Shown here one piece after another: positions 1 through 64,000 of a stretch of DNA of 64,000 nt. The notes under the pieces are model-generated. The model did not search any database. It was given only the letters and a program-made list of their open reading frames with translations, and had not been told where the DNA came from. This DNA is from Promethearchaeota archaeon. Its GTDB lineage: Archaea > Asgardarchaeota > Heimdallarchaeia > Hodarchaeales > Hodarchaeaceae. Location of the stretch: the NCBI GenBank assembly GCA_048938105.1, contig JBHLMN010000014.1, positions 1 through 64,000 of the forward strand. The letters are read 5' to 3'. Within the stretch, counting starts at the first letter, position 1. Every line of letters begins with the position of its first letter. The position numbers were made by a program, and so were the translations under genes.

Positions 1-1447
1 CATTGACCAGGAACCCTAGTGCTTTCGGCGGTATGGATTCTCACCACACTTTGCTGCTTACTACTACCGGGATTTTCGGTATTGGTCGGTCCAGTGGACG
101 TTTCCGCCCACCTTCTGTCCAGCCAACACGCCTGCATACCAAATTACGTCTCGTGTACGTATTCTGGGGTATCGGAAGTGGGTTTAGCCCCGTCCATTTT
201 CAGCGCCTCGGAACTCAGCGAGTGAGCTGTTACGCACTCCTTAGAGGGTGGTTGCTTCTAGTCCTACCTTCTCGGTGTCTCAGTCCCGAGACTGCCTTCT
301 GTTTGACACTTAACCCACATTTAGGGCCCTTAACCCCAGTCTGCGTTGTTCCGCTTTCGGTCGTGAGGCTTACCCCCACGTACCCGTCTGCCGGAGTCTA
401 CGAGGTTACCGCATTCGAAGTTTGAAAGAGGCCCAGAGATTTTACTCTCCGGGTGACTCAATCCGGGCTCTACCACGGCAACTCTCTCGTCCGACGCTGG
501 ACTGTGGTCCACTTCTGCAGGAACCAGCTATCACGGGTTTAGATTGGTCTTTTGCCCCTTCACCCAGGTCATGGGAGCCAGTTGCACTTGAGCATCCGTT
601 CGCTCCTCCACGAGAGTTTCCCCTCGCTTCAAGCTGCCCAGGCGAAGATCAACCCGTTTCTGGTCTTGCCCCTGTGACTCCGCGCCTTTTCAGACGCCGC
701 ACCTCGCCTTACGGTTGTGTGCTTGTCGCTTTCGCTTTGACTTCGTGGATGATCCACTTAATCTTGCCACAGAGGTAAACTCCCCGGCCCGTGTTTCGAG
801 ACGGACAGCGTGACCCCGATCCACTCCAATCGGTCCTGTCGTTACCGACGTTCTCTTCTTGGAGTCTCGACTCTTTCGGGCCACACACGTCTGTAACCAT
901 GCAATTTCAGGTACTTTTCACTTCCCTTACGGGATACTTTTCAACTTTCACTCACGTTACTAGTGCGCTATCGGTCACGGGGTGTATTTAGAGTTGGCAG
1001 TTAGTGCCTGCCGTCTTCACGCGAAATATCCAATCCACGCTACTCGGGAGTCCCCTACGGCTGAAATACTTGCATCTACGGGGCTATCACCCTCTATGGC
1101 GCAGCTTTCCAGGGGTCTTCGACTTCATATTTCAGTCGATGTTGGGGGTCCGCACTCCACATTTCCGTGCCTTCGCAGGCAGGATTCGGTTTGCTCTGTT
1201 CCCTTTTCACTCGCCGTTACTCAGGGAATCGCGGTTGCTTTCTCTTCCTCCGCCTACTAAGATGTTTCAGTTCGGCGGGTTTCCTTACCTTTCGGTATGG
1301 CACCGCTTATTGGGCGATGTCAGGAAGTCCTATTCGGAGATCCGCGGGTCTAAGCATACTTGCGGCTCACCGCGGCTTATCGCAGCTTGTCACGTCCTTC
1401 ATCGGCACCCGTGCCTAGTCATCCATTGCATGGCGTAGTGGCAGTCT
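1..1447 (-). rRNA. rrl: 23S rRNA, 5' half (continues beyond the left edge)
   Basis: Minus strand begins ...ACTACGCCATGCAATGGATG...GATGAAGGACGTGACAAGCTGCGATAAGCC and contains GAACTGAAACATCTTAGTA and AGTAACGGCGAGTGAA. The 5' end is approximate (+/-5 nt). Confidence 0.97.
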
Positions 1448-1570
1448 GGTGTACTTTTGAGCGGTCCTATTTCGTCTAGCTTAAGGATCACTTCAATTTT
1501 ACGATGTTGATTTTCTTTTATGATATTCTCGTCCACAGCTTGACTCGTATGAGGGTCTTTCTGGGTGGTC

Positions 1571-1599
1571 TTCTCTTATCTTTATCAGGGGGGGTTCCA
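1571..1599 (-). other. 3' arm of the pre-16S processing stem with BHB motif (in the ITS)
   Basis: Minus strand TGGAACCCCC-CCTG-ATA-AAGA-T-AAGAGAA pairs with the leader arm at 3977-4004, giving a 4-bp central helix and two 3-nt bulges. Confidence 0.85.
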
Positions 1600-1692
1600 T
1601 GATCTTGGGTTCTTCTGTCCTTATGTTTATTACCCGTAGGTAATGTTTCGGGTCCGAAGTCTTGGTTGATTTCAGACCCAGCTGGATTTCTA

Positions 1693-1745
<53 letters not shown>

Positions 1746-2438
1746 GCCTGCTCAACGAACCGACCATCGAGTACGGTATGACTCCGTAGTCTCTGGCAGG
1801 CCCGTCTCGCGTGCTGCGACGGGCGGTGTGTGCAAGGCCCAGGGACGTATTCAGCGCGCGCTGCTGACACGCGCTTACTAGAAATTCCAAGTTCATGAGG
1901 GCGAGTTGCAGCCCTCAATCCCAACTGAGACGAGCTTTGGAGATTACCGTCACCTTTCGGTGTTGGAACCCTCTGTACTCGCCATTGTAGCCCGCGTGTA
2001 GCCCTGGGCATATCGGGGCATACTGACCTACCGTTGGCCCTTCCTTCCTCTCACTTTTTCGCGAGCAGTCCCGCTAATGTCCCCGACGACCCGGGGGTCT
2101 CGCTGGCAATTAGCGGTAGGGATCTCGTTCGTTGCCTGACTTAACAGGACACCTCACGGCACGAACTGACGATGGCCATGCACCTCCAGTAACACGTCAA
2201 GCAGTGTCTTCAGCAGGACAATCATTCATGTTACGGCCCAGGTGAGCTTCCCGGAGTTGAGTCCAATTAAACCGCAGGCTCCACTTCTTGTAGTAGGCCC
2301 CCGCCAATTCCTTTAAGTTTCATTCTTGCGAACGTACTTCCCAGGCGGCGCACTTAACGCTTTCGCTTCGGCACTAGACAACGTCTTGCATTGCCTAACA
2401 CTTAGTGCGCATCGTTTACGGCATAGGACTACCCGGGT

Positions 2439-3189
2439 TTTTAGCGAGGTGTTAAAAATAGGCTTTTACACGTTTTAATTTTGCTGGATGAAGTATAGGA
2501 ACAGTTTTGATGAATTTAATGGCATCATCTTTTCCATAAATATAGATTTCATAATTTTTTTGCCACTTTTCTCGTTTTCGTATGCGTGTACTGTAGTTAA
2601 TAGATTTTTGGTCAAAAAATTCTTGGATATATGACCAAATTGGTTTAGAGGTGATGGCAAAATCGATTTCAATTTGTCTTTTCTTTAGGCTGCCTTCTGA
2701 ATCGTATAGGCCTGCAATATAATAAGCTTGATGATTTGTAGGGAAATTTGTAAGGTAAGATGGTAGTTTTTTCAGCGAACATCTTACCGATCCAGCTGTA
2801 AATTCTAAGACTTCTATCAGGTATCGAAAGATGATACTTGATTTTACATGACTATAATATGAGGAACGGTTTGAATCATGATAAAGATTTAAGGGGAGAT
2901 TGAATAATCGTTTAAATAGTGGTTGAAGAACATTTTGATGGTATTCGATATTTTTATCTGTGATTAGTATTCGATTTGATGAGAGATTACCGTCTCCATG
3001 CATTATCCCTATGAATCTGCATAAATCCTTATTGATTTTATGTGGTAATTTGACTCTATATCGGGATCCTTTACAATAATAAAAAGAGTCAATAGTTTTG
3101 ATATCTTGATGACTTTGTAAGAATTCTTTAAGATTCAACAATGTTACCGCTCAATTTTTTCGTGTCATGTTTGTTTATTAACACCCCGT
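2439..3189 (-). mobile_element. Archaeal BHB-type 16S rRNA intron (751 nt), inserted after about E. coli position 793
   Basis: Central helix TTAG/CTAA, bulges ATA and AAA, 11-bp terminal stem CGGGGTGTTAA/TTAACACCTCG. Cutting after the second nucleotide of each bulge restores GGATTAGATACCCGGGTAGTCC exactly. AT-rich relative to the exons. Confidence 0.96.
2452..3141 (-). CDS. Intron-encoded double-motif LAGLIDADG homing endonuclease
   Basis: Motifs FIGIMHGDG and YIAGLYDSEG about 95 aa apart. TTG start. The stop codon lies inside the intron terminal stem. Confidence 0.93.
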   Translation of the reverse strand: MLNLKEFLQSHQDIKTIDSFYYCKGSRYRVKLPHKINKDLCRFIGIMHGDGNLSSNRILITDKNIEYHQNVLQPLFKRLFNLPLNLYHDSNRSSYYSHVKSSIIFRYLIEVLEFTAGSVRCSLKKLPSYLTNFPTNHQAYYIAGLYDSEGSLKKRQIEIDFAITSKPIWSYIQEFFDQKSINYSTRIRKREKWQKNYEIYIYGKDDAIKFIKTVPILHPAKLKRVKAYF

Positions 3190-3976
3190 ATCTAATCCGG
3201 CTCGCGACCCTAGCTTTCGTGCCTCACAGTCGGACCCGTTCCAGTGCAACGCCTTCGCCACCGGTGGTCTGCATTGGATTATCGGATTTCACCCCTACCC
3301 AATGCATACCTTGCACCTATCCCGGTCCCAAGACGCGCAGTATCCCCCGCCCGCGCTAGGCTTAAGACCCAGCATTTCACGGGGGACTTACACTGTCCTG
3401 CTACGCACACTTTAAGCCAAATAAACACGCCCACCACTCTAAGAGCTGGTTTTACCGCGGCGGCTGGCACCAGTCTTGCCCTCTCATTATTCGCCAAGCT
3501 ATGTACACTTGGCAAAAGGCGTCCGTTGGGACACCACTCGGATTAGCCGGCTCACGCTTTCGCGCATTGGCCAGTTTTCGCGCCTGCTGCACCCCATAGG
3601 GCCTGGCCCGTTGTCTCAGTGGCCATCTCCGGGCTACCACTCTCATGGCCCGTACCGATCGTCGCCTTGGTGGTCCCTGACACCACCAACAAGCATAATC
3701 GGACGCAGACTCATCCTCAGGCGCCGTGGCTTTGAGTGCGAAGCCATTCCAGTAAATCGCACCTATAGGGAATTATACCCAGTTTCCCGGGGGTATGCCC
3801 TACCTGAGGGTAGATTATCTACGCGTTACAGAGCAGTTCGCCAGGCGAACGAGTCGCCTCGACTTGCATGACTTAGTCCCAATCCGATAGCAGTGGGCTC
3901 CGTCAGGATCGAACGGAATTACACGGAAGTTTTTGTTCCTTTTTTTGAATGAAATGGAATTTAATTAAACGGAGGT

Positions 3977-4004
3977 TGGAACCCTCGTTCCTGAAGAAAG
4001 AGAA
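3977..4004 (-). other. 5' arm of the pre-16S processing stem with BHB motif
   Basis: Minus strand TTCTCTT-TCTT-CAGG-AAC-GAGGGTTCCA, complementary to 1571-1599. Confidence 0.85.
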
Positions 4005-4119
4005 TGTGTTGTTGAGGGTTCAGAAAGAAGTTCAGTTGGAGTCTTGATATTTTATAATATCTGCTGTGGAATTGACATATCCATATTGTTCGAGCATTTC
4101 GATCTGATGTCTGTACGCT

Positions 4120-4412
4120 GTTTAGACGGCGGTCGAGAGTTTGATCTTAAAAGAGGATTCCTGTTGCCAGGACGACCTTACCCTTGCGTAGCCTGGCTTT
4201 CGCCGTGCTACCCAATTGATTTATTCACAGTTCAAATTGGGGGCGCCAGCTTCGCTTTACCCACGTTTTAGGGATTACGTTTCCTAACCGCTGGCTGGTT
4301 GTGAGGGGTGTGGTTTCCCACAAAAGACCTACACCATCCGCGATCTCACCTTAGCGTTGGTGTTGTTCTGAACCTGTGTTTCAGACACAGTTATCATTAT
4401 GTGAGATTGTGC
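4120..4412 (-). ncRNA. Highly structured RNA region, probably the 5' external transcribed spacer of the rRNA operon
   Basis: Locally GC-rich. GNRA-capped hairpins TGTGG-GAAA-CCACA, GGC-GAAA-GCC and TCCTG-GCAA-CAGGA, plus helices GCCAGC/GCTGGC, CCCAATT/AATTGGG and ATCTCAC/GTGAGAT. Confidence 0.6.
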
Positions 4413-4436
4413 CTAAGGGGGCTAGGGCCTTTCACC

Positions 4437-4455
4437 TATTTAAGCCTTACTTCTC
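4437..4455 (-). promoter_or_regulatory. Putative rRNA operon promoter (BRE/TATA)
   Basis: Minus strand CGAGAAGTAAGGC-TTAAATA, about 25-30 nt upstream of the structured leader. Confidence 0.55.
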
Positions 4456-5032
4456 GACTTACTTTGCTAGAGGGAATATTTTCCCTGTGGTCGTTATTCG
4501 TGTTATACTGGAAGGATTACCCTTCATTCACAGCCTTTTTAGGCAATCATTGCGAATTTTCTTCCTCTTTTTAAAGATTCAGCTTTTCAAAAAGCAACCT
4601 CGGAGTTTTTCTCTAGTGGGATTGTGATTCTTTTATATTTCCCTGTTTCTTTGATCCTGCTTTTTTCTTATCCGTTTTCGTCAATTATTTCTGTGATATA
4701 ATCTTAGAATGTTGTAAAGAAAAAAGCAATGATTTTTGATGATGTATAACGTTGGAGTGAAAGAATTTTCATAGGAATCTTCCGTGATATCATTTAATTG
4801 TCTTCATTGACATGATCAAGACTATTAATCTCGCAATGTGCATAGTTAACTATGTATAACACTCAGTCATTTCTTCAGGGGAAGGTGTTCTTATTTACCA
4901 ATATGTGCAAAAGTATAAATAGAGATATGACCGCCTATAATTCTATGAATTTCGTCTCCAGAAACTTCAAAGTTGATTCAAGGGAATTGAAGTTAAAATT
5001 TAAGAATTAAAACATTTTAAGGACTGGTTGAG

Positions 5033-6037
5033 TTGATTGAAGGAAATGGAGTGAAGAAAAATCAACCTTTAAGCCCTTGGAATTCCTATCCATGGTTTTT
5101 GGTGATTTCCTTTTTAGTTCTTTTTCTGTATTTTTTCATTCTTATTTTTTTATTGCTGTCATTCACTCTATTCAGGAACCTTTATCTCGGATCCTCAGAA
5201 ATCCAGTTTTTTCTTACTTTTATCGGTAGTTTGGTCGCTAGTTTCTTGGCGTGGCTTATTTTCTATAAAGACTTATCTAAGCCTCATTTTAATAATGAAC
5301 TCACTTCTTTCTGGCGAGCTCTTTTTCCAGAAGAAGAAATCCAGAGGGATTTCAATAAAGATCCCTGTGGTTCAATTATAGCTTATCCCTTAGTATTCAT
5401 ATTTATTCTCATAACTCTTCCAGCATATTATATTATCTTAAATGCGCCTTTTAAAGCACCTGATACCAAAATTGCCCCTCCAACAGAACCAGCTGTTACA
5501 AAAACTTTGGCACCACCAAATGCAGCAATAATAGCTCCCCCTGAACTTGTGGATCAGGAGAAGCGAAAATTATTTTCTTCCGTTGCTTATCAAGTCCAAG
5601 ATGTGATTTTTGAGCAGAGTACTACTGGGCTTCTTGTGCGTCTCATTCCCTATTTAGGGTCTATTAGTGAAATCACTGTAGAATTTCCCCAGAATCGAAT
5701 CGTCATGAATGGATGTCTTAAACATCAAGACCTATCAAATGTCTCTTTTGAGTTGAAAATTGAAGAAAAGCAAAAACAATATTCTGGTGATCCCTGGCAG
5801 CACATTACTCTTGTTGGGGAAGAGATGATCATCAAAGAAATCAAACTCCGTAGTGAGATAGCTGAACGACTGCTTTCTCTCAGTCCAATCCATGTTCTTG
5901 TCGATTCACCAAATCAGGGAGATATCTGTATCCAGCTAACTTGTAATGAGACTGATGAAGCGATTAAACGGGCTTATCTCTTAATTATTGATCTCCAGTC
6001 TTTCTTTGAAAGTAAAACTAACAGCTATTCTTTTTAA
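5033..6037 (+). CDS. Hypothetical membrane protein (3 N-terminal TM helices, Pro-rich linker, soluble C-terminal domain)
   Basis: Three hydrophobic segments and a linker with repeated xAPP. Confidence 0.7.
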   Translation: MIEGNGVKKNQPLSPWNSYPWFLVISFLVLFLYFFILIFLLLSFTLFRNLYLGSSEIQFFLTFIGSLVASFLAWLIFYKDLSKPHFNNELTSFWRALFPEEEIQRDFNKDPCGSIIAYPLVFIFILITLPAYYIILNAPFKAPDTKIAPPTEPAVTKTLAPPNAAIIAPPELVDQEKRKLFSSVAYQVQDVIFEQSTTGLLVRLIPYLGSISEITVEFPQNRIVMNGCLKHQDLSNVSFELKIEEKQKQYSGDPWQHITLVGEEMIIKEIKLRSEIAERLLSLSPIHVLVDSPNQGDICIQLTCNETDEAIKRAYLLIIDLQSFFESKTNSYSF

Positions 6038-6259
6038 AGATTCAGTTCAAGAAAAAGTGTTTCTTTCTTCTTTTTGCTTTTCCCTTTTATGTCAAAATTT
6101 TAGACTTTATAAGGAAAAACTGGCATTGATTTAAAAGTTCGGAATGGATTACGTGGAGAATTCTGGTCGTATCGTAAATCTATCAAAAATATTTTTTTGA
6201 TAATATTGGGTGATTGCTATAATTAAAGATTTTTATCTAAAAATAAACAGTAGGCTTAA

Positions 6260-6658
6260 GTGTGGAGTGAAATGATAAGATATGAGAAAATTGACGTAAA
6301 TTTACATGTTAGATCATTAGAAAAAACATTTGAATGGTACAAAGAGGTATTAAATTGGGAATCTGGTTGTGATCTAAAAAACGAGAATAATGAATGTGTA
6401 TTTGGTGATGTTCATTTTTCAGATAGTGACGAATTTCTGGGTTTTAATTTAGTTAGATCAGATGATGAAGAAATTGTACCTATTGGTTTTCATTTATTAA
6501 TAAAAGTCCCCTCTGAAAAGTTGCTTAATGAGCTTTATAATCAACTAAAGAGTAAGAAGATTGAAATCGTTTCTAAATTAGTTATTCAGTCATGGGGTAA
6601 AAATTTCAAGATAAAGGATTGTAATGGTTTCATTCTAGAATTCTGGTGTGAAATCTAG
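6260..6658 (+). CDS. VOC/glyoxalase/bleomycin-resistance family protein
   Basis: LHVRSLEKTFEWYKEVLNW ... WGKNFKIKDCNGFILEF pattern. Confidence 0.85.
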   Translation: MWSEMIRYEKIDVNLHVRSLEKTFEWYKEVLNWESGCDLKNENNECVFGDVHFSDSDEFLGFNLVRSDDEEIVPIGFHLLIKVPSEKLLNELYNQLKSKKIEIVSKLVIQSWGKNFKIKDCNGFILEFWCEI

Positions 6659-6790
6659 TTTATATGATAGACTTACTTATTATCAATACTTTGGACTTTA
6701 TAAGCATAAAATGTTTGTTATTCTGGGATATGTTTTTAGTTCAGGTCTTCTCTTCAGAATGAATGAGCTATTGGTATCTAGGTATTAGTT

Positions 6791-7645
6791 ATGGAGAATA
6801 CCAATCATTTGATTTCTAGTTTCGTTAAAAGTTTAGAAACTCATCCGAATGGTACAGAACTTATTGCTATTATCGAAGACATCTTAGCTGACGATTCTGC
6901 TGTTGTTTCGTCCACTGTTATTTCTTCTTTAATGCACCTTAGTAATAACAATGTATCCTTGTTGGTTGATTTTTGGATTTTACGAGGCTCTATTTTGTGT
7001 GAAGAGGGGCGAGATCACGATGCGTTTCGGGTCTTTATTGAGGCAAATCAATGGAAACCGAATGATCCCAGTACTTGGTTGCGGATTGCGGATTTTTTCA
7101 GGAGCCATGATGAACTTCTTAAAGCCGTTTTTTTTCTGATTGAGGCTCGGGAGCGGTTTGAATCCTCCTCTTGTGTCACTAATGAGTTACATCAGCTTAT
7201 GTCACAGCTAGAGGTGGTTCTTGCGTTTCCCCCAGGATATAAACAACCGCTGATAGAAGTGATTGAGGATGATGTAGAATTTCTTAACCTGTCCTCCAAT
7301 GTTAAAGGATCCATTTCAATTCCTCCTGAAGCAACATCCATGTGGGATCTTGCATTAGAATGCTTTGAGGAGGGTATGAAGGGTGACAATTTGATTTATC
7401 TTAATGCATTTATTCATTATGCTCATTCTACAGTACGAGAGATATTGGGTCTTGATGGGAACTTTAAAGCAGGTCTTGACCGTAAAGTTGCCCAATATGG
7501 CCTATTTGATTTCCAACCCTTTCTTAATCGCTTAAACTCTCTCCGAAATGCTGTGATTCATGATAACTATCTTCTCTCTAAAGACGAGGCTCAGAGTATC
7601 CACGATCAAATTACACATTTTCTTTCTTCTATCCAACAACAATAA
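6791..7645 (+). CDS. TPR-containing protein with a C-terminal HEPN-like domain
   Basis: TPR pattern (GRDHDAFRVFIEANQWKPNDPSTWLRIA) and a C-terminal helical domain with RNAVIH (Rx4H). Confidence 0.6.
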   Translation: MENTNHLISSFVKSLETHPNGTELIAIIEDILADDSAVVSSTVISSLMHLSNNNVSLLVDFWILRGSILCEEGRDHDAFRVFIEANQWKPNDPSTWLRIADFFRSHDELLKAVFFLIEARERFESSSCVTNELHQLMSQLEVVLAFPPGYKQPLIEVIEDDVEFLNLSSNVKGSISIPPEATSMWDLALECFEEGMKGDNLIYLNAFIHYAHSTVREILGLDGNFKAGLDRKVAQYGLFDFQPFLNRLNSLRNAVIHDNYLLSKDEAQSIHDQITHFLSSIQQQ

Positions 7646-7848
7646 GTAGATCCTTTTCTTAATTTAAGATTTTTACTTTCAATTGTCGTTAAATGTTGGG
7701 TAGGTTAAAGTTTTTATATAAAACGTTATATAATTTTTAATCTAACATTGGATAAGACTAGCATTTTATATAAAATGAAACACAGTTTCACACATATCAT
7801 TGGGTAAGTTCTTCAATTGAATGACTAACTAGTTTTTGGATAGGAATC

Positions 7849-9879
7849 TTGGGTGAAATATCAATCATGGATATTTCAGAAATTCAAAACCTGATGCAAC
7901 AAGGGGACTACAATCGTGCTCTCGAAGCAGTAGATGAGTTAAATGAAGAAGAATTATTAGATGGAATGATCCTTAAAAGCAGAATCTTAGAAATAAAAGG
8001 AGAACTGAAAGAAGCACTTAGAGTAACAAAACAAGCAATCAGAGAAAGTCAAATCAAGGGAACGAAGCTCCAGGCACTGGGAGCAATCATAAGTCTTGGT
8101 TACTGCCACGTTGCCTTTCGAAATACAGCTGAATTAAGTGAGGTCATCAAGAAAGGAGAGCAATTCCTTCTAGGCATTGGAAATGAATCACAACACGAGA
8201 AGAAAAAATATCAAGGCTCTCTACATTATCTAAATGGCTTCTTAAACTTTTTGAAAGGTGATCTGAGACAATCATTGGATTGTCTCCAGAAAAGCTTGGC
8301 ATTAAGAGGGGGGGTTGGAAATACACCAGAACTAGCTGAAACTTATGTTGCGATTGGTTGGGTTCATATTAATTTATCAGGAAAATTTGACCTTGCATTA
8401 GAGTATTTTCAGCGAAGTTTAGCCATTGGAGAAGAGCTAGGGAATAACATGACCATTGCTCATTCACTAAGTAGGATTGGAGCGTATTATTGGTCTATAA
8501 ATAATCAAGATGCTGCAATTTCTTACAGTGAGAAAAGCCTCGCCCTCTATCAGGAGTTAGATAACAAATATTGGATAAAAACTCAATTGCATAATATCGC
8601 AGCATCTTCTAGAGAAAAAGAGGAGTATAGTCTTGCGTTAGATTATTTACAGCGGGCCCTAGATTTTAGCGATGAGCTTGGTCATAAATTTGATGTTGCA
8701 TTGACTTACAGTAATATTGGTTGGCTTCATTTTCAAAGAGGAGAGTTGGATCTTGCATTAGACTTTTTACAAAGAAGTTTACGATTATTTAAAGATCTGG
8801 GACAACGAGGATACATAGCTTTCGAATTAAGATGTATAGGAATGGTTTATTCATTCAAAGGGGATTTAGATTTAGCTCTTGATTATGCCAACAAAGCACT
8901 AAAAAATTTCAAGGAAGCAGGTAGTGAAATTGGCATTGCTTGGTCTAAATTATTGATTTCTAGAGCGTATAATTTTAAAGGGGAGACTAACCTTGCCCTA
9001 GACACTGTGAATGAAAGTTTGGAATTTTATACAAAATTAAATAATAACGAAGGCATTGCTATGTGTCTTCAACAAAAAGGTATTATTTACAAACTTCTTG
9101 GGGACTTTGACCTCGCTATTAAATTTTTAGAGGAAGGATGGGAATTATATAAGCAAACTTTGATTGGAGGAAGTTTAGCACCTTGGGGTTCCTTCTTTCT
9201 CTTCCATTTAATCCTTGTTACTCAAGAGCTAAAGGACCTTGTTAAAGCAAAAGATTATCTCAGTGAAATGCACGAAATCACTCAAAATAGCAAGAGTAGA
9301 TTAGTACAATTACGAGTTCGGTTTGCAGAAGCCATTGTTTTTAAAATGAGTAAACGAATTGCATTGAAATTTCAAGCCCAACAAAAATTTCAAACTATTG
9401 TTGATGAAGAAATCATAGAGTATAATATTACTATTTTAGCGATGTGGAACCTTTGTGAATTGCTTATTTTGGAAATAAAAATTTCGGAAGCCGAAGAAGA
9501 TCTTTTTCAAGAAGTAAGCAAGCTATCTGCCATGCTTTACGACATTGCCCAATCTCAGAATTCGTCGTTGGTTATTGCAATGGTTCTTATCTTGAAAACA
9601 AAATTATCATTAGTTGAAGGGAAGGTTGAAGAGGCAAGTAGTCTTTTGAGTACTGCCAAAAGAATTGCTGAGGAGAAAAAATTACATTATCTGCTTCCAA
9701 AAGTGAAATATGAACAAGAAACGATCCAATCCGAATTAGACAAGTGGGAAGAGTTATTCGAGCGAAAAGCGTCGATTCAAGAACGATTAAAACAAGCACA
9801 AGTGGAAAACTATATTGTTGAAGCAAAAAGAATACAGGAAGCGTGGGTACGTCCTTCAGCTGATACACTCAAGCAATAA
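7849..9879 (+). CDS. Tetratricopeptide repeat protein
   Basis: About 9 tandem repeats of about 40 aa of the type G-LDLAL-YFQRSL-I-EELG. Likely start at the internal ATG (MDISEIQ). Confidence 0.92.
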   Translation: MGEISIMDISEIQNLMQQGDYNRALEAVDELNEEELLDGMILKSRILEIKGELKEALRVTKQAIRESQIKGTKLQALGAIISLGYCHVAFRNTAELSEVIKKGEQFLLGIGNESQHEKKKYQGSLHYLNGFLNFLKGDLRQSLDCLQKSLALRGGVGNTPELAETYVAIGWVHINLSGKFDLALEYFQRSLAIGEELGNNMTIAHSLSRIGAYYWSINNQDAAISYSEKSLALYQELDNKYWIKTQLHNIAASSREKEEYSLALDYLQRALDFSDELGHKFDVALTYSNIGWLHFQRGELDLALDFLQRSLRLFKDLGQRGYIAFELRCIGMVYSFKGDLDLALDYANKALKNFKEAGSEIGIAWSKLLISRAYNFKGETNLALDTVNESLEFYTKLNNNEGIAMCLQQKGIIYKLLGDFDLAIKFLEEGWELYKQTLIGGSLAPWGSFFLFHLILVTQELKDLVKAKDYLSEMHEITQNSKSRLVQLRVRFAEAIVFKMSKRIALKFQAQQKFQTIVDEEIIEYNITILAMWNLCELLILEIKISEAEEDLFQEVSKLSAMLYDIAQSQNSSLVIAMVLILKTKLSLVEGKVEEASSLLSTAKRIAEEKKLHYLLPKVKYEQETIQSELDKWEELFERKASIQERLKQAQVENYIVEAKRIQEAWVRPSADTLKQ

Positions 9880-10313
9880 TCCTCAAATATTCATTTTAAC
9901 ACTCATTTGTTTTTATATAAAAATTGCAACTAGTGTTGGTTAAGTTAAGAAAATTACATGCTATAATATATACCTAAAATTCGTATTCAACTAACCCACT
10001 TATTATTTACCTTCTCCCATCAATATACACCCTCCTACTGACAAGATACAGAATTTGAACATCTTCTGTATTGACGGATATACTTCTGAAGAGTTTTACA
10101 TCCGATTTCCGAAGCTTTAAATTACTACGTTTTCCATGATCCTTTTTTGAATTAATAGTATTAGAAAAAGCATAAACGTCCCTCTGATATCAAAATAAGG
10201 AGAATGTTTGAAGTAAAAAGGTTTAGTATTTTTCTATAACCAAAAGCCTAAATGATTTTTCAAGCTTAGAATTTTGTAACATAAATTAAATAAAAGCTTG
10301 GATTGATTTAAAA

Positions 10314-10511
10314 ATGAGCAAAATAAAATCTATGATGTTGATTATTTTATGCTTGAATGTTATTATCCTTTCTATAAATAATGAAGAATATAAAAGCGTT
10401 TTAGTTGTTTCTGACTCTATATCAGAAGTAGTTCCGCAAACCCAGGTGATAAAGGGTGTTAAAAATGAGGGTAACTTGCACCAACATCATGTATACACCC
10501 TGACCATTTGA
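10314..10511 (+). pseudogene. Short ORF with a signal-peptide-like N terminus, possibly a remnant of a secreted protein gene
   Basis: MSKIK followed by a hydrophobic stretch, then a stop at 65 aa. Confidence 0.3.
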
Positions 10512-10624
10512 AGGGGATCTCATTTTTCTGTCCGTGCTGGGTTATGGGAGAAAACCATATAAGAAGCACTAATAAAACTGGGAAATGCCAATTGTAGATT
10601 AATTACTATCATGAGTTATGATTC

Positions 10625-11680
10625 CTATGCTTTTTTATAAGAAAATAGTACACCTAAAGCATATGCTGCGGCATGTGATGCTCTCAGAGGTTCTGATGTT
10701 TGAATACCAATGCGAAACATAGGGATTTTTTTTCTTACAAACAATGGAAGCCCCGTTTCTTCATTGCCAAAAATAAGACTAACATCTTTTCTTTCTGAAG
10801 TAGATGATTTAACACGTTCAATGAATTTTGGTAATTCGTTTACATGAGTTGTTCCCCATAATGAGAAACCAAAGCAGTTTTCCTCGTATTTATCAAGAAA
10901 TTTACTTAATGAGGAAGTTATGTGGTACTCAATTTTATCTAATCCCTTATAATATCTTTCTCTTACTTTTTTTATCAAGTCATTTGCACGATTATTTTCG
11001 TCAGTAATGATAACAGGGATTGAGAAAGCTAATCCTAAACGAAAGAAATCAGCTACTTCCTGTGCCGTAAAAGGTGAATATAGTACTAATTGGGGAAGAG
11101 AATTGTTATAAATAACTTTTGGAGAGATAATTGGAGAAAATTTCCTTCCTATCCTACATTGGATGATAGGAGTATTAGTCTTTTTATCAGCTTTTTTATT
11201 AAATGCTTCCAAGTACAATACAAAATTACTTTTTTCTAAATACTTTATATTTCTCTTTTTTAATCTATCTATGATAGCCTTCCTATGGAAGGGTACTTTT
11301 CCTATACTAACAAACTCGAGATTGAATTCTGAAGTCTCATTTGTCTTTAAATATGTCGTAAGAACCCTAATTAGCATATTTAAGGATTTAGATTCCCAAT
11401 TATACATATCTGTAGTAATAATAACTGCACTAACAAGACCAGGCTTTTTTAAAAGCGCTCGGACATATTGTTCTATATTTAAAGATGGACTACCTGTAGT
11501 TTTCAACCCAAGCTTAACAATTAATCTATTCTTTGGAGCCCATTTATCATTTCTAACCTGAACTACATTAATAAATTGATTGGAGCTTTTCTTTATTTCA
11601 TTAGAGATTTCAACCTGCTCTTGAGGAGTGATAAATCGAGCTAGCTTAACGAGTAGGTACATAGTAGAAAAATCCATCAT
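10625..11680 (-). CDS. SPOUT (TrmH/SpoU-like) methyltransferase-fold protein with an uncharacterised N-terminal region
   Basis: C-terminal LIFGNEETGLP and PLRASHAAAYALG resemble SPOUT motifs 2 and 3. Confidence 0.6.
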   Translation of the reverse strand: MMDFSTMYLLVKLARFITPQEQVEISNEIKKSSNQFINVVQVRNDKWAPKNRLIVKLGLKTTGSPSLNIEQYVRALLKKPGLVSAVIITTDMYNWESKSLNMLIRVLTTYLKTNETSEFNLEFVSIGKVPFHRKAIIDRLKKRNIKYLEKSNFVLYLEAFNKKADKKTNTPIIQCRIGRKFSPIISPKVIYNNSLPQLVLYSPFTAQEVADFFRLGLAFSIPVIITDENNRANDLIKKVRERYYKGLDKIEYHITSSLSKFLDKYEENCFGFSLWGTTHVNELPKFIERVKSSTSERKDVSLIFGNEETGLPLFVRKKIPMFRIGIQTSEPLRASHAAAYALGVLFSYKKA

Positions 11681-11753
11681 TTATTATAGATGGGATGAGA
11701 AAATATATTCAACTTTCTATAAGATATTGGTTATTAAATTTTTGATTCAGAGG

Positions 11754-12146
11754 TTAGAAAATTCTAGTAATTGTTTGTATACTATCAAATCCCTTATCGA
11801 AGCTCATTAGTTCTTTTATATTTAAATTTTCAGAAAACCAAGCAATATTAGCGTCTGTAAGACTTAGATGAATATGTTTCATTAAAATTGTCTTTGTATT
11901 GGAAAGGGTGAGGAAGTTGTTAAATAGAATAGTTATCTTTGGACTTTCAAGGAACATCACAAGAGTATCTAGCGCAGCAGAAAAAGATACTTTTCTTAAC
12001 AAAAAATTATAGGTTTCGTTAATAATTAAATCTGTTACATAGATTTTATCTAATTTTAGAATTTGATTCTTTAACTTTTGTGCGTTTTTATGCCATTGAT
12101 CTTTCTTTGATGCTAAAGCAATCCATACTACGCTATCAATCAACAT
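11754..12146 (-). CDS. vapC: PIN-domain toxin (VapC family)
   Basis: LIDSVVWIAL..KDQWH, IINET, LSLTDA and SFDKGF PIN acidic motifs. Confidence 0.92.
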   Translation of the reverse strand: MLIDSVVWIALASKKDQWHKNAQKLKNQILKLDKIYVTDLIINETYNFLLRKVSFSAALDTLVMFLESPKITILFNNFLTLSNTKTILMKHIHLSLTDANIAWFSENLNIKELMSFDKGFDSIQTITRIF

Positions 12147-12418
12147 TACTGGACCACATCATGATCTTTAACAGCATCAGTAACCAATTCACTATCATAT
12201 GGATTATTTATCCAGTTTAATAAAACATCTTTTCTACCAGATTGAGTTTTAGTCTTATATTCTTTTATAAAATCATCAAAATGATTGATAACATAATCAG
12301 TAATTGATTCACTTAATTCTACTTGACTTATATCAATACCAATTTGTTTTAATTGGTATTGAATATCTTTTAGTTTTCGAAGTTCGGTTTCAGAAACTCT
12401 TCTAGTCGTAGACTTCAA
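12146..12418 (-). CDS. Putative antitoxin (VapB-like, RHH-type N terminus)
   Basis: 90 aa, directly upstream of vapC with a TAATG stop/start overlap and an acidic C-terminal tail. Confidence 0.75.
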   Translation of the reverse strand: MKSTTRRVSETELRKLKDIQYQLKQIGIDISQVELSESITDYVINHFDDFIKEYKTKTQSGRKDVLLNWINNPYDSELVTDAVKDHDVVQ

Positions 12419-12681
12419 TTTACCTCGTTTAAAGTAGACCCTGAATATTTTATAAAGCTTACTACAAAATTACAACATTGACTACAATACTACAGCAAAA
12501 TAATTTTTCATTAAACGTTAGTAAAAGAAAAAAATTAATTAGAAGGTAATCAATAACATATTGAAATCTCTATAAATAAGTTCTTTATTGATCTAGTTAA
12601 AAAGATAAATTGATCACTTACAGAAGACAGAGGAGATGACTTTTTACGATAGAGGATGAATTATTACATCTCTTATTTAGC

Positions 12682-13248
12682 GTGTGTTTCTTAATTTTTC
12701 TATTTGAAAGAGGGTACTTTCAATCAAAAGCAATGAAAACATCAGGTGAATTAGCTAAATATAAAACAAAGAAATGGTCTTTGGTTTTACTCATTACAAT
12801 TCTCATTATTGCTCAGATATGGGTGCTAGGATCTTTCATTTTTATTATAAACCCGATGTTTTTGAATTGGTCATCATTTTATTCTCCATTATGGATAAGA
12901 TGGATAGGGGTAATTCTTACAGTTCTAGGAATATGTATTGAGTTTTCAACTCAGCTTTATTTAGGTAGAAACTACTCAACTTTATTACATATTCGTGAAG
13001 AACAATCTTTGATAACCACAGGTCCATATCGTTATATTAGACATCCAATGTATGTAGCTCTGATCACTGTAGGTATTGGCATGACTTTTTTATCGGCGAA
13101 CTGGTATTTTGGATTGCCCTTTATTGCTGTAATCGTAGTTATCTTTTTTAGAATCAAGAAAGAAGAGGAAGTAATGATTGACAAATTTGGGGAAGAATAT
13201 ATCCACTATATGAAGAGAACTAAGCGATTCATTCCATTTTTAATTTAA
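12682..13248 (+). CDS. Isoprenylcysteine carboxylmethyltransferase/PEMT family membrane protein
   Basis: LITTGPYRYIRHPMY and RIKKEE..M..KFGEEY..Y...T.RFIP. Start uncertain. Confidence 0.9.
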   Translation: MCFLIFLFERGYFQSKAMKTSGELAKYKTKKWSLVLLITILIIAQIWVLGSFIFIINPMFLNWSSFYSPLWIRWIGVILTVLGICIEFSTQLYLGRNYSTLLHIREEQSLITTGPYRYIRHPMYVALITVGIGMTFLSANWYFGLPFIAVIVVIFFRIKKEEEVMIDKFGEEYIHYMKRTKRFIPFLI

Positions 13249-13355
13249 AAAGAGAATGTAGGTATTTCAAATAATTTTACAGAGATATCCTATATTAGAA
13301 AACTTAACGATTCTCTACTTTATCGATCCTTACTTAACACATTATGCCATTGTTA

Positions 13356-13940
13356 TTAGCCATTTATCTTAATAGCATTCCATGCTATTTCACAAGCTTC
13401 AGTAATATACTTCTCATCCATGTTAATCACCCCCTCAAAATGGAAATTTAGTAAAGTGATTATTGGGAGAAAAGCGAAAGATGTCAGAAGTGGAATTGGG
13501 AGATCTTTGATGATCTGTTCTTTAATACCCCGCTGAAAGAGACTTTTGACGTAATTATGTAATTCAAAATCTTCATGATTGATGTTCTCCATCATTGGGG
13601 TCTGTTCGAATTTTACACGATAAATGACGTAATCAGGGTGGTTGAGATAATAGGAGAAGGAGTTATTCCAAATAGATTTGAAGATTTGTTCAACGTCCAT
13701 CTTTTCATTTATAACCTGTAATGCTCTAGTACTCATGTCAGTTCTTATTTTTGTATATAATTTTGTGAAGAGATCCTCTTTGTTCCTAAAATGAATGTAG
13801 ATTGTAGCTGGAGAGATGTTAGCTTGCTTAGCAATCTTTGAAATCGAAATACCAGTAAATCCTAACTCTTTTACCAGGTCAAGCGAAGCTTTAATAATGG
13901 CATTATATTTGGTTTGATCTTTAGGCCTCATTCTATGCAA
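13356..13940 (-). CDS. TetR/AcrR family regulator
   Basis: GFTGISISKIAKQANISPATIYIHFRNKEDL HTH. Confidence 0.95.
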   Translation of the reverse strand: MHRMRPKDQTKYNAIIKASLDLVKELGFTGISISKIAKQANISPATIYIHFRNKEDLFTKLYTKIRTDMSTRALQVINEKMDVEQIFKSIWNNSFSYYLNHPDYVIYRVKFEQTPMMENINHEDFELHNYVKSLFQRGIKEQIIKDLPIPLLTSFAFLPIITLLNFHFEGVINMDEKYITEACEIAWNAIKING

Positions 13941-13992
13941 AAATCTCCTTTAAGTTAAATTCATGAGAATTAGTCAGGAAAAGAAACATATA

Positions 13993-14053
13993 TAAGTGAA
14001 CGTTCATTCACTTAAAAATGAATCTGTCTGATGAGTGAACGTTCATTCACTTA
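13993..14053. promoter_or_regulatory. Two palindromic operator sites, probably bound by the adjacent TetR
   Basis: TAAGTGAA-CGTTCA-TTCACTTA (13993-14014) and TGAGTGAA-CGTTCA-TTCACTTA (14032-14053) in the divergent intergenic region. Confidence 0.85.
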
Positions 14054-14057
14054 ATAG

Positions 14058-14678
14058 GTGAAATCAATGAACCCGAAAGAATCTGAACAAACCAATAATG
14101 AAAGTTTAAAAGCGTCAGGAAAAGTCCTGATGAAACGTTTAATCTATATTAGCCTACCAATAGTGTTCATAACAGCTACTCTCGTGATAATTCTATTGGA
14201 ATTATCTGGATATCCTGGCTCCCTGGATGACACTCAGCTAGGATTTAGTGCTGAAATAATTAAAGGACATTTTGCCATGATGAAATCTGAGGATATGACA
14301 TTCTTTATTCTAGGAAATCTTGTGGATTATGCGTTTATGATCGCTTATGGCTGCTTCTTCTATAGTAGTGCGAGATATCTAGCATGGGACTATCAACATG
14401 GGAGTTTACCTCTGAAATTAGGTAAAATGATTGGAAGGATTGGCATTTTATGTGCTATCTGTGATGCAATAGAAAATGTATTCCTCCTTTCAATGGCTAC
14501 TAATCCTGTGGGTTTCCCAAACTGGCTTGCTATAGCACATTCAACATTTGCACTGTGTAAATTCATCCTAATGTATCTGACTATAGGTTGGTTAATCCTT
14601 TCCTTCATTTTAAACCTGATTCTCTCCACATCAAAGAGAATAACCAGGAAAGTTCCAACTGATCATCCTATGAAATGA
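14058..14678 (+). CDS. Hypothetical 4-TM membrane protein
   Basis: Hydrophobic helices with a DYAF..Y / CDAIEN / K pattern. Confidence 0.75.
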   Translation: MKSMNPKESEQTNNESLKASGKVLMKRLIYISLPIVFITATLVIILLELSGYPGSLDDTQLGFSAEIIKGHFAMMKSEDMTFFILGNLVDYAFMIAYGCFFYSSARYLAWDYQHGSLPLKLGKMIGRIGILCAICDAIENVFLLSMATNPVGFPNWLAIAHSTFALCKFILMYLTIGWLILSFILNLILSTSKRITRKVPTDHPMK

Positions 14679-14790
14679 GATTAATGGAAAGAATTTTCAC
14701 CCTTCTATTTCTTTTTTCAAATCACTACCACTAATCAAGCTTTAATTTATTGCATTAGAAAAACAACATAATGAAAATCAGTGAAAAATT

Positions 14791-15483
14791 ATGAATGAAA
14801 CTTCTTCGGACTTAATTGAGACCATTACATTTAGAGATGTCAATTGTTACCTCCTTAAAACCAATGATGAGTTTATTTTGGTTGACAGTGGATTTTCTAA
14901 TCAACGTTCGAAAATTGAAAGTGCCCTCCATACTGCGGGTGTTCAACGTGGGATTCTCAGACTAATCTTATTGACTCATGGAGATTTTGACCATTCTGGC
15001 AATTGCGCGTATCTTCGTGACAAGTATCAAAGCAAGATAGCAATGCATAAAGACGATCTAGGGATGGTTGAGCATGGAGATCTCTTCTATTCTAGAAAAG
15101 GTAGTAATTTCATTATTCGAATACTTGCCAAGTTAATGTTACCTCTCTTCAGAATGAATCTGAAGAAAAAGGATCATTTTACCCCAGATATCTATCTCGA
15201 GGAAGGGGATGATCTTTCTGAGTATGGTTTTAATGCTCAAGTTGTTCATCTCCCTGGACACTCTAAGGGGTCTATTGCATTCCTCACAACTGGAGGAGAT
15301 CTATTTATTGGTGATTTACTGGAAAATAACAAGAAACATGGACCAGTTAAGTGCTCTCTGATCGATGACTCTTTGGAATTCAGTGCTAGTATCGATAAAT
15401 TGAAGTCCTTACCAATAATTACGGTTTATCCTGGTCATGGTGCCCCATTCCAGATGAAAGATTTCATAAAGAACTACCAATAA
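14791..15483 (+). CDS. MBL-fold metallo-hydrolase
   Basis: THGDFDH, PGHS, GD and PGHG motifs. Confidence 0.93.
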   Translation: MNETSSDLIETITFRDVNCYLLKTNDEFILVDSGFSNQRSKIESALHTAGVQRGILRLILLTHGDFDHSGNCAYLRDKYQSKIAMHKDDLGMVEHGDLFYSRKGSNFIIRILAKLMLPLFRMNLKKKDHFTPDIYLEEGDDLSEYGFNAQVVHLPGHSKGSIAFLTTGGDLFIGDLLENNKKHGPVKCSLIDDSLEFSASIDKLKSLPIITVYPGHGAPFQMKDFIKNYQ

Positions 15484-15529
15484 TTCGATATCATCAACTT
15501 TCCTTTTTCGTTGGTTAATGCCCACCTGG

Positions 15530-15642
15530 TATATACTGATAGTTATTTTGGAGGAACTAAACTCTCATTCTAATTTACAAGAGAGAGTGCTAAATAGCTG
15601 TGCTAATTAGGAGATAAAACTTAAATCTCTTCGAATTAGATC
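15530..15642. repeat. Direct repeat copy 1 (remnant of the TetR 3' end plus its downstream region)
   Basis: Diverged copy of 19845-19956. The minus strand encodes DLIRRDLSFIS*, versus DLIRRDLTFTS* at the TetR end. Confidence 0.9.
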
Positions 15643-15769
15643 ATTTTAGAATATAGGATTTTACTCTCCGTGTATTTGAGAAGATCACAGTACTAATCAT
15701 CATTCCAAGAGCTACTCCAAAATAACTCATTTTATCACTTTATTTTCTTTCTTTGTTTTGGTTAAATAT

Positions 15770-16687
15770 TCAGATTTTCGTAGATGTCGCTTTTGCATAT
15801 TTAATTGCGTCTTGAGGACAAATTTCAACACAACGATTGCAATAATAACACTCTGTTTTGGTATTATTTCGATATGCCGCATGGCTAGGACAGATCCTTT
15901 CACATAAGCCACAATCTGTACATTCACTAGTACGAACATATCTCGCCCGACTAAATGATATTAATCCAGAAATAGCACCGAATGGGCAGAATAGTCGACA
16001 CCATGGGCGATAAAGAAAGAAACCACTTATTAAAATCCCTAATACGAAAAAAACTGAAATAATAACAAGGTCAGAAGACCTCGTTAAGAATTGAAATCCA
16101 GTGAAGGGATCTAAAAAAGGTGAAACAGATAATCCCCACAAAATTGCTGTTACTCCGAGAACGCCTAAATAAATCCAGCGGATAATTCTTAAAATCTTCT
16201 CTGGGGGATCGAAGTTAAACTTAACTTTTTTTTGTTCTTTTAAACTTAACTTAAAATTCACTTTGGACGCTAATTCTTGCATAGATCCAAGAGGACATAC
16301 ATAGCCGCAAAATATCCTGCTAAAGAATATTACTGAAGCAAGCATTATAGAAAGAACACCCAATGATGAGAGAAATAATGGAATGGACATAGATGTTGTT
16401 GGACTTAGATTAATGAGTAGTTGATTGATAGCGTTCACTGGGTTGGGTCTTCCACCTAATAAAACTCCAACACCAATAAAGGAAATTATGGATAAAGAAT
16501 AAGCCTTTTTTTTAGAAAGATTGGCTTTTCTTATTAAGATTAAAGCGATGATGAATATTGTTACCATCAATATAGGAGTTAGCAGCATTGTTAACGGATC
16601 AACTTGTTGTGAGGGGTCTTGAAGCAACATGTCCTTCATCTTTCCTTTCAAGAGACTCGTTTTATAAAGCCACACTTTAAAAGTCAA
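15770..16687 (-). CDS. Membrane 4Fe-4S binding protein (NapH/NosR/YccM-like polyferredoxin)
   Basis: FCGYVCPLG, WCRLFCPFG and two CxxCxxCxxxCP motifs. True start probably MKDML or MLLQD. Confidence 0.9.
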   Translation of the reverse strand: MTFKVWLYKTSLLKGKMKDMLLQDPSQQVDPLTMLLTPILMVTIFIIALILIRKANLSKKKAYSLSIISFIGVGVLLGGRPNPVNAINQLLINLSPTTSMSIPLFLSSLGVLSIMLASVIFFSRIFCGYVCPLGSMQELASKVNFKLSLKEQKKVKFNFDPPEKILRIIRWIYLGVLGVTAILWGLSVSPFLDPFTGFQFLTRSSDLVIISVFFVLGILISGFFLYRPWCRLFCPFGAISGLISFSRARYVRTSECTDCGLCERICPSHAAYRNNTKTECYYCNRCVEICPQDAIKYAKATSTKI

Positions 16688-16706
16688 GGTTGTGTGGTTT
16701 TGGGTC

Positions 16707-16892
16707 AGGTGATTTTTGTGTTTTTTCCTATAGTCAGGGTGCCTGCCACAATGACCAAGTAATCTGTACGCTTGCTGAAAACTCCATTCAACATAACTAA
16801 GCTTATAACGACAGATCCGACGCCTAAGAGGGCCAACGCCATGACAGCTAACACACCTGATACTTCAAGTGCAGGGTGGATAAAGAATAGAT
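16707..16892 (-). pseudogene. Fragment of a membrane protein gene (DUF4386-like)
   Basis: The frame reads ...VMALALLGVGSVVISLVMLNGVFSKRTDYLVIVAGTL... Family assignment is by recall only. Confidence 0.35.
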
Positions 16893-17091
16893 ACTCACTT
16901 CAATTGTTGTAATTCAAATTGTGCATTTTCCCAAGCCTCATAATCTCTAATACATGAATGAATTTTCTCATTAGTGATAGTTGGTTCCAAAAATATGTAT
17001 ATTGATTATATGATGCACTTTAACTTTGATTAACTCCCAGACTGATGGTACTGAAAAATTTACTTAAAATATCTTTATTAATGTTGGTTAT

Positions 17092-17931
17092 ATGTATAAA
17101 TATTTGATTGAGCTGAAATTTATGCGGAGAATTGGTTTTTCATTTCAGGTTAGTAGTAGGACTTTAATTGATATTGAAAAAGTTCTTACTGCAGGTTTTT
17201 CACATATTGAGTTAAAATGGGGTAATTTCACCTCCCAATCTGAACAAAAGAAAGCTATCACTTTTTTACAAACTCAGGCCTGGGGAGAAGTCACTCTTTC
17301 TCTTCATACGCCATTAAAAAACATTAATATTGGGTCTTTATCGGAAATTAAGCGGAAACAATCAGTCATCTGTGTAACCGAGGCAATTCACATAGCAAAA
17401 GAATTAGAAACTTCATTTGTTGTTGTACACGGGGGAAAGATCCCTGCTGGAATATCGAGAGATCAAGAATCAAGGCGTAAGGCATATCAAGCGCAATTAA
17501 AATCGATTCAAGAAATCAATTCATTCTGCAGAGAACAAGGGATAGTACTTGCCCTTGAAAATGGGTATTCAATAAAAGACTTAGGCTTGTTAACAACTAT
17601 TGATGAAATGGCTCAATTAGATGACCTTATTGATAATTTATCTTTTATTCTAGATATTGGCCATTTTATCCTCAATAATCCTTTATCAAATATCCAGTTA
17701 CAACTCAAAAAACATCCCTCCCTTCGATTTAGTGCCATTCATTTCCATGATAATAACCAAACCACTGATGATCATTTAGTACTAGGAAAGGGAATTCTTC
17801 TTCAGCATAAGGAAGAACTAAAAGCTATCCTCAAATCACTAAATGATTGTCCAATTATTATCGAAAATACAGGATTAAAAGCGTCTTTAATAACAAAGAC
17901 TCGTCTTCTTCAAAATGATCTTCTAAGCTAG
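17092..17931 (+). CDS. Sugar phosphate isomerase/epimerase (xylose-isomerase-like TIM barrel)
   Basis: SLHTP, VVHGG, LALEN, LDIGH, IHFHDN and DDHLVLGKG. Confidence 0.9.
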   Translation: MYKYLIELKFMRRIGFSFQVSSRTLIDIEKVLTAGFSHIELKWGNFTSQSEQKKAITFLQTQAWGEVTLSLHTPLKNINIGSLSEIKRKQSVICVTEAIHIAKELETSFVVVHGGKIPAGISRDQESRRKAYQAQLKSIQEINSFCREQGIVLALENGYSIKDLGLLTTIDEMAQLDDLIDNLSFILDIGHFILNNPLSNIQLQLKKHPSLRFSAIHFHDNNQTTDDHLVLGKGILLQHKEELKAILKSLNDCPIIIENTGLKASLITKTRLLQNDLLS

Positions 17932-18554
17932 CTTTGTTCAATATTTGGATCATTTTTCAATTGGATTATTCGAAGGAATACAGCCCCATGCGTTAGTATA
18001 GTAAGGAGAAGCAGGCAGAGAGGAATTGTCCAAGAAGTTAGAATGGAGCTTATTCCAGCGAGAAAAATAAGTAATAATCGCGTGTCTCGACCTTGAATTG
18101 TACGGGGGAAATGAAGATCGGTTTTAGTCTCCGCCTTAGCTGCAGTATAACTGACAAGAAAAGACCCTGACACGGTGGTCATGGCCAAAAGGAGAATCCA
18201 TGGGGCTGGAAGTAACTGCAATGAATAGTAAGCCATTGAAGTTATTACAGCAAAGTCAACATAACGGTCAAGAACTGAGTCAAAAAATCCTCCAAAAAAG
18301 GTTTCTTTTCCTGTAGCACGAGCTATTTCCCCATCAGATCCATCAATGATGCTTGAGGTCTGGATGAGAATTCCTCCTATTATTGGTTGATATCCTCCAA
18401 AGAAAACCGCTCCTATAAACCCAAGCATTGCTGAAATAAATGAAATCAGATTGGGGTCACAATTTGGCCAGATACGAAGGATACAGATGGATAAAGGGCG
18501 GGAAAAGCGTCTATTTATATATTGAGAAACTATTCCATCATTCTTCGCCGGCAA
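17928..18554 (-). CDS. CDP-alcohol phosphatidyltransferase, DIPP-synthase-like
   Basis: DGSDGEIARA...GGFFDSVLDRYVD signature and N-terminal DGIVSQYINRRFSRP. Confidence 0.88.
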   Translation of the reverse strand: MPAKNDGIVSQYINRRFSRPLSICILRIWPNCDPNLISFISAMLGFIGAVFFGGYQPIIGGILIQTSSIIDGSDGEIARATGKETFFGGFFDSVLDRYVDFAVITSMAYYSLQLLPAPWILLLAMTTVSGSFLVSYTAAKAETKTDLHFPRTIQGRDTRLLLIFLAGISSILTSWTIPLCLLLLTILTHGAVFLRIIQLKNDPNIEQS

Positions 18555-19400
18555 TTAATCATCTTCCACTTGGTGGTTCTTAGCTGCTCCTAGGTAAGCG
18601 ATGGAAGTAGGAGGACTGATTTGAGAAACTGTCACCAAGCTTAGATCTGATAAAGCGGGAGTCACGTAATCTATAAGTCGATCCTCTGCATGTTGTAAAT
18701 CTGTTAATGTATCAATATCTGCCCAATTACACCCAGAAACATCGATGCCTTCAACGAAATCCCGACACCGAATCATTTCAATAACTCCATCTGTAAGAGT
18801 AAGATATTTCTTAGAGAGCTGATTTAACCTCTGAAAAATTAAAGGAGAAACATAAAATAATCCTGTATCAAATGCAGTCCAATTTAATAGATTTTTGCCA
18901 ATTTGGATGATCCGATTTTTTTGATCTAATAAGACTTTAGTTGCATCATCTACTTGAATGGTTGGATCTGGGGTTGTGTCAATACATAAAGAGAGGTCAA
19001 ATTCCTTCTTAATACCCATTTTAAGCATTTGATATATTCTATCTTCAAAGAGATGATCACACATGGTTAAGAAAAAGGGCTCCGTAATAGAAGATTCCAG
19101 TGCGAGGAGGGAGTGTCCATTGCCCTGTTTATAGTTTGGTGCTTCTAGACAAACCAGTTCGCATGGGAATGAATCGTTCAATTGGTTAATATAGTCAGCA
19201 AGAATGTTTTTCTTATAACCAGCTACAACAAGGATTCTATCCAATTCTGGAAAGCTATCTATGATATTAAATAGTACATAATCGATGAGGGGTCGTCCCC
19301 CGAATTCTATCAGAGGTTTAGGGATAGAAGAGGTAATACTCTTGAATCGTGAGCCCAATCCAGCTGCTAGAATAACGAAAGTATCATTGAAAATGATCAC
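18555..19400 (-). CDS. NTP transferase, inositol-1-phosphate cytidylyltransferase (IPCT)-like
   Basis: ILAAGLGSRF..PKPL, GNGHSL, MCDH, DDATKV, DTGLF and WADIDT. Confidence 0.85.
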   Translation of the reverse strand: MIIFNDTFVILAAGLGSRFKSITSSIPKPLIEFGGRPLIDYVLFNIIDSFPELDRILVVAGYKKNILADYINQLNDSFPCELVCLEAPNYKQGNGHSLLALESSITEPFFLTMCDHLFEDRIYQMLKMGIKKEFDLSLCIDTTPDPTIQVDDATKVLLDQKNRIIQIGKNLLNWTAFDTGLFYVSPLIFQRLNQLSKKYLTLTDGVIEMIRCRDFVEGIDVSGCNWADIDTLTDLQHAEDRLIDYVTPALSDLSLVTVSQISPPTSIAYLGAAKNHQVEDD

Positions 19401-19844
19401 CTCAAGCTCTCAAACCATATTTTTAATTGAAATATTGAAAAATGTTCAGGAAGGGGTTTATGCGTTTGGTAATTTGGCCAGATCAAGATTTTTTCATCAG
19501 TTCTGTTTTTTTAACAGTCCAAACACTTCTATATGTACAGAAGATTGGTAAATTAAATTCTGATGCCATATTTTATTCCTTATTTAATTAAATTTGGTGA
19601 TTCTTTAATAAACTCCTTCAAAGAATTTAATTTTCCAATTCAGGTATGTATCTTAATATTTTTTGATGTAAATAAAAAATATAGATGCGAATATAATCGA
19701 AATCAATCCTCCTCAAGAGGAAAAATGATCAACACATGTTTACACCCTAAAATTTTAGGTGTATTCATTTTGATCAAGATTTACAAACTCTGTGAATAGA
19801 TTTTGAGGATAGCTTACGCCTTACGTTAATTATTGTACATCTAC

Positions 19845-19956
19845 TATATACTGATAGTTATTTTGGGGAAACCAAGCTCTCATTCTAATTTACGTAAAAG
19901 ATGTTAAATAATCATGCCAATTAGGAGGTAAAAGTTAAATCTCTTCGAATTAGATC
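19845..19956. repeat. Direct repeat copy 2 (overlaps the TetR stop codon)
   Basis: Shares TATATACTGATAGTTATTTTGG, CTCTCATTCTAATTTAC and TTAAATCTCTTCGAATTAGATC with 15530-15642. Confidence 0.9.
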
Positions 19957-20661
19957 TAGGATTGATGAAATTAGAAGCTCCCTAGTTAATTTTACTCTGG
20001 TTAAGGCCAATTGTTCCAATTTAAACCTATCAATCACCCCTAAAATCATCATAAAAATAAAGTGAACCAATTGATCTGGATTTAATGTATGTGTGATGGA
20101 TCTATCCGAAAATCCCTTTTCGATTGCATTTTTCCAATTCTTCTCGAACCTCCTCATTTCTTCTAAGTACTTGACTAAAATTATTGAAGATTGGTCTAAG
20201 TCAGTAACTTTTTTCTTACCAGTTTCTAGTTCTTTTATAATCACATGGGTTGGTACTTCTGCTTGACTATTCATTAAGAGATAACGACGAGTAATTTCAT
20301 GCGTGAGTGATGATTCTAGCTGGGTTCTTAACGAATCTTCAGTTAAAATCATGATTTGTTCTAATCCTGAATGGCCTGCCCCCAAAAGATCTTTGTGTTT
20401 GTTACTAAGGTCTCTTAGACAATTTATACCAATTTCAAAATAAATAGATTCTTTATTGTCAAAATGGTTATATAGGGTTGCTCTACTCAGGTCCGCGGCC
20501 TCTGATATTTCTTCCATTTTCACTTCTTCATATGGCTTTTTTTCAAATAATGTTTTTGCGGACTTAAGAATTTGATTTCGAGTTTTTAGATTTTTACGTT
20601 CTCTTCGTGTCATTTTTTTGCCATGTGTTGCACTAGATGCTGTTATATTATCATTTGCCAT
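19921..20661 (-). CDS. TetR/AcrR family regulator
   Basis: MEEISEAADLSRATLYNHFDNKE HTH. Confidence 0.93.
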   Translation of the reverse strand: MANDNITASSATHGKKMTRRERKNLKTRNQILKSAKTLFEKKPYEEVKMEEISEAADLSRATLYNHFDNKESIYFEIGINCLRDLSNKHKDLLGAGHSGLEQIMILTEDSLRTQLESSLTHEITRRYLLMNSQAEVPTHVIIKELETGKKKVTDLDQSSIILVKYLEEMRRFEKNWKNAIEKGFSDRSITHTLNPDQLVHFIFMMILGVIDRFKLEQLALTRVKLTRELLISSILDLIRRDLTFTS

Positions 20662-20811
20662 TAAAATGTCTCCTAATAATATGTCAAGCGAAATGATTTA
20701 AAAGTTTTACTCTAAGTATATTATTATATCCTCTGTAGAAAAATATATAAAGCTAAACATTTCATCTACTTTTGGACGAGAAGTCTAATAATTTTCAGGT
20801 GAGAAAAAGAA

Positions 20812-21048
20812 ATGTTGGAACAAAATCATATAGATATGTTATTTGGTTTGCCTCCCTCCGCTCTGAAGATTTATAGAATTATTGAATCTAAGCGAAAAGT
20901 CAGAGTCTATGAGATTGAGAAAAATACTACTTATTCGTCAAGAACAGTTCGTAATGCTCTTCGAGTTCTACGTAATTCAAATCTAATTACTAGAATTCCC
21001 AACCTACATGATATGCGTTGTCATTATTATACTTCAAAGATGATTTAA
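20812..21048 (+). CDS. Small winged-helix DNA-binding protein
   Basis: LPPSALKIY...SSRTVRNALRVL..NLI..PNLHDMR..YY archaeal wHTH pattern. Confidence 0.8.
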   Translation: MLEQNHIDMLFGLPPSALKIYRIIESKRKVRVYEIEKNTTYSSRTVRNALRVLRNSNLITRIPNLHDMRCHYYTSKMI

Positions 21049-21098
21049 TAAAGCAATTGAGGAGATTCCAATTAAAAAAATATATAGAAAGTGAAAAT

Positions 21099-21353
21099 AT
21101 GGTAACAACGGCGATAGAAACAGTTGATCTCACAAAAATTTTTCCAGGGGGAGTTCAAGCATTAAATTCATTGGATCTTAACACTAAAACAGGGGAATCA
21201 ATTGGTTATTTAAGCCCGAATGGAGCTGGAAAAACCACTACCATCCAAATCCTATTAAACTTACTTCGTCCTTCAAGTGGAGATGTCTTCATTTTTTCGG
21301 AACAAAAAATGAAGAATAATCAAAGGCTTCTTGAAAAAAGGAAAAAATGGTGA
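21099..21353 (+). pseudogene. Truncated ABC transporter ATP-binding gene
   Basis: Only the N-terminal part is present, with a degenerate Walker A (LSPNGAGKTT). No signature motif or Walker B before the stop. Confidence 0.8.
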
Positions 21354-21358
21354 TATAA

Positions 21359-21898
21359 ATGAGTAGTAAAGCAGGCCCAAATTGGGCATTTAGGATCATG
21401 GCATTTATTCATGATAATGCTCTCCGAAGACGATTTTCTGACCCCTACCAAACCCTAGAAAATGCAGGACTCAGATCAGGTCAGAAAGTGTTGGAAGTGG
21501 GATGTGGACCTGGATTTTTCACAATTCCAGCTGCACGAATTGTGACTGAAACAGGAAAAGTGTATGCATTAGACATTCATCCTCTAGCCATTGAAAGAGT
21601 TCAAACAAAGATTTCAACAGAACAAATAACGAATGTTGAACCTATTTTAGCAAGTATCACGAGTACAGGGTTTCCTAAGGAGAGTTTTGATCTTGCTTTT
21701 CTCTTTGGAGTCCCAAGGATAATTCGTAATGATCAATTTTTCAATGAAACCTTGATTGAATTACATCGAATTTTACGCCCAAATGGAATAATATCTATCA
21801 AAACCTCCCAGAAGAATATTATTGAGAAAGTTGAAGAATTTGATTTCACGTATTTAAGAAATAAGGAAGGAATACATCTTTTTTCAAAGGTAAGCTAA
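21359..21898 (+). CDS. Class I SAM-dependent methyltransferase
   Basis: VLEVGCGPG, VYALDI and RILRPNG. Confidence 0.92.
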   Translation: MSSKAGPNWAFRIMAFIHDNALRRRFSDPYQTLENAGLRSGQKVLEVGCGPGFFTIPAARIVTETGKVYALDIHPLAIERVQTKISTEQITNVEPILASITSTGFPKESFDLAFLFGVPRIIRNDQFFNETLIELHRILRPNGIISIKTSQKNIIEKVEEFDFTYLRNKEGIHLFSKVS

Positions 21899-22071
21899 TA
21901 TTTAGATAAGATCCAACGGTTTTGTATGCCCCCAAATAATATATAATATCATTCATGTCTCAAAGCCGCAGAGTCACATATGGTCTTTCATTCCAGTAGC
22001 TCTTTGAAATTCCAGTCTCGTTAGCATAATCGTCATTTTAGAAACTGGTTTTATTAGATAAGGGTCTAAAA

Positions 22072-22965
22072 ATGGTTCTTCTTCCTCCAAAATCTACCCC
22101 CCATTCGTGGTCACTTCTGCACAAGTCATTCTATCAATTTGTTAAGTTAATACTCCCACGATTTATGCGGTTATATTTTGAATTTGAAATTAATGGGATT
22201 GAAAATAGTAAGAGATTTCCTGAAGGAACGGCAGTTATATATTGCTTTAATCACAGATCCCATTTAGATACCTTTATTTTTGCTAGTGCATTAGTTTACC
22301 CGTTTGGAAATCGGACTTCTTGTGGTTTAATGGCAAGTGGAAAAGAAATGGAACAAAAATTCTTTAGCTTCCTCAAATATCTTGGTGCTTTTCCGGTCTA
22401 TTCACAAAATCCCAAACCTGCCCTCGATTATGCTGCTAAACTTCTAAAAGAAAATTTTGCTGTACTCATTGCTCCTCAAGGTAAAAGAATTCCTAGTAAC
22501 CCATTACACGATTATCATCACCTAATTCAAGAGGCAAAATCAGGAGTCGGACGACTAATTCTAAAATTCAATGGGAAGATCCCTGTAGTGCCAATGTACA
22601 TTCATGGCTCTCGTGAAGCACTAAATCATGGAAAAATTATCCCGAAATTCAAATCATTTATTTCTATCTCCTTTTGTAAACCTCTTTTTTTCACTAAATA
22701 TTATCAGAAAGGAGGATGGATTGATTCAGACCCATCTTTTTATACGACGGCCCGCAAGATCAGTAATCAAATTATGGCCAGTATTCGGGACCAAATGATA
22801 ATCCAAGAAAGGAACTTCTTTACAATAATTAAAAGAAAGTTTAAAACTCCATTGGAGAAGTTTAATATTCCTCCTGACTCTAATCCAAAAGCGAATGAAT
22901 TTTTCGCTAAATTATTACATTATCGTCCTGATGAATTAGAAAAATGGATCAAAGCCTCCCCTTAA
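22072..22965 (+). CDS. plsC: 1-acyl-sn-glycerol-3-phosphate acyltransferase family (PlsC/LPLAT)
   Basis: NHRSHLD (HX4D), GAFPV, APQGKR (variant of FPEGTR) and PVVPMYIHG. Confidence 0.85.
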   Translation: MVLLPPKSTPHSWSLLHKSFYQFVKLILPRFMRLYFEFEINGIENSKRFPEGTAVIYCFNHRSHLDTFIFASALVYPFGNRTSCGLMASGKEMEQKFFSFLKYLGAFPVYSQNPKPALDYAAKLLKENFAVLIAPQGKRIPSNPLHDYHHLIQEAKSGVGRLILKFNGKIPVVPMYIHGSREALNHGKIIPKFKSFISISFCKPLFFTKYYQKGGWIDSDPSFYTTARKISNQIMASIRDQMIIQERNFFTIIKRKFKTPLEKFNIPPDSNPKANEFFAKLLHYRPDELEKWIKASP

Positions 22966-23039
22966 AACCTTCAGAAATTGTTTTAGTACCTGTTATATCT
23001 ATCATTAAAATGATAGTTGTGTTCGAGAGGTGCTATTCA

Positions 23040-23507
23040 CTACTTATCTTTTGAAATATGTTGATAGAAACGATAAACTACCACCAAACTAACTATGGTG
23101 CTGGACAAGACGGTGAAAAACCCTAAGATCCATAAATTAAGGATCATGAGAAATACAGCTAGAACTAGGACATTAATAAGAAAAAACATTAAGAAAAATA
23201 CATTTGGAACAAGTTTATTTCCCACTAAATAATGATTCATTACCACTCTTAAAGGAATACTTCTCAATTTTTCATATTTTTCTGCTAGCTGATATTTATT
23301 TCCTTCAACTTGCTTTATTGCATTATTTTCAAGTAATTTTTGTAAATGCCAATGTGTACTACCTACACTACTTATATTAAGATTCCTTTGAATTTCTCGG
23401 ACTCCTAAAGGTCTATTTTCAGTCTTTAAATGTAAAAAAATGGAGGTTATATGGTTGTTAACCAGGATTTCCTCCAGTTTTATTTCGTTCTCTGATATTT
23501 GTTCCAT
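23040..23507 (-). CDS. Membrane-anchored winged-helix regulator
   Basis: PLGVREIQRNLNISS..STHWHLQKL plus two C-terminal TM helices. Confidence 0.8.
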   Translation of the reverse strand: MEQISENEIKLEEILVNNHITSIFLHLKTENRPLGVREIQRNLNISSVGSTHWHLQKLLENNAIKQVEGNKYQLAEKYEKLRSIPLRVVMNHYLVGNKLVPNVFFLMFFLINVLVLAVFLMILNLWILGFFTVLSSTIVSLVVVYRFYQHISKDK

Positions 23508-23540
23508 TTCAGTATACCTCTAAATGATGCAATAAAGGGG

Positions 23541-24065
23541 TTAAAAAAAGCCTAAAAATCGTGTTTTCAAGGGATTATCTCTCGCAGATGGAGTTGTATC
23601 TTCCGAAGCAAAGGCTAATGCTCGAGCTTCAACCCCAACCATATAAGATTTCGAGATAAAACGATCCATTGAAAATAATACTTCTAGTCGGCTACCATTG
23701 ATATTTACTTCTGATTGATAGTTCGTTTCGGTGCCATCTTTCACTTCATTATTATATATATGAGCAACATCATCATTCGGGGTTTTAGCAACGATAAATA
23801 ACTGATATACTGAGGTGAGATTTATTTGGGCAGCAACCTCAAGATATAAGACAACTTTCTTCCCCTGTTGAAACGAGCCATATTCTACGATATCTATGTA
23901 ACTGATATTAACATCATCTGTAATATCAGATAGTTGAAATTCAAACTGATGTTGAGGTATAAAGACCGCAGAAGGATCTATAATATATGCTGATCCAATT
24001 GAAGCTACTACCACAACAACAGTAGCAATTATAGATTTTAAATATGAATTTAATATAACACTCAT
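23541..24065 (-). CDS. Hypothetical exported or membrane-anchored beta-rich protein
   Basis: N-terminal hydrophobic helix followed by a beta-rich domain. Confidence 0.65.
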   Translation of the reverse strand: MSVILNSYLKSIIATVVVVVASIGSAYIIDPSAVFIPQHQFEFQLSDITDDVNISYIDIVEYGSFQQGKKVVLYLEVAAQINLTSVYQLFIVAKTPNDDVAHIYNNEVKDGTETNYQSEVNINGSRLEVLFSMDRFISKSYMVGVEARALAFASEDTTPSARDNPLKTRFLGFF

Positions 24066-24287
24066 TTTGATTACCTTATTGATACAATATTTATTGCGAA
24101 TAATATAAAATTTTCTCTCTTTATAAAACTATGCTCTAAACAAGAGTGTACAGAACCTGAACAGTATTTTCTATCAATGTTCAGGCTCTAAACACCATTT
24201 AGTTAACATTGAAAGGTTATCTTAAGTTCGGAATATGATGTAAGAATTGTATTGTATCAGCCTTATTATTAATATAACAGGCTTAAT

Positions 24288-25901
24288 CTAGAAATCAATT
24301 GCTTTCAAGGCTTCTATTACTGCTAATGTGGCACTTTCTTTATAATTCTCTGTTCCCCAAGTTCCATCTTTATTTTGATTGTTAATGATCCATGGTAAAG
24401 CAAATAATATGCCTAGTTTCGAGGGTAATGAATCATACTTTGCTAAAACCCTTAATTGAAAATAAATGGTTAAACTATTTTGTTCTCCCTCGATAGACAT
24501 AATTGGTTGTTGTAAAGTGTTGTACAGTAGTGCAGCAAAACGCCACAAATGTGCTTCGACCAAACGACTTATACGGTCATTAATCACATGAGACAGGGCA
24601 TTAACTGTGATATATTCACAACCTTGTTGTGGCATAGGCATTCGTAACAAATATTCTGTGTGATTTTCGAGTATTTTTTCTTCTAAACGTAGCATGAAAG
24701 TTTGAGAAAGTATTGAGCTTAATAGACCTAAGTCTACTATTCCCCCTTGTTTAAACTCAATCAAAGTTTGGTTATAATAATCTTCAATTTCAGCAAGTGA
24801 AAGTGATTGTTTTCTTTTCCATGAACTTTTCCCATGTTGATAATGACATTCACACCAATGTCCAAAAGCAAGTGTGTCTAGTGCGACCTGTATTCGCTTA
24901 TGAGACTCATAACCATAGCGTAATAAGGTTTCCATCACAATCCCATTAACCCACATGATTCTTGGCCCACAGGGATTGTAGTAAAGCTCATCGGCTTCAT
25001 AAATTTGATTTATTTCAGATTTGACTCTATTACGAAATCTTGGCCGTGATCCACTTTTCTGCTTTAATCTTTGGTCTATAATCTTGATTTGTTTTTGAAC
25101 TAAGTCTTCTGATAAAAAGAACATCCCAGGATTATGCGGTGATTGTGGTTGTTCCAATAACCAAGAAATTGCTTTTGCTACTTGAGGATGATCACAAGTC
25201 AATCCTAATTCAAATAACTCAATTAAAACTTTAGCTGTAAGAGGTAGTTCGTTTTTCCAGGATCCATTTTCAGACTGTGAACTTAATCTAAGCTGTATTA
25301 GCTCTAATTGTAATTCTTTATCATTTTCATCTTTAATATCCAAAATTTGTCTTGCTTTCCAACCATGGAAAGTAGATTTATCTTTCCAATAATCATTAGG
25401 ATTGATTTTAATGTTTAGGAGTTTTTTTTCTGTTTCTAATTTCTTATATATGTTCTTTGGGTCTCCAAAAGTTTCTATCTGTCTTGTAACAACATAAGAT
25501 GTTTCAATATCTATTATACGAGGAAAATCTGATTCTATCACTTTAATATCAAGTCTTTTAATTGCCACCGCATCAGATCTTTGAATAAAACAAATTGTGG
25601 CTTTTCCAGAAATACCAAGTTTTTGTAATACATATTTAGGTAATTCCACCTTATATCTAGATAATATTGGTAGTTCTACTCCTTCAAATTTTGTTGAGAT
25701 TCTAATCTCGCCATCAGTTGACAATGTTATGGAGTCTTTTTTTGAGACATCAAGAAAATCTATTGCCTTTTTAACCGATACTTTACCTGTTCCATGAATA
25801 GTCTTATAATCTATCATTTGGGGTATTGTTTCTTTGACATGCTGGATTTTCTTACGGAACTTTGTTAAATCTACCATCTTTCCAACCAAGGAATAAACCA
25901 A
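24288..25901 (-). CDS. Protein with tandem AbrB-like N-terminal modules and a prenyltransferase/squalene-cyclase (QW) repeat domain
   Basis: SSQSENGSW, WLLEQ and NNQNKDGTWG; N-terminal KVELPKYVLQKLGI pattern. Confidence 0.6.
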   Translation of the reverse strand: MVYSLVGKMVDLTKFRKKIQHVKETIPQMIDYKTIHGTGKVSVKKAIDFLDVSKKDSITLSTDGEIRISTKFEGVELPILSRYKVELPKYVLQKLGISGKATICFIQRSDAVAIKRLDIKVIESDFPRIIDIETSYVVTRQIETFGDPKNIYKKLETEKKLLNIKINPNDYWKDKSTFHGWKARQILDIKDENDKELQLELIQLRLSSQSENGSWKNELPLTAKVLIELFELGLTCDHPQVAKAISWLLEQPQSPHNPGMFFLSEDLVQKQIKIIDQRLKQKSGSRPRFRNRVKSEINQIYEADELYYNPCGPRIMWVNGIVMETLLRYGYESHKRIQVALDTLAFGHWCECHYQHGKSSWKRKQSLSLAEIEDYYNQTLIEFKQGGIVDLGLLSSILSQTFMLRLEEKILENHTEYLLRMPMPQQGCEYITVNALSHVINDRISRLVEAHLWRFAALLYNTLQQPIMSIEGEQNSLTIYFQLRVLAKYDSLPSKLGILFALPWIINNQNKDGTWGTENYKESATLAVIEALKAIDF

Positions 25902-25999
25902 AAATTATATTAATATTTATAATTTCACCTAATCTTTCATCTAATTGTCATTTTTTACATTTTTATTTTCGTATAATAACAATTCTTTTTCTGGAGGTA

Positions 26000-26701
26000 T
26001 CAACAATGATGATATGATTTATGAATATTCATTATGCATGCTAAATACCCACCAAAGAAACCGTGAATTAGCATCCAAGGTAAACCAAAATAAGCGACTC
26101 CCAGAAACGACCCTGGCCCTGAAAGTCCAGACCCTGCTATATAAAAAATTTCGAGTGCTATACATACTAACAGAAAGTAAACTAAATTCATAATTAACCC
26201 TGTTACTCCCGCAATATATTCTTCACGGATTCCTGTTTGTGCTTTTAGCACCTTAAACGAGACATCTGCAGAAAATCCAACTATTAAACCAATTAAACAC
26301 CATCCAACAACGGCCCAAACGCTTTTTAATACATCAATCTCATAGTAATATTCGACAAAAAATCCAATTGTTGCATAAGGGACGAAAACCAAAACTCCCA
26401 TTCCAAAGGTTTGCCCAGTTTTGTAAATAGCCGAGATTACAATTAAACTTAAGAAGAAAGAAACTGTATAGATGTAAAACATCCCTATTCCCATATATGT
26501 GTCTCCTTCAATCCCGAAACCTAATGTCGCTTGACTTGCATAATAATCCCAAAAAAAGATACAAAGAAAGAATACTATTTGTAAAATCAAACCTAAGGTA
26601 ATCACCCATTTAATTATTAATTTAAATCTCTTTTTCGGATGATTCCGAGATTCTAAACACATTGGAAAACGATAGCCATCCTTACTAGTTGTCACTGGCA
26701 A
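26000..26701 (-). CDS. Hypothetical polytopic membrane protein
   Basis: About 6 Gly-rich TM helices. Confidence 0.75.
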   Translation of the reverse strand: MPVTTSKDGYRFPMCLESRNHPKKRFKLIIKWVITLGLILQIVFFLCIFFWDYYASQATLGFGIEGDTYMGIGMFYIYTVSFFLSLIVISAIYKTGQTFGMGVLVFVPYATIGFFVEYYYEIDVLKSVWAVVGWCLIGLIVGFSADVSFKVLKAQTGIREEYIAGVTGLIMNLVYFLLVCIALEIFYIAGSGLSGPGSFLGVAYFGLPWMLIHGFFGGYLACIMNIHKSYHHC

Positions 26702-26725
26702 ATTTTTTACCCTAACTGACTATTC

Positions 26726-27001
26726 TCATGAATGATTACTTGATTCTTCATTTGAAAACTGTTCATCAAATAGTTTATTTACTTGCCAACATCCTCGATT
26801 ATTATCAGAGCTAAATACGCATAATTTTTCAGGGTTACCCGCATTATAGGCTTTCTTCCCAAAACGCCAACAAAAATGGCATTGCATTTTCCCAATGCTA
26901 AAAAGTAAGCGTTTCTTCTGATTTCTCCCTCGTACTTTCTCACATAATTCTAAAGCAATTTTCTGGGGAATAGTTCGCTTTTTTTGCTTCATAATTTCCA
27001 T
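26726..27001 (-). CDS. Small Cys-rich hypothetical protein
   Basis: C, CxxC, C, C pattern in 91 aa. Confidence 0.65.
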   Translation of the reverse strand: MEIMKQKKRTIPQKIALELCEKVRGRNQKKRLLFSIGKMQCHFCWRFGKKAYNAGNPEKLCVFSSDNNRGCWQVNKLFDEQFSNEESSNHS

Positions 27002-27199
27002 CTCTCGAATTATTTCTAATTAATCTCTTTAATAATTAATAATTAATACGTTTTGATATGTTTAGGTGTAAAGAAGCTTACATAGAATGGTTATTGTCTT
27101 CCTAAAGTTGCACCTGTAGGTTCAAATAAGGGAAAAGTATACAATCAATTCTTAATTAGATAATTATATTTTTGTCTTAGACTTGCATTGGCGTTTTAG

Positions 27200-28114
27200 A
27201 TGGACTCTAAGGATCTTGAAATCATAAAATTGCTCAATTCCAATAGCCGAATGCCTTTTTCATCTTTAGCAAAAAAAGTAAAATTAAGTCTCAATGGGGT
27301 GAAGAAGCGAATTAATAAATTGGAGAAGGAAGGGGTTATCAAGGGGTATTCATGCGAATTAAGCTTTGGAATCCTGGGAGAAGAGTCTGAACTTGCGCGA
27401 ATCACTGTTTCTAGTACAATTGAAAGTGTACAAGACGTCATTAGTACTATTGGTAATCATGAACTCATTTTCACTGTTGGTGTGGGGATTGGTAACAAAA
27501 TTATTGCTGTTTTTACTTATAAAACGAGTTCCGAAGTTGTAGACCTCGAGAATTGGTTAAAATCTATTTCACATGTAGACACGGTTGAACTTTTTCTATT
27601 ATTATCAAGGCCAATTAAAGATACTTCTACCATAGTTCCTGCTGATTATAAAATAATTTCTGAGCTGAGAAATAATGGTAGAATGTCATTAAAAACCCTT
27701 TCAGAGCGAACCCAAATTTCTACGCGAACATTAAAGAAAAGACTGGATAGGTTATCTAATATGGGTTTGATTTACTTCTCAATATTATTATCACCAGGTT
27801 CATCTGAGGAACTAATTATTTTCACGATTTTTTGTACTTTAAGATTAGAAGCCAATAAAATAGATTTCTTTCAGAAAGCAATGAGAATTTTTATCGAGAA
27901 TTTTTGGGTTGGGTGGATTGTTGTTGAAAAGCCAGTTGTTATCTTGAGTTTCTTTGCTCCTAACATTAAAACCATCAGAAATGTTGAAGAAGGGCTAAAA
28001 CAAAGTTTTCCTGAGATTGTTTCTACAGATACAATTACTGGTGGTGAAGGTTTTCATTTTCGTGATTGGCGTGTTGACTATATCATGGAAATGGCAAAGA
28101 AGTATAAAAGATAG
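27200..28114 (+). CDS. Tandem Lrp/AsnC family regulator
   Basis: Two HTH-RAM units (DSKDLEIIKLL..NSRMPFSSLA and DYKIISELRNNGRMSLKTLS). Confidence 0.92.
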   Translation: MDSKDLEIIKLLNSNSRMPFSSLAKKVKLSLNGVKKRINKLEKEGVIKGYSCELSFGILGEESELARITVSSTIESVQDVISTIGNHELIFTVGVGIGNKIIAVFTYKTSSEVVDLENWLKSISHVDTVELFLLLSRPIKDTSTIVPADYKIISELRNNGRMSLKTLSERTQISTRTLKKRLDRLSNMGLIYFSILLSPGSSEELIIFTIFCTLRLEANKIDFFQKAMRIFIENFWVGWIVVEKPVVILSFFAPNIKTIRNVEEGLKQSFPEIVSTDTITGGEGFHFRDWRVDYIMEMAKKYKR

Positions 28115-28172
28115 AAATACATAATTGTAAATTCATCATAAAAGAATCTAATAAAGGGATTCTGTTGTTTAC

Positions 28173-29039
28173 TCAGTTAGCTTCTATTTCAATATCATTC
28201 ACAAAGTGGTTGATTCCTGGCGCTACCGATTTTATAATTCTTTTTCGACTGGAATGTATTTTGAAGTGTGGGAATGATTCTTTCATCACTGTTGTTACTT
28301 GCAATTGCCAATCGCTTGGATGACGAGAACCTGTCAATCCGTGGGCGTGGATGATTCCTCCGTGCTGTTGTTGTAGACTTGCCAATGCTGCAGCAAGCTG
28401 AATGGTATCTAGTGTAAAATATCCCATTATTACTCTGTCCGCCCAGTCTTCTGGTGTTTTTTCCCGATTATCTCCGAGGACTCCTTTGTATCGTTCGTTC
28501 AAATGATTCTCTTGTATATTCTTTTCAAGAAACTTGTACGCATATGGATTAAGTTCGATCCCGATTATTTTTACTGTTGGGTTGTGTACTGCTATTGGAA
28601 CAGATAAGTTTCCAACACAAGCAAACATATCGACAATTTGTTCATTACTTTTAGTGATCTTGATCATTCGTTGGCGTTCTGCATGGTTTCCGTTTGAAAA
28701 TGTTAACTTCAAAGCATCTATCCAGAATTTGCAACCTAGTTCTTTGTGTAGGGTGACGGTATTCCTCTCCCCTGCTAACACTTCATAATTTGGTTGTCTT
28801 GTTGTTGTAGTTGTAATTCCTACTTTGTACGCCACTGTTTTGAGTTCTGGAATGCATTCTAGGTATATTTTCGCTATCTCTTGTTTCCATGGTAATAGTG
28901 GTGATTCCAGATTTAGTACCCCCACTTTTCCCACCCGTTTCCAGCGGCGGGGCAGCAATGAGATTAGATTTAATGGTAAGATCTCTTGCTCTAGGATAAT
29001 TTGTTTGATCTGTTGGAATGGTGTTCGTTTAGGGGTCAA
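28173..29039 (-). CDS. taw2: Met-10+/Trm5/TYW2 family SAM-dependent transferase, most like wyosine aminocarboxypropyltransferase Taw2
   Basis: [26 protein letters not shown] and GDNR...ADRVIMGY. Confidence 0.75.
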
Positions 29040-29194
29040 AATTTTCTAAAACCTAAGTCATTGGCTATCTCCCGGATGCATCGTCTGCATATGAACAATC
29101 CATATTTTCGAATAATTGCCCTATGAGTTCCGCATCTCCGACATGTCCGAGTTCCTTTTCCAAATTTCTTTTTTGTTTCCGACAGCTTATGCAT
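29036..29194 (-). CDS. rps14: 30S ribosomal protein S14 (uS14), absent from the ORF track
   Basis: Manual translation [52 protein letters not shown]; follows rpl5. Confidence 0.97.
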
Positions 29195-29196
29195 GC

Positions 29197-29796
29197 TTAT
29201 TCCACTCCTAGATTGAACTCATGCTTAAAAAAGGTAATTCCCTCTTCTTTCGTTATTTTATGATTACTAGGTATTTTTTTCGATCTGTTTCTTCTACGTT
29301 TTGCACGAAATCCTGGTCTTTCTAGGACAATTGTTGTATCGAATCCATGCACCCCAATTTGGGGGTCGTATTTAATATCTGGTAATTTCAAATGTTCATC
29401 TATTCCTAGGGATAGGTTTCCATGTGCGTCAAAATTCTTTTGAGACACCGTATCCTCAATCGCCCATAGTGTTTTTTTTAAGAAATTTTCGGCTAATTCT
29501 CCTCGTAGAGTCGTGAATACAGCTATTGGTTCGTGTTTTCTTATTCCAAATCCTCTGACTGATTCTTTCGCTCTTCCTTCTGCGGGTGTCTGATTTGTAA
29601 GTCGTTTACATAAAGTTCTAGCTCGTTCTAGCTCAGGGCCAGATGTTCCAACAGCAAAATTCACACACACCTTTAAAATTCGTGGTTTTCGCATTGGTCG
29701 TAATTTCCAGTCCTTGACAAACGCTTTTTCTGTTTCAGTAAGCGCTACTGGCTCCCGTTCTTCTTCTTCTGCTAGGGCTTTTTTCCTATAACTCAT
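29197..29796 (-). CDS. rpl5: 50S ribosomal protein L5 (uL5)
   Basis: [19 protein letters not shown] and YDPQIGVHG. Confidence 0.98.
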
Positions 29797-30586
29797 CTAT
29801 TTTGGCTCCTGTTTCTGGTGGGATCTCTATTGGAGTTTCTATTGGTATTTCTATCACTGGCTTTTCTCGACCAATTATGAAAATATTTCCTTCCGTTGTC
29901 TTAATTTCTCCTTCTTCTGTCTCTAATGTCACTGTTCGCATTTTTCGCCCGCTTTGTTGTTCTATTTCTTGGATTCTTCCGAACAATCCCGTATTATGAC
30001 CACCCATGATCAATGCTGTACTTCCTGTTGCAAAAGGATAATGATCATCTATCGTTTTATCTTCGAGGTTGAAGAGAATGCTATCTTTTACTGTTAACTG
30101 GTTTACAGGGAATTTTTGTTCTTCTTCTAGATTAATTAGGTGATTTCTACCATCATGAAAATTTATTTGAATTTGTCCCCCTTTCACAGTTCGTTTTCCA
30201 TTAATCCGTAATATCTTTAGATGTGCCTCCTCCTTTGATATTGGGTGCAGCTTAAATTCTCTTTTTCCCCGATATGGGGTTAGTCGAAAATATTCGTTTG
30301 TTTTTGAAATTTCTAAAATATCCATAGGTCCTAGTGCATATTTGTAATTTGTACAAACTTTTCCATCGATTTTAATCAATTTCTTTACTAGAATTCTCTT
30401 TACTTCAGATAATGTTTTGGCATAGCCTAACATCTCTCTCATTATAATTCCTAATGGGATCGATGTTTCTATTTTACTCCGCGTCGGGTAAGGTCTGATT
30501 GTAAAGGTTCCATGCTTTCTTTTTATTGGATACGTGATTGGGGCACTTAATCGTTTTCTATGTCGTGGACTACCTTTCTTACCCAT
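29786..30586 (-). CDS. rps4e: 30S ribosomal protein S4e
   Basis: HRKRLSAP, HDGRN and GGHNTG. Confidence 0.98.
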   Translation of the reverse strand: MGKKGSPRHRKRLSAPITYPIKRKHGTFTIRPYPTRSKIETSIPLGIIMREMLGYAKTLSEVKRILVKKLIKIDGKVCTNYKYALGPMDILEISKTNEYFRLTPYRGKREFKLHPISKEEAHLKILRINGKRTVKGGQIQINFHDGRNHLINLEEEQKFPVNQLTVKDSILFNLEDKTIDDHYPFATGSTALIMGGHNTGLFGRIQEIEQQSGRKMRTVTLETEEGEIKTTEGNIFIIGREKPVIEIPIETPIEIPPETGAKIDEL

Positions 30587-30600
30587 GTATTTCTACTCCA

Positions 30601-31023
30601 TTATTCTTCTTCTTCAGCTATACTAATGTCTTCATCTTCAATTTCTAATTCCATTTTTGCTCGACGTTCAAGAATTTTTTTCCGTGATTGATCTACTTTA
30701 CCAAACCGACGAATAATTACATTTGATGTACTGATTGGGTAAATTATTTTTGATTTATCCGCTTTTTCTCGGGAAATACCATCAATTTCTAATCGCTGGT
30801 TTTTGGTATTGAGTCTGAGAACCTTTCCTTCAGTACCCACAAAATCACCTGTTATAATATAAACCACATCCCCTCGACGAACAGGTGCTTTTTTCACTCT
30901 ATATTTTGCTTGTAATTCTTTGGATAGTCGTGCTGACATCAATTTCGATCGTTGAAATGAATTAGCGGTGTAAATCTGTCGTCTTTGTTTTGATGGACTA
31001 CGAGTTTTTGTTCTTGAACCCAT
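30601..31023 (-). CDS. rpl24: 50S ribosomal protein L24 (uL24)
   Basis: PSKQRR, MSARLSKEL and KOW motif VRRGDVV. Confidence 0.97.
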   Translation of the reverse strand: MGSRTKTRSPSKQRRQIYTANSFQRSKLMSARLSKELQAKYRVKKAPVRRGDVVYIITGDFVGTEGKVLRLNTKNQRLEIDGISREKADKSKIIYPISTSNVIIRRFGKVDQSRKKILERRAKMELEIEDEDISIAEEEE

Positions 31024-31042
31024 TTTTTCTGTTCACCTTTTA

Positions 31043-31459
31043 TCAAGAGATTATTCGTGCTGCGCTCGCGATCCGGGGCCATGCATCTGCAGCCTCTTTT
31101 GATACTGGCCCTCGAATTTCACTTCCCCGTGGTTCTCCGCTTTCATTTGTCACTACAACTGCGTTATCCTCGAAAAAAATCCAGCTTCCGTCAGATCTTT
31201 TATATGGTTTCTTTTGTCGAATCACTACTGCATGGACTATTTGTCTTCGAAGTTTTGGGGTTCCTTTTTTCACTGAACAAACTATCATATCGCCAACTCT
31301 TGCAGCAGGTAGGCGCCTGAGTCGTGTATTATGTCCTTTCACACTAATTACTTGAACTATTCTTGCTCCAGAGTTATCAGCTACCCTAATAATAGCTCCA
31401 GTTGGCAATGCTCGGGTTATTCGTCTTGTTACGAGCCTTAATGATCGTCTTTTTTTCAT
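31043..31459 (-). CDS. rpl14: 50S ribosomal protein L14 (uL14)
   Basis: VADNSGA, FEDNAVV and GPVSKE. Confidence 0.98.
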   Translation of the reverse strand: MKKRRSLRLVTRRITRALPTGAIIRVADNSGARIVQVISVKGHNTRLRRLPAARVGDMIVCSVKKGTPKLRRQIVHAVVIRQKKPYKRSDGSWIFFEDNAVVVTNESGEPRGSEIRGPVSKEAADAWPRIASAARIIS

Positions 31460-31462
31460 TTT

Positions 31463-31807
31463 TTATTCCCCATTCCCTATTTTCTCAATTACAACGAATG
31501 ATACTGTTTTTGAAAGTGGACGGCACTCTCCGATACGTATACGGTCTCCCACTTTTGCGTCGATACAGGGAGGATTGTGAGCATGCATTCGTATAGTAGA
31601 TCGTCCATATCGTTTATATTTTCTCACTAACTCCAAGTAGGGTCGTTTTACTGTTACGGTTTTGTCCATTCGATCTGAAATTACTTCTGCTTCTATTATA
31701 CGGCCTCGAACAGATAATGTTCCATGAAAGGGGCAGTTTTGATCATCACATGTTCTCTTTGGAGTTGGAGCAATTCCAATATTTCGTGAATACTTTTTCT
31801 TCACCAT
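31463..31807 (-). CDS. rps17: 30S ribosomal protein S17 (uS17)
   Basis: CDDQNCPFHG, AHNPPC and ECRPLSKT. Confidence 0.98.
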   Translation of the reverse strand: MVKKKYSRNIGIAPTPKRTCDDQNCPFHGTLSVRGRIIEAEVISDRMDKTVTVKRPYLELVRKYKRYGRSTIRMHAHNPPCIDAKVGDRIRIGECRPLSKTVSFVVIEKIGNGE

Positions 31808-32088
31808 TTTCGTTTCCTCATTCGTTTAATTCGATCTTCATATCGTCCTTTCATTTGGATACCATTTATCTCAAATAATTGTTTGTCAATTGTTATTCTT
31901 AATGTTGCTTGATCTTTTGGGATTATTTTTGGCCCTTTTTTAGTCATTATCTGCCATGTACTTTTTGTTTCATTTCTGATCCAACCAGAAAATGATTTTT
32001 CTGCATATTTAATTTCACACTGCTTACCTATCAATCGAATTTTTAGAATATTTTTCTTTGTTAATGAATTATTGTGCATTTTCGGCAT
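31801..32088 (-). CDS. rnp1: RNase P protein component 1 (Rpp29/Pop4)
   Basis: Position between rpl29 and rps17; LIG, G.I..ETK, IIPK and R.EDR pattern. Confidence 0.85.
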   Translation of the reverse strand: MPKMHNNSLTKKNILKIRLIGKQCEIKYAEKSFSGWIRNETKSTWQIMTKKGPKIIPKDQATLRITIDKQLFEINGIQMKGRYEDRIKRMRKRKW

Positions 32089-32293
32089 CTTTTTCTTCCT
32101 TGTCGATTGTAAGGATTCGTGCCACTGTTCGTCTTAGCTCACGGACACGGCCTGCGGATTCCACAGATCCTGTTCTTGCTTTACCTCGTAATGTTAGTAA
32201 TTCGGTTTTTAATTCCACTAACTTCTTTTCACGTTCAAGAGAAGTCATCTTCCGAATTTCTGCTTTGCGTAATATGGCCGTTTTTATCACCAA
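32069..32293 (-). CDS. rpl29: 50S ribosomal protein L29 (uL29)
   Basis: EIRKM...ELRRTVARILT. Confidence 0.97.
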   Translation of the reverse strand: MVIKTAILRKAEIRKMTSLEREKKLVELKTELLTLRGKARTGSVESAGRVRELRRTVARILTIDKEEKDAENAQ

Positions 32294-32295
32294 AT

Positions 32296-33135
32296 TTAAT
32301 CAAAATCTTCAGCTTTCAATAATTTTTCTTTATCATTTGTTTTTTCGTCTTCTGGATCGGTTTCAGTAACAATTTCCTTTTTCAGTTCCACCTCTGGCTC
32401 GCTCTCAGGAATGGGTTCCTCCTCTATTTCAATTACTTCTGAATCGGACTTAGCAACACTTTCCTCTTCTGGTTCGATTTCAGCAATAATTTCTTCTACT
32501 AGCTCTTCTTCATCTTTAGGTTCGCCAAAAACATTAGGAATGAGTAAAGCGTCATCAGGTAGTACTGCATCAGGTTGCATAATTTTCACATGAACTCCGA
32601 TTACTCCCTGTTTAAGTGTTACTTCCATTACTGCTTCTTCTACATATTTTTTTGAGGGTTCTCCACATTTTGCTACAAATCCTTCCCTGAATACTTCCGA
32701 TCGTGCTCGTTGGGAGGTTAATTTTCCTTTAATAGTTATTTCACACCCTCTTGCTTCTGCGGCCATAATCCGTCGTACTAACGCGTATCCTGCTCTACGA
32801 AAATGAAATCCTTTTTGGATTTGGGAGATCAATCTTCCTGCCATTACTCGAGAGTTTAACCTGGGATTCTCAAGATCTTTAATTTCTAGTTGAGGAGTTT
32901 CTAGTCCATAAACATGTTCTAATATCTCGGTGATTTTCCTGACATTTCGGCCTCGTCTCCCTATCACCATCCCTAAGCGAACTGCATGAATAACTACTCG
33001 ATGCCCCATTGGTGTTTTATGAATCTCAATTTTCCCTTGTCCTGCTAGCTTAAGTTCATCATTCAGGTATTCACTTACTTGAACATATTGTAAGTTCCTA
33101 TTCAATAATTCTTTTCGCGCAGCCACTAAACTCAC
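32296..33135 (-). CDS. rps3: 30S ribosomal protein S3 (uS3) with acidic C-terminal tail
   Basis: KH motif GMVIGRRG, GKLTSQRAR and GVIGVHVKIM. Confidence 0.98.
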   Translation of the reverse strand: MSLVAARKELLNRNLQYVQVSEYLNDELKLAGQGKIEIHKTPMGHRVVIHAVRLGMVIGRRGRNVRKITEILEHVYGLETPQLEIKDLENPRLNSRVMAGRLISQIQKGFHFRRAGYALVRRIMAAEARGCEITIKGKLTSQRARSEVFREGFVAKCGEPSKKYVEEAVMEVTLKQGVIGVHVKIMQPDAVLPDDALLIPNVFGEPKDEEELVEEIIAEIEPEEESVAKSDSEVIEIEEEPIPESEPEVELKKEIVTETDPEDEKTNDKEKLLKAEDFD

Positions 33136-33608
33136 TCCTCCGTCAACACTACTTCGACATGTGTTAGCGTTTTATGGCTTGGTGATGAACGTCCTTGAGC
33201 TCGAGGTGTAAATCCTCGAATTTTCCGTCCCCTTTGTGCTGCCATATGGGTTATTCGTAATCGACTTACTTCTAATCCTTTAAAGGAGGAATTTTGTTCC
33301 GCATTTTCGAGAACCCTGAGAATTTCTTTGGCTGCTTTCCGGGGGTATCGTCCTGCTGGCCATTTTCTCAAATCACGTCGGTGTGGAATTTTTTTTCGGT
33401 ACCGTCGGAATGGAACGCTTTTTTCTTCATTTATCACTTGTTCAAGAAATTCTTGTGCAGTTTCTAAGTATTTACCTTTGAGTTCTCGACAGATTTCTCG
33501 AGCATGTTTCGGTGAAATGCGCATATTCCGTCCAGTAGCGACTGCAGTGCGGTCAGCATCTAACCCAAAGACTGAGATTTTGTAATTTGGCAATTCAAAT
33601 TCAACCAT
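33132..33608 (-). CDS. rpl22: 50S ribosomal protein L22 (uL22)
   Basis: ISPKHAREIC, GRYPRKAA and PRAQGR. Confidence 0.98.
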   Translation of the reverse strand: MVEFELPNYKISVFGLDADRTAVATGRNMRISPKHAREICRELKGKYLETAQEFLEQVINEEKSVPFRRYRKKIPHRRDLRKWPAGRYPRKAAKEILRVLENAEQNSSFKGLEVSRLRITHMAAQRGRKIRGFTPRAQGRSSPSHKTLTHVEVVLTEE

Positions 33609-33998
33609 TTTAGATGATAAGGAATAATTTTGAAATCTTTAGTATTCTTTTTTCTCTTGACATTTCCAAAGGATATTGGCTTATTTTAAACGTTTAAGGT
33701 TACCATTTTTTCGTTATAAAAAATCATCTCCCTCTATTGATTCGCATATCCTTTACTAATACATAATACGATTTAATATTTCTACTATCTTTTCATGTTA
33801 TTAGCTATTTTACCACGCTCAGCACATTATATTTTGTAATCTTATTCTTTTTAACTTTTATATATCCAGTTTTAGAATCATTAATTCTCCTCTATTTTCT
33901 TTCAGCTTCATTGCCCCCTTTTTACTCAGTACCCTCGAACCTTCATTTTTTTAACCTGATTCATTTTTCCCTTAACCTGAAATAACTGGTGATATCTT

Positions 33999-34394
33999 TT
34001 GTCCTCTCGTCGTGGTTTTCGTTATCGCGGATTTACATTAGATGAACTTCGTCAGAAATCCATGGATGAATTTATTTCCCTTCTTCCCGCCCGTCAACGA
34101 CGTTCATTAACTCGAGGTATGAGTACTCAACATATTAAGCTTATGGAGCGCATTCTCGCTTCTAAAGAGTCAAAACGGCCTGTTCGAACACATTGCCGTG
34201 ATTTCATTATCCTCCCTGAACTCATTGGTGCAGTGGTTCAAGTCTATAATGGCAGAGAATTTCTTCGGGTTAATCTCGAGCCTGAAATGCTTGGGCATTA
34301 TCTAGGGGAGTATGCACCCACCTGTAAACAGGTGAAACACTCTGCTCCTGGTATTGGTGCAACAAGAGGATCACAATTTGTTCCCTTAAAATAA
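33999..34394 (+). CDS. rps19: 30S ribosomal protein S19 (uS19)
   Basis: FRYRG, RTHCRD, MLGHYLGE and PGIGATRGSQFVPLK. Confidence 0.98.
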   Translation: MSSRRGFRYRGFTLDELRQKSMDEFISLLPARQRRSLTRGMSTQHIKLMERILASKESKRPVRTHCRDFIILPELIGAVVQVYNGREFLRVNLEPEMLGHYLGEYAPTCKQVKHSAPGIGATRGSQFVPLK

Positions 34395-34397
34395 GCC

Positions 34398-35135
34398 TTA
34401 GGTTTGAAAAAGTTGTGTTAATCTTAGATATAAATCATAAGCAGCACTTTTTTGAGCTTCTTTTTTGGTTTTACCATATCCTCTTCCTATTAGGATCTGA
34501 TTTTGATAAGTTCCTTGGCATGAGTACCAATATATAGGACTATGATCAACTCCTGCTTTCTTTTGAAATCGATAGGTGGGATTAGGTAGATTACGTTGTT
34601 GAAAAAACTCTTGGACTAGATTTTTCGGATTTTTCTCATTCTGACCCCATACTTTTAATTCCTCTTTTTCTTTGAGTAGAATTTTCTGTAAGTAGCCCTC
34701 AAAAAGTTGTAAGAGGAGTGTTTGACATGATTTTAGTCCATTAGCAATATATACCGCTCCAAAAATGGCTTCAACTGTATCAGCTAGGTCTTTTTTCTGA
34801 ATTTGGTAAGCTGGTGCGCAACGTAACATTGATTCAACCTGTAATTGTATTCCTACTTCTATTAACGTTTTATTTTGCACAATTTCAGCTCGTTTTATGG
34901 TTAAAATCCCTTCACTTTCAACTTCATGCTTATATAGCCAGTCGACTACTAGGAGATCTATGACTGAATCTCCTAACGTTTCGAGTCGTTGATTTGTATT
35001 AACGGTCGGATCCACTGATTTATAAGAAGGATGTGTAAGAGCTTCGAGAAGTAAAGGAACAGGTAGCTTTAAATTCCATTGAAGATTAAATTTTTGATAA
35101 TACGCCTTGTCCTTATCCAAAAACATCAGAACCAA
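34398..35135 (-). CDS. rnc: Ribonuclease III with C-terminal dsRBD
   Basis: ALTHPS, NQRLETLGD and LADTVEAIFGAVY; dsRBD NPKNLVQEF...GYGKTKKEAQKSAA. Confidence 0.93.
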   Translation of the reverse strand: MVLMFLDKDKAYYQKFNLQWNLKLPVPLLLEALTHPSYKSVDPTVNTNQRLETLGDSVIDLLVVDWLYKHEVESEGILTIKRAEIVQNKTLIEVGIQLQVESMLRCAPAYQIQKKDLADTVEAIFGAVYIANGLKSCQTLLLQLFEGYLQKILLKEKEELKVWGQNEKNPKNLVQEFFQQRNLPNPTYRFQKKAGVDHSPIYWYSCQGTYQNQILIGRGYGKTKKEAQKSAAYDLYLRLTQLFQT

Positions 35136-35342
35136 ATACTATCTAGATTCTTACTTTGTAAATAATTTAATAAATGGCTTTCATGAGCCTGTTGATAAAT
35201 TTTGGGTTTCTTTAGAAAAGATACAGGTGACAGAAGATGTTTCTTTGTGAATGTGTTTTTTTTTATATCATGAAGAATGATTTAAAAGAAGCTTAATCTA
35301 ATATCAGTTTAAACAAAATAAGATCGAGAAACTGTTCAGTAT

Positions 35343-36491
35343 ATGAAGGAAAAACTTATGACACCGAAAACGCTGAAGGAGTATGGTTTAGAGTTTATTA
35401 ATGAAATGGCTAAGGATCGAGAGGTAGCGCAACAGGAAATTGGTGTAGGTATATCTGGTGCGAGAAGTTCACTCATGACTCGAGGGGTTCAGCATTTTAG
35501 TTACAAAGAGATGGAAGAATTCATTAAAACCATTAAGAAATCAACAGCACGTATTGTAGATGGTGAACTGACACGTATTACACTTAAGTCTTTGGGTCGT
35601 ATTCGGGAGATTATTCAAAGTGATGTGAAATTTCTTGAAGAAGTAACCAAACCCGAGATCGAAGATCAAATCCAAGGATTAGAAACCGAAATTCGGAAAC
35701 TAAAAGATCAAATCAAAGAGAAAAATGCACAGCTTTCTCAACTTGAGCATGAACGTGAGGAAAACCGCCTTATTTTTGAGAAAAGCAAGGATAAGGTGAA
35801 TGAACAAGAGATCGAGATAAAACGATTACAAAATCAGGTTCAAAATCTTCAAGAGCAGGAAAAATTGACCCAGAGAAGAGTTGAAGAAATTAGATCGGAA
35901 CTTGCTGCAAGAGCGGCATTGATTGAGAAATTAAAAGAGAATGAAAAGATTCATGAAAAAGATATCGAAGAGGCTTTGGCATCTGTTGCTGAAACCTATC
36001 AAATACAAGAAGACTATTATGCTCGGATGCTAGAAGAAGCGATTCAGCAGCGATTGAAGCAGGTACGTCAGGATTATGACTTAGAAATCGAAGAGATGCA
36101 AACACGATTAAAAAATGAAATCCAACGGCACGAGGAGGATACTAAACAACATAAAATCACCGTAACTCGTCTTGAAGAAGCCCTTGCTATGGTGGAAGAA
36201 GAACAACAAGTGCTTCAAGAAAAACTTTCGAAGGTATATGATGAACGCACTCAACGTAACCTGATCTTGGAATATACCCAGCGATTACTTTCCACTCATC
36301 CTCTTTACGCCTCAATTCTTATATTGTTAAATCTTGGTGGTTCTCTAGATCTTCCTACTTTAGCTATGTCTGTTGGTGCCCATCCGATAAAGCTCAAACA
36401 GATGTTAGAAGAGTTGGTATCTAGAAATCTGATTAGTATTTCCTCTGATGATCCTCCAATCGTTAATGCAATCATGGAAACCATTCAGTAA
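35343..36491 (+). CDS. Long coiled-coil protein with a C-terminal winged helix
   Basis: About 210 aa of E/K/Q heptads, then LDLPTLAMSVGAHPIKLKQMLEELVSRNLI. Confidence 0.75.
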   Translation: MKEKLMTPKTLKEYGLEFINEMAKDREVAQQEIGVGISGARSSLMTRGVQHFSYKEMEEFIKTIKKSTARIVDGELTRITLKSLGRIREIIQSDVKFLEEVTKPEIEDQIQGLETEIRKLKDQIKEKNAQLSQLEHEREENRLIFEKSKDKVNEQEIEIKRLQNQVQNLQEQEKLTQRRVEEIRSELAARAALIEKLKENEKIHEKDIEEALASVAETYQIQEDYYARMLEEAIQQRLKQVRQDYDLEIEEMQTRLKNEIQRHEEDTKQHKITVTRLEEALAMVEEEQQVLQEKLSKVYDERTQRNLILEYTQRLLSTHPLYASILILLNLGGSLDLPTLAMSVGAHPIKLKQMLEELVSRNLISISSDDPPIVNAIMETIQ

Positions 36492-36815
36492 TAATATGGG
36501 AAATTTGTTCTAGATTTCCACATAATAATCTGTAAAAATCATTGTTCAAAATCTAGATCTGTTGTGAAGAAGCCCCTATTTTGGAATTGAATGGATATTA
36601 GAATCTCCATTGTTCCTACACTGTCTATTATAACCAATTTATCTGTTCCTTATTGCATGAATTTCATTGATAGGATCTCTAGGAATACTTTATTTCCCTA
36701 TTTTCTTCATTACACCTTATTTAAGTTGTATTTAACAAAGTAACTTGTGAAAAAAGGATTTTAGAAGGGCCGGTGCCGGGAATCGAACCCGGACAGGGTG
36801 GGCCACAACCACCGA

Positions 36816-36854
36816 TTATAGTGAATGAGGCAATTGTAAAAAGACCCCAATCAA
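36816..36854 (-). other. tRNA intron 2 (39 nt, position 24/25)
   Basis: Central helix GTAG/CTAT, bulges TCT and AAT, intron stem TGATTGGGG/CCTCATTCA. Confidence 0.85.
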
Positions 36855-36862
36855 GACTACCA

Positions 36863-36891
36863 GTGAATTATGAGTAAAAAACGACTCATAT
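36863..36891 (-). other. tRNA intron 1 (29 nt, position 15/16)
   Basis: Central helix GGAT/ATTC, bulges AAA and ACT, perfect stem TATGAGT/ACTCATA. Confidence 0.87.
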
Positions 36892-36937
36892 TTATCCTAC
36901 ACCGGCCAGATCGTCAAAATGCATTCAATTTCATGTG

Positions 36938-36944
36938 ATATAAA
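36938..36944 (-). promoter_or_regulatory. TATA box of tRNA-His
   Basis: Minus strand TTTATAT about 30 nt upstream of G-1. Confidence 0.6.
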
Positions 36945-37040
36945 TTACTACCTTTAATGTATCATTATAATATCATGACAATGATTCAATTGATTCATTG
37001 TTTTCCTTTCTTGAATATTGAATCCAAGTGTGGGGAAGAA

Positions 37041-38846
37041 TCAAAAGAATTTTGAATAATTTCTAAGGAATTCAAGGAATCTTTCTTTAAGATAAGTCGT
37101 TTCTCCTACATCTGTATTTCCAATGATCTTTTTAATAAAAATTTCAGAATTAAAGTCCATTTTCCTCCCCTTAAGGGCTTCCTCTCCATGTTTTAAAGAT
37201 TCTTTAACCTTTTGTATTAATGAACTATCTTCAAGTAATTTATTCCGATATTTCCTTAATATCACAGCTGCGATAATATCCCCCCAGCGTTGCATTTCTT
37301 GTTTACTCTTTCCCCAATAGCTTATGATAAGAACATTATTTTTCCTGGATATGTTGGTCAAACCACCAATCGAATAACCTTTTCTTATATATTCCAACTG
37401 TAGTTTTAATATACCTGTACCCCTTTTAACATCAAAATGTCCTATCGTTTTTAAAAAATCTAAGAGATAATCTCGTGCTGAAATACATCCTTTATGACTT
37501 CCAATTTCTCTTATTAACTTATTTTGGATGACCTCTCTTGCCTCCTGTTTTTCCCCAATTCTTCCGATTTCATAAGTTATTATATCAGCTTTTCCTATAA
37601 GATGACTTGATCCTGAAGAGATTCTCCCCCACCTATCTTCTGATATGACTTGTGTGGACAGATTTAATGAATTAACATCATTAAATTCATTAGTCTTTCT
37701 AGTTATTGAGTCTCTAATATTTTTATCTTGAATTAATGCAGCATTAAATCTGTTGAAACTATTGTTTCTGCTTTCATTGTAGAATATGGTTAAATTATCA
37801 CTAATATCTTTAAATTGCGTTTTCTTAGCATTTATCAAGTTATAAGTGATATTAATAGGTTTAGAATAGTTTATTTTAAGTTCTTGTATCTTTCTACAAA
37901 TCATCGTTGCAGGAATTTTCTTCACTTCTTCCCACCAATCAGATCTCGGATTTATCTCCTTTATTAACCATGACCAAAATTTAAACATTAATACTGATTT
38001 ATCACAAACATAGATTTCTGTTTCAAAAGAATTATCAGGTTCAGGGTCTCTTTCAGCATATAATTTTAATACAGACCGATTGCTGTCATATATCTCGAAT
38101 ATCTTCTGTTTTTGTGGAGAATCCTTAGCATGATTTCTGAAACCTGCATCACCCCCTAAATCTTCAACATGCTTCCAAAAAATACCCTCTAATATCTCAT
38201 CCGTTAATTCTTTTGTGATTTTAAGTTTAAATACTGTTTGAAACCAAGTTCTGTATTGTTCTTTTATTTTTAAGGGATAATGATACCCTTTTTTTTCTAA
38301 TTCCTTAATGATTAATATTTTAAGGTGAGGTATGTTATCAATCGAAATTTCTTTAGTAATAATTCTTATGAAAGTAAATTTCTGATTATTTTGTTTAATA
38401 TATTTTCTAAATCGTTCTAATCCATTCTTATTCCAGCTGGAATTTACGTTTAGAATTAAAAATTGCTCTAAGCTCCCATGATATGGATTGAGTATTGTTA
38501 TAGGTATGAAAGGGGTTATTCCTTCTAATTTACCTCTGAAAGTGAGCCAATCTTCATAACAATTGGTTGGAAATTGTTTTTTCGTCATAAATCCTTTCAT
38601 TTTTTCATAAATATCCTCATAGAAACGAAAATAAAATTGGTTGTTCGGTTTATTTATAAGAAAAAGTTGATTTTGGAATCTCTTTTTCAGGCTATCAAAT
38701 CTGATCCATATCTCATCTAAAGAAACTCTATTATTGTCAATTTTAGTATTCCAATATTTAATTATCTGTCTTAAAGTTGCTATGGAGGTTTTATCCTCTA
38801 GTGTTTCATTATAAGGTAATGGATACTGGATACGAATGCGAATCAT
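37041..38846 (-). CDS. Hypothetical protein (low GC, no recognised motif)
   Basis: 601-aa open frame, K/I/N-rich. Confidence 0.75.
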   Translation of the reverse strand: MIRIRIQYPLPYNETLEDKTSIATLRQIIKYWNTKIDNNRVSLDEIWIRFDSLKKRFQNQLFLINKPNNQFYFRFYEDIYEKMKGFMTKKQFPTNCYEDWLTFRGKLEGITPFIPITILNPYHGSLEQFLILNVNSSWNKNGLERFRKYIKQNNQKFTFIRIITKEISIDNIPHLKILIIKELEKKGYHYPLKIKEQYRTWFQTVFKLKITKELTDEILEGIFWKHVEDLGGDAGFRNHAKDSPQKQKIFEIYDSNRSVLKLYAERDPEPDNSFETEIYVCDKSVLMFKFWSWLIKEINPRSDWWEEVKKIPATMICRKIQELKINYSKPINITYNLINAKKTQFKDISDNLTIFYNESRNNSFNRFNAALIQDKNIRDSITRKTNEFNDVNSLNLSTQVISEDRWGRISSGSSHLIGKADIITYEIGRIGEKQEAREVIQNKLIREIGSHKGCISARDYLLDFLKTIGHFDVKRGTGILKLQLEYIRKGYSIGGLTNISRKNNVLIISYWGKSKQEMQRWGDIIAAVILRKYRNKLLEDSSLIQKVKESLKHGEEALKGRKMDFNSEIFIKKIIGNTDVGETTYLKERFLEFLRNYSKFF

Positions 38847-39273
38847 GGTTCAACTATGAATTCTTTGCTTTAAATGCCTTTGACACTATATAATCAAAGA
38901 AATTCTTTCCTAAAACTGACCAATTACACTAGATATACTCACACTGAGTGTCATATTGTTTTTCACATTTTGTGATATATAATGTGCTGTTAAAAATTAC
39001 TTATTTTTGTTAAAGAACCTGAAAATATCTTCTGTTTCCACTTTCACCATTTTATTATCATCCCATTATAATATAGGAAAAAATCTGCTTAAATTTTTCC
39101 TACACTAGCCAATATAATTGATAAATTGTTATAGTGGAATTTTTTAGTAGAACTACCATTTGAAACATTTAACAAATTGTGTTAAAATAATGTTGTCAAT
39201 CAAGTATACAAATATTATATTCTAATCTACTTGATAATATAGAGAACGATCTTACAATATTAATAAGGTATCT

Positions 39274-39843
39274 GTGAGTCAATTTAGGGTGGATAAAATG
39301 ACTGATAAAAGTCCTGATACATCACAACTCGGTTTAGTTCACGTGATTTCTGGAGATGGCAAAGGAAAAACAACCTCTGCTTTAGGGTTGGCATTTCGTG
39401 CCGCAGGACATGGATTTCGGACTTTAATTATCCAATTTATGAAAAAAGGGTGGATTTATGGCGAATTACAAGCTATTAAGGATATTCCTGAGATTGAAAT
39501 CATCCAATTTGGGACTCCTGAATTTGTCGATAAAGCAAAACCGAGGAAAATAGACTTTGATGAAGCTAGGGCTGCTTTAGATCGTACTCGTGTAGCCATT
39601 ACTGACGAAAAGTGGGATCTTTTAATTTTAGATGAAATTAATGTCGCTTTAGACTTTAAACTGATATCTGAGAATGATGTCATTGATTTAATTAAGCAAA
39701 AACCTAAAAACCTAGAGTTGATTTTAACAGGCAGAGACGCGTCGAACAGTATCATTGAGCTAGCAGATTACTATACAGAAATCTGTGAACGTAAACATCC
39801 GTATCAAAGGAAGATATTAGCCCGAAAAGGTGTTGAGTATTGA
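39274..39843 (+). CDS. cobO: Cob(I)alamin adenosyltransferase (CobA/CobO/BtuR)
   Basis: GDGKGKTTSALGLAFRAAGHG, IIQFMK, ILDEI, LTGR and KHPY. Likely start at MTDK. Confidence 0.96.
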   Translation: MSQFRVDKMTDKSPDTSQLGLVHVISGDGKGKTTSALGLAFRAAGHGFRTLIIQFMKKGWIYGELQAIKDIPEIEIIQFGTPEFVDKAKPRKIDFDEARAALDRTRVAITDEKWDLLILDEINVALDFKLISENDVIDLIKQKPKNLELILTGRDASNSIIELADYYTEICERKHPYQRKILARKGVEY

Positions 39844-41555
39844 CTTCAGAAACAAATAGTAGTGAAAAGCTTCCAATAAATGAAAAGAATAGCAATCTAG
39901 TTGAAATTAAAAGAAATCGTAAAGAATGGGAAAGTGTGTATGAAGAATCTGTAAAAAAACATCCAGAACGACTGTTGAAGTTCATGACAACTTCCAGTAA
40001 ACCTATCAATAGGATATACGATCCAACAGATCTTCCTACAAATTGGAACTATATAGAAGCCTTAGGATACCCAAGTATGTTCCCATTCACTCGTGGTGTT
40101 CAACCAACCATGTATCGTGGGCGGTTATGGACGATGCGTCAATTTGCTGGATTTGGAAGCGCTGAAGATACAAATAAGAGATTTAAATTTCTCTTAGCAA
40201 ATGGTATGACGGGATTAAGTGTTGCTTTCCACCTTCCTACAATATACGGTCGTGAATCAGATCATCCTATGTCACTTGGAGAAGTGGGTAAACTTGGAGT
40301 TGCTATTGATACATTAAAGGACATGGAAATCTTGTTTGATGGGATTCCCCTAGATCAAGTTACTACCTCTATGACCATCAATGCTCCAGCTTCAATATTA
40401 CTTGCTATGTACATTGCAGTAGCAGAGAAACAAGGAGTTTCTCCTGCTAAAATTGGTGGAACTATTCAGAATGACATTCTTAAGGAATTTATCGCTCAGA
40501 AGTCCTATATTTTTCCACCTAAACCATCAATGCGTATCATTGTGGATATTATTAAGTACTGTTCTGAGCATGTTCCTCGTTGGAATACAATCTCAATTTC
40601 TGGATATCATATCCGCGAAGCGGGGTCAACTGCTGCCCAAGAGCTAGCTTTTACTTTAGTAGATGGATTAGAATATGTAAAATGGGCTGTAAATGCGGGA
40701 ATGGACATCGATGATTTTGCTCCTAGATTGTCTTTCTTTTTTAATTCTCATAATGATCTGTTTGAAGAAATAGCTAAATATCGTGCTGCTCGACGAATTT
40801 GGGCCAAGCACATTAAGAAATACTCTCCTAAGAATCCTCGTTCTATGTGGTTACGATTTCATACTCAAACTGCTGGATGTTCCTTAACAGCTCAACAACC
40901 ATACAATAATGTTGTTAGAACCACGATTCAAGCCTTAGCAGCTATATTAGGTGGAACTCAGTCTCTTCACACAAACTCGTTAGATGAGGCGTTAGCTTTA
41001 CCTAGTGAAGAAGCAGTTGAGGTTGCATTGCGTACTCAACAAATTCTTGCTCATGAAAGCGGTGTCACAAATACAATTGATCCATTGGCTGGAAGTTATT
41101 ACATTGAAACATTGACAAATGAAATGGAAGAACAAGCTGAGGAATATTTTCATAAAATTCAGCAGCTAGGGGGCGTTATTCCTGCGATTGAAAAAGGATT
41201 TTTTCAACAAGAAATCTCTAATGCAGCATATCAGTACCAGAAAGAAATCGAGAAAAATCAAAGAGTGATTGTTGGAGTTAATGAATTCTGTACAGGGGAA
41301 AAAATCAAGGTGCCACTTCTTCTGATCGGAGAAAACGTAGCTAAACGTCAAATAGCACGATTACATCACACTAAAAAAGATCGTGACAACGAAGCAGTAA
41401 GAAGAGCTTTAGCTGAAGTGCGTGAAGCGGCTGAAGGCACCAAGAATTTAATGCCTCCAATTTTAAAGGCTGTGAAGGCGTATGCGTCCGTTGGTGAAAT
41501 ATGTGATGTTCTACGAGAGGTATTTGGGGAATGGAAAGGAGACCAATTGATCTAA
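39840..41555 (+). CDS. B12-dependent acyl-CoA mutase large subunit, isobutyryl-CoA mutase-type active site
   Basis: PFTRGVQPTMYRGRLWTMRQFAGFG, QNDILKEFIAQK, SISGYHIREAG and GGTQSLHTNSLDE. Confidence 0.92.
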   Translation: MTSETNSSEKLPINEKNSNLVEIKRNRKEWESVYEESVKKHPERLLKFMTTSSKPINRIYDPTDLPTNWNYIEALGYPSMFPFTRGVQPTMYRGRLWTMRQFAGFGSAEDTNKRFKFLLANGMTGLSVAFHLPTIYGRESDHPMSLGEVGKLGVAIDTLKDMEILFDGIPLDQVTTSMTINAPASILLAMYIAVAEKQGVSPAKIGGTIQNDILKEFIAQKSYIFPPKPSMRIIVDIIKYCSEHVPRWNTISISGYHIREAGSTAAQELAFTLVDGLEYVKWAVNAGMDIDDFAPRLSFFFNSHNDLFEEIAKYRAARRIWAKHIKKYSPKNPRSMWLRFHTQTAGCSLTAQQPYNNVVRTTIQALAAILGGTQSLHTNSLDEALALPSEEAVEVALRTQQILAHESGVTNTIDPLAGSYYIETLTNEMEEQAEEYFHKIQQLGGVIPAIEKGFFQQEISNAAYQYQKEIEKNQRVIVGVNEFCTGEKIKVPLLLIGENVAKRQIARLHHTKKDRDNEAVRRALAEVREAAEGTKNLMPPILKAVKAYASVGEICDVLREVFGEWKGDQLI

Positions 41556-41570
41556 ATGAGATTATCATAG

Positions 41571-41984
41571 GTGAGAAAGGTGACGCGGAAGATAAGAGTT
41601 TTATTAGCAAAACCTGGATTAGATGGTCATGATCGTGGGGTAAAAGTTGTCGCAAGAGCATTGAGAGACGCTGGAATGGAGGTGATTTATACTGGACTCC
41701 ATAAAAGTCCAGAACAGATAGTAGAAGCAGCATTACAAGAAGATGTAGATGTCATCGGATTATCAAGTTTAAGTGGGTCACATATGGCACTATTTCCACA
41801 GATTATAGAATTACTTAAACAAAATGATATGATAAACGATACTCTTGTAATTGCTGGGGGTATCATTCCTGATGTAGACCTCCCGACGTTGAATGAAATC
41901 GGAATAAAAGGAATTTTTGGCCCTGGAACTGATACTACTGACATAGTAAATTTTATCAGGGCAAATCTTAAGAGATCTTTGTAA
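41571..41984 (+). CDS. Acyl-CoA mutase small, cobalamin-binding subunit
   Basis: [10 protein letters not shown] (DxHxxG), GLSSLSGSH and GGIIP. Confidence 0.95.
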
Positions 41985-42027
41985 GAGAATCCACTATAAG
42001 ATTGCCTAAGGATTGAAGGCTGAAAAG

Positions 42028-42174
42028 ATGACGACCTATCTATGTCAAAAATGCCATCAGGAAATTGATCCTGCGGAGTTAGAAACTTTACCTGGGATTC
42101 GGTGTATTATTTGCGGTCACCGAATATTATTGAAAAAACGTCCCCCAATTATCAAACGGTTGAAGACAGATTGA
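42028..42174 (+). CDS. rpoP: RNA polymerase subunit P (Rpo12), absent from the ORF track
   Basis: Manual translation MTTYLCQKCHQEIDPAELETLPGIRCIICGHRILLKKRPPIIKRLKTD. Confidence 0.93.
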   Translation: MTTYLCQKCHQEIDPAELETLPGIRCIICGHRILLKKRPPIIKRLKTD

Positions 42175-42339
42175 ATCAAGTAAAAAGAGAATTTCTATAT
42201 CCTATTGATGCCAGCTAACAGGCAAAAGGGTGAGATTTAAAGTCTTTAATTTTCGATAGGTTTATATTCTCTTAGGAATAAAAAAAAGGCAGCTGATAAA
42301 ATATTCAGCTAACAAAAAATTTGAGGTTAATATGTCAAA

Positions 42340-42651
42340 ATGGGTAGTATATGCAAGACCTGCGGTCTGCCAATAGAGTTATGCGCTTGTTCTGATATCG
42401 CAAAAGAGGAACAAACCTCAATTCGGGTTTTCATTGAGAAACGAAAATGGGGACGTGAGGTAACAGTCATTGATGGGCTATCTAAGGATATTAATCTAAA
42501 AAGCCTATCTAAACGCCTAAAAAAGAGTTTAGCTACAGGTGGGACTACTAAAGACGGCCGAATTGAGCTACAGGGAAATTTTCTCCGCTTAATAGCCCCC
42601 ATCCTTATCAATGAGGGATTTCCTGAAACTTCTATTGAGCTACGCGAGTAA
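42340..42651 (+). CDS. Translation initiation factor aIF1 (SUI1 homolog)
   Basis: CKTCGLPIELCAC, GREVTVIDG and LATGGT.KDGRIELQG. Confidence 0.96.
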   Translation: MGSICKTCGLPIELCACSDIAKEEQTSIRVFIEKRKWGREVTVIDGLSKDINLKSLSKRLKKSLATGGTTKDGRIELQGNFLRLIAPILINEGFPETSIELRE

Positions 42652-42781
42652 TTCTCGCAATTAAACCGACAGAATAATACTTTTCCCTAAAATGGAAGGG
42701 TTAGAATATAGTAAGAATAGACGCTGTACTTCTTGCTTTCGATAACAACTCGGAACTGATAGAATAGGTTTGTAATATTAT

Positions 42782-43102
42782 TTAATCTTGTGGTGTCTCT
42801 ATAGCTTCCACAAAGCGTTTTCCTGAAATCACTTGATCAATAGAATGAATAGAACCATGTAATTCCTTGATTGTTTTAGAAATGAGGTCGAAATCCATAT
42901 TAGAACCCTCAATCACAACTTTTAAGTTCTCGGTTTTTGCATCTACTTCAACTAGTGTACAGTTCACTGCAGCTACTCCATCTACTTGTTCTAAAGCTGT
43001 TGCAAAAGAAACTATAGACGGATCATGAAGTTTTAACACATCCAACACAAGCCGACGAACACCGCTCTTTTGTGAGTCTTTTCCTTTTTCTGAATCAGTC
43101 AT
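42782..43102 (-). CDS. DUF211 family protein
   Basis: RRLVLDVLK.H.P and GSIHSIDQV.SG. Confidence 0.88.
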   Translation of the reverse strand: MTDSEKGKDSQKSGVRRLVLDVLKLHDPSIVSFATALEQVDGVAAVNCTLVEVDAKTENLKVVIEGSNMDFDLISKTIKELHGSIHSIDQVISGKRFVEAIETPQD

Positions 43103-43214
43103 TTATATTAGGATCTCCAAGTGTATCCAATTTTGAAGAGAAAATGCTGATGAGAGCTTTCTCACAAAAAAGATTTAAACCTTTACAGAAGAATTACACT
43201 GGTGTGACATTTAA

Positions 43215-43538
43215 ATGTCTGATTTATCGAAGTTTCTTCCTAAAAAAAGAAATGAAAAACCATCGACATCATTAAAAAACCAAAAAACTAAACCTAGAAT
43301 TATAGATCGAAAAAGATCTCCCTTTTCATTAGAACAATTAAGTAAGGAGCAGCTGATTAATCTACTAGAACCTGTAATGGCTGCGATCCCAGGTTTTGCA
43401 GCCAATTTAGCTTGGACACGTCAAAAAATTCTCCCACAAAATCCTACAATTCATCCTGAAGAGTTAGCGCAACAATTAGCAATTCCTTTGCTTGAAGCTT
43501 ATGTAATTTTAGCGCAGCTCCAATCAGGCCAAGACTAG
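43215..43538 (+). CDS. Hypothetical protein with a C-terminal HTH-like segment
   Basis: IHPEELAQQLAIPLLEAYVIL. Confidence 0.6.
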   Translation: MSDLSKFLPKKRNEKPSTSLKNQKTKPRIIDRKRSPFSLEQLSKEQLINLLEPVMAAIPGFAANLAWTRQKILPQNPTIHPEELAQQLAIPLLEAYVILAQLQSGQD

Positions 43539-44842
43539 CTAGTATCGGAATGGAACATGAGCCCAGCTATCTCTTGATACGAAGTTAATTTATTTAAAGC
43601 ATCAATACAGCTTTTTATCAGAGGTGCGTTTTGTAATTCTTCCGCTTTTGTTTTTGCTGACTCAAGTTCTTGCTGAGCTTCTTTGAAATGCTCTATCGCT
43701 TCTGGAATCATCTCATCATACTCTGTTACCGCTTGGCAAAACAGTTGCATAGCTTTGAAGTAGCTGATTTGTGGCTCGAAATTATCCCTTAAGGACTCAC
43801 TAGGTATTTTTTGAAGAACTTTTTCCAATGTTTGGCTTGCATAAGAAAATTGAAGAGCAGCCTGCTCATTGTTATCTTGTATCATAAGATTTTTAGCCGT
43901 TGCTTCGTAATATGAAGAATATTGGATTTGTTCTTGAAGTTCGTACTCTATACTTTGGCGAATATTGTTTAAAGAATGGTAGAGTTGAGCTGATTTCTGA
44001 TAGCTGTCTTTTGCAGGATTAAATTGTTCTGCTTCTGACCTTTCTAGGCCTTGAGTAAAGAGTGTCTCTGCTTGATGTTCTAGTTTTTCTAAAGTCAGTA
44101 AAACAATATCATCATGTATTTTTTCTACAAACGATTGGAGTTTGGGTCGGCCAAGAAATGAAGCTTTTTTAAAATTTTTAAGGGCCTCATACAGATCATT
44201 AGAGTTATTGGAATTCTTTCCTCGCAACCGATAAAGGTGACCTGTTGAATAAAAGATATTACTCAAAGAATCAAAATAATGATCATAGTCATTATTACTC
44301 TGTTCAGTCATCAATTCATTATTATACCTATTTATTGTTTCAACATATAAGACATCAGCTTGTACAATGTCATTTTCGGCTTCTGCTACCTGTGCTCGGG
44401 TTTCCTGTATTCGAGCATCAATCCGTAACACAAGACGATCAATATCATATTGGAGTTGAGCATATAAATCAGGAAATTGGGTTTGAGTCTCTAATATGGC
44501 AGACTGTATTTTTTGATAAGAATTAAGGGCTTTTTTTGCCCGATTGCTGAAAAATATGAATTCAGAGTTATTGAATTGACGTAGATGTTGGAGAATGCGT
44601 ATGTAGAATTCTTTTTCAGGAAAATCCATTGATACTAAAGTTTCACCAAGGTTATCACATTGGTTTACCGTTTCAACCGTTTCATCTGCTGAAAGGCGAT
44701 ATTTTTGCTTTAGAATCTTTTTAACTTCCACTAATATGCTCTCATCGGACAAGCGATAGCCCTCTGTATTATTTAGATATCTTGATCTTTTATTGCATCT
44801 TCTCATTAAGTCGTAGTTCTCTATAAATAGGGTTCGAATCAA
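43535..44842 (-). CDS. All-helical (TPR/SNAP-like) hypothetical protein
   Basis: Repeated A...Y/F..A helical hairpins. The start probably lies further downstream (LSDESIL). Confidence 0.7.
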   Translation of the reverse strand: MIRTLFIENYDLMRRCNKRSRYLNNTEGYRLSDESILVEVKKILKQKYRLSADETVETVNQCDNLGETLVSMDFPEKEFYIRILQHLRQFNNSEFIFFSNRAKKALNSYQKIQSAILETQTQFPDLYAQLQYDIDRLVLRIDARIQETRAQVAEAENDIVQADVLYVETINRYNNELMTEQSNNDYDHYFDSLSNIFYSTGHLYRLRGKNSNNSNDLYEALKNFKKASFLGRPKLQSFVEKIHDDIVLLTLEKLEHQAETLFTQGLERSEAEQFNPAKDSYQKSAQLYHSLNNIRQSIEYELQEQIQYSSYYEATAKNLMIQDNNEQAALQFSYASQTLEKVLQKIPSESLRDNFEPQISYFKAMQLFCQAVTEYDEMIPEAIEHFKEAQQELESAKTKAEELQNAPLIKSCIDALNKLTSYQEIAGLMFHSDTS

Positions 44843-44906
44843 CGTCTATATATTTGTTTATGTAAAAACTCTTTTGACGATGAACCAGACATTGGACTGA
44901 AAATAG

Positions 44907-45935
44907 GTGAATATCGTGAGTGATTGGACATCTGAAGAAGGAATAACGGAAGAAGAGAAGATTTACTACTATCGAAAGGCTGGCCAGATTGGATATGAAG
45001 TTCTGAACAGCGTGAAAGATATGATTAAACCTGACATACCTATTATTCAGATTTGTGAAACTGCGGAGGAGATGATACTCAAGAAAGGGGCTGATGGGTT
45101 TGGTTTTCCAACCAATGTGTCTATTAACCATATTGCAGCTCACTATTCCAGTCCTTATGGTGATGAAAGTGTGATACCTGATGAAGGAAGTATCAAACTA
45201 GATATTGGTATTCACTGTAATGGATATATTGCTGATACTGCAACAACAGTTATTCTTTCTCCTGAGTTAAAAGAATTGAAAACAGCCGCTGAAGAAGGAT
45301 TTAATGCAGCGATGGAAATTATTCAGGCTGGAACTTTACCATCAGTTGTGGGAAAACGAATTGAAGAGACAATCACAAGCTATGGATATCGTCCAATCAG
45401 AGAACTAACAGGTCATAAACTTGGAAGATATGAATTGCATGGAGATAAACGATTACCGAATATTAGTTCCCCCTATGACCCTGTAGAAAGCGCTTTAGAT
45501 GTTGGTGAGGCTTACGCGTTAGAAACTTTTGCCTCATCAGGAACAGGTAGTATTCATGAGGTAGTTGGTACAAAAACTATTTACATGCTTCTCCCAAGAC
45601 GTGTACCTTTACGTAATCCTGTTTCACGAAAGATCTACTCAACCGCCTATAAGAACTATAAAACCTTACCTTTTGCAGAGCGATGGTTAACAACATATGA
45701 TGATTTCAATCGTGCAAGGGTTCGTTTTGCATTACGTGAACTTCTGAATGGAGGGGGTGTTATTGCTTATCCACCTTTAGCTGATGAGAAAGGGAGTTAT
45801 ATTGCCCAACATGAACATACATTCATTATTACCAAGGATGAGGGTGTAATTATTACAACACAACCCCCATTTGATTATGAAATGCCAGATAGCCTGCATG
45901 AAAAACCAGATACTGTCGTTGAGGAAGAGAAATGA
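44907..45935 (+). CDS. map: Methionine aminopeptidase type II
   Basis: FPTNVSINHIAAHY, DIGIHCNGYIADTA, LTGH, ETFA and AQHEHT, with the type II insert. Confidence 0.97.
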   Translation: MNIVSDWTSEEGITEEEKIYYYRKAGQIGYEVLNSVKDMIKPDIPIIQICETAEEMILKKGADGFGFPTNVSINHIAAHYSSPYGDESVIPDEGSIKLDIGIHCNGYIADTATTVILSPELKELKTAAEEGFNAAMEIIQAGTLPSVVGKRIEETITSYGYRPIRELTGHKLGRYELHGDKRLPNISSPYDPVESALDVGEAYALETFASSGTGSIHEVVGTKTIYMLLPRRVPLRNPVSRKIYSTAYKNYKTLPFAERWLTTYDDFNRARVRFALRELLNGGGVIAYPPLADEKGSYIAQHEHTFIITKDEGVIITTQPPFDYEMPDSLHEKPDTVVEEEK

Positions 45936-46178
45936 ATTCAAAAGGCTATTAAAGCATTTTAATCTCTCAAACTGTGATTTTAACGTTAAATCTCCTTTTT
46001 CATAATTAAAAAGGAAGTATTTTATCTTAAATCACTGACTTATTCCTTAAGGTTTTTACATAAAACTTGTGTTCATAAAATCCTTCCTATGAGGAAGAAT
46101 AACACTACTGATTATAATAAAAATCATGAATGGTATGATGTAGTTAAATAGCTGTTTGGTACACTGGAATAATCTATC

Positions 46179-48170
46179 GTGGTTGAATTGAGCTCTTCAT
46201 CCGATTTAAAGAGAATCCTCTATACTCTTCGCAAGAAAGGAGTCATCGATGAGAATCAGTTCGTCCAAGCTCTTGATAAACTAAAAAAGCCTTCTAAATC
46301 TGTTCAAAATCAATTAGTACCCTTATTGGATATGTTTGGACTATATAACATTGATGTAGAGTTACAGAAACTTGATCGTTATCTTATAAATATCGAAAAG
46401 TCAATTAGGGAAACAATTCAGACTTGGGAGACAGGAGAATTATCGAAAGATGAGACAAAAGCTGTTCTGACAAAACTAGTCTCGCAGAAAAATGCACTAA
46501 TTCATAACCGTGAAAAACTTCAACATCGCATTCAAACAACGGTATCACGATTAAAAACTTTGAAAAAAACATCTAATTTTGATTTAGAAGGTTTTACTTC
46601 GTCCCTTCTTCAGAGTGCTGATGTAGAAAAAATGACCAATCTTATTATAGAGTTCACAGATATTTGGTCAAAATATTCCCCAGAAGGATCCGAATATGAA
46701 CTTAAACAAGTGCCTGAAGAGCTAGATGAAGTCGAGCTCGAGATTTTACAATCCTTAATGGTTCCAATAACTGAAAAAGAAAGAATCGTATTCAATTTAG
46801 ATGATATTATTCAACCTGTAGATCAAAATAGGAATTCTTCATTATCCTTGCTTGGAGATAAGAACCAAAAGGAGGTATTCTCAGACGACGTTCATATTGA
46901 TCGTGAAAGTTATGTTCAAAAACAAGAAAGGCTATCTTCATGGGAATTGGTCGGATTGGTTGCATTTAATCCCAATAAGAGCCCCATAGGGTATTTTCGT
47001 TCGCCAATTGTAGTAAATGAGACCATTTTTCTACCTGTTGTTAATGAAGAAACATTATCTACGCACGTACTAAAAGAAAAATATGAGGATTTTTTCAAAC
47101 AAGCTAAGCTTGATTTAACCGTAACAACGACTCAGCAGATTAGAGCAACTATAGCTAAGACTTTGAAGATTCCAGAAGGATTGACATTACAACCTTCTTT
47201 TTTTAATCAATGGATAAGCGATCTAGGTTTTGAAGCAACACCTGCCAAACCACAATTGAATAAAGTACGGTTTGTTGAGCTTGATACAATTGACTGTTCT
47301 TCTTCAGATATGCCGATCGTTAAAAACGAAGAATTAAAAACAATCAGCATTCCTGCGTGGATTCCTGCTCGTGGAGGAAATGTTTCAAAACCAGTGCACA
47401 TTGAACAAAAAATCATTGGGATGGCAGGGTCAAACTTTGGAGTAATTGTCGGAATTATGAATGACACCCCTTTTGGCCAAGCATTGGTCATTAAACGGGA
47501 GATCCCTCCCTCTTATCTGTTAGATTTGTATTTAAAAGGACTTGGGAAAGAAAATCTCGCTGAACTTCGATTTACCTTTGCAAAAGAGCTGAATATAGGA
47601 GAAGGAGAGGCTTTTCGCGAAGATAGTTTGTGGATGGTAAATAATCAAGAACGTCTGCTAATATCCCCTCATGAGATTACAGTATCATATTATTCAGTCC
47701 TTCCAGCTGAAGCATTCACGTTTTCAGAAATAATTCGTGCCAAAATCGGAGTATATTTCCATTCGGTTCCAGAAACCTTCCGCTATCTGATTGGCAAACC
47801 ATTAACTGGAACAGACACAAAATTGGGTTTGATTTATGGTTTTTCAGTTCATCAAGGGGAATTGTACATCCTTTGGTCCTCTAAAACTGCTGTTAATATA
47901 ATAAAAGAGATAGGGAGGAAGTCTTCAGATCAATATGTTAATCGTTTACAGCGTCGGATTTCTCTTGCATTAGATATTCCTCTTGAAGAAAGTTTATGGC
48001 CAAGTAATCTAGCACGATATTTCATGAACTTCATATGGATGGAAGAACAGCTAACATTGAAAAAGGCACTTGTTACTATCGAAGAACAATTCTCTTTACA
48101 AAAGATATCATTCTCGGAAATTACCGAAATAACCAAAGATGGTCTGAAATGCAAAGGAAATCATGGTTAA
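46179..48170 (+). CDS. Coiled-coil protein with three repeated PRC-barrel-like modules
   Basis: The internal triplication is visible by eye (see finding). The fold assignment is an inference. Confidence 0.6.
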   Translation: MVELSSSSDLKRILYTLRKKGVIDENQFVQALDKLKKPSKSVQNQLVPLLDMFGLYNIDVELQKLDRYLINIEKSIRETIQTWETGELSKDETKAVLTKLVSQKNALIHNREKLQHRIQTTVSRLKTLKKTSNFDLEGFTSSLLQSADVEKMTNLIIEFTDIWSKYSPEGSEYELKQVPEELDEVELEILQSLMVPITEKERIVFNLDDIIQPVDQNRNSSLSLLGDKNQKEVFSDDVHIDRESYVQKQERLSSWELVGLVAFNPNKSPIGYFRSPIVVNETIFLPVVNEETLSTHVLKEKYEDFFKQAKLDLTVTTTQQIRATIAKTLKIPEGLTLQPSFFNQWISDLGFEATPAKPQLNKVRFVELDTIDCSSSDMPIVKNEELKTISIPAWIPARGGNVSKPVHIEQKIIGMAGSNFGVIVGIMNDTPFGQALVIKREIPPSYLLDLYLKGLGKENLAELRFTFAKELNIGEGEAFREDSLWMVNNQERLLISPHEITVSYYSVLPAEAFTFSEIIRAKIGVYFHSVPETFRYLIGKPLTGTDTKLGLIYGFSVHQGELYILWSSKTAVNIIKEIGRKSSDQYVNRLQRRISLALDIPLEESLWPSNLARYFMNFIWMEEQLTLKKALVTIEEQFSLQKISFSEITEITKDGLKCKGNHG

Positions 48171-48445
48171 AATCCGATGACAAAGACACACTAGTAATAG
48201 TTAATGTGAAAACTCTTCAAAAAGAAGATCAGTTTATTGTCAATGAAGAAAGCCTTGTAGTAACAGTTAAGGCTCCTCCTACCAAGGGAAAGGCAAATAG
48301 AAAGCTTTTGAGAATGTTTCGGAAAAAATTCCACACAGATGTCATATTGGAGTCAGGGCAGACTAGCTCAACAAAGGTCTTTCGACTTAGGAGCTTATCA
48401 CCACAACAAGTAATAGAATTCTTAGGAGAGGAAGAGATGAAGTAA
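48149..48445 (+). CDS. DUF167/YggU (UPF0235) family protein
   Basis: VKAPPTKGKAN..L and SGQTSSTK. Start re-set to the ATG at 48149, which overlaps the upstream gene. Confidence 0.88.
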   Translation: MQRKSWLKSDDKDTLVIVNVKTLQKEDQFIVNEESLVVTVKAPPTKGKANRKLLRMFRKKFHTDVILESGQTSSTKVFRLRSLSPQQVIEFLGEEEMK

Positions 48446-48544
48446 CAAGATAATCTCCGCAGCAGATTCTAATGAATCCTAGCAAACAAATAAAAAAAAT
48501 AATCTAAGAAAAATGAAAAGAAAGATGGAGTGAGATCACTCATC

Positions 48545-50578
48545 TTAAAATTTAATCTCACCCATCATTTTCCGTCTTGCAATGAGCTCTTCAACGACTT
48601 CTGGATTGGATAACGTCATCACATTACCAATATCTTTGTTTTCTGCAACAGCCTTAAGAATTCGTCTCATTATTTTCCCTGATCGGGTTTTTGGTACGGC
48701 ATCTGCAAACATGATAACCTCAGGATAAACTGCAGGACCAGCTACCGATCGAACGTGAGCTTGAATATTTTTCTTCAATTCTTCAGTCTGTTCCACATCG
48801 CTCATGAGCGTAATGTAAGCAAAAATAGTCGAGCCTTTGATAGGATGGGGGTAGGGAATAACTGCGCTTTCAGCAACCCTGGGGTGGGAGTTAATGGCAG
48901 CTTCAACTTCAGCTGACCCAAGTCGGTGACCTGAGACTTTAATCACGTCATCAGATCGGCCAAGGATGAAATAATAACCTTCCTCGTCAATCATTGCATA
49001 GTCACCTGTGAAATAGTGTTTTGGGAATTGAGTTAGATAAGTATTAACAAAGCGCTCATGATCGCCCCAAACAGTCCTCATGAGGCCTGGCCACGGTTTA
49101 TCGTATGCAAAATAAGCTTGTGTATTAGCAGCAGTGATTCTTTCACCAGAATCGTCTAATAAGACGGGATTGACTCCGTAGAATGGAAAGGTGCATGAAC
49201 CAGCTTTCATTGGAGTAATAGCACCAAAATTAACCATCATGTAAGAACCTGTTTCTGTTTGCCAGTAGCTGTCCACAATGGGCCGACCTTTTGGTTTATC
49301 CCCACTAGAACCCTGTCCAACGACATCCCAGTACCATTTCCATTCTGGCCAATTACAAACTTCTCCTACTGTTCCCAACATTTTAAGTTTGCTAAGATTC
49401 CATTTAGTGACATGTTCGTCACCAAATTTCATTAATGCACGAATGGCAGTTGGTGCGGTGTAAAAATGAGTCACTCCAAATTTTTCACAAATTTCCCAGA
49501 ATCTACCCCGATGTGGATATGTGGGTACACCTTCATACATAATAGAAATTGCCCCAAGAGTTAAGGGGGCATAAATGATTTGTGTATGTCCTGTAATCCA
49601 TCCGATATCTGCGGTACAATACCATACATCTCGTGCTGCTGGTGGGGCACCTTTTAAATCAAGTAAGCAGGAATAATCCCATACATAGAAGTTAGTGGAA
49701 ACACCATAAATCAAATAACCAGCTGTAGTATGCACAACACCTTTCGGTTTTCCAGTAGTACCACTTGTATATAGAATGAACAGGGGATCTTCAGCATCCA
49801 TCACTTCGCTCTCGCATTCTGTTGATTGTTTCCGCATTAAAGCTAAGAAATCGACATCTTTCTGGTATTCATAGACATCTCCACCAGTAAGTTTGATGAC
49901 CGCAACGACTTCAATTGAGGGACAAGTTTCAATAATACCTCGAAGGTTGTTTTTCATTGGTCTATTTTTTCCAGCTCTTCGAACTTCATCCGCAACAATC
50001 AAGACTTTACATTCAGAATCATCAATCCGATCTTTAACTGACTCTGCAGAAAAACCACCAAATACAATCGAATGGATAGCACCAATACGAGCACATGCTA
50101 ACATAACGATAGCGAGGGAATCGATCATGGGTAACCAAATACAGACACGATCGCCTTTCTTAATTCCTAAAGATTTTAAAGCATTAGCAGCTTGATTAAC
50201 TTCGTCCATCAGTGATTTGTAGCTATATTTTTTGACACTGTCGTCTTCTCCCATCCAGATTAATGCAGTTTCATCGCCATATCCTTTCTCTACCCAACGA
50301 TCAAGACAATTGTATGTAACATTAAGCTTACCTCCCACAAACCATTTTCCAACGAATTCATCTTTATTTCCTGTTGGGGGAACCCAAACTTTCTCGTATG
50401 GAGAAAACCAATCGATTTTTTTCGCTTCCTCTGCCCAAAATTCCTCGATATTTTCGACGGAATACTTCCATTTTTTGAAATACTCCACCATATTTGGAGT
50501 TCTAGCATTCTTAGCCAGTTCAGGCTGAGGATAATACTTTTTCGCTTTTTCTTTCTCTGTTTCTGTTAGCTCTGACAT
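48545..50578 (-). CDS. acs: Acetyl-CoA synthetase (AMP-forming)
   Basis: YTSGTTGKPKG, ADIGWITGH, YWQTETG, GRSDDVIKVSGHRLG and PKTRSGKIMRR. Confidence 0.96.
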   Translation of the reverse strand: MSELTETEKEKAKKYYPQPELAKNARTPNMVEYFKKWKYSVENIEEFWAEEAKKIDWFSPYEKVWVPPTGNKDEFVGKWFVGGKLNVTYNCLDRWVEKGYGDETALIWMGEDDSVKKYSYKSLMDEVNQAANALKSLGIKKGDRVCIWLPMIDSLAIVMLACARIGAIHSIVFGGFSAESVKDRIDDSECKVLIVADEVRRAGKNRPMKNNLRGIIETCPSIEVVAVIKLTGGDVYEYQKDVDFLALMRKQSTECESEVMDAEDPLFILYTSGTTGKPKGVVHTTAGYLIYGVSTNFYVWDYSCLLDLKGAPPAARDVWYCTADIGWITGHTQIIYAPLTLGAISIMYEGVPTYPHRGRFWEICEKFGVTHFYTAPTAIRALMKFGDEHVTKWNLSKLKMLGTVGEVCNWPEWKWYWDVVGQGSSGDKPKGRPIVDSYWQTETGSYMMVNFGAITPMKAGSCTFPFYGVNPVLLDDSGERITAANTQAYFAYDKPWPGLMRTVWGDHERFVNTYLTQFPKHYFTGDYAMIDEEGYYFILGRSDDVIKVSGHRLGSAEVEAAINSHPRVAESAVIPYPHPIKGSTIFAYITLMSDVEQTEELKKNIQAHVRSVAGPAVYPEVIMFADAVPKTRSGKIMRRILKAVAENKDIGNVMTLSNPEVVEELIARRKMMGEIKF

Positions 50579-50843
50579 AATATCGCCTAAATAATTATTC
50601 GTTTCACTATAGTGTGAAATTAGGTAACATTAAAGAGGAAAATGAGCCTCGATAATCTGATTCTGAGCGACTCAAGAACTTTTTAAGAAGTTTCTTTCAT
50701 CTAAAAATAACTAATTTATAATCTATTAGCGAGATTTTTTCTTTTATGCAAAAAAAATGCGATAAGAACAATTACACAGATGTCTGGTAATTTTCAAAAA
50801 TAAAAAGATGTAAAGCGTCTTTTTTAATGACGCTTATATATTT

Positions 50844-52118
50844 TTAAGCCATCTTGTGACGTGCTAACAATTCAGTTACTATTGCTAGTCCTAGAGCTAG
50901 AAAAGCAAGTAAACCAAGAAGTGGGAATGCATCTTTATAATCAAGTATTCCAGCTATGAAGGGACCCAGAGCTCCTGCAACACCATACGCAGTAAAGACT
51001 AAACCATAATTTCTTCCAAGATTTTTTGTTCCAAAATAGTCGTCTGTCGCGGAAGGAAATAGAGCAAAATTCCCACCAAAACAAAAACCAATGACACAGG
51101 CTCCAATGATTAAAAATAAAAATTCCGTCTGGATTCCAAAGAAAAACATTGCTATTCCCAATGTACCAAACATTACAATCATTGTAATGATTCTTCCAAG
51201 TTTATCAGAAATTGCACCCCAAACAATCCTTCCTGCTGAATTGAATACAGACAAGAAAGATCCTGTTGTTACTGCTAATATACTAGCTTCTTCTGCTGTA
51301 ATTCCTCCTGATATAAGCTGGGCTTCTGTGAATGTTGTTACATTTCCAATGGTCATCAATCCAGCAGCAGCAGCTAAAATAAACATCCCCCAAAGAAGCC
51401 AGAACTGGGGAGTCTGAACCATTTCATTTGGCTCAAAATCTTTTTTATCTTCTATTGTTTTGATTTGACTTGGTCGTGGGGTATATCCTGATGGTACCCA
51501 ACCGTTAGGAGGATTCTGAAGCATTTGAGCTGAGCCTACCACTAGAACAAGGAAAAGTATTCCAAGAAACCAGAAAGCTAAACCAATTTTACCAGCTCCT
51601 ATGTCCTTAATCAACAATTCCTCAATATACAAAAGGAAAAAAGCTCCAAGACCGAACCCTGCAACTGCAATCCCAGTGATAAGTCCTTTAAGGTCAGGGA
51701 ACCATTTAACTAATGCAGCTATCGGGCAGACATATGCAAACCCTATACCAGCGCCACCTACTAATCCATAAGTTAGTACAATCCAAACGAATCCTAATAA
51801 TTCATTTCCATTAGCAATGACATCAACGAATCCTGCTAGGATCCAACCAACACCCAAAAGTAACCCCCCAATCGTAGCTACTTTTTTGGGGCCCACCTGA
51901 TCTTGCCATCTACCTGCAAAGATCATAAAACCTGCAAATGAAGCCAAGCCAACAGTAAATGGTAGTTGAGTTAATAGCTTGTTCCAGACATAAGCTCCAG
52001 TATCACTAAAAAGAGCTGTTTGGAATTTCGACCATGCATAGATTGAGCCTAAGCAAAGTTGGATTATTATTGCGGGTATTATCAAGATATAGCGATTAAT
52101 CACTTCTTCTTCACTCAA
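50844..52118 (-). CDS. MFS transporter, oxalate/formate antiporter (OFA) family
   Basis: LCLGSIYAWS, KWFPDLKGLITG, NSAGRIVWGAISDKLGR and FGTKNLGRNYG. Confidence 0.93.
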   Translation of the reverse strand: MSEEEVINRYILIIPAIIIQLCLGSIYAWSKFQTALFSDTGAYVWNKLLTQLPFTVGLASFAGFMIFAGRWQDQVGPKKVATIGGLLLGVGWILAGFVDVIANGNELLGFVWIVLTYGLVGGAGIGFAYVCPIAALVKWFPDLKGLITGIAVAGFGLGAFFLLYIEELLIKDIGAGKIGLAFWFLGILFLVLVVGSAQMLQNPPNGWVPSGYTPRPSQIKTIEDKKDFEPNEMVQTPQFWLLWGMFILAAAAGLMTIGNVTTFTEAQLISGGITAEEASILAVTTGSFLSVFNSAGRIVWGAISDKLGRIITMIVMFGTLGIAMFFFGIQTEFLFLIIGACVIGFCFGGNFALFPSATDDYFGTKNLGRNYGLVFTAYGVAGALGPFIAGILDYKDAFPLLGLLAFLALGLAIVTELLARHKMA

Positions 52119-52358
52119 ACTGAAGTCTCCTATATTTTCTGAATCTGGTTTGTAAAAATACGAATGCTTATTATTTCAAAGGCTTGATAGAAGGAAAAAA
52201 TATGAGCTATAAATATTTAAAGATAGTTTTTCTCATAATGTGGCTACAAGATGGTGTTTTGGAGTTTTAGTTGTAGAAACAAGGTTTATCATATCAAGCT
52301 TTTTTGTAAATACTACTCTTTAAATGCTAAATCTTTTCTAGGGTCTATTCGTTGAAAT

Positions 52359-52892
52359 TCATACTAGTCCCAGTTTCTGAAAGTCAGATATTAATTTCCT
52401 TCGTTCTTCCCACGCGTCTCTAATAGCTGATAAATCATCCAAAATTTCATTTGTTAAACGGCTACTATCTGACAGCATACCACTTTCAATAGCGTCATCA
52501 AAACGAGAAATTTTATCATCCAAGCGGCCAATAATATCGAGAATTGTTTTTTCTAATGTATAAAGATAGCTCAAATCGAATTCCTTGATCACTTCGGAGT
52601 CAAAAAAAGTACTAATACCATATTCTGTCATTCGAATTAAATATCTAAGGTCTGAAAAGCTAGAGATTAATCTGTCAAGATCAGACCATGTCGTAATCAT
52701 CTGACTCATTAAAGCTGCTTCTTGAATCTTTTTGATGTCATCGGAGCATGTTGAGAGGCGTGATTCCAGATATTGTCGTACAGCTTCCTCGGTTGATTTT
52801 CGATCTGTCAGTTTTTCATATTTACCATAATCAGGAATCTCTTTAGCTATTGATTTACGTGCTTCGCTGCTTTCAGGATCCAATTTAGGCAT
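52359..52892 (-). CDS. Conserved helical hypothetical protein
   Basis: IPDYGKY...R....AVR.YL pattern; last gene of the MoxR cluster. Confidence 0.75.
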   Translation of the reverse strand: MPKLDPESSEARKSIAKEIPDYGKYEKLTDRKSTEEAVRQYLESRLSTCSDDIKKIQEAALMSQMITTWSDLDRLISSFSDLRYLIRMTEYGISTFFDSEVIKEFDLSYLYTLEKTILDIIGRLDDKISRFDDAIESGMLSDSSRLTNEILDDLSAIRDAWEERRKLISDFQKLGLV

Positions 52893-52915
52893 TAAAAATT
52901 CCTCGAGTAATAAGA

Positions 52916-54268
52916 TTAGGAAATCTCTTCCTCTTCATCTGAAGGTTGTTCTTCTTCTTCTTCTTCTTCTTCAGCTGCTTCAGTAGTGGTTATAGTAGGT
53001 TGAGAGCTCCTATCGAAATCCACTAATGTATCAATTTGTTGAACAACTCTTTCAAAGATCTTACCTGTTCTTCCACTGGTTAAATAGTGTAAAATTACGC
53101 CAAGTAAAATGAAAAGCAGGACAACATTAAGAATGGCAATTGTCTGAAATTCTGGTTGAGTTAATTCAAGACTCTGAAGAAGAGCTGGAAAAGAACTTCC
53201 CATTAAAGGAGTAAGGATAGTTTGTGGTGCTAAGATAATATAGGTAAGAATTGTGACAGCAAAGATCCGAAAAATCATCGCTGGGATGAAATGTTTGAGT
53301 AATGCGGAAACATCAGGTTGTGCAGTTTTTGCAGCTAATTTTAAATCGGTTTCAGGATCACTCTGGTTTAAACTTGCGAGATATGATTGCAACCGCATCA
53401 TTGATTTAGCATCACGCATAACTTCTCCTTTTTTAAAGACTCGTCTTTCAACCATTTCCCTTAAATAGCTAGCTGCAAGTAGTCCAAACTTTTTTGATTG
53501 TACACTTTGGATAGACTGTTCTTTTCCTTTTTCTTCTTCAGAAATGGGTACAAATGTTCGGATTCTCTTTAGATGCCCTTGAATCCGTTTTTCTCGTTCA
53601 GTCATTGGTTCAATTATGTTTAGAGTATACGAGGTTTGGAATGCAATCTCTAGTAGAAGATATAGTAGGAATCCAAGTGTGAAAATAGGACTTAAAATCA
53701 TCGCTAATAAGTGTGAAGAATCGATTGTTAATGGGATTGTGATTTTTTGAGTAAAAATTGCTATTATTAATATGAGTTGAAATCCTAGAAACGAATAGAT
53801 AGCTAGTTTAGTATCCCCTTCTCGGAGGAAACCAAGTCCTGAGAGAAAAGCTATGGGAAGAAGAATTAAAATTGTTGTAGCTCCAAAGAAATTTCCAAAA
53901 TCCTCTATAAAAGATTCCAATGTTGTAGTTGTACTAGCATGAGGGAAAAAGCCATTTTCAGGATTAGTTATAGCTTCAATTACAGATACCATTCCTGAAG
54001 TATTGGCACCAGTACTCCCAATTATAGGCCCTATTATGGGAATATTCCATTTTAATGAAGCTATTACAGAAACTATGCTGAGAGCTACAGTTGCTAAGCC
54101 TGGAATCAATTCTTGTACAAATAACATTATGTACTCTAAAATATTAAAGATTTGTGTGAAATCAAACATAGAAGGATCAATACTTGCGAGAACTAAAAGG
54201 CTCGAAAACACAAATAAGATAATATATAGGATACGAAAGAAATGAGCTGTAGCTTGTCCTGCTGGCAT
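52916..54268 (-). CDS. Polytopic membrane protein in the MoxR cluster
   Basis: About 7 TM helices, a basic soluble loop and an acidic tail. Confidence 0.8.
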   Translation of the reverse strand: MPAGQATAHFFRILYIILFVFSSLLVLASIDPSMFDFTQIFNILEYIMLFVQELIPGLATVALSIVSVIASLKWNIPIIGPIIGSTGANTSGMVSVIEAITNPENGFFPHASTTTTLESFIEDFGNFFGATTILILLPIAFLSGLGFLREGDTKLAIYSFLGFQLILIIAIFTQKITIPLTIDSSHLLAMILSPIFTLGFLLYLLLEIAFQTSYTLNIIEPMTEREKRIQGHLKRIRTFVPISEEEKGKEQSIQSVQSKKFGLLAASYLREMVERRVFKKGEVMRDAKSMMRLQSYLASLNQSDPETDLKLAAKTAQPDVSALLKHFIPAMIFRIFAVTILTYIILAPQTILTPLMGSSFPALLQSLELTQPEFQTIAILNVVLLFILLGVILHYLTSGRTGKIFERVVQQIDTLVDFDRSSQPTITTTEAAEEEEEEEEQPSDEEEEIS

Positions 54269-54271
54269 TTT

Positions 54272-55771
54272 TTACACCGATCCTTTTCCTGCTTGTTTGC
54301 CTTCCATATAAGTCTTGATAACATTGGGAAGCATGTCATCAGGCCCGACATTAATAATTTCAACACCTAATCCCCTTAATCTATCCTCTACTTGCTTCCT
54401 ATAGCCAAGATACTCTTCAAAAATAGCCTCTGCTATAGCTCGTTCTGTTGCTGTCAGATCACCAAGCTTTGTTTCAAATAGTGGACCAAAAGGAGAAATT
54501 ACAGTGATATTATTTTTTGTAGCTCTTGCCCGTTTCGCAGCTTCGGTGAAAATTTCTGAATCAGAGGATTCAAGATCTGTTAGGAAGATATAGAATGAAG
54601 CTCTAGGTACCCTCTGCATCGCGAAGTCTACAGCAGCTAGGGGATCAGATCGGCCTTGTGGTTCGACTAACGCTAATATCTCTAATAATTGGAAAAACAT
54701 TGCTCTTCCTCCCCCTGGAGGCAGAAAAGAGGTCGGTCGATCAGCAAATGTTACCAATCCGAATAGATCTTGACGTTCTTCAGCCATCTTCATGACAAGC
54801 ATTACAGAGCGAATGGCAAAGTCAAGCTTGGTGTTGAAAGGAATACCAGCCCCCATACTGCCACTATGGTCAAGAAATACAATCATTCGAATATTTTTCT
54901 CTGATTCAAATTCTCTAACCATAAGTTCTCCCGTACGGCTGAATGCTTTCCAATCTAAGGATTTAAAGGGAGCTCCTGGATAATATTTAGCTAACGCATG
55001 AAAATCATCTCCCATACCTTTTTGTTTAGTTTTATGAGCTCCAAACATCTTTCCTTGTTGGCGGCGTTTACTTAAAGCTTCCATTCTACGAATATCTTCA
55101 TATGAGGGGTAACAGAGAATTTCAGTATAAAAGTGCCTCACATCTTCTTCAAAGTAAAATCCTAATCTATCGTGAATAATGACTTTGACAGGACCAAGGC
55201 GATATACTCCACGAGTACTCACTTGAACTATATAAGAAAATTCTTTCGTTTCTCTCCCCGCTAGTTGGGTAATAATAAAATTCTCCCCTAATGCTATTTC
55301 AAACATATCAGGGATGGCATCATAGACCTCAAGGAAATCCATTCGCCTTCGTCCAGTGTTTTCAACCTTGACTGTGACATGGACATATTCTCCTGCGAAA
55401 GCTTTTTCTCGATCAACAGAACGTGTGACTCGTATGAGAGAAGCGTTGGCTGACACACGGAAAAATGGGAGACCAATGACACTAGCCAGAAGTAATAATG
55501 TGCCTAAAAACATCGCATAGTCAACAATTGGAGAACTATTCAAGATATTAAACGGTTCAAGAATCTCCATTCCTGTTGGAATACCTAAAGATTGGTTTCC
55601 ATTTGTTTGAGATCCATTAGTCTGATTTTCACCCGAAACTTGAGTTAAACCTTCTCCCTCGAACAGAATAGGAATCATTGTAGTAACGGTACCTATTCCC
55701 TTAGCACTTAGTCCTACTGATATTAATAATATGCCTCCAATTGCAATGAAGGCTCCACGAGATGAAAGCAT
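54272..55771 (-). CDS. DUF58 family protein (TM, Ig-like and vWA domains)
   Basis: GDDFHALAKY.PG...LDWKAFSR..ELMVREFESE and MIDAS DHSGS. Confidence 0.92.
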   Translation of the reverse strand: MLSSRGAFIAIGGILLISVGLSAKGIGTVTTMIPILFEGEGLTQVSGENQTNGSQTNGNQSLGIPTGMEILEPFNILNSSPIVDYAMFLGTLLLLASVIGLPFFRVSANASLIRVTRSVDREKAFAGEYVHVTVKVENTGRRRMDFLEVYDAIPDMFEIALGENFIITQLAGRETKEFSYIVQVSTRGVYRLGPVKVIIHDRLGFYFEEDVRHFYTEILCYPSYEDIRRMEALSKRRQQGKMFGAHKTKQKGMGDDFHALAKYYPGAPFKSLDWKAFSRTGELMVREFESEKNIRMIVFLDHSGSMGAGIPFNTKLDFAIRSVMLVMKMAEERQDLFGLVTFADRPTSFLPPGGGRAMFFQLLEILALVEPQGRSDPLAAVDFAMQRVPRASFYIFLTDLESSDSEIFTEAAKRARATKNNITVISPFGPLFETKLGDLTATERAIAEAIFEEYLGYRKQVEDRLRGLGVEIINVGPDDMLPNVIKTYMEGKQAGKGSV

Positions 55772-55835
55772 TCAAATATACACCTATGTGATTCTCAATT
55801 CTTAAAGAGATGAGTTGAATGGGATTGATCCTTAC

Positions 55836-56936
55836 TTATTCTTCATATTCTTCTTCATAGTACTCTTCGTAAACAGCTTCTTCTTCTAGTGGGTCCACTG
55901 GTATGGTTAATCCATCTCGAATATCCTCTGCGATTCGTATTTGGGTAATCCCCTCTAATTCGGCTTCAGGTTTTAGAATAAGACGATGGTGGACAATGTG
56001 GGGAATCATCAGAAGGATATCATCTGGAATGACGAATTCACGACCATGTATGGCAGCACGTGCTTTTCCTGCTAATAATAGGCTTTCACTTCCACGAGGA
56101 GAACATCCCAAAACTAATCGGGGGTCAGTTCGTGTTGACACAGTAATATCACGGATCATTTCCAGAAGTTCAGGACAAACAAATACTCTCTTGACCACAT
56201 CCATCATAGCAATAATAGTTTGAGGAGAAACAACCTGTGTAACTGTAGCTGGAATTGGTTCGTGTTTTAACTTTATAATACGAAGTTCATCGTCGGGAGA
56301 AGAATGATGGACAATAACCTTAAGCATAAAACGGTCTAATTGAGCCTCAGGCAATGGATATGTTCCTTCTTGCTCAACAGGATTTGCTGTTGCCATAACA
56401 ACAAAAGGTTTTTCGAGTTTGTGAGTCTCTCCCTCAATTGATACCTGACGTTCCGCCATAGCTTCAAGCATAGCAGATTGAGTTTTAGGAGGAGCTCGAT
56501 TAACTTCATCTGCAAGGATCACATTACCAAAAATTGGCCCTTTCTTGAGACGGAAGGTACCTGTTTTAGGATTAAAGATATTAGTTCCTACAATATCAGC
56601 GGGAAGCATGTCAGGAGTGAATTGGATGCGTTTATACACTGTCCCAAGAACTTTAGAGAATGTTTCTGCCATATAAGTTTTTCCGATACCAGGAACCCCC
56701 TCAAGATAGACGTGTTTGCCAGTTAACATAGCAATCCAAAGCATTTCAAAGATTTCAGTCCTTCCAATGTAAACTTTGCGAACTTGCGCCATAATTTGTT
56801 GATAGGCACGAGCAACATCGGCAACATCAAGCATTTCATAAGTTATTTCATCACTAGTGAAATCTTTACCTTTCAAATCAGTTTTGCTCATTTCTTTCAC
56901 TTCTAATCTGGTTTTTTGGTTCTTTTTTTTGATCAT
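55836..56936 (-). CDS. moxR: MoxR family AAA+ ATPase
   Basis: GVPGIGKT, RIQFTPDMLPADIVG, LADEVNRAPPKTQSAMLEAM and EGTYPLPEAQLDRF. Confidence 0.97.
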   Translation of the reverse strand: MIKKKNQKTRLEVKEMSKTDLKGKDFTSDEITYEMLDVADVARAYQQIMAQVRKVYIGRTEIFEMLWIAMLTGKHVYLEGVPGIGKTYMAETFSKVLGTVYKRIQFTPDMLPADIVGTNIFNPKTGTFRLKKGPIFGNVILADEVNRAPPKTQSAMLEAMAERQVSIEGETHKLEKPFVVMATANPVEQEGTYPLPEAQLDRFMLKVIVHHSSPDDELRIIKLKHEPIPATVTQVVSPQTIIAMMDVVKRVFVCPELLEMIRDITVSTRTDPRLVLGCSPRGSESLLLAGKARAAIHGREFVIPDDILLMIPHIVHHRLILKPEAELEGITQIRIAEDIRDGLTIPVDPLEEEAVYEEYYEEEYEE

Positions 56937-56943
56937 GACGAGG

Positions 56944-58704
56944 TTATGTTATCTCCATCCCAATATTTTTCAGAAAGAGATAATGATCTAAGAATTCTTG
57001 TTCTGAAATCACAGCTCGAGTTTCTATAATTCTTTCAATTATACTCAAACCTTCAGTAATAGTTCTGTGAGTGAATCGATCAGGAAATTCATTTACCAAG
57101 TAAGTGGCGGCGATTTCAGGTGTGAGTTCTACATCTGGATTATATCGCCTATTTAAATTACGTTTAAGTCGTCTATAAATAAGTTCTAGTCCACGAGAAT
57201 ATTGTTGATATTCAAGAAACCATCGCATTTTTACCGCAAAGAAGCTCCGCCCATAGTATCGTTCAACACGGGTTAATAAAAGAGGTTTAGCTTGTGTTCT
57301 CTTAGGCATAAAACGTCGTGATAGAATGATTGCAGCGATTGGCAAAACCCACGCAAATAGTGGAAACATAGTTATCATGTCAAGAAATTTCAGATAGAGA
57401 CTTAATGGAAGAGTAGGGGATAGAGGATGATTTGCAAGATGGCCTTCGTCAAATATAACAGTCTGGCCCGTACGATTTCTCATAATTTTGTCTACTACAT
57501 TCAAAGCAAATCGGTAATTATCATATCTATCATCATAGTCGGTTCTTGAAGTGTCAATATACTTATTTATGAAAATAGATGGATCAGAACAAATAATTAT
57601 ATCACCTCCCAGAGGAAACGGAAAATATACAAAAACTGGGAATCCAACGTTTGGATGAGCCCATTCATAAGGATCAGAACTATTGGGCCCAATTGCGTTT
57701 ACATCTCTTTTGGCTAGTTCAATATCTGACTCTAACCACGCCTGAGAACTACTGTATAATACTGCTATCTGCAGGCTGAATGAAAGATCAGGTATTTCAA
57801 ATCCAGCGGTTTCTAATTCTGAAAAAGCACTCGCTGCAGAAGCTGGAAACTCTCCCATAGGTACCCACTTAGTTACAAAAGTTACTTCACATGTCTTATT
57901 TCCCCCTCCCACGTCGACCTCAGTGACATTAACAGGGTAACGAACCTTCATGCTTATTATTGAAGCAAAGTTCCCAATAACTCCATCACCAGATAAACCA
58001 GTGGTGAAATCGGTGACCCAGGGTGCTGGCATTCGATAACTCCCAGTTTGGTTCCTTGATACAGGAGAATGGAATATAGGGGTAAGGGGAGTATCATTGT
58101 AGCTGCCTTGATCTGCAAGAAGGCTACCATTAATAGCAATTCCAGCAATTGGGAAATTAGCTCCTAGATTACATTCATCGTCACCGTTAGAAGTAGCGTT
58201 ATCAGCAGTCGTAGTATCCAAGCCAAAGACATTTGTTCCACCAAGCTGTTCTTCCATACCAAGATCACCTAGATCCACCTGTGACATGAACCCTAGGAAG
58301 ATAGAAAGAACACCAAGAATATCATTAGCCGTTCCGAAGTCATCTGCAATCAGAACTCTTCCTCCGTTGATTGCGTACATGAGAATAGCTAAAGCTTCTG
58401 TGAAATCATAATGAACTGCTGGCCCGAGAATTATGAGCGCACCTTGGCTATTATTCATCTCAGATTTATTCAAGCGGTTAAGAATATTGCTACTACCAAC
58501 AATAGTAGAGATTTGTCCTTTTTTTGCATGATTCTTAAACATATCTTTGAATGCACTAGTTCCATTCCATCCTGTGTTGTAAATTGAAAAATTTGTGGTG
58601 TTTGTGGTAAATAAAAAGCCCAATAAGGATGCTGATACAAAGGGATAGCTAACGAAGATGGCTAGGATGATCAGTGCAGCAGTTGTACGATTAATCTCTA
58701 CCAT
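56944..58704 (-). CDS. DUF4350-domain membrane-anchored protein
   Basis: FSIYNTGWNGTS, GGRVLIADDFGTAN, SDPSIFIN and VIFDEGH, with N- and C-terminal TM helices. Confidence 0.85.
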   Translation of the reverse strand: MVEINRTTAALIILAIFVSYPFVSASLLGFLFTTNTTNFSIYNTGWNGTSAFKDMFKNHAKKGQISTIVGSSNILNRLNKSEMNNSQGALIILGPAVHYDFTEALAILMYAINGGRVLIADDFGTANDILGVLSIFLGFMSQVDLGDLGMEEQLGGTNVFGLDTTTADNATSNGDDECNLGANFPIAGIAINGSLLADQGSYNDTPLTPIFHSPVSRNQTGSYRMPAPWVTDFTTGLSGDGVIGNFASIISMKVRYPVNVTEVDVGGGNKTCEVTFVTKWVPMGEFPASAASAFSELETAGFEIPDLSFSLQIAVLYSSSQAWLESDIELAKRDVNAIGPNSSDPYEWAHPNVGFPVFVYFPFPLGGDIIICSDPSIFINKYIDTSRTDYDDRYDNYRFALNVVDKIMRNRTGQTVIFDEGHLANHPLSPTLPLSLYLKFLDMITMFPLFAWVLPIAAIILSRRFMPKRTQAKPLLLTRVERYYGRSFFAVKMRWFLEYQQYSRGLELIYRRLKRNLNRRYNPDVELTPEIAATYLVNEFPDRFTHRTITEGLSIIERIIETRAVISEQEFLDHYLFLKNIGMEIT

Positions 58705-58753
58705 GAGATCTCACTTAATTCTTGTCATGAAATGACGATTTCTTCAATAGTAA

Positions 58754-59278
58754 TCAATATTCCTCGGTGGCTTCAGGAATCCCACCAGCCGATGTCGCAG
58801 TTTGGAGGAATTGGTGAAGTCCCGATAAACCATCTTTAAATTCCTGAGTTGTGAGAGGAGTTTGACCATATCGAGCTTTCTCAAATGCCATTACAATAGC
58901 ATTGATAGCGCTGGGATCTAAGTCCCCACGATTCATAAGTTTCACACCTAATTGTCGTGCTGACTCGTTAGGTGCACGGCCAACACCAAGAAACCCCTCA
59001 GAGGCAAGTGTCATAGTTTGCCACATAAGGATAGATGCTTCCCGAAACATCTGTTGACGGGCTAATTGCCGAATTTGAACTAAACGTTGCTCTATCTCTT
59101 GTTCGAGAATTGTCTTTTTTACTCCTCCTACTCCAATGGCTTCAATGATTTGTTGCCGAAAATAAAACAGTAAGAATCCAGCAACAATTAAAGCGCCTAA
59201 AATTAAAATAGGGAAGAGTATTTCGAATATAGTTTGGGCAAAGAAACTGATTCCATTCATTCTCATCACAATTTTCAT
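58754..59278 (-). CDS. DUF4129-domain protein
   Basis: N-terminal TM helix, then PNESARQ and FEKARYG. Confidence 0.85.
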   Translation of the reverse strand: MKIVMRMNGISFFAQTIFEILFPILILGALIVAGFLLFYFRQQIIEAIGVGGVKKTILEQEIEQRLVQIRQLARQQMFREASILMWQTMTLASEGFLGVGRAPNESARQLGVKLMNRGDLDPSAINAIVMAFEKARYGQTPLTTQEFKDGLSGLHQFLQTATSAGGIPEATEEY

Positions 59279-59439
59279 AATGGTTAATTATTTAATTTAT
59301 CCTGATCTAATCCAACCTAGATTATTAGAGATTTCATCTATTTTTTAATCTTTATTTCATTTCATATTTATATTATTTCTTTAAAGACAATGATCCTAAT
59401 CATATAATGTCGTATTTTTTTGTGTTTTTGGTAAAAGTT

Positions 59440-62400
59440 TCAAGCACCTCGTATTCCTTTAAATCGTTCATACAACGCAGCTAATCCAATTCCCCCACCG
59501 AAAGCAAGTATTGGAGACAAAACAATCAGAAATAGTGTACCTAATGGATTTTGGGCCCCAGGGCGACTGATGGAGAAGGGTTCAGAAGTAACTGTCTTCT
59601 TATTGCCAGTTCTATCGAAAATTGTTATTTTAATGGAATATTTGCCTTCATCTAAATCTGAGATATCAAGAACTATTGTTGCTTCAGTATTAGTTTCCTT
59701 TGTTATATTGGCATCTTCATATTTAATAGTATCCAGAGTGGCACCAGTCGAATTAAGAAGCTCAAGTGTCAGTTTATCTAAGAAGATCCCAGTTTCTTGA
59801 TCACTAAATGTAATATTAATGACTAGGTTCTCATCTACCACATCAGGTAACTCATCAACTATATCTAATTTAGGAGGAGTATAATCAAGTTTAACTTCTC
59901 TATCAGTATAGTTATCATTACCCGCTAGATCGCTATAAGTTAATCGTATCTTCCAATTCTGTGCGTTAGCGAACGAGTCATTTCGAAGAAGATTATCTTT
60001 ATCAATAAGGATTTCCCATTCATATTCAAAGTTATTATCACTAATAGACATACTAGTATTAATTTTAATGTCATTTAAAACAGGATTAATTATAAAAAGA
60101 CGAACAGATGAACTATTTACCCCAGTATTCCAGCCTGTCTCAGATTGATTATCCTTTATCGTACCTGAAATAGATACATATCCAGTATCTAAATCGACAA
60201 TGATATATCCATCGTTATTTTCTGGAACTTCAATGGTGACCATCGGTTCAACAATGTCGATTATGATCTTGATTTCCGATTTATTCCAATTGTTTGCTAA
60301 GTCAAAAGCTGAAACTGTTATATTGTATGTAATATCTTCGATATCTTTTGAAGTGTCCCAATCATAAGTGAATATGTATCCGTTGATTGGATCTTGATCC
60401 ATAGCATCGCTAATTCCATTAATCCAGATTGTAACGGATAAATTATCCAATCCACCCGATACAAAACCAGAAGTAGGACCAGGATCTATGATACTCGCTG
60501 TAATTTGAGTAACATCATTTTGGGGGAGGAGTGCAATGCCATTGGAGGTTATTGGACTTGTTATATCAATAATGGGTTTAGTTTCATCATATACTTTCCA
60601 TTGGAGGGTGATCTCATAGTATTTCGATAATATAGTCCCATTATCCAGGAAGTGATAGAGTTGCCAAACCCAAGTGTCATTTTCCCATCCAGTAAATGAA
60701 TAATCAAGCGAGAAGTCTCCTGCAGGGTCCACGGATTGTAGATCACTACTACCATCCCACATGGGATTTATCCATTTTCCATTAAGGCTACGTTCAGTTG
60801 AACTTTGGAGAGTTCCCCTTATCGTTATATCTCGATTGTTAATCCCCGTAACCACATAATTGCCCCCACTTGTCAGGTTTGTTGTTGTGAAATTAAACGG
60901 GAAATAAATTTGAAAATACCCAATTTGAAAATCCCAATAGACATAGATTAACTCTTCAGTATGATTTACACGATAATGAACGAGGCCTGGACTGGTAATA
61001 TTCAATCTAATGTAGAGCCTATCCACATTGTAATCATGTGGAATTATATAATATAACGAATAAGTTCCATCAACATTTGGACTCGCGTTTAGATTCATTC
61101 CAATTTCATGGGTTCCGTTCCAACCAACAACGCGTATTCGGTCATTTAATTCAGAGTACGAGTCTGAAAATATTGGTGAAGAACTATCAATTGGGAGACC
61201 AAGGTTGTCTGTTAATGTTCCACTGACAGTTACGTTACTCCCCACAAACACCGAGCTTCCATTGAAGTTGCTAAGAGTATAATCATTAAGGTTAATAGTA
61301 GTTACTACTCGAATGAGATCATATCCTTGTCGTCCTTCTCGTGGGGTAGGGGGAGTTGGATCCTCGCCATAAATCATAATATTATCCTTCAGAGGTGTAT
61401 TAGGGGGTAAATTGACAACGACAGAAAAAGAGCCTAGAGCATCTGTAACAGCGTTAGTTAGGAACACTCTCTCACCATTACTAGTATAGTTTACACGAAT
61501 TTCTATTGTTTCATACTGGACTGGATCTTGAGTACTGTCTTTGTACGTTCCCTCAACAGTGATATTTGTCGTACCACGATAAACTTCAAATACTCCTGTA
61601 TCGCTGTTGAATCCTACATCAGTATGATAAGGATCCGTAACACCATCAGTAGGAATTGTAACCTCAATTTTGTCAATATTTTTGACCTCAAAAGTATGAG
61701 ATGTAGTCGAATAGGTATCAGCTATGGAACCATTAACCCAAATCCCCGACAAGTGACCTGAGGGAACCGTATCATGTGTAAAGTTGTATATTAAGCCTTG
61801 TGCGTCTCCAAACTCCGCTCTTGCCTCGATAGTATAATCACCCTCAGGTGTGAGCCCTGTAGCATTCGTAAGGATGTAAAATGTAACACTACTATTATCT
61901 GAATATTGACTCCGTGCGGGAGTAACCTCCATGTTCAAATCAGCAGGGTATTGGCCATTTATTAAAATAGAAATATTAACACCATCAATTAATATCGCAG
62001 GAGGAGTGATCCAATCACCGTCAGGATATTCTCTGAGTTGTAATCGGAATTCTATCTCAAGTGTTTCATTTTGTTGTACAAGGTTATCGGGAAGATTGTC
62101 TTTAGGGACATAGATATACCCAATAAAATATTGAGGATCTACTCTGATGGTACGTGTTGATACAGAATAAGAGCTATTGGAGCGGAAATCTGACCTGATA
62201 CCTTTTGAACCAACATACCATTTATTGTGAGAGTCATTCTCAAAATCTGCTGTAGCTCTGAGTTTGATATCTGTTAATTTAGGAATAGTACTATCTGTAC
62301 TCAAAATAAATTTGATTTCCCCAGAACTACTTGTATTATAATATAATCTCAGTGGATCCTTATCCGCTGCATGATCAGGATGGATAGCAAGGGAAACTCC

Positions 62401-64000
62401 TGGCCGTGGATTATCAATAGAGGCATTTACATAAACATTAGCAAGAGCTACTCCATCTTCATCTCGAACTTTATATGTAATAATAAGGTCATCCCCCCGG
62501 CGAATAGTGGTATCTCCAGATTCATTCGTGGTTGAGAGAGTGATTGAACAGATATTAAACTTGGGATCAATGGATAAATATTCAGACAGCTCTGAGAGCC
62601 AAGTTTTATCGAAATCTTCGAATGAACCATAACCTTTGTGTTGGTCTCCAATCCATCTCACATTTGAATCATTTTCAAAGTCAACAGTCAAATTTAGTTT
62701 AACTGTTTGCACAATTTCTGGAGTCAGTAGGTAAGTCGTCTTCACTATTAGTTTAATCATCCCTTCACTATCTGTATAATAATAACCATTACCCACGGGA
62801 TTATTTAATGTCATAAGATCTAAGGAGACACCAGGAATAGGCTCATCTAATGTGATATTGACTGGAACACCTGCAAAAGTGTTTGTTCCAGGTGAATCAC
62901 CGTCTTTCCTGACTTCATAATGCAGTTCTGCAGTTTCCCCTGGTCGAACACTTGTAGTATTACTCCACTGACAATCAATTGTACCTATCCAGAAATCAGG
63001 ATCAATTGTGATCATTTGAGATTTTTTAAAGATTTTTCCACCAGTATCGTTTTCTAAAAATCGATGAGGTTCACTAGGAGGATAAGTGGGAGGTGCATTA
63101 CTTTGAAGATCTGCCTGTACAATAATATTTGGGGTCTTACTTTGATAGGGGATTGGAAATCCAGCAGTGATATTAAATTTGACTTCTCCGTTTGAATCTG
63201 TAAGGTACCAACCAGGTGTACCATTAGTAATAGCACCAAATCCAGATGTTAAGTTGACCCATACTTCCTGAATATCTAAGGCAGCATTGATTGGGAGGTT
63301 TGAAAGAGGATATATACTCCATATACCCCCGTATGCAAATTGAGCTTGTATTTTTACAGTTACAATTGTTTTATTTGCATTTGGAGGATTTATTTCAGCA
63401 GGTTCAGCTGAAATTTCAACTAAGCTTTCTATAACACGGTCAGGAGTGTTTTCAACTGTAAAATTGGCTCTAATACTAACAATTTTTTCATAACCAGCGG
63501 CATAGAAATTTGTCTCCGTAAAATCTGCTGTTATATTAAACGAGTACTCCCCCTCTGGAGTAGTTAAATAAGTGGTATCTACAAATAATCTAATTTCACC
63601 ATTAGTATCAGTCTTGTTATCGGGAGCTAGTAGATCAGCGTGTATATCATAAGTAGCAGGGTTTATTTCTACTTCAGGAATATGACTTTTATTGTAGAGA
63701 TTATTAATCGTGACTGTAACATTATCTATAAGATAGGTTCCTGATTGTGCTCTGAGTATAGCAGTGGCGTTTTCTCCAGAGCGGAAAATATATTCACTAC
63801 TTGCATCATTTATAAATCCGTCAGATGTGAAGTCAGCAACCGCGCTTAGTTTGAAGGTGTCAATATAATAAAGGAACGTTCCAATCCTCGAGGTTGCGTT
63901 TTTCGCAGGGTAACACTGGAAGATATCGACATCATCGCCGGAAGAAATCCCCATAGCTTCTAAACTGGTCATATTTGGAATTATAAATGTTGTATCGATC
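59440..64000 (-). CDS. Giant Ig-like-repeat cell-surface glycoprotein (N terminus lies beyond the window)
   Basis: The frame is open to the window edge. Repeated TDxxGx(I/V)x(F/L) modules, three C-terminal DxAGN-type domains, many NxS/T sequons, and a C-terminal TM helix with a basic tail. Confidence 0.9.
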   Translation of the reverse strand, partial: IDTTFIIPNMTSLEAMGISSGDDVDIFQCYPAKNATSRIGTFLYYIDTFKLSAVADFTSDGFINDASSEYIFRSGENATAILRAQSGTYLIDNVTVTINNLYNKSHIPEVEINPATYDIHADLLAPDNKTDTNGEIRLFVDTTYLTTPEGEYSFNITADFTETNFYAAGYEKIVSIRANFTVENTPDRVIESLVEISAEPAEINPPNANKTIVTVKIQAQFAYGGIWSIYPLSNLPINAALDIQEVWVNLTSGFGAITNGTPGWYLTDSNGEVKFNITAGFPIPYQSKTPNIIVQADLQSNAPPTYPPSEPHRFLENDTGGKIFKKSQMITIDPDFWIGTIDCQWSNTTSVRPGETAELHYEVRKDGDSPGTNTFAGVPVNITLDEPIPGVSLDLMTLNNPVGNGYYYTDSEGMIKLIVKTTYLLTPEIVQTVKLNLTVDFENDSNVRWIGDQHKGYGSFEDFDKTWLSELSEYLSIDPKFNICSITLSTTNESGDTTIRRGDDLIITYKVRDEDGVALANVYVNASIDNPRPGVSLAIHPDHAADKDPLRLYYNTSSSGEIKFILSTDSTIPKLTDIKLRATADFENDSHNKWYVGSKGIRSDFRSNSSYSVSTRTIRVDPQYFIGYIYVPKDNLPDNLVQQNETLEIEFRLQLREYPDGDWITPPAILIDGVNISILINGQYPADLNMEVTPARSQYSDNSSVTFYILTNATGLTPEGDYTIEARAEFGDAQGLIYNFTHDTVPSGHLSGIWVNGSIADTYSTTSHTFEVKNIDKIEVTIPTDGVTDPYHTDVGFNSDTGVFEVYRGTTNITVEGTYKDSTQDPVQYETIEIRVNYTSNGERVFLTNAVTDALGSFSVVVNLPPNTPLKDNIMIYGEDPTPPTPREGRQGYDLIRVVTTINLNDYTLSNFNGSSVFVGSNVTVSGTLTDNLGLPIDSSSPIFSDSYSELNDRIRVVGWNGTHEIGMNLNASPNVDGTYSLYYIIPHDYNVDRLYIRLNITSPGLVHYRVNHTEELIYVYWDFQIGYFQIYFPFNFTTTNLTSGGNYVVTGINNRDITIRGTLQSSTERSLNGKWINPMWDGSSDLQSVDPAGDFSLDYSFTGWENDTWVWQLYHFLDNGTILSKYYEITLQWKVYDETKPIIDITSPITSNGIALLPQNDVTQITASIIDPGPTSGFVSGGLDNLSVTIWINGISDAMDQDPINGYIFTYDWDTSKDIEDITYNITVSAFDLANNWNKSEIKIIIDIVEPMVTIEVPENNDGYIIVDLDTGYVSISGTIKDNQSETGWNTGVNSSSVRLFIINPVLNDIKINTSMSISDNNFEYEWEILIDKDNLLRNDSFANAQNWKIRLTYSDLAGNDNYTDREVKLDYTPPKLDIVDELPDVVDENLVINITFSDQETGIFLDKLTLELLNSTGATLDTIKYEDANITKETNTEATIVLDISDLDEGKYSIKITIFDRTGNKKTVTSEPFSISRPGAQNPLGTLFLIVLSPILAFGGGIGLAALYERFKGIRGA

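Follow-up and report, generated by a model that had tools for sequence, protein, structure and literature searches.

A probable BHB intron with an intact, putative LAGLIDADG homing endonuclease gene in the 790 loop of an Asgard archaeal 16S rRNA gene

Introns in archaeal 16S rRNA genes have been catalogued by Jay and Inskeep, who listed 13 intron loci (374, 548, 722, 781, 803, 901, 908, 919, 978, 1093, 1205, 1213 and 1391) and who already made the argument that such introns interrupt primer sites (Jay & Inskeep 2015, PMC4496867). The introns of the Thermoproteales and Desulfurococcales have a BHB splice motif, lie at conserved sites, interrupt 'universal' primer sites and encode LAGLIDADG proteins with two motifs, and endonuclease-bearing, decayed and short hairpin forms coexist (PMC4496867). 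The element described here resembles them in each of these respects, and its protein is predicted to share the same fold. It differs from them in its host, which is an Asgard archaeon and not a member of the Thermoproteota, and in its insertion site, 793/794, which is not among the 13 catalogued Thermoproteales loci, the nearest being 781 and 803 (PMC4496867).

Several other described elements resemble this one in part. The Thermoproteus 16S intron endonuclease I-Tsp061I was the third match to our structural model in a Foldseek search (E 3.7e-10), with a protein identity of only ~21%. I-DmoI of Desulfurococcus mobilis, the prototype among monomeric LAGLIDADG enzymes encoded by archaeal introns, likewise has one Asp and one Glu at its active centre (fold TM ~0.7 on target). 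However, its intron lies in the 23S gene rather than in 16S, the two proteins are ~18% identical, and the protein studied here has an additional N-terminal segment of ~35 residues that resembles intein endonuclease domains. For the Asgard archaea, Wu et al. (2022, PMC8813620) described the HeimM2 element of Ca. Heimdallarchaeum, which is flanked by the 16S gene on one side and a tRNA gene on the other. Compared by its description, HeimM2 also ties a homing endonuclease gene of the rRNA-intron type to a single Asgard 16S gene (PMC8813620), but both HeimM2 and the free-standing Asgard genes discussed below lie outside the rRNA, whereas the present gene lies inside a putatively spliceable intron. 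Eukaryotic nuclear SSU rDNA carries group I introns at site S788 (PMC8395846), in the same loop and 5 nt away; these are self-splicing ribozymes with a different chemistry, and there is no evidence of common descent. Our literature searches for 16S BHB introns in Asgard archaea, Lokiarchaeota, Hodarchaeales or DPANN, or for position 793, found nothing specific. Among the 16S introns of giant sulfur bacteria described by Salman et al. in 2012, one site reportedly lies near 795.

The window analysed here is a stretch of 64,000 nucleotides from an archaeon labelled Hodarchaeales (positions 1 to 64,000 of contig JBHLMN010000014.1, assembly GCA_048938105.1), to which all coordinates refer. Its minus strand carries an archaeal rRNA operon with a complete 16S gene at 1695..3919 (Rfam RF01959, 1318.7 bits, model positions 1-1478) and the 5' half of a 23S gene, which runs from 1450 to the contig end. 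The 5.85-Mb assembly contains no other 16S gene. The match extends over 2225 nt, compared with 1478 positions in the model, and the surplus is a single block at 3189..2439. This insert of 751 nt has a GC content of 31.7%, against 57% for both exons, and is present in the genome as a single copy. Without it the gene measures 1474 nt, which is the length of the intron-less 16S gene in a genome of the same genus (G002).

Exon 1 (730 nt, minus strand, 3190..3919) ends in ...CCGGAUUAGAU, or in a longer view ...GAGCCGGAUUAGAU, and exon 2 (744 nt, minus strand, 1695..2438) starts with ACCCGGGUAGUCC, the longer view of which is ACCCGGGUAGUCCUAUGCCGUAAACGAUG. Joined, the exons read GGAUUAGAU^ACCCGGGUAGUCC, and the spliced junction GGAUUAGAUACCCGGGUAGUCC is identical to that of the intron-less 16S genes from the same genus. 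E. coli numbering was taken from the universal primer region 785F/806R, which, following primer nomenclature, we take to start at G785 of GGAUUAGAUACCC. On this numbering exon 1 ends at U793 and exon 2 begins at A794, placing the insert in the '790 loop', which caps helix 24. Redundancy of the sequence (A, C) permits three formal placements of the insert, and it is the BHB rule together with comparative data that fixes it at 793/794.

In archaeal tRNA introns, each strand of the splice motif has four central-helix bases, a three-base bulge and an outer helix, and the cut follows the second base of the bulge. The ends of the insert can be arranged in this geometry, with all elements on the minus strand. 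The central helix would be formed by UUAG in exon 1 (U788-G791, 3192..3195) and CUAA in the intron (2441..2444). The 5' bulge (3189..3191) consists of A-U and A on either side of a predicted cut after 3190 (U793), and the 3' bulge (2438..2440) of A-A and A around a predicted cut after 2439. On the intron side, CGGGGUGUUAA (3178..3188) makes 11 contiguous pairs with UUAACACCUCG (2445..2455) to give the intron stem, or helix 2, whose 3' strand overlaps the UAA stop codon of the open reading frame (2454-2452). On the exon side the 3' strand comprises C795 and the CCGG of 796-799 (2433..2437), of which CCGG pairs with 3197-3200; the resulting exon helix, CCGG(783-786)/CCGG(796-799), is the native h24 stem. 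The sole deviation is an A787·C795 mismatch in the exon helix, adjoining the 3' bulge, and the motif is thus near-canonical. A BHB that restores the exon junction had been proposed for 2439-3189 in the preliminary description of this DNA, and our analysis bears it out at these exact coordinates.

Minimum free energy folding of junction constructs with ViennaRNA recovered the 11-bp intron stem and the h24 stem, separated by an 8x8 internal loop, and did not predict the UUAG/CUAA helix. An alternative central helix, CGGG/CCCG, needs an 11-nt bulge and was dropped on the grounds of tRNA 37/38 geometry and the comparative data.

These comparative data come from related introns at the same site, 77 of which were listed in the census of prokaryotic genomes described below. 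The BHB geometry is kept in four introns from three lineages, those of the window, L035, L034 and the mini-intron of L038, and in the 77 listed introns. One of these relatives (L034) has a 9-bp intron stem, UGAGCUAAG/CUUAGCUCA, which shares no sequence with the stem in the window and pairs perfectly, as compensatory change would produce; its central strand is CUAG, which pairs via U·G and doubles as the stop codon of the open reading frame. The partner of the central helix is CUAA or CUAG in all 77 listed introns, a uniformity to be read against a scan pattern that required CUAR. At least four contiguous pairs lie right beside the bulges in 69 of the 77, built from 53 different five-base strands. 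The predicted BHB structure is therefore backed by covariation among related introns. The same set bears on the exact position of the cuts. In 13 of the 77 listed introns the first base is U or C and not A, and in these 13 the mature GAUACCC could arise only from a 5' cut that follows U793, with A794 coming from the 3' exon. These introns independently confirm the splice bonds predicted from the motif.

The insert contains an open reading frame of 229 codons (2452..3141, minus strand) with a TTG start and a TAA stop, identified as a LAGLIDADG homing endonuclease gene by Pfam, alignment and structural modeling. An open frame of this length in DNA of 32% GC, with homologues and a confidently predicted fold, is far beyond what chance would give. 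The closest homologue, in an independent metagenome contig (L035), has GTG at the codon where the window has TTG. No obvious ribosome-binding site precedes the TTG start, and we assume that the frame is translated. Pfam LAGLIDADG_3 (PF14528) matches at 7.3e-9 (36.2 bits against a curated cut-off of 22.5), with only the second domain covered.

Using an alignment of homologues, we created an AlphaFold (AF2) model of the protein, with a pLDDT of 90.4 and a pTM of 0.89. The model predicts two pseudo-symmetric alpha-beta-beta-alpha-beta-beta-alpha halves. The best solved structures found with Foldseek were the TliVMA intein endonuclease domain, I-Tsp061I, PI-PfuI and I-DmoI (E 6e-12 to 1e-8, probability 1.00), and a sequence-profile search of the PDB returned the same set, with PI-PfuI as the best match (2.4e-6). 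The pairwise alignment to the intein starts at YRVKLPHKINKDLCRFIG. The N terminus had earlier been likened to intein-type endonucleases, and this likeness holds, as PI-PfuI and the TliVMA intein, the best PDB matches, align from that point.

Both LAGLIDADG motifs are intact. Motif 1, LCRFIGIMHGDGN (2986..3024, minus strand; ...FIGIMHGDGN), contains the GDG with the catalytic D50 at 2992-2994, and motif 2, YIAGLYDSEGSL (2686..2721, minus strand; ...IAGLYDSEGS), the SEG with the catalytic E149 at 2695-2697. Both motifs are present and both acidic residues are invariant in 10 homologues of 50-84% identity, in intron-resident and free-standing copies alike, in line with the earlier claim of an intact 229-aa frame that keeps two motifs and their acidic residues. 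Between the window ORF and the L035 gene, whose proteins are 84% identical, dN/dS is 0.15 and dS 0.61, so the protein is under purifying selection. We infer from the conserved motifs and fold that it would cleave the DNA of an intron-less allele.

The genome also encodes the machinery that removal of the intron would need. It has an RtcB ligase and two paralogues of EndA (188 and 218 aa), both of which comprise an N-terminal and a catalytic domain. Hetero-oligomeric types of EndA tolerate relaxed BHB motifs (PMC5829648); if EndA is hetero-oligomeric here, such tolerance would cover the A·C mismatch. We propose that in the pre-rRNA exon bases U788-G791 pair with the intron CUAA, while the 11-bp stem holds the intron ends together and native h24 pairing closes the opposite side. 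EndA, with its two paralogous subunits, would cut each 3-nt bulge between its second and third bases, and RtcB would ligate the exons to give GGAUUAGAU-ACCCGGG, the intron probably being circularised. The endonuclease, translated from the precursor or from the excised intron, would cut intron-less copies of this universally conserved 16S site, and repair would copy the intron in (homing). Taken as a whole, we consider it very likely that the 751-nt insert is a BHB intron in h24, between U793 and A794, that works by this mechanism and carries an intact, selection-maintained gene for a monomeric two-domain LAGLIDADG endonuclease. Splicing itself is predicted from the motif and from the restored junction.

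The intron is distributed patchily among close relatives. In three genomes of the same genus (G001, G002 and G016) it is absent, the 790 loop is uninterrupted and the target is identical; the region was assembled in only 4 of the 21 genomes of the genus, so absence is a statement about these three. The 16S gene of G002 is 92.3% and that of G016 90.5% identical to the gene in the window. No close homologue of the endonuclease was found in the other 20 genomes of the genus. A 16S match was obtained in 32 of 80 class-level relatives, and every 790 loop recovered was uninterrupted. A search of 399 Asgard species genomes yielded a single close homologue of the protein (G168, 55% identity), which lies outside any intron.

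Tracing relatives of the ORF brought up three more introns at this site, on further contigs. L035 has a 751-nt intron at the same site, 85% identical to that in the window, and its 16S flanks are identical at 198 of 203 positions (97.5%). In L034 the intron measures 662 nt; the 16S gene of its host is only 68% identical to that of the window and reaches at best 75% among the 399 Asgard genomes, and the L034 endonuclease groups with DPANN copies. A third contig, L038, carries an ORF-less mini-intron of 46 nt at 793/794.

To place these observations more widely, we scanned one genome per prokaryotic species with a 3'-junction pattern (CTAR, two free bases, ACCC and conserved exon-2 bases). The scan found at least 120 matching stretches, of which 80 loci were examined. 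All but three of these are introns (77 of 80), 23-746 nt long and inserted exactly after GGATTAGAT; two of the others are bacterial 16S genes that natively read GGACTAGAT, and one had no upstream exon in range. As there were at least 120 matches and a match had to contain CUAR and the conserved bases of exon 2, the 77 species genomes are a lower bound. By record names, the hosts among these at least 77 genomes include DPANN archaea, MAGs labelled Methanosarcinales, Nitrososphaerota, Aigarchaeota and other Asgard archaea.

Intact homologous endonucleases, 42-50% identical to the window protein, occur in five listed introns (L089, labelled Nanoarchaeota; L115, Iainarchaeum; L123 and L163, Woesearchaeota; and L148). 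Frame-broken remnants are present, among the listed introns, in Aenigmatarchaeota and Woesearchaeota (L093, L134), and the other ~70 listed introns are ORF-less. The DPANN introns L089, L115 and L123/L163 resemble the window intron in their insertion point, UUAG/CUAR helix, 3-nt bulges and endonuclease; they differ in that their enzymes form a separate clade, their hosts have small genomes and most listed copies are ORF-less mini-introns of 23-220 nt. This combination of intact, decaying and empty introns in patchily distributed hosts is the footprint that would be expected of a homing cycle. The wide host range that had been anticipated for the element is reflected in a site occupied in many phyla. 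The accompanying suggestion that the site was uncatalogued stands in part. Position 793 is missing from the 13-locus Thermoproteales list, but introns at 793/794 are common in public archaeal genomes, and the novelty of the site is therefore lower than had been assumed. The site seems to be uncatalogued in print, yet common in sequence data.

The same endonuclease family also occurs outside introns. In four independent contigs (L031, which is G168; L032; L036/L037; and L038) a free-standing gene lies 120-880 nt past the 3' end of the 16S gene, and no 23S gene lies behind this arrangement. The free-standing proteins are 54-60% identical to the window protein and form its sister clade. L038 is informative as to how this form arose. 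Its endonuclease gene lies ~880 nt downstream of the mini-intron-bearing 16S gene. After the gene come an intron 3' end (…GCGCUAAAU) and a 36-nt piece of exon 2; this remnant aligns with a score of 55, where shuffled sequences reached at most 23. The insert is flanked on both sides by ~120-nt copies of the 16S trailer, which form direct repeats and have diverged. From the intron 3' end and exon-2 remnant in L038, it follows that the free-standing form descends from a 793/794 intron. A candidate remnant behind the free-standing copy of L032 is collinear and was rejected as not significant (score 22, shuffle maximum 26), and no exon-2 remnant was found in L031 or L036.

It is conceivable, if somewhat doubtful, that the Asgard endonuclease lineage alternates between two states: one resident in the intron, and one free-standing behind the 16S gene and acting in trans on 793/794, while an ORF-less mini-intron shields the gene of the host. 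Within 8-kb loci, no free-standing homologue accompanies the mini-introns of Hermodarchaeum, Borrarchaeum or 75 other genomes, so the arrangement in trans is drawn from one contig, L038.

To gain insight into the history of the enzymes we built a maximum likelihood tree, which was midpoint-rooted and from which we claim no direction of transfer. It contains two clades, each with 100/100 support: one of DPANN-intron enzymes, including that of L034, and one of Asgard enzymes. The latter splits into intron-resident copies (the window, L035 and P0002) and free-standing copies. Spread appears to have taken place mostly within the major host groups, and the clean split between DPANN and Asgard enzymes may fit long residence with spread inside each group as well as it fits frequent recent transfer.

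This tree is also a reason to consider a reading in which the intron is genuine and is spliced but has lost its mobility, with the endonuclease kept for another role, such as maturase-like folding of the pre-rRNA, or as a vertical resident that has not yet decayed. The tree follows host super-groups, with the DPANN and Asgard clades each at 100/100; the closest copy, L035, is in a host with 97.5%-identical 16S flanks and so is compatible with vertical descent; and purifying selection is silent on which activity is selected. Against this, the catalytic residues and motifs are invariant in intron-resident and free-standing copies, genomes of the same genus have an intact target without the intron, and the decayed copies elsewhere show that the gene is lost when selection is absent. 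We regard loss of mobility as unlikely, and infer instead that the element is mobile at present. In its favour are the presence/absence polymorphism in the genus (L035 with the intron; G001, G002 and G016 without, these three being among the four genus genomes with the region assembled) and the occupation of the same site by the same endonuclease lineage in distantly related hosts. The preliminary description had called the intron mobile, and this gains indirect support from the dN/dS of 0.15, the intron-less targets in the genus and the presence of the same lineage at this site in DPANN.

A second alternative is that the insert is not removed in the way proposed, being retained as an expansion segment or excised without ligation to leave a fragmented 16S rRNA. 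Asgard LSU rRNA has unusually large expansion segments (PMC7594248), but the 790 loop that this insert interrupts is critical to function and universally conserved, and the insert carries a protein gene, is 25 GC points below the rRNA around it and is absent from close relatives, and the genome has RtcB. The conservation of the BHB and the covarying stems in at least 77 genomes, at lengths from 23 to 746 nt, also argue for removal and ligation, and we consider retention or fragmentation very improbable.

The chance that the locus is an assembly artefact, a chimeric contig in which a foreign intron-bearing fragment has been joined to the host 16S gene, seems to us slighter than that. The bin has an estimated contamination of 7.25%, assembly of rRNA regions is difficult, and contig C9 has its start within the 23S gene. 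However, the flanking exons give a complete 16S gene that is 92% identical to that of a same-genus genome, the independent L035 contig carries an 85%-identical intron of equal length (751 nt) at this position, between 97.5%-identical flanks, and further independent contigs carry the intron family there.

A self-splicing group I or group II intron can be dismissed with near certainty. In favour of group I, such introns are known from rRNA genes of archaea (PMC6125680) and from S788 of eukaryotic nuclear SSU rDNA, a site 5 nt away (PMC8395846), and LAGLIDADG genes are often found in them. Against either type, the ORF leaves 48 nt of non-coding sequence on its upstream side and 13 nt on its downstream side, a total of 61 nt that is too short for a ribozyme core; a search at E up to 10 matched the intron to no ribozyme or intron family in Rfam; and the BHB accounts for the junctions exactly.

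The kind of element described here is textbook; what is new is the host lineage for an intact, endonuclease-bearing copy. A BHB intron with an intact homing endonuclease gene under selection is very likely present in rRNA from Asgard archaea, the closest archaeal relatives of eukaryotes, while the literature that we searched has such introns almost only in Thermoproteota. There are also practical consequences. Since 793/794 lies inside the 785F/806R (V4) primer site, in the loop at which the most commonly used survey primers are aimed, intron-bearing lineages, the organism of the window included, should amplify poorly or not at all in standard amplicon surveys, and intron-bearing 16S genes may be mis-called by annotation pipelines. 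The series of intact, decayed, ORF-less and free-standing forms could serve the study of how protein-spliced introns spread and shrink, and if the Asgard lineage does alternate between intron-resident and free-standing states, this would amount to an archaeal equivalent, with protein-spliced introns, of the 'collaborative homing' of phage group I introns.

BHB introns at 16S position 793/794, the site occupied by the 751-nt intron of the window, are present in at least 77 species genomes, as judged from a 3'-junction scan of one genome per prokaryotic species (loci L088-L167). Many of these are mini-introns of 90-145 nt that resemble one another in sequence and lie in MAGs labelled Woesearchaeota and Methanosarcinales. 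Among Asgard genomes, Hermodarchaeum has an intron of 32 nt at this site (L090) and Borrarchaeum one of 31 nt (L142). All of the 793/794 introns interrupt the 785F/806R primer site. Three loci (L132, L135 and L144, one of them labelled Aminicenantes bacterium) carry the typical mini-intron 3' junction (…CUCGCUAAUU/ACCCGAG), and GGAUUAGAU was not recognisable within range in any of the three. The inserts may be longer or nested in these loci, or the contigs may be archaeal ones that were mis-binned.

The 16S genes of relatives point to probable further sites. In several class-level relatives the gene exceeds the model length by 40-310 nt (1792 nt in G062, 1634 nt in G074, 1554 nt in G063 and 1544 nt in G075), and in three genomes the 16S match is interrupted at model position 828/829, with the contig ending there in two of the three. 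Based on these entries (loci L020, L024, L025 and L027, and matches in G030, G071 and G001), it is likely that these Asgard 16S genes hold additional intron sites.

In the window's own genome, G000, contig C9 starts within the 23S gene (window positions 1-1450), and the match there is confined to model positions 16-1422; the central part of the gene is missing from the assembly, and its 3' end (model 2721-2973) is present as two separate copies on C8, 18 kb apart (27759-28068 and 46367-46669). Most of the 16 LAGLIDADG_3 matches in this genome fall within open frames of 900-2600 aa, a length which suggests that these are inteins. The short frames are the intron enzyme and a 314-aa frame with two matches (C44:15085-15582), which lies outside any long intein-type frame and any detected rRNA. 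This frame may encode a second endonuclease of the genome, either free-standing or carried by an intron. Contig C38 bears two full EndA paralogues (59769-60023 and 26778-27038) together with a short piece of a third, interrupted by an in-frame stop (22018-22119).

Homologues of the intron endonuclease are also found outside introns. Four free-standing genes (L031:290-997, L032:283-990, L036:214-921 and L037:373-1080; 54-60% identity) lie 120-240 nt beyond the 16S 3' end, on contigs that all end within the 16S gene. No 23S follows the homologue in any of the four, and in L031 and L036 the next gene is a convergent YchF-like GTPase. This layout is similar to that of HeimM2 (PMC8813620). The end of a further homologue, P0005 (L039:257-1030; 54% identity), directly abuts 16S sequence from about E. 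coli position 1040 (CGGACUGAGAGGAGGUGCAUGG...), and no 16S was found in the 256 nt upstream; P0005 could thus mark a second intron site, or it could be one more copy that has been displaced.

In the JGI metagenome contig L038 (558-3860), a 46-nt BHB mini-intron without an ORF splits the 16S gene at 793/794 and a homologous endonuclease gene, P0004, lies about 880 nt downstream of the 16S. This gene is followed by the 3' terminus of the intron and a 36-nt stretch of exon 2, and the whole insert is flanked by diverged direct repeats (~120 nt) of the 16S trailer. P0004 may act in trans as an endonuclease with a protected target.

Follow-up and report, generated by a model that had tools for sequence, protein, structure and literature searches.

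Multi-intron tRNA genes with introns at non-canonical positions are classic in the Thermoproteales (PMC4033280, PMC4090602). Among Asgard archaea, one recent account reports that 92-95% of the tRNA genes of Atabeyarchaeia and Freyarchaeia carry introns, often at non-canonical positions, and that more than half carry several (PMC11291895). Such introns may also depend on one another: published cases include 'nested' BHB introns of archaea, whose removal is order-dependent, and Cyanidioschyzon merolae, in which ordered processing was found by experiment (PMC3728597). As to the enzymes, an (alpha-beta)2 EndA with the Crenarchaea-specific loop has already been reported in Asgard archaea (PMC5829648), and K44 of the Aeropyrum pernix enzyme, whose D-loop intron substrate is pre-tRNA-Thr2, is needed for cutting D-loop and BHL introns (PMC3241643).

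Here we describe a tRNA-His(GUG) gene with two D-arm introns in a 64,000-nt stretch of a Hodarchaeales genome, hereafter the window. The gene resembles the multi-intron tRNA genes of Thermoproteales (PMC4033280, PMC4090602) in its short BHB or relaxed introns, including introns in the D-arm, in the accompanying (alpha-beta)2 EndA with its loop, and in being missed by standard finders; unlike those cases, it has a Hodarchaeales host, its introns lie only 8 nt apart, and all four states of intron presence and absence occur in one genus. As in the Atabeyarchaeia and Freyarchaeia (PMC11291895), most ARAGORN-called tRNA genes of this genome have introns and five amino-acid types are missed, although the Asgard order is a different one, and intron interplay and within-genus turnover are apparently not analysed in that account. 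We thus add one more documented case of the dense interruption of Asgard tRNA genes, and the two-intron tRNA-His is a further case of an already known gene type; the distinctive claim, made in a first-pass annotation of the DNA, is that the two introns interlock and are spliced in order. That claim shares with the nested introns and with C. merolae (PMC3728597) the idea that the fold of one motif depends on another intron, with order set by stability. Nested introns need the prior removal of another intron before their motif can form, whereas both cores of the tRNA-His can form in the primary transcript, and the proposed dependence would be the reverse: an intron promoting its neighbour's removal by its presence, with intron 1 helping but, as single-intron relatives indicate, not required.

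Structure of the tRNA-His gene

The locus is 140 nt long and lies on the minus strand, running from window position 36907 down to 36768. Its parts, with tRNA positions in standard numbering, are as follows.

36938-36944, minus strand: putative archaeal promoter, a TATA-like box (TTTATAT) centred ~34 nt 5' of G-1, from reading of the sequence.
36892-36907, minus strand: exon 1, 16 nt, G-1 to A15; acceptor 5' strand, U8 A9, D-stem 5' strand G10-U13, and A14 A15; identical or near-identical across same-genus orthologues.
36863-36891, minus strand: intron 1, 29 nt, at 15/16; relaxed BHB (HBh') without an outer helix, consisting of central helix GGAU/AUUC and an inner hairpin of 7 bp; assigned from BHB geometry and hairpin covariation.
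36855-36862, minus strand: exon 2, a micro-exon of 8 nt, positions 16-24; contributes D-loop bases including G18 G19, plus three bases on the 3' side of the D-stem; assigned from the spliced product and orthologues.
36816-36854, minus strand: intron 2, 39 nt, at 24/25; BHB whose central helix is GUAG/CUAU, with 3+5 bp in the inner helix; assigned from BHB geometry and pairing conservation.
36768-36815, minus strand: exon 3, 48 nt, U25 to C73; C26, anticodon arm (GUG), 4-nt variable region, T arm and acceptor 3' strand; a single match in the genome.
36750-36755, minus strand: putative archaeal oligo-T terminator, six T, 13-18 nt past C73, from reading of the sequence.

After removal of the 29-nt and 39-nt introns, the joined 72-nt exons are called as tRNA-His(gtg) by ARAGORN, which bears out the first-pass annotation in its identification of a tRNA-His with G-1, C73 and GUG, interrupted by non-canonical D-arm BHB introns at 15/16 and 24/25. 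The product has the GUG anticodon and the extra G-1:C73 pair, and its computed fold is a cloverleaf, with a 7-bp acceptor stem, a 4-bp D-stem that includes two G-U pairs, a 7-nt D-loop with G18 G19, an anticodon stem of 5 bp, a variable region of 4 nt and a T arm of standard form. G-1 is genome-encoded in the window gene and in all of its orthologues; CCA is not encoded in the gene. The length of the middle exon had been given both as 9 nt and as 8 nt, an ambiguity left by the sequence itself, in which T is the first base of intron 2 as well as of exon 3; the BHB geometry fixes the second junction at 24/25, so that 8 nt is retained and 9 nt discarded. The relative G012, which also has both introns, carries a similar A/T box at a matching 30-nt spacing from its tRNA-His gene. 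Scanning for sigma-70 promoters and hairpin terminators, signals not appropriate to an archaeon, gave no hits.

Upstream of the gene and on the same strand, a 601-aa ORF without a Pfam match (37041-38846, minus strand) ends 134 nt away. Downstream, at a distance of 1.6 kb, a 245-aa ORF (34398-35135, minus strand) codes for a bacterial-type RNase III domain and a double-stranded RNA-binding motif, which is an unusual enzyme in an archaeon.

Detection of the gene and search for a second tRNA-His

The unspliced locus is missed by ARAGORN with every intron option and by the Rfam tRNA model, and default ARAGORN finds zero tRNAs over the whole window. The earlier expectation that standard annotation would overlook this gene thus holds for ARAGORN and the Rfam tRNA model, the tools that we ran, and the suggested comparison of the locus with its in-silico spliced form gives a clear outcome in ARAGORN, which calls the latter and not the former. 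The only Rfam matches in the window are archaeal 16S and 23S rRNA genes. The 16S rRNA gene (1695-3919, minus strand) spans 2225 nt against a model of 1478 positions, leaving ~750 nt extra, which presumably represent one or more rRNA introns.

We then considered the whole genome (5.85 Mb in 65 contigs, 99% complete, 7% contamination), which yields 35 ARAGORN calls and 34 Rfam tRNA matches; tRNA-His is absent from all of them genome-wide. Searches with blastn-short, using the exons and the mature sequence, and with a pattern running from the anticodon to the T arm found no second tRNA-His in the genome, each matching the window locus alone, and the question raised by the first-pass annotation of whether another tRNA-His exists is therefore answered in the negative by all four approaches in this 99%-complete assembly. 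On these searches, the window gene is apparently the sole tRNA-His source of the organism, and its recognition fills what automatic annotation would list as a gap in the tRNA set of an Asgard genome.

The tRNAs for Asn, Cys, Glu and Phe are likewise uncalled genome-wide by ARAGORN and the Rfam tRNA model. Introns are present in more than half of the ARAGORN-called tRNA genes of the genome, and one ARAGORN call is a 'tRNA-Pyl(cta)' with an intron at C11:135861-135970. Further hidden or mistyped multi-intron tRNA genes are likely to be present in this genome.

tRNA-His genes of related genomes

We searched the DNA of 40 related genomes and parsed the loci that were found; the genus comprises 21 genomes, including the window genome. 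Among the 20 other genomes in the genus, 17 yielded a tRNA-His gene, and the relatives mostly had one match per genome. Six of these genomes (G001, G006, G008, G016, G018 and G020) have an intronless gene, and in all six the sequence across the junctions of exons 1, 2 and 3 is exactly the predicted splice product. Eight (G004, G005, G009, G010, G011, G013, G014 and G019) have intron 1 alone (29 nt, at 15/16), two (G002 and G017) have intron 2 alone (39 nt, at 24/25), and G012 has both, as in the window genome; intron 1 is thus absent from the orthologues of eight genomes, the six that are intronless and the two with intron 2 only. Three assemblies that are 70-83% complete (G003, G015 and G007) contain no tRNA-His 3' half; by RtcB they are the closest relatives of the window genome. 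Scans of public collections revealed two more two-intron copies on metagenome contigs, one near-identical to that of the window (L038) and one other (L039).

The intronless orthologues and the independent two-intron copies establish that the locus is no assembly artefact and fix the junctions; judged by these comparisons of sequence, the gene is real and conserved. The same tRNA-His gene with no, either or both introns at identical positions constitutes a natural series in which the gain and loss of protein-spliced introns can be followed among the archaea most closely related to eukaryotes. It also supplies ready substrates for asking whether the removal of one intron is affected by its neighbour.

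Splice motifs

Junctions were placed by a rule derived from the canonical 37/38 geometry, in which each 3-nt bulge lies 3' of its 4-bp helix strand and cleavage falls after the second bulge base, and the resulting junctions were confirmed by the intronless orthologues. Both introns have a BHB core with a central helix paired at 4/4 positions and two 3-nt bulges on opposite strands, and cutting after the second bulge base gives a normal tRNA, as seen in both the ARAGORN call and the intronless orthologues. In intron 1, G10-U13 pair with intron bases 24-27 to make the central helix (GGAU/AUUC), which is flanked by the bulges AA|A and AC|U; since A9 lies opposite G18, an outer helix is lacking. 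In intron 2, G19-G22 pair with intron bases 34-37 (GUAG/CUAU) between the bulges UC|U and AA|U, and the 3+5 bp of the inner helix are arranged around a U-U mismatch. An inner flanking helix is present in both introns, and intron 2 could gain a 6-bp outer helix only by giving up the anticodon stem. The 4-bp helices and 3-nt bulges described in the first pass are thereby reproduced at both junctions, as is the relaxed type of intron 1.

The inner hairpin of intron 1 is 92% paired over 12 distinct sequences, with both sides changed in 6 of its 7 pairs; its covariation score was reached by 0 of 500 shuffles, and slid controls are ~38% paired. For intron 2, with five distinct sequences, 93.8% of cells are paired, the central helix is invariant, and three inner pairs have changed on both sides. 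The central helix of intron 1 is perfect solely in the two-intron genes and has 2-3 of its 4 pairs where intron 1 stands alone, and the enzyme must therefore tolerate quite relaxed motifs.

Splicing machinery

Two EndA genes are located on contig C38 of the window genome, whose EndA architecture the first-pass annotation had recommended determining. The alpha subunit (188 aa) carries the catalytic Tyr, His and Lys, shows its greatest similarity to the catalytic subunit of A. pernix EndA (E 5e-41), and aligns without gaps through the Crenarchaea-specific loop, with Lys at the position of A. pernix K44. The beta subunit (218 aa) matches the EndA fold and is missing the catalytic His, as in a structural beta subunit; it is closer to the N-terminal units of fused EndAs than to the beta subunit of A. 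pernix. An RtcB ligase is also encoded in the genome. From these sequence features, the host is predicted to have a crenarchaeal-type (alpha-beta)2 EndA of the broad-specificity type, with the loop Lys, and hence a splicing endonuclease for relaxed non-canonical motifs together with an RNA ligase. With its similar alpha subunit and K44-position Lys, the enzyme would be akin to that of A. pernix acting on the D-loop intron of pre-tRNA-Thr2 (PMC3241643).

A third, short match to the EndA catalytic domain (L031; G000:C38:22018-22119, minus strand), at a distance of 4.7 kb from the gene for the beta subunit, scores 28 bits, has one internal stop and probably represents a gene fragment.

Order of intron removal

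Our preferred reading, to which we assign a probability of about 0.7, is that this is the functional and apparently sole tRNA-His(GUG) gene of the organism, and that its two D-arm introns are independent and are removed one at a time with no obligatory order. In the primary transcript the acceptor and T arms, and probably the anticodon arm as well, would fold, each intron hairpin would dock on its exon partner to present a relaxed BHB, and the (alpha-beta)2 EndA would cut after the second bulge base, with RtcB joining the exons. Because the 3' bulge of intron 1 and the central helix of intron 2 have a single base, G18, between them, two EndA tetramers could not plausibly bind at once; we infer that one intron is removed at a time and that the 8-nt exon is at every stage still joined to a larger RNA. 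The isolated motifs are near equal in stability (-7.1 and -7.8 kcal/mol for introns 1 and 2), and either order is therefore expected, perhaps with a modest preference for intron 2 first.

The first-pass annotation had instead concluded that the folds of the two introns are mutually exclusive and that intron 2 is therefore the first to be cut. Spelled out, such a model would have the end of intron 1 pair with positions 26-31, turning the intron 2 motif into a strict hBHBh' and hiding the 3' site of intron 1, so that the order 2 then 1 is enforced and the micro-exon is protected. The pairing itself was correctly described. The outer helix of intron 2 (UCACUG/CGGUGG) can form 6/6 pairs, in which U16, G18 and the four bases that end intron 1 are matched with C26-G31; it overlaps two pairs of the intron 1 central helix and the whole of its 3' bulge. 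G27-G31 of its 3' strand are also the 5' strand of the anticodon stem, a point that the first-pass annotation overlooked. The same 6/6 helix is found in the three other two-intron sequences, all four of which keep pyrimidine-C-A-C at the end of intron 1, and it contributes -4.9 kcal/mol to the intron 2 motif (from -7.8 to -12.7); processing order in C. merolae is known to follow BHB stability (PMC3728597). However, the anticodon stem must melt for this helix to form, and the displaced anticodon arm is worth -5.9 kcal/mol; the fold with both BHB cores and an intact anticodon stem reaches -46.8 kcal/mol versus -43.1 for the interlocked fold, which is 3.7 kcal/mol worse. The two splice motifs are therefore not mutually exclusive, and what stands of that claim is the overlap of the outer helix with the intron 1 motif. 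In a partition function computed with fixed acceptor and T arms, the interlocking helix (P 0.50) and the anticodon stem (P 0.43) are about equally likely. Removing intron 1 lowers the probability of the intron 2 central helix from 0.35 in the full precursor to 0.17, whereas removing intron 2 raises that of the intron 1 central helix from 0.16 to 0.26. These modelled probabilities shift in the direction that enforced ordering predicts, and under nearest-neighbour energies, which ignore tRNA tertiary structure and protein, they correspond to a two-fold bias toward intron 2 first, not a switch.

Comparison with relatives does not support interlocked, ordered splicing. Neither intron needs the other, because each occurs alone in what is apparently the only tRNA-His gene of some relatives, and neither motif depends on the other intron's removal to form, as it would in a nested intron. 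G002 and G017 carry intron 2 without intron 1, and an outer helix of at most ~2 bp is available to them; conversely, the clade of G019, G004 and G013 has the same 6/6 pairing with intron 1 only. A T-to-C change in G012 strengthens the interlocking helix but equally strengthens the central helix of intron 1 itself. Moreover, the central helix of intron 1 must pair with the GG of the D-stem, and its pyrimidines consequently fit the GG of the anticodon stem automatically; the next intron 1 base is an A that is invariant in 12/12 sequences, with or without intron 2. The simulated chance of 6/6 pairing is 9% when unconditioned, 23% given a 4/4 central helix and 63% when the invariant A is added, so that, given intron 1's own constraints, chance alone would produce pairing of this extent in 23-63% of cases. 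The four two-intron sequences, which may all descend from one lineage, do not vary at positions 26-31, and the interlocking helix thus has no compensatory changes among them. Enforced removal of intron 2 before intron 1 is thus unlikely in our estimation. It is quite unlikely, too, that the last bases of intron 1 act as a helper strand that transiently displaces the anticodon stem, gives intron 2 its strict motif and masks the intron 1 3' site, imposing a fixed order of 2 then 1 in which the 8-nt exon is never released. The pairing of the intron 1 end with positions 26-31 is most likely incidental, with at most a mild preference for intron 2 first.

If the introns were instead relics in a decaying pseudogene, a working tRNA-His would have to lie elsewhere, either unassembled or concealed by other disruptions, for which the fragmentation of the genome into 65 contigs, its 7% contamination and the four other amino-acid types missing from the automatic calls leave some room. 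We rejected this as highly improbable, in view of the intact exons, which give a normal cloverleaf with G-1/C73, the compensatory changes by which the intron hairpins keep their pairing, and the lack of any other His-like sequence in the genome; the finding of one tRNA-His match per genome in most relatives and the putative TATA-like and oligo-T signals flanking the gene also argue for a working gene.

Intron turnover within the genus

We searched the genome for paralogous copies of either intron, such as transposition might leave, and none was found elsewhere beyond chance 12-16-mers. In a single-gene RtcB tree, which is moderately resolved, contains two deeply divergent RtcB types and is not a species tree, the four intron states are scattered: the window genome groups with the intronless G006 and G008, G005 (intron 1 only) is sister to the intronless G018, and both introns occur on both sides of the deep split. 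Several intron gains or losses within the genus are implied by this distribution.

The RtcB proteins themselves (L041-L060) fall into two types, with 74-92% identity to the protein of the window genome in 13 genomes and 43-46% in six, which suggests paralogues, gene replacement, or a genus broader than its name.

G013 has two tRNA-His loci on the same contig. One (L003; G013:C10:18609-18705, minus strand) is an intact gene with intron 1 only; the second (L021; G013:C10:21466-21569, plus strand), ~2.8 kb away and in the opposite orientation, is without the acceptor 5' strand and carries intron 2. This partial copy could be the remnant of a rearrangement or of an integrated element, and could represent a route for intron exchange.
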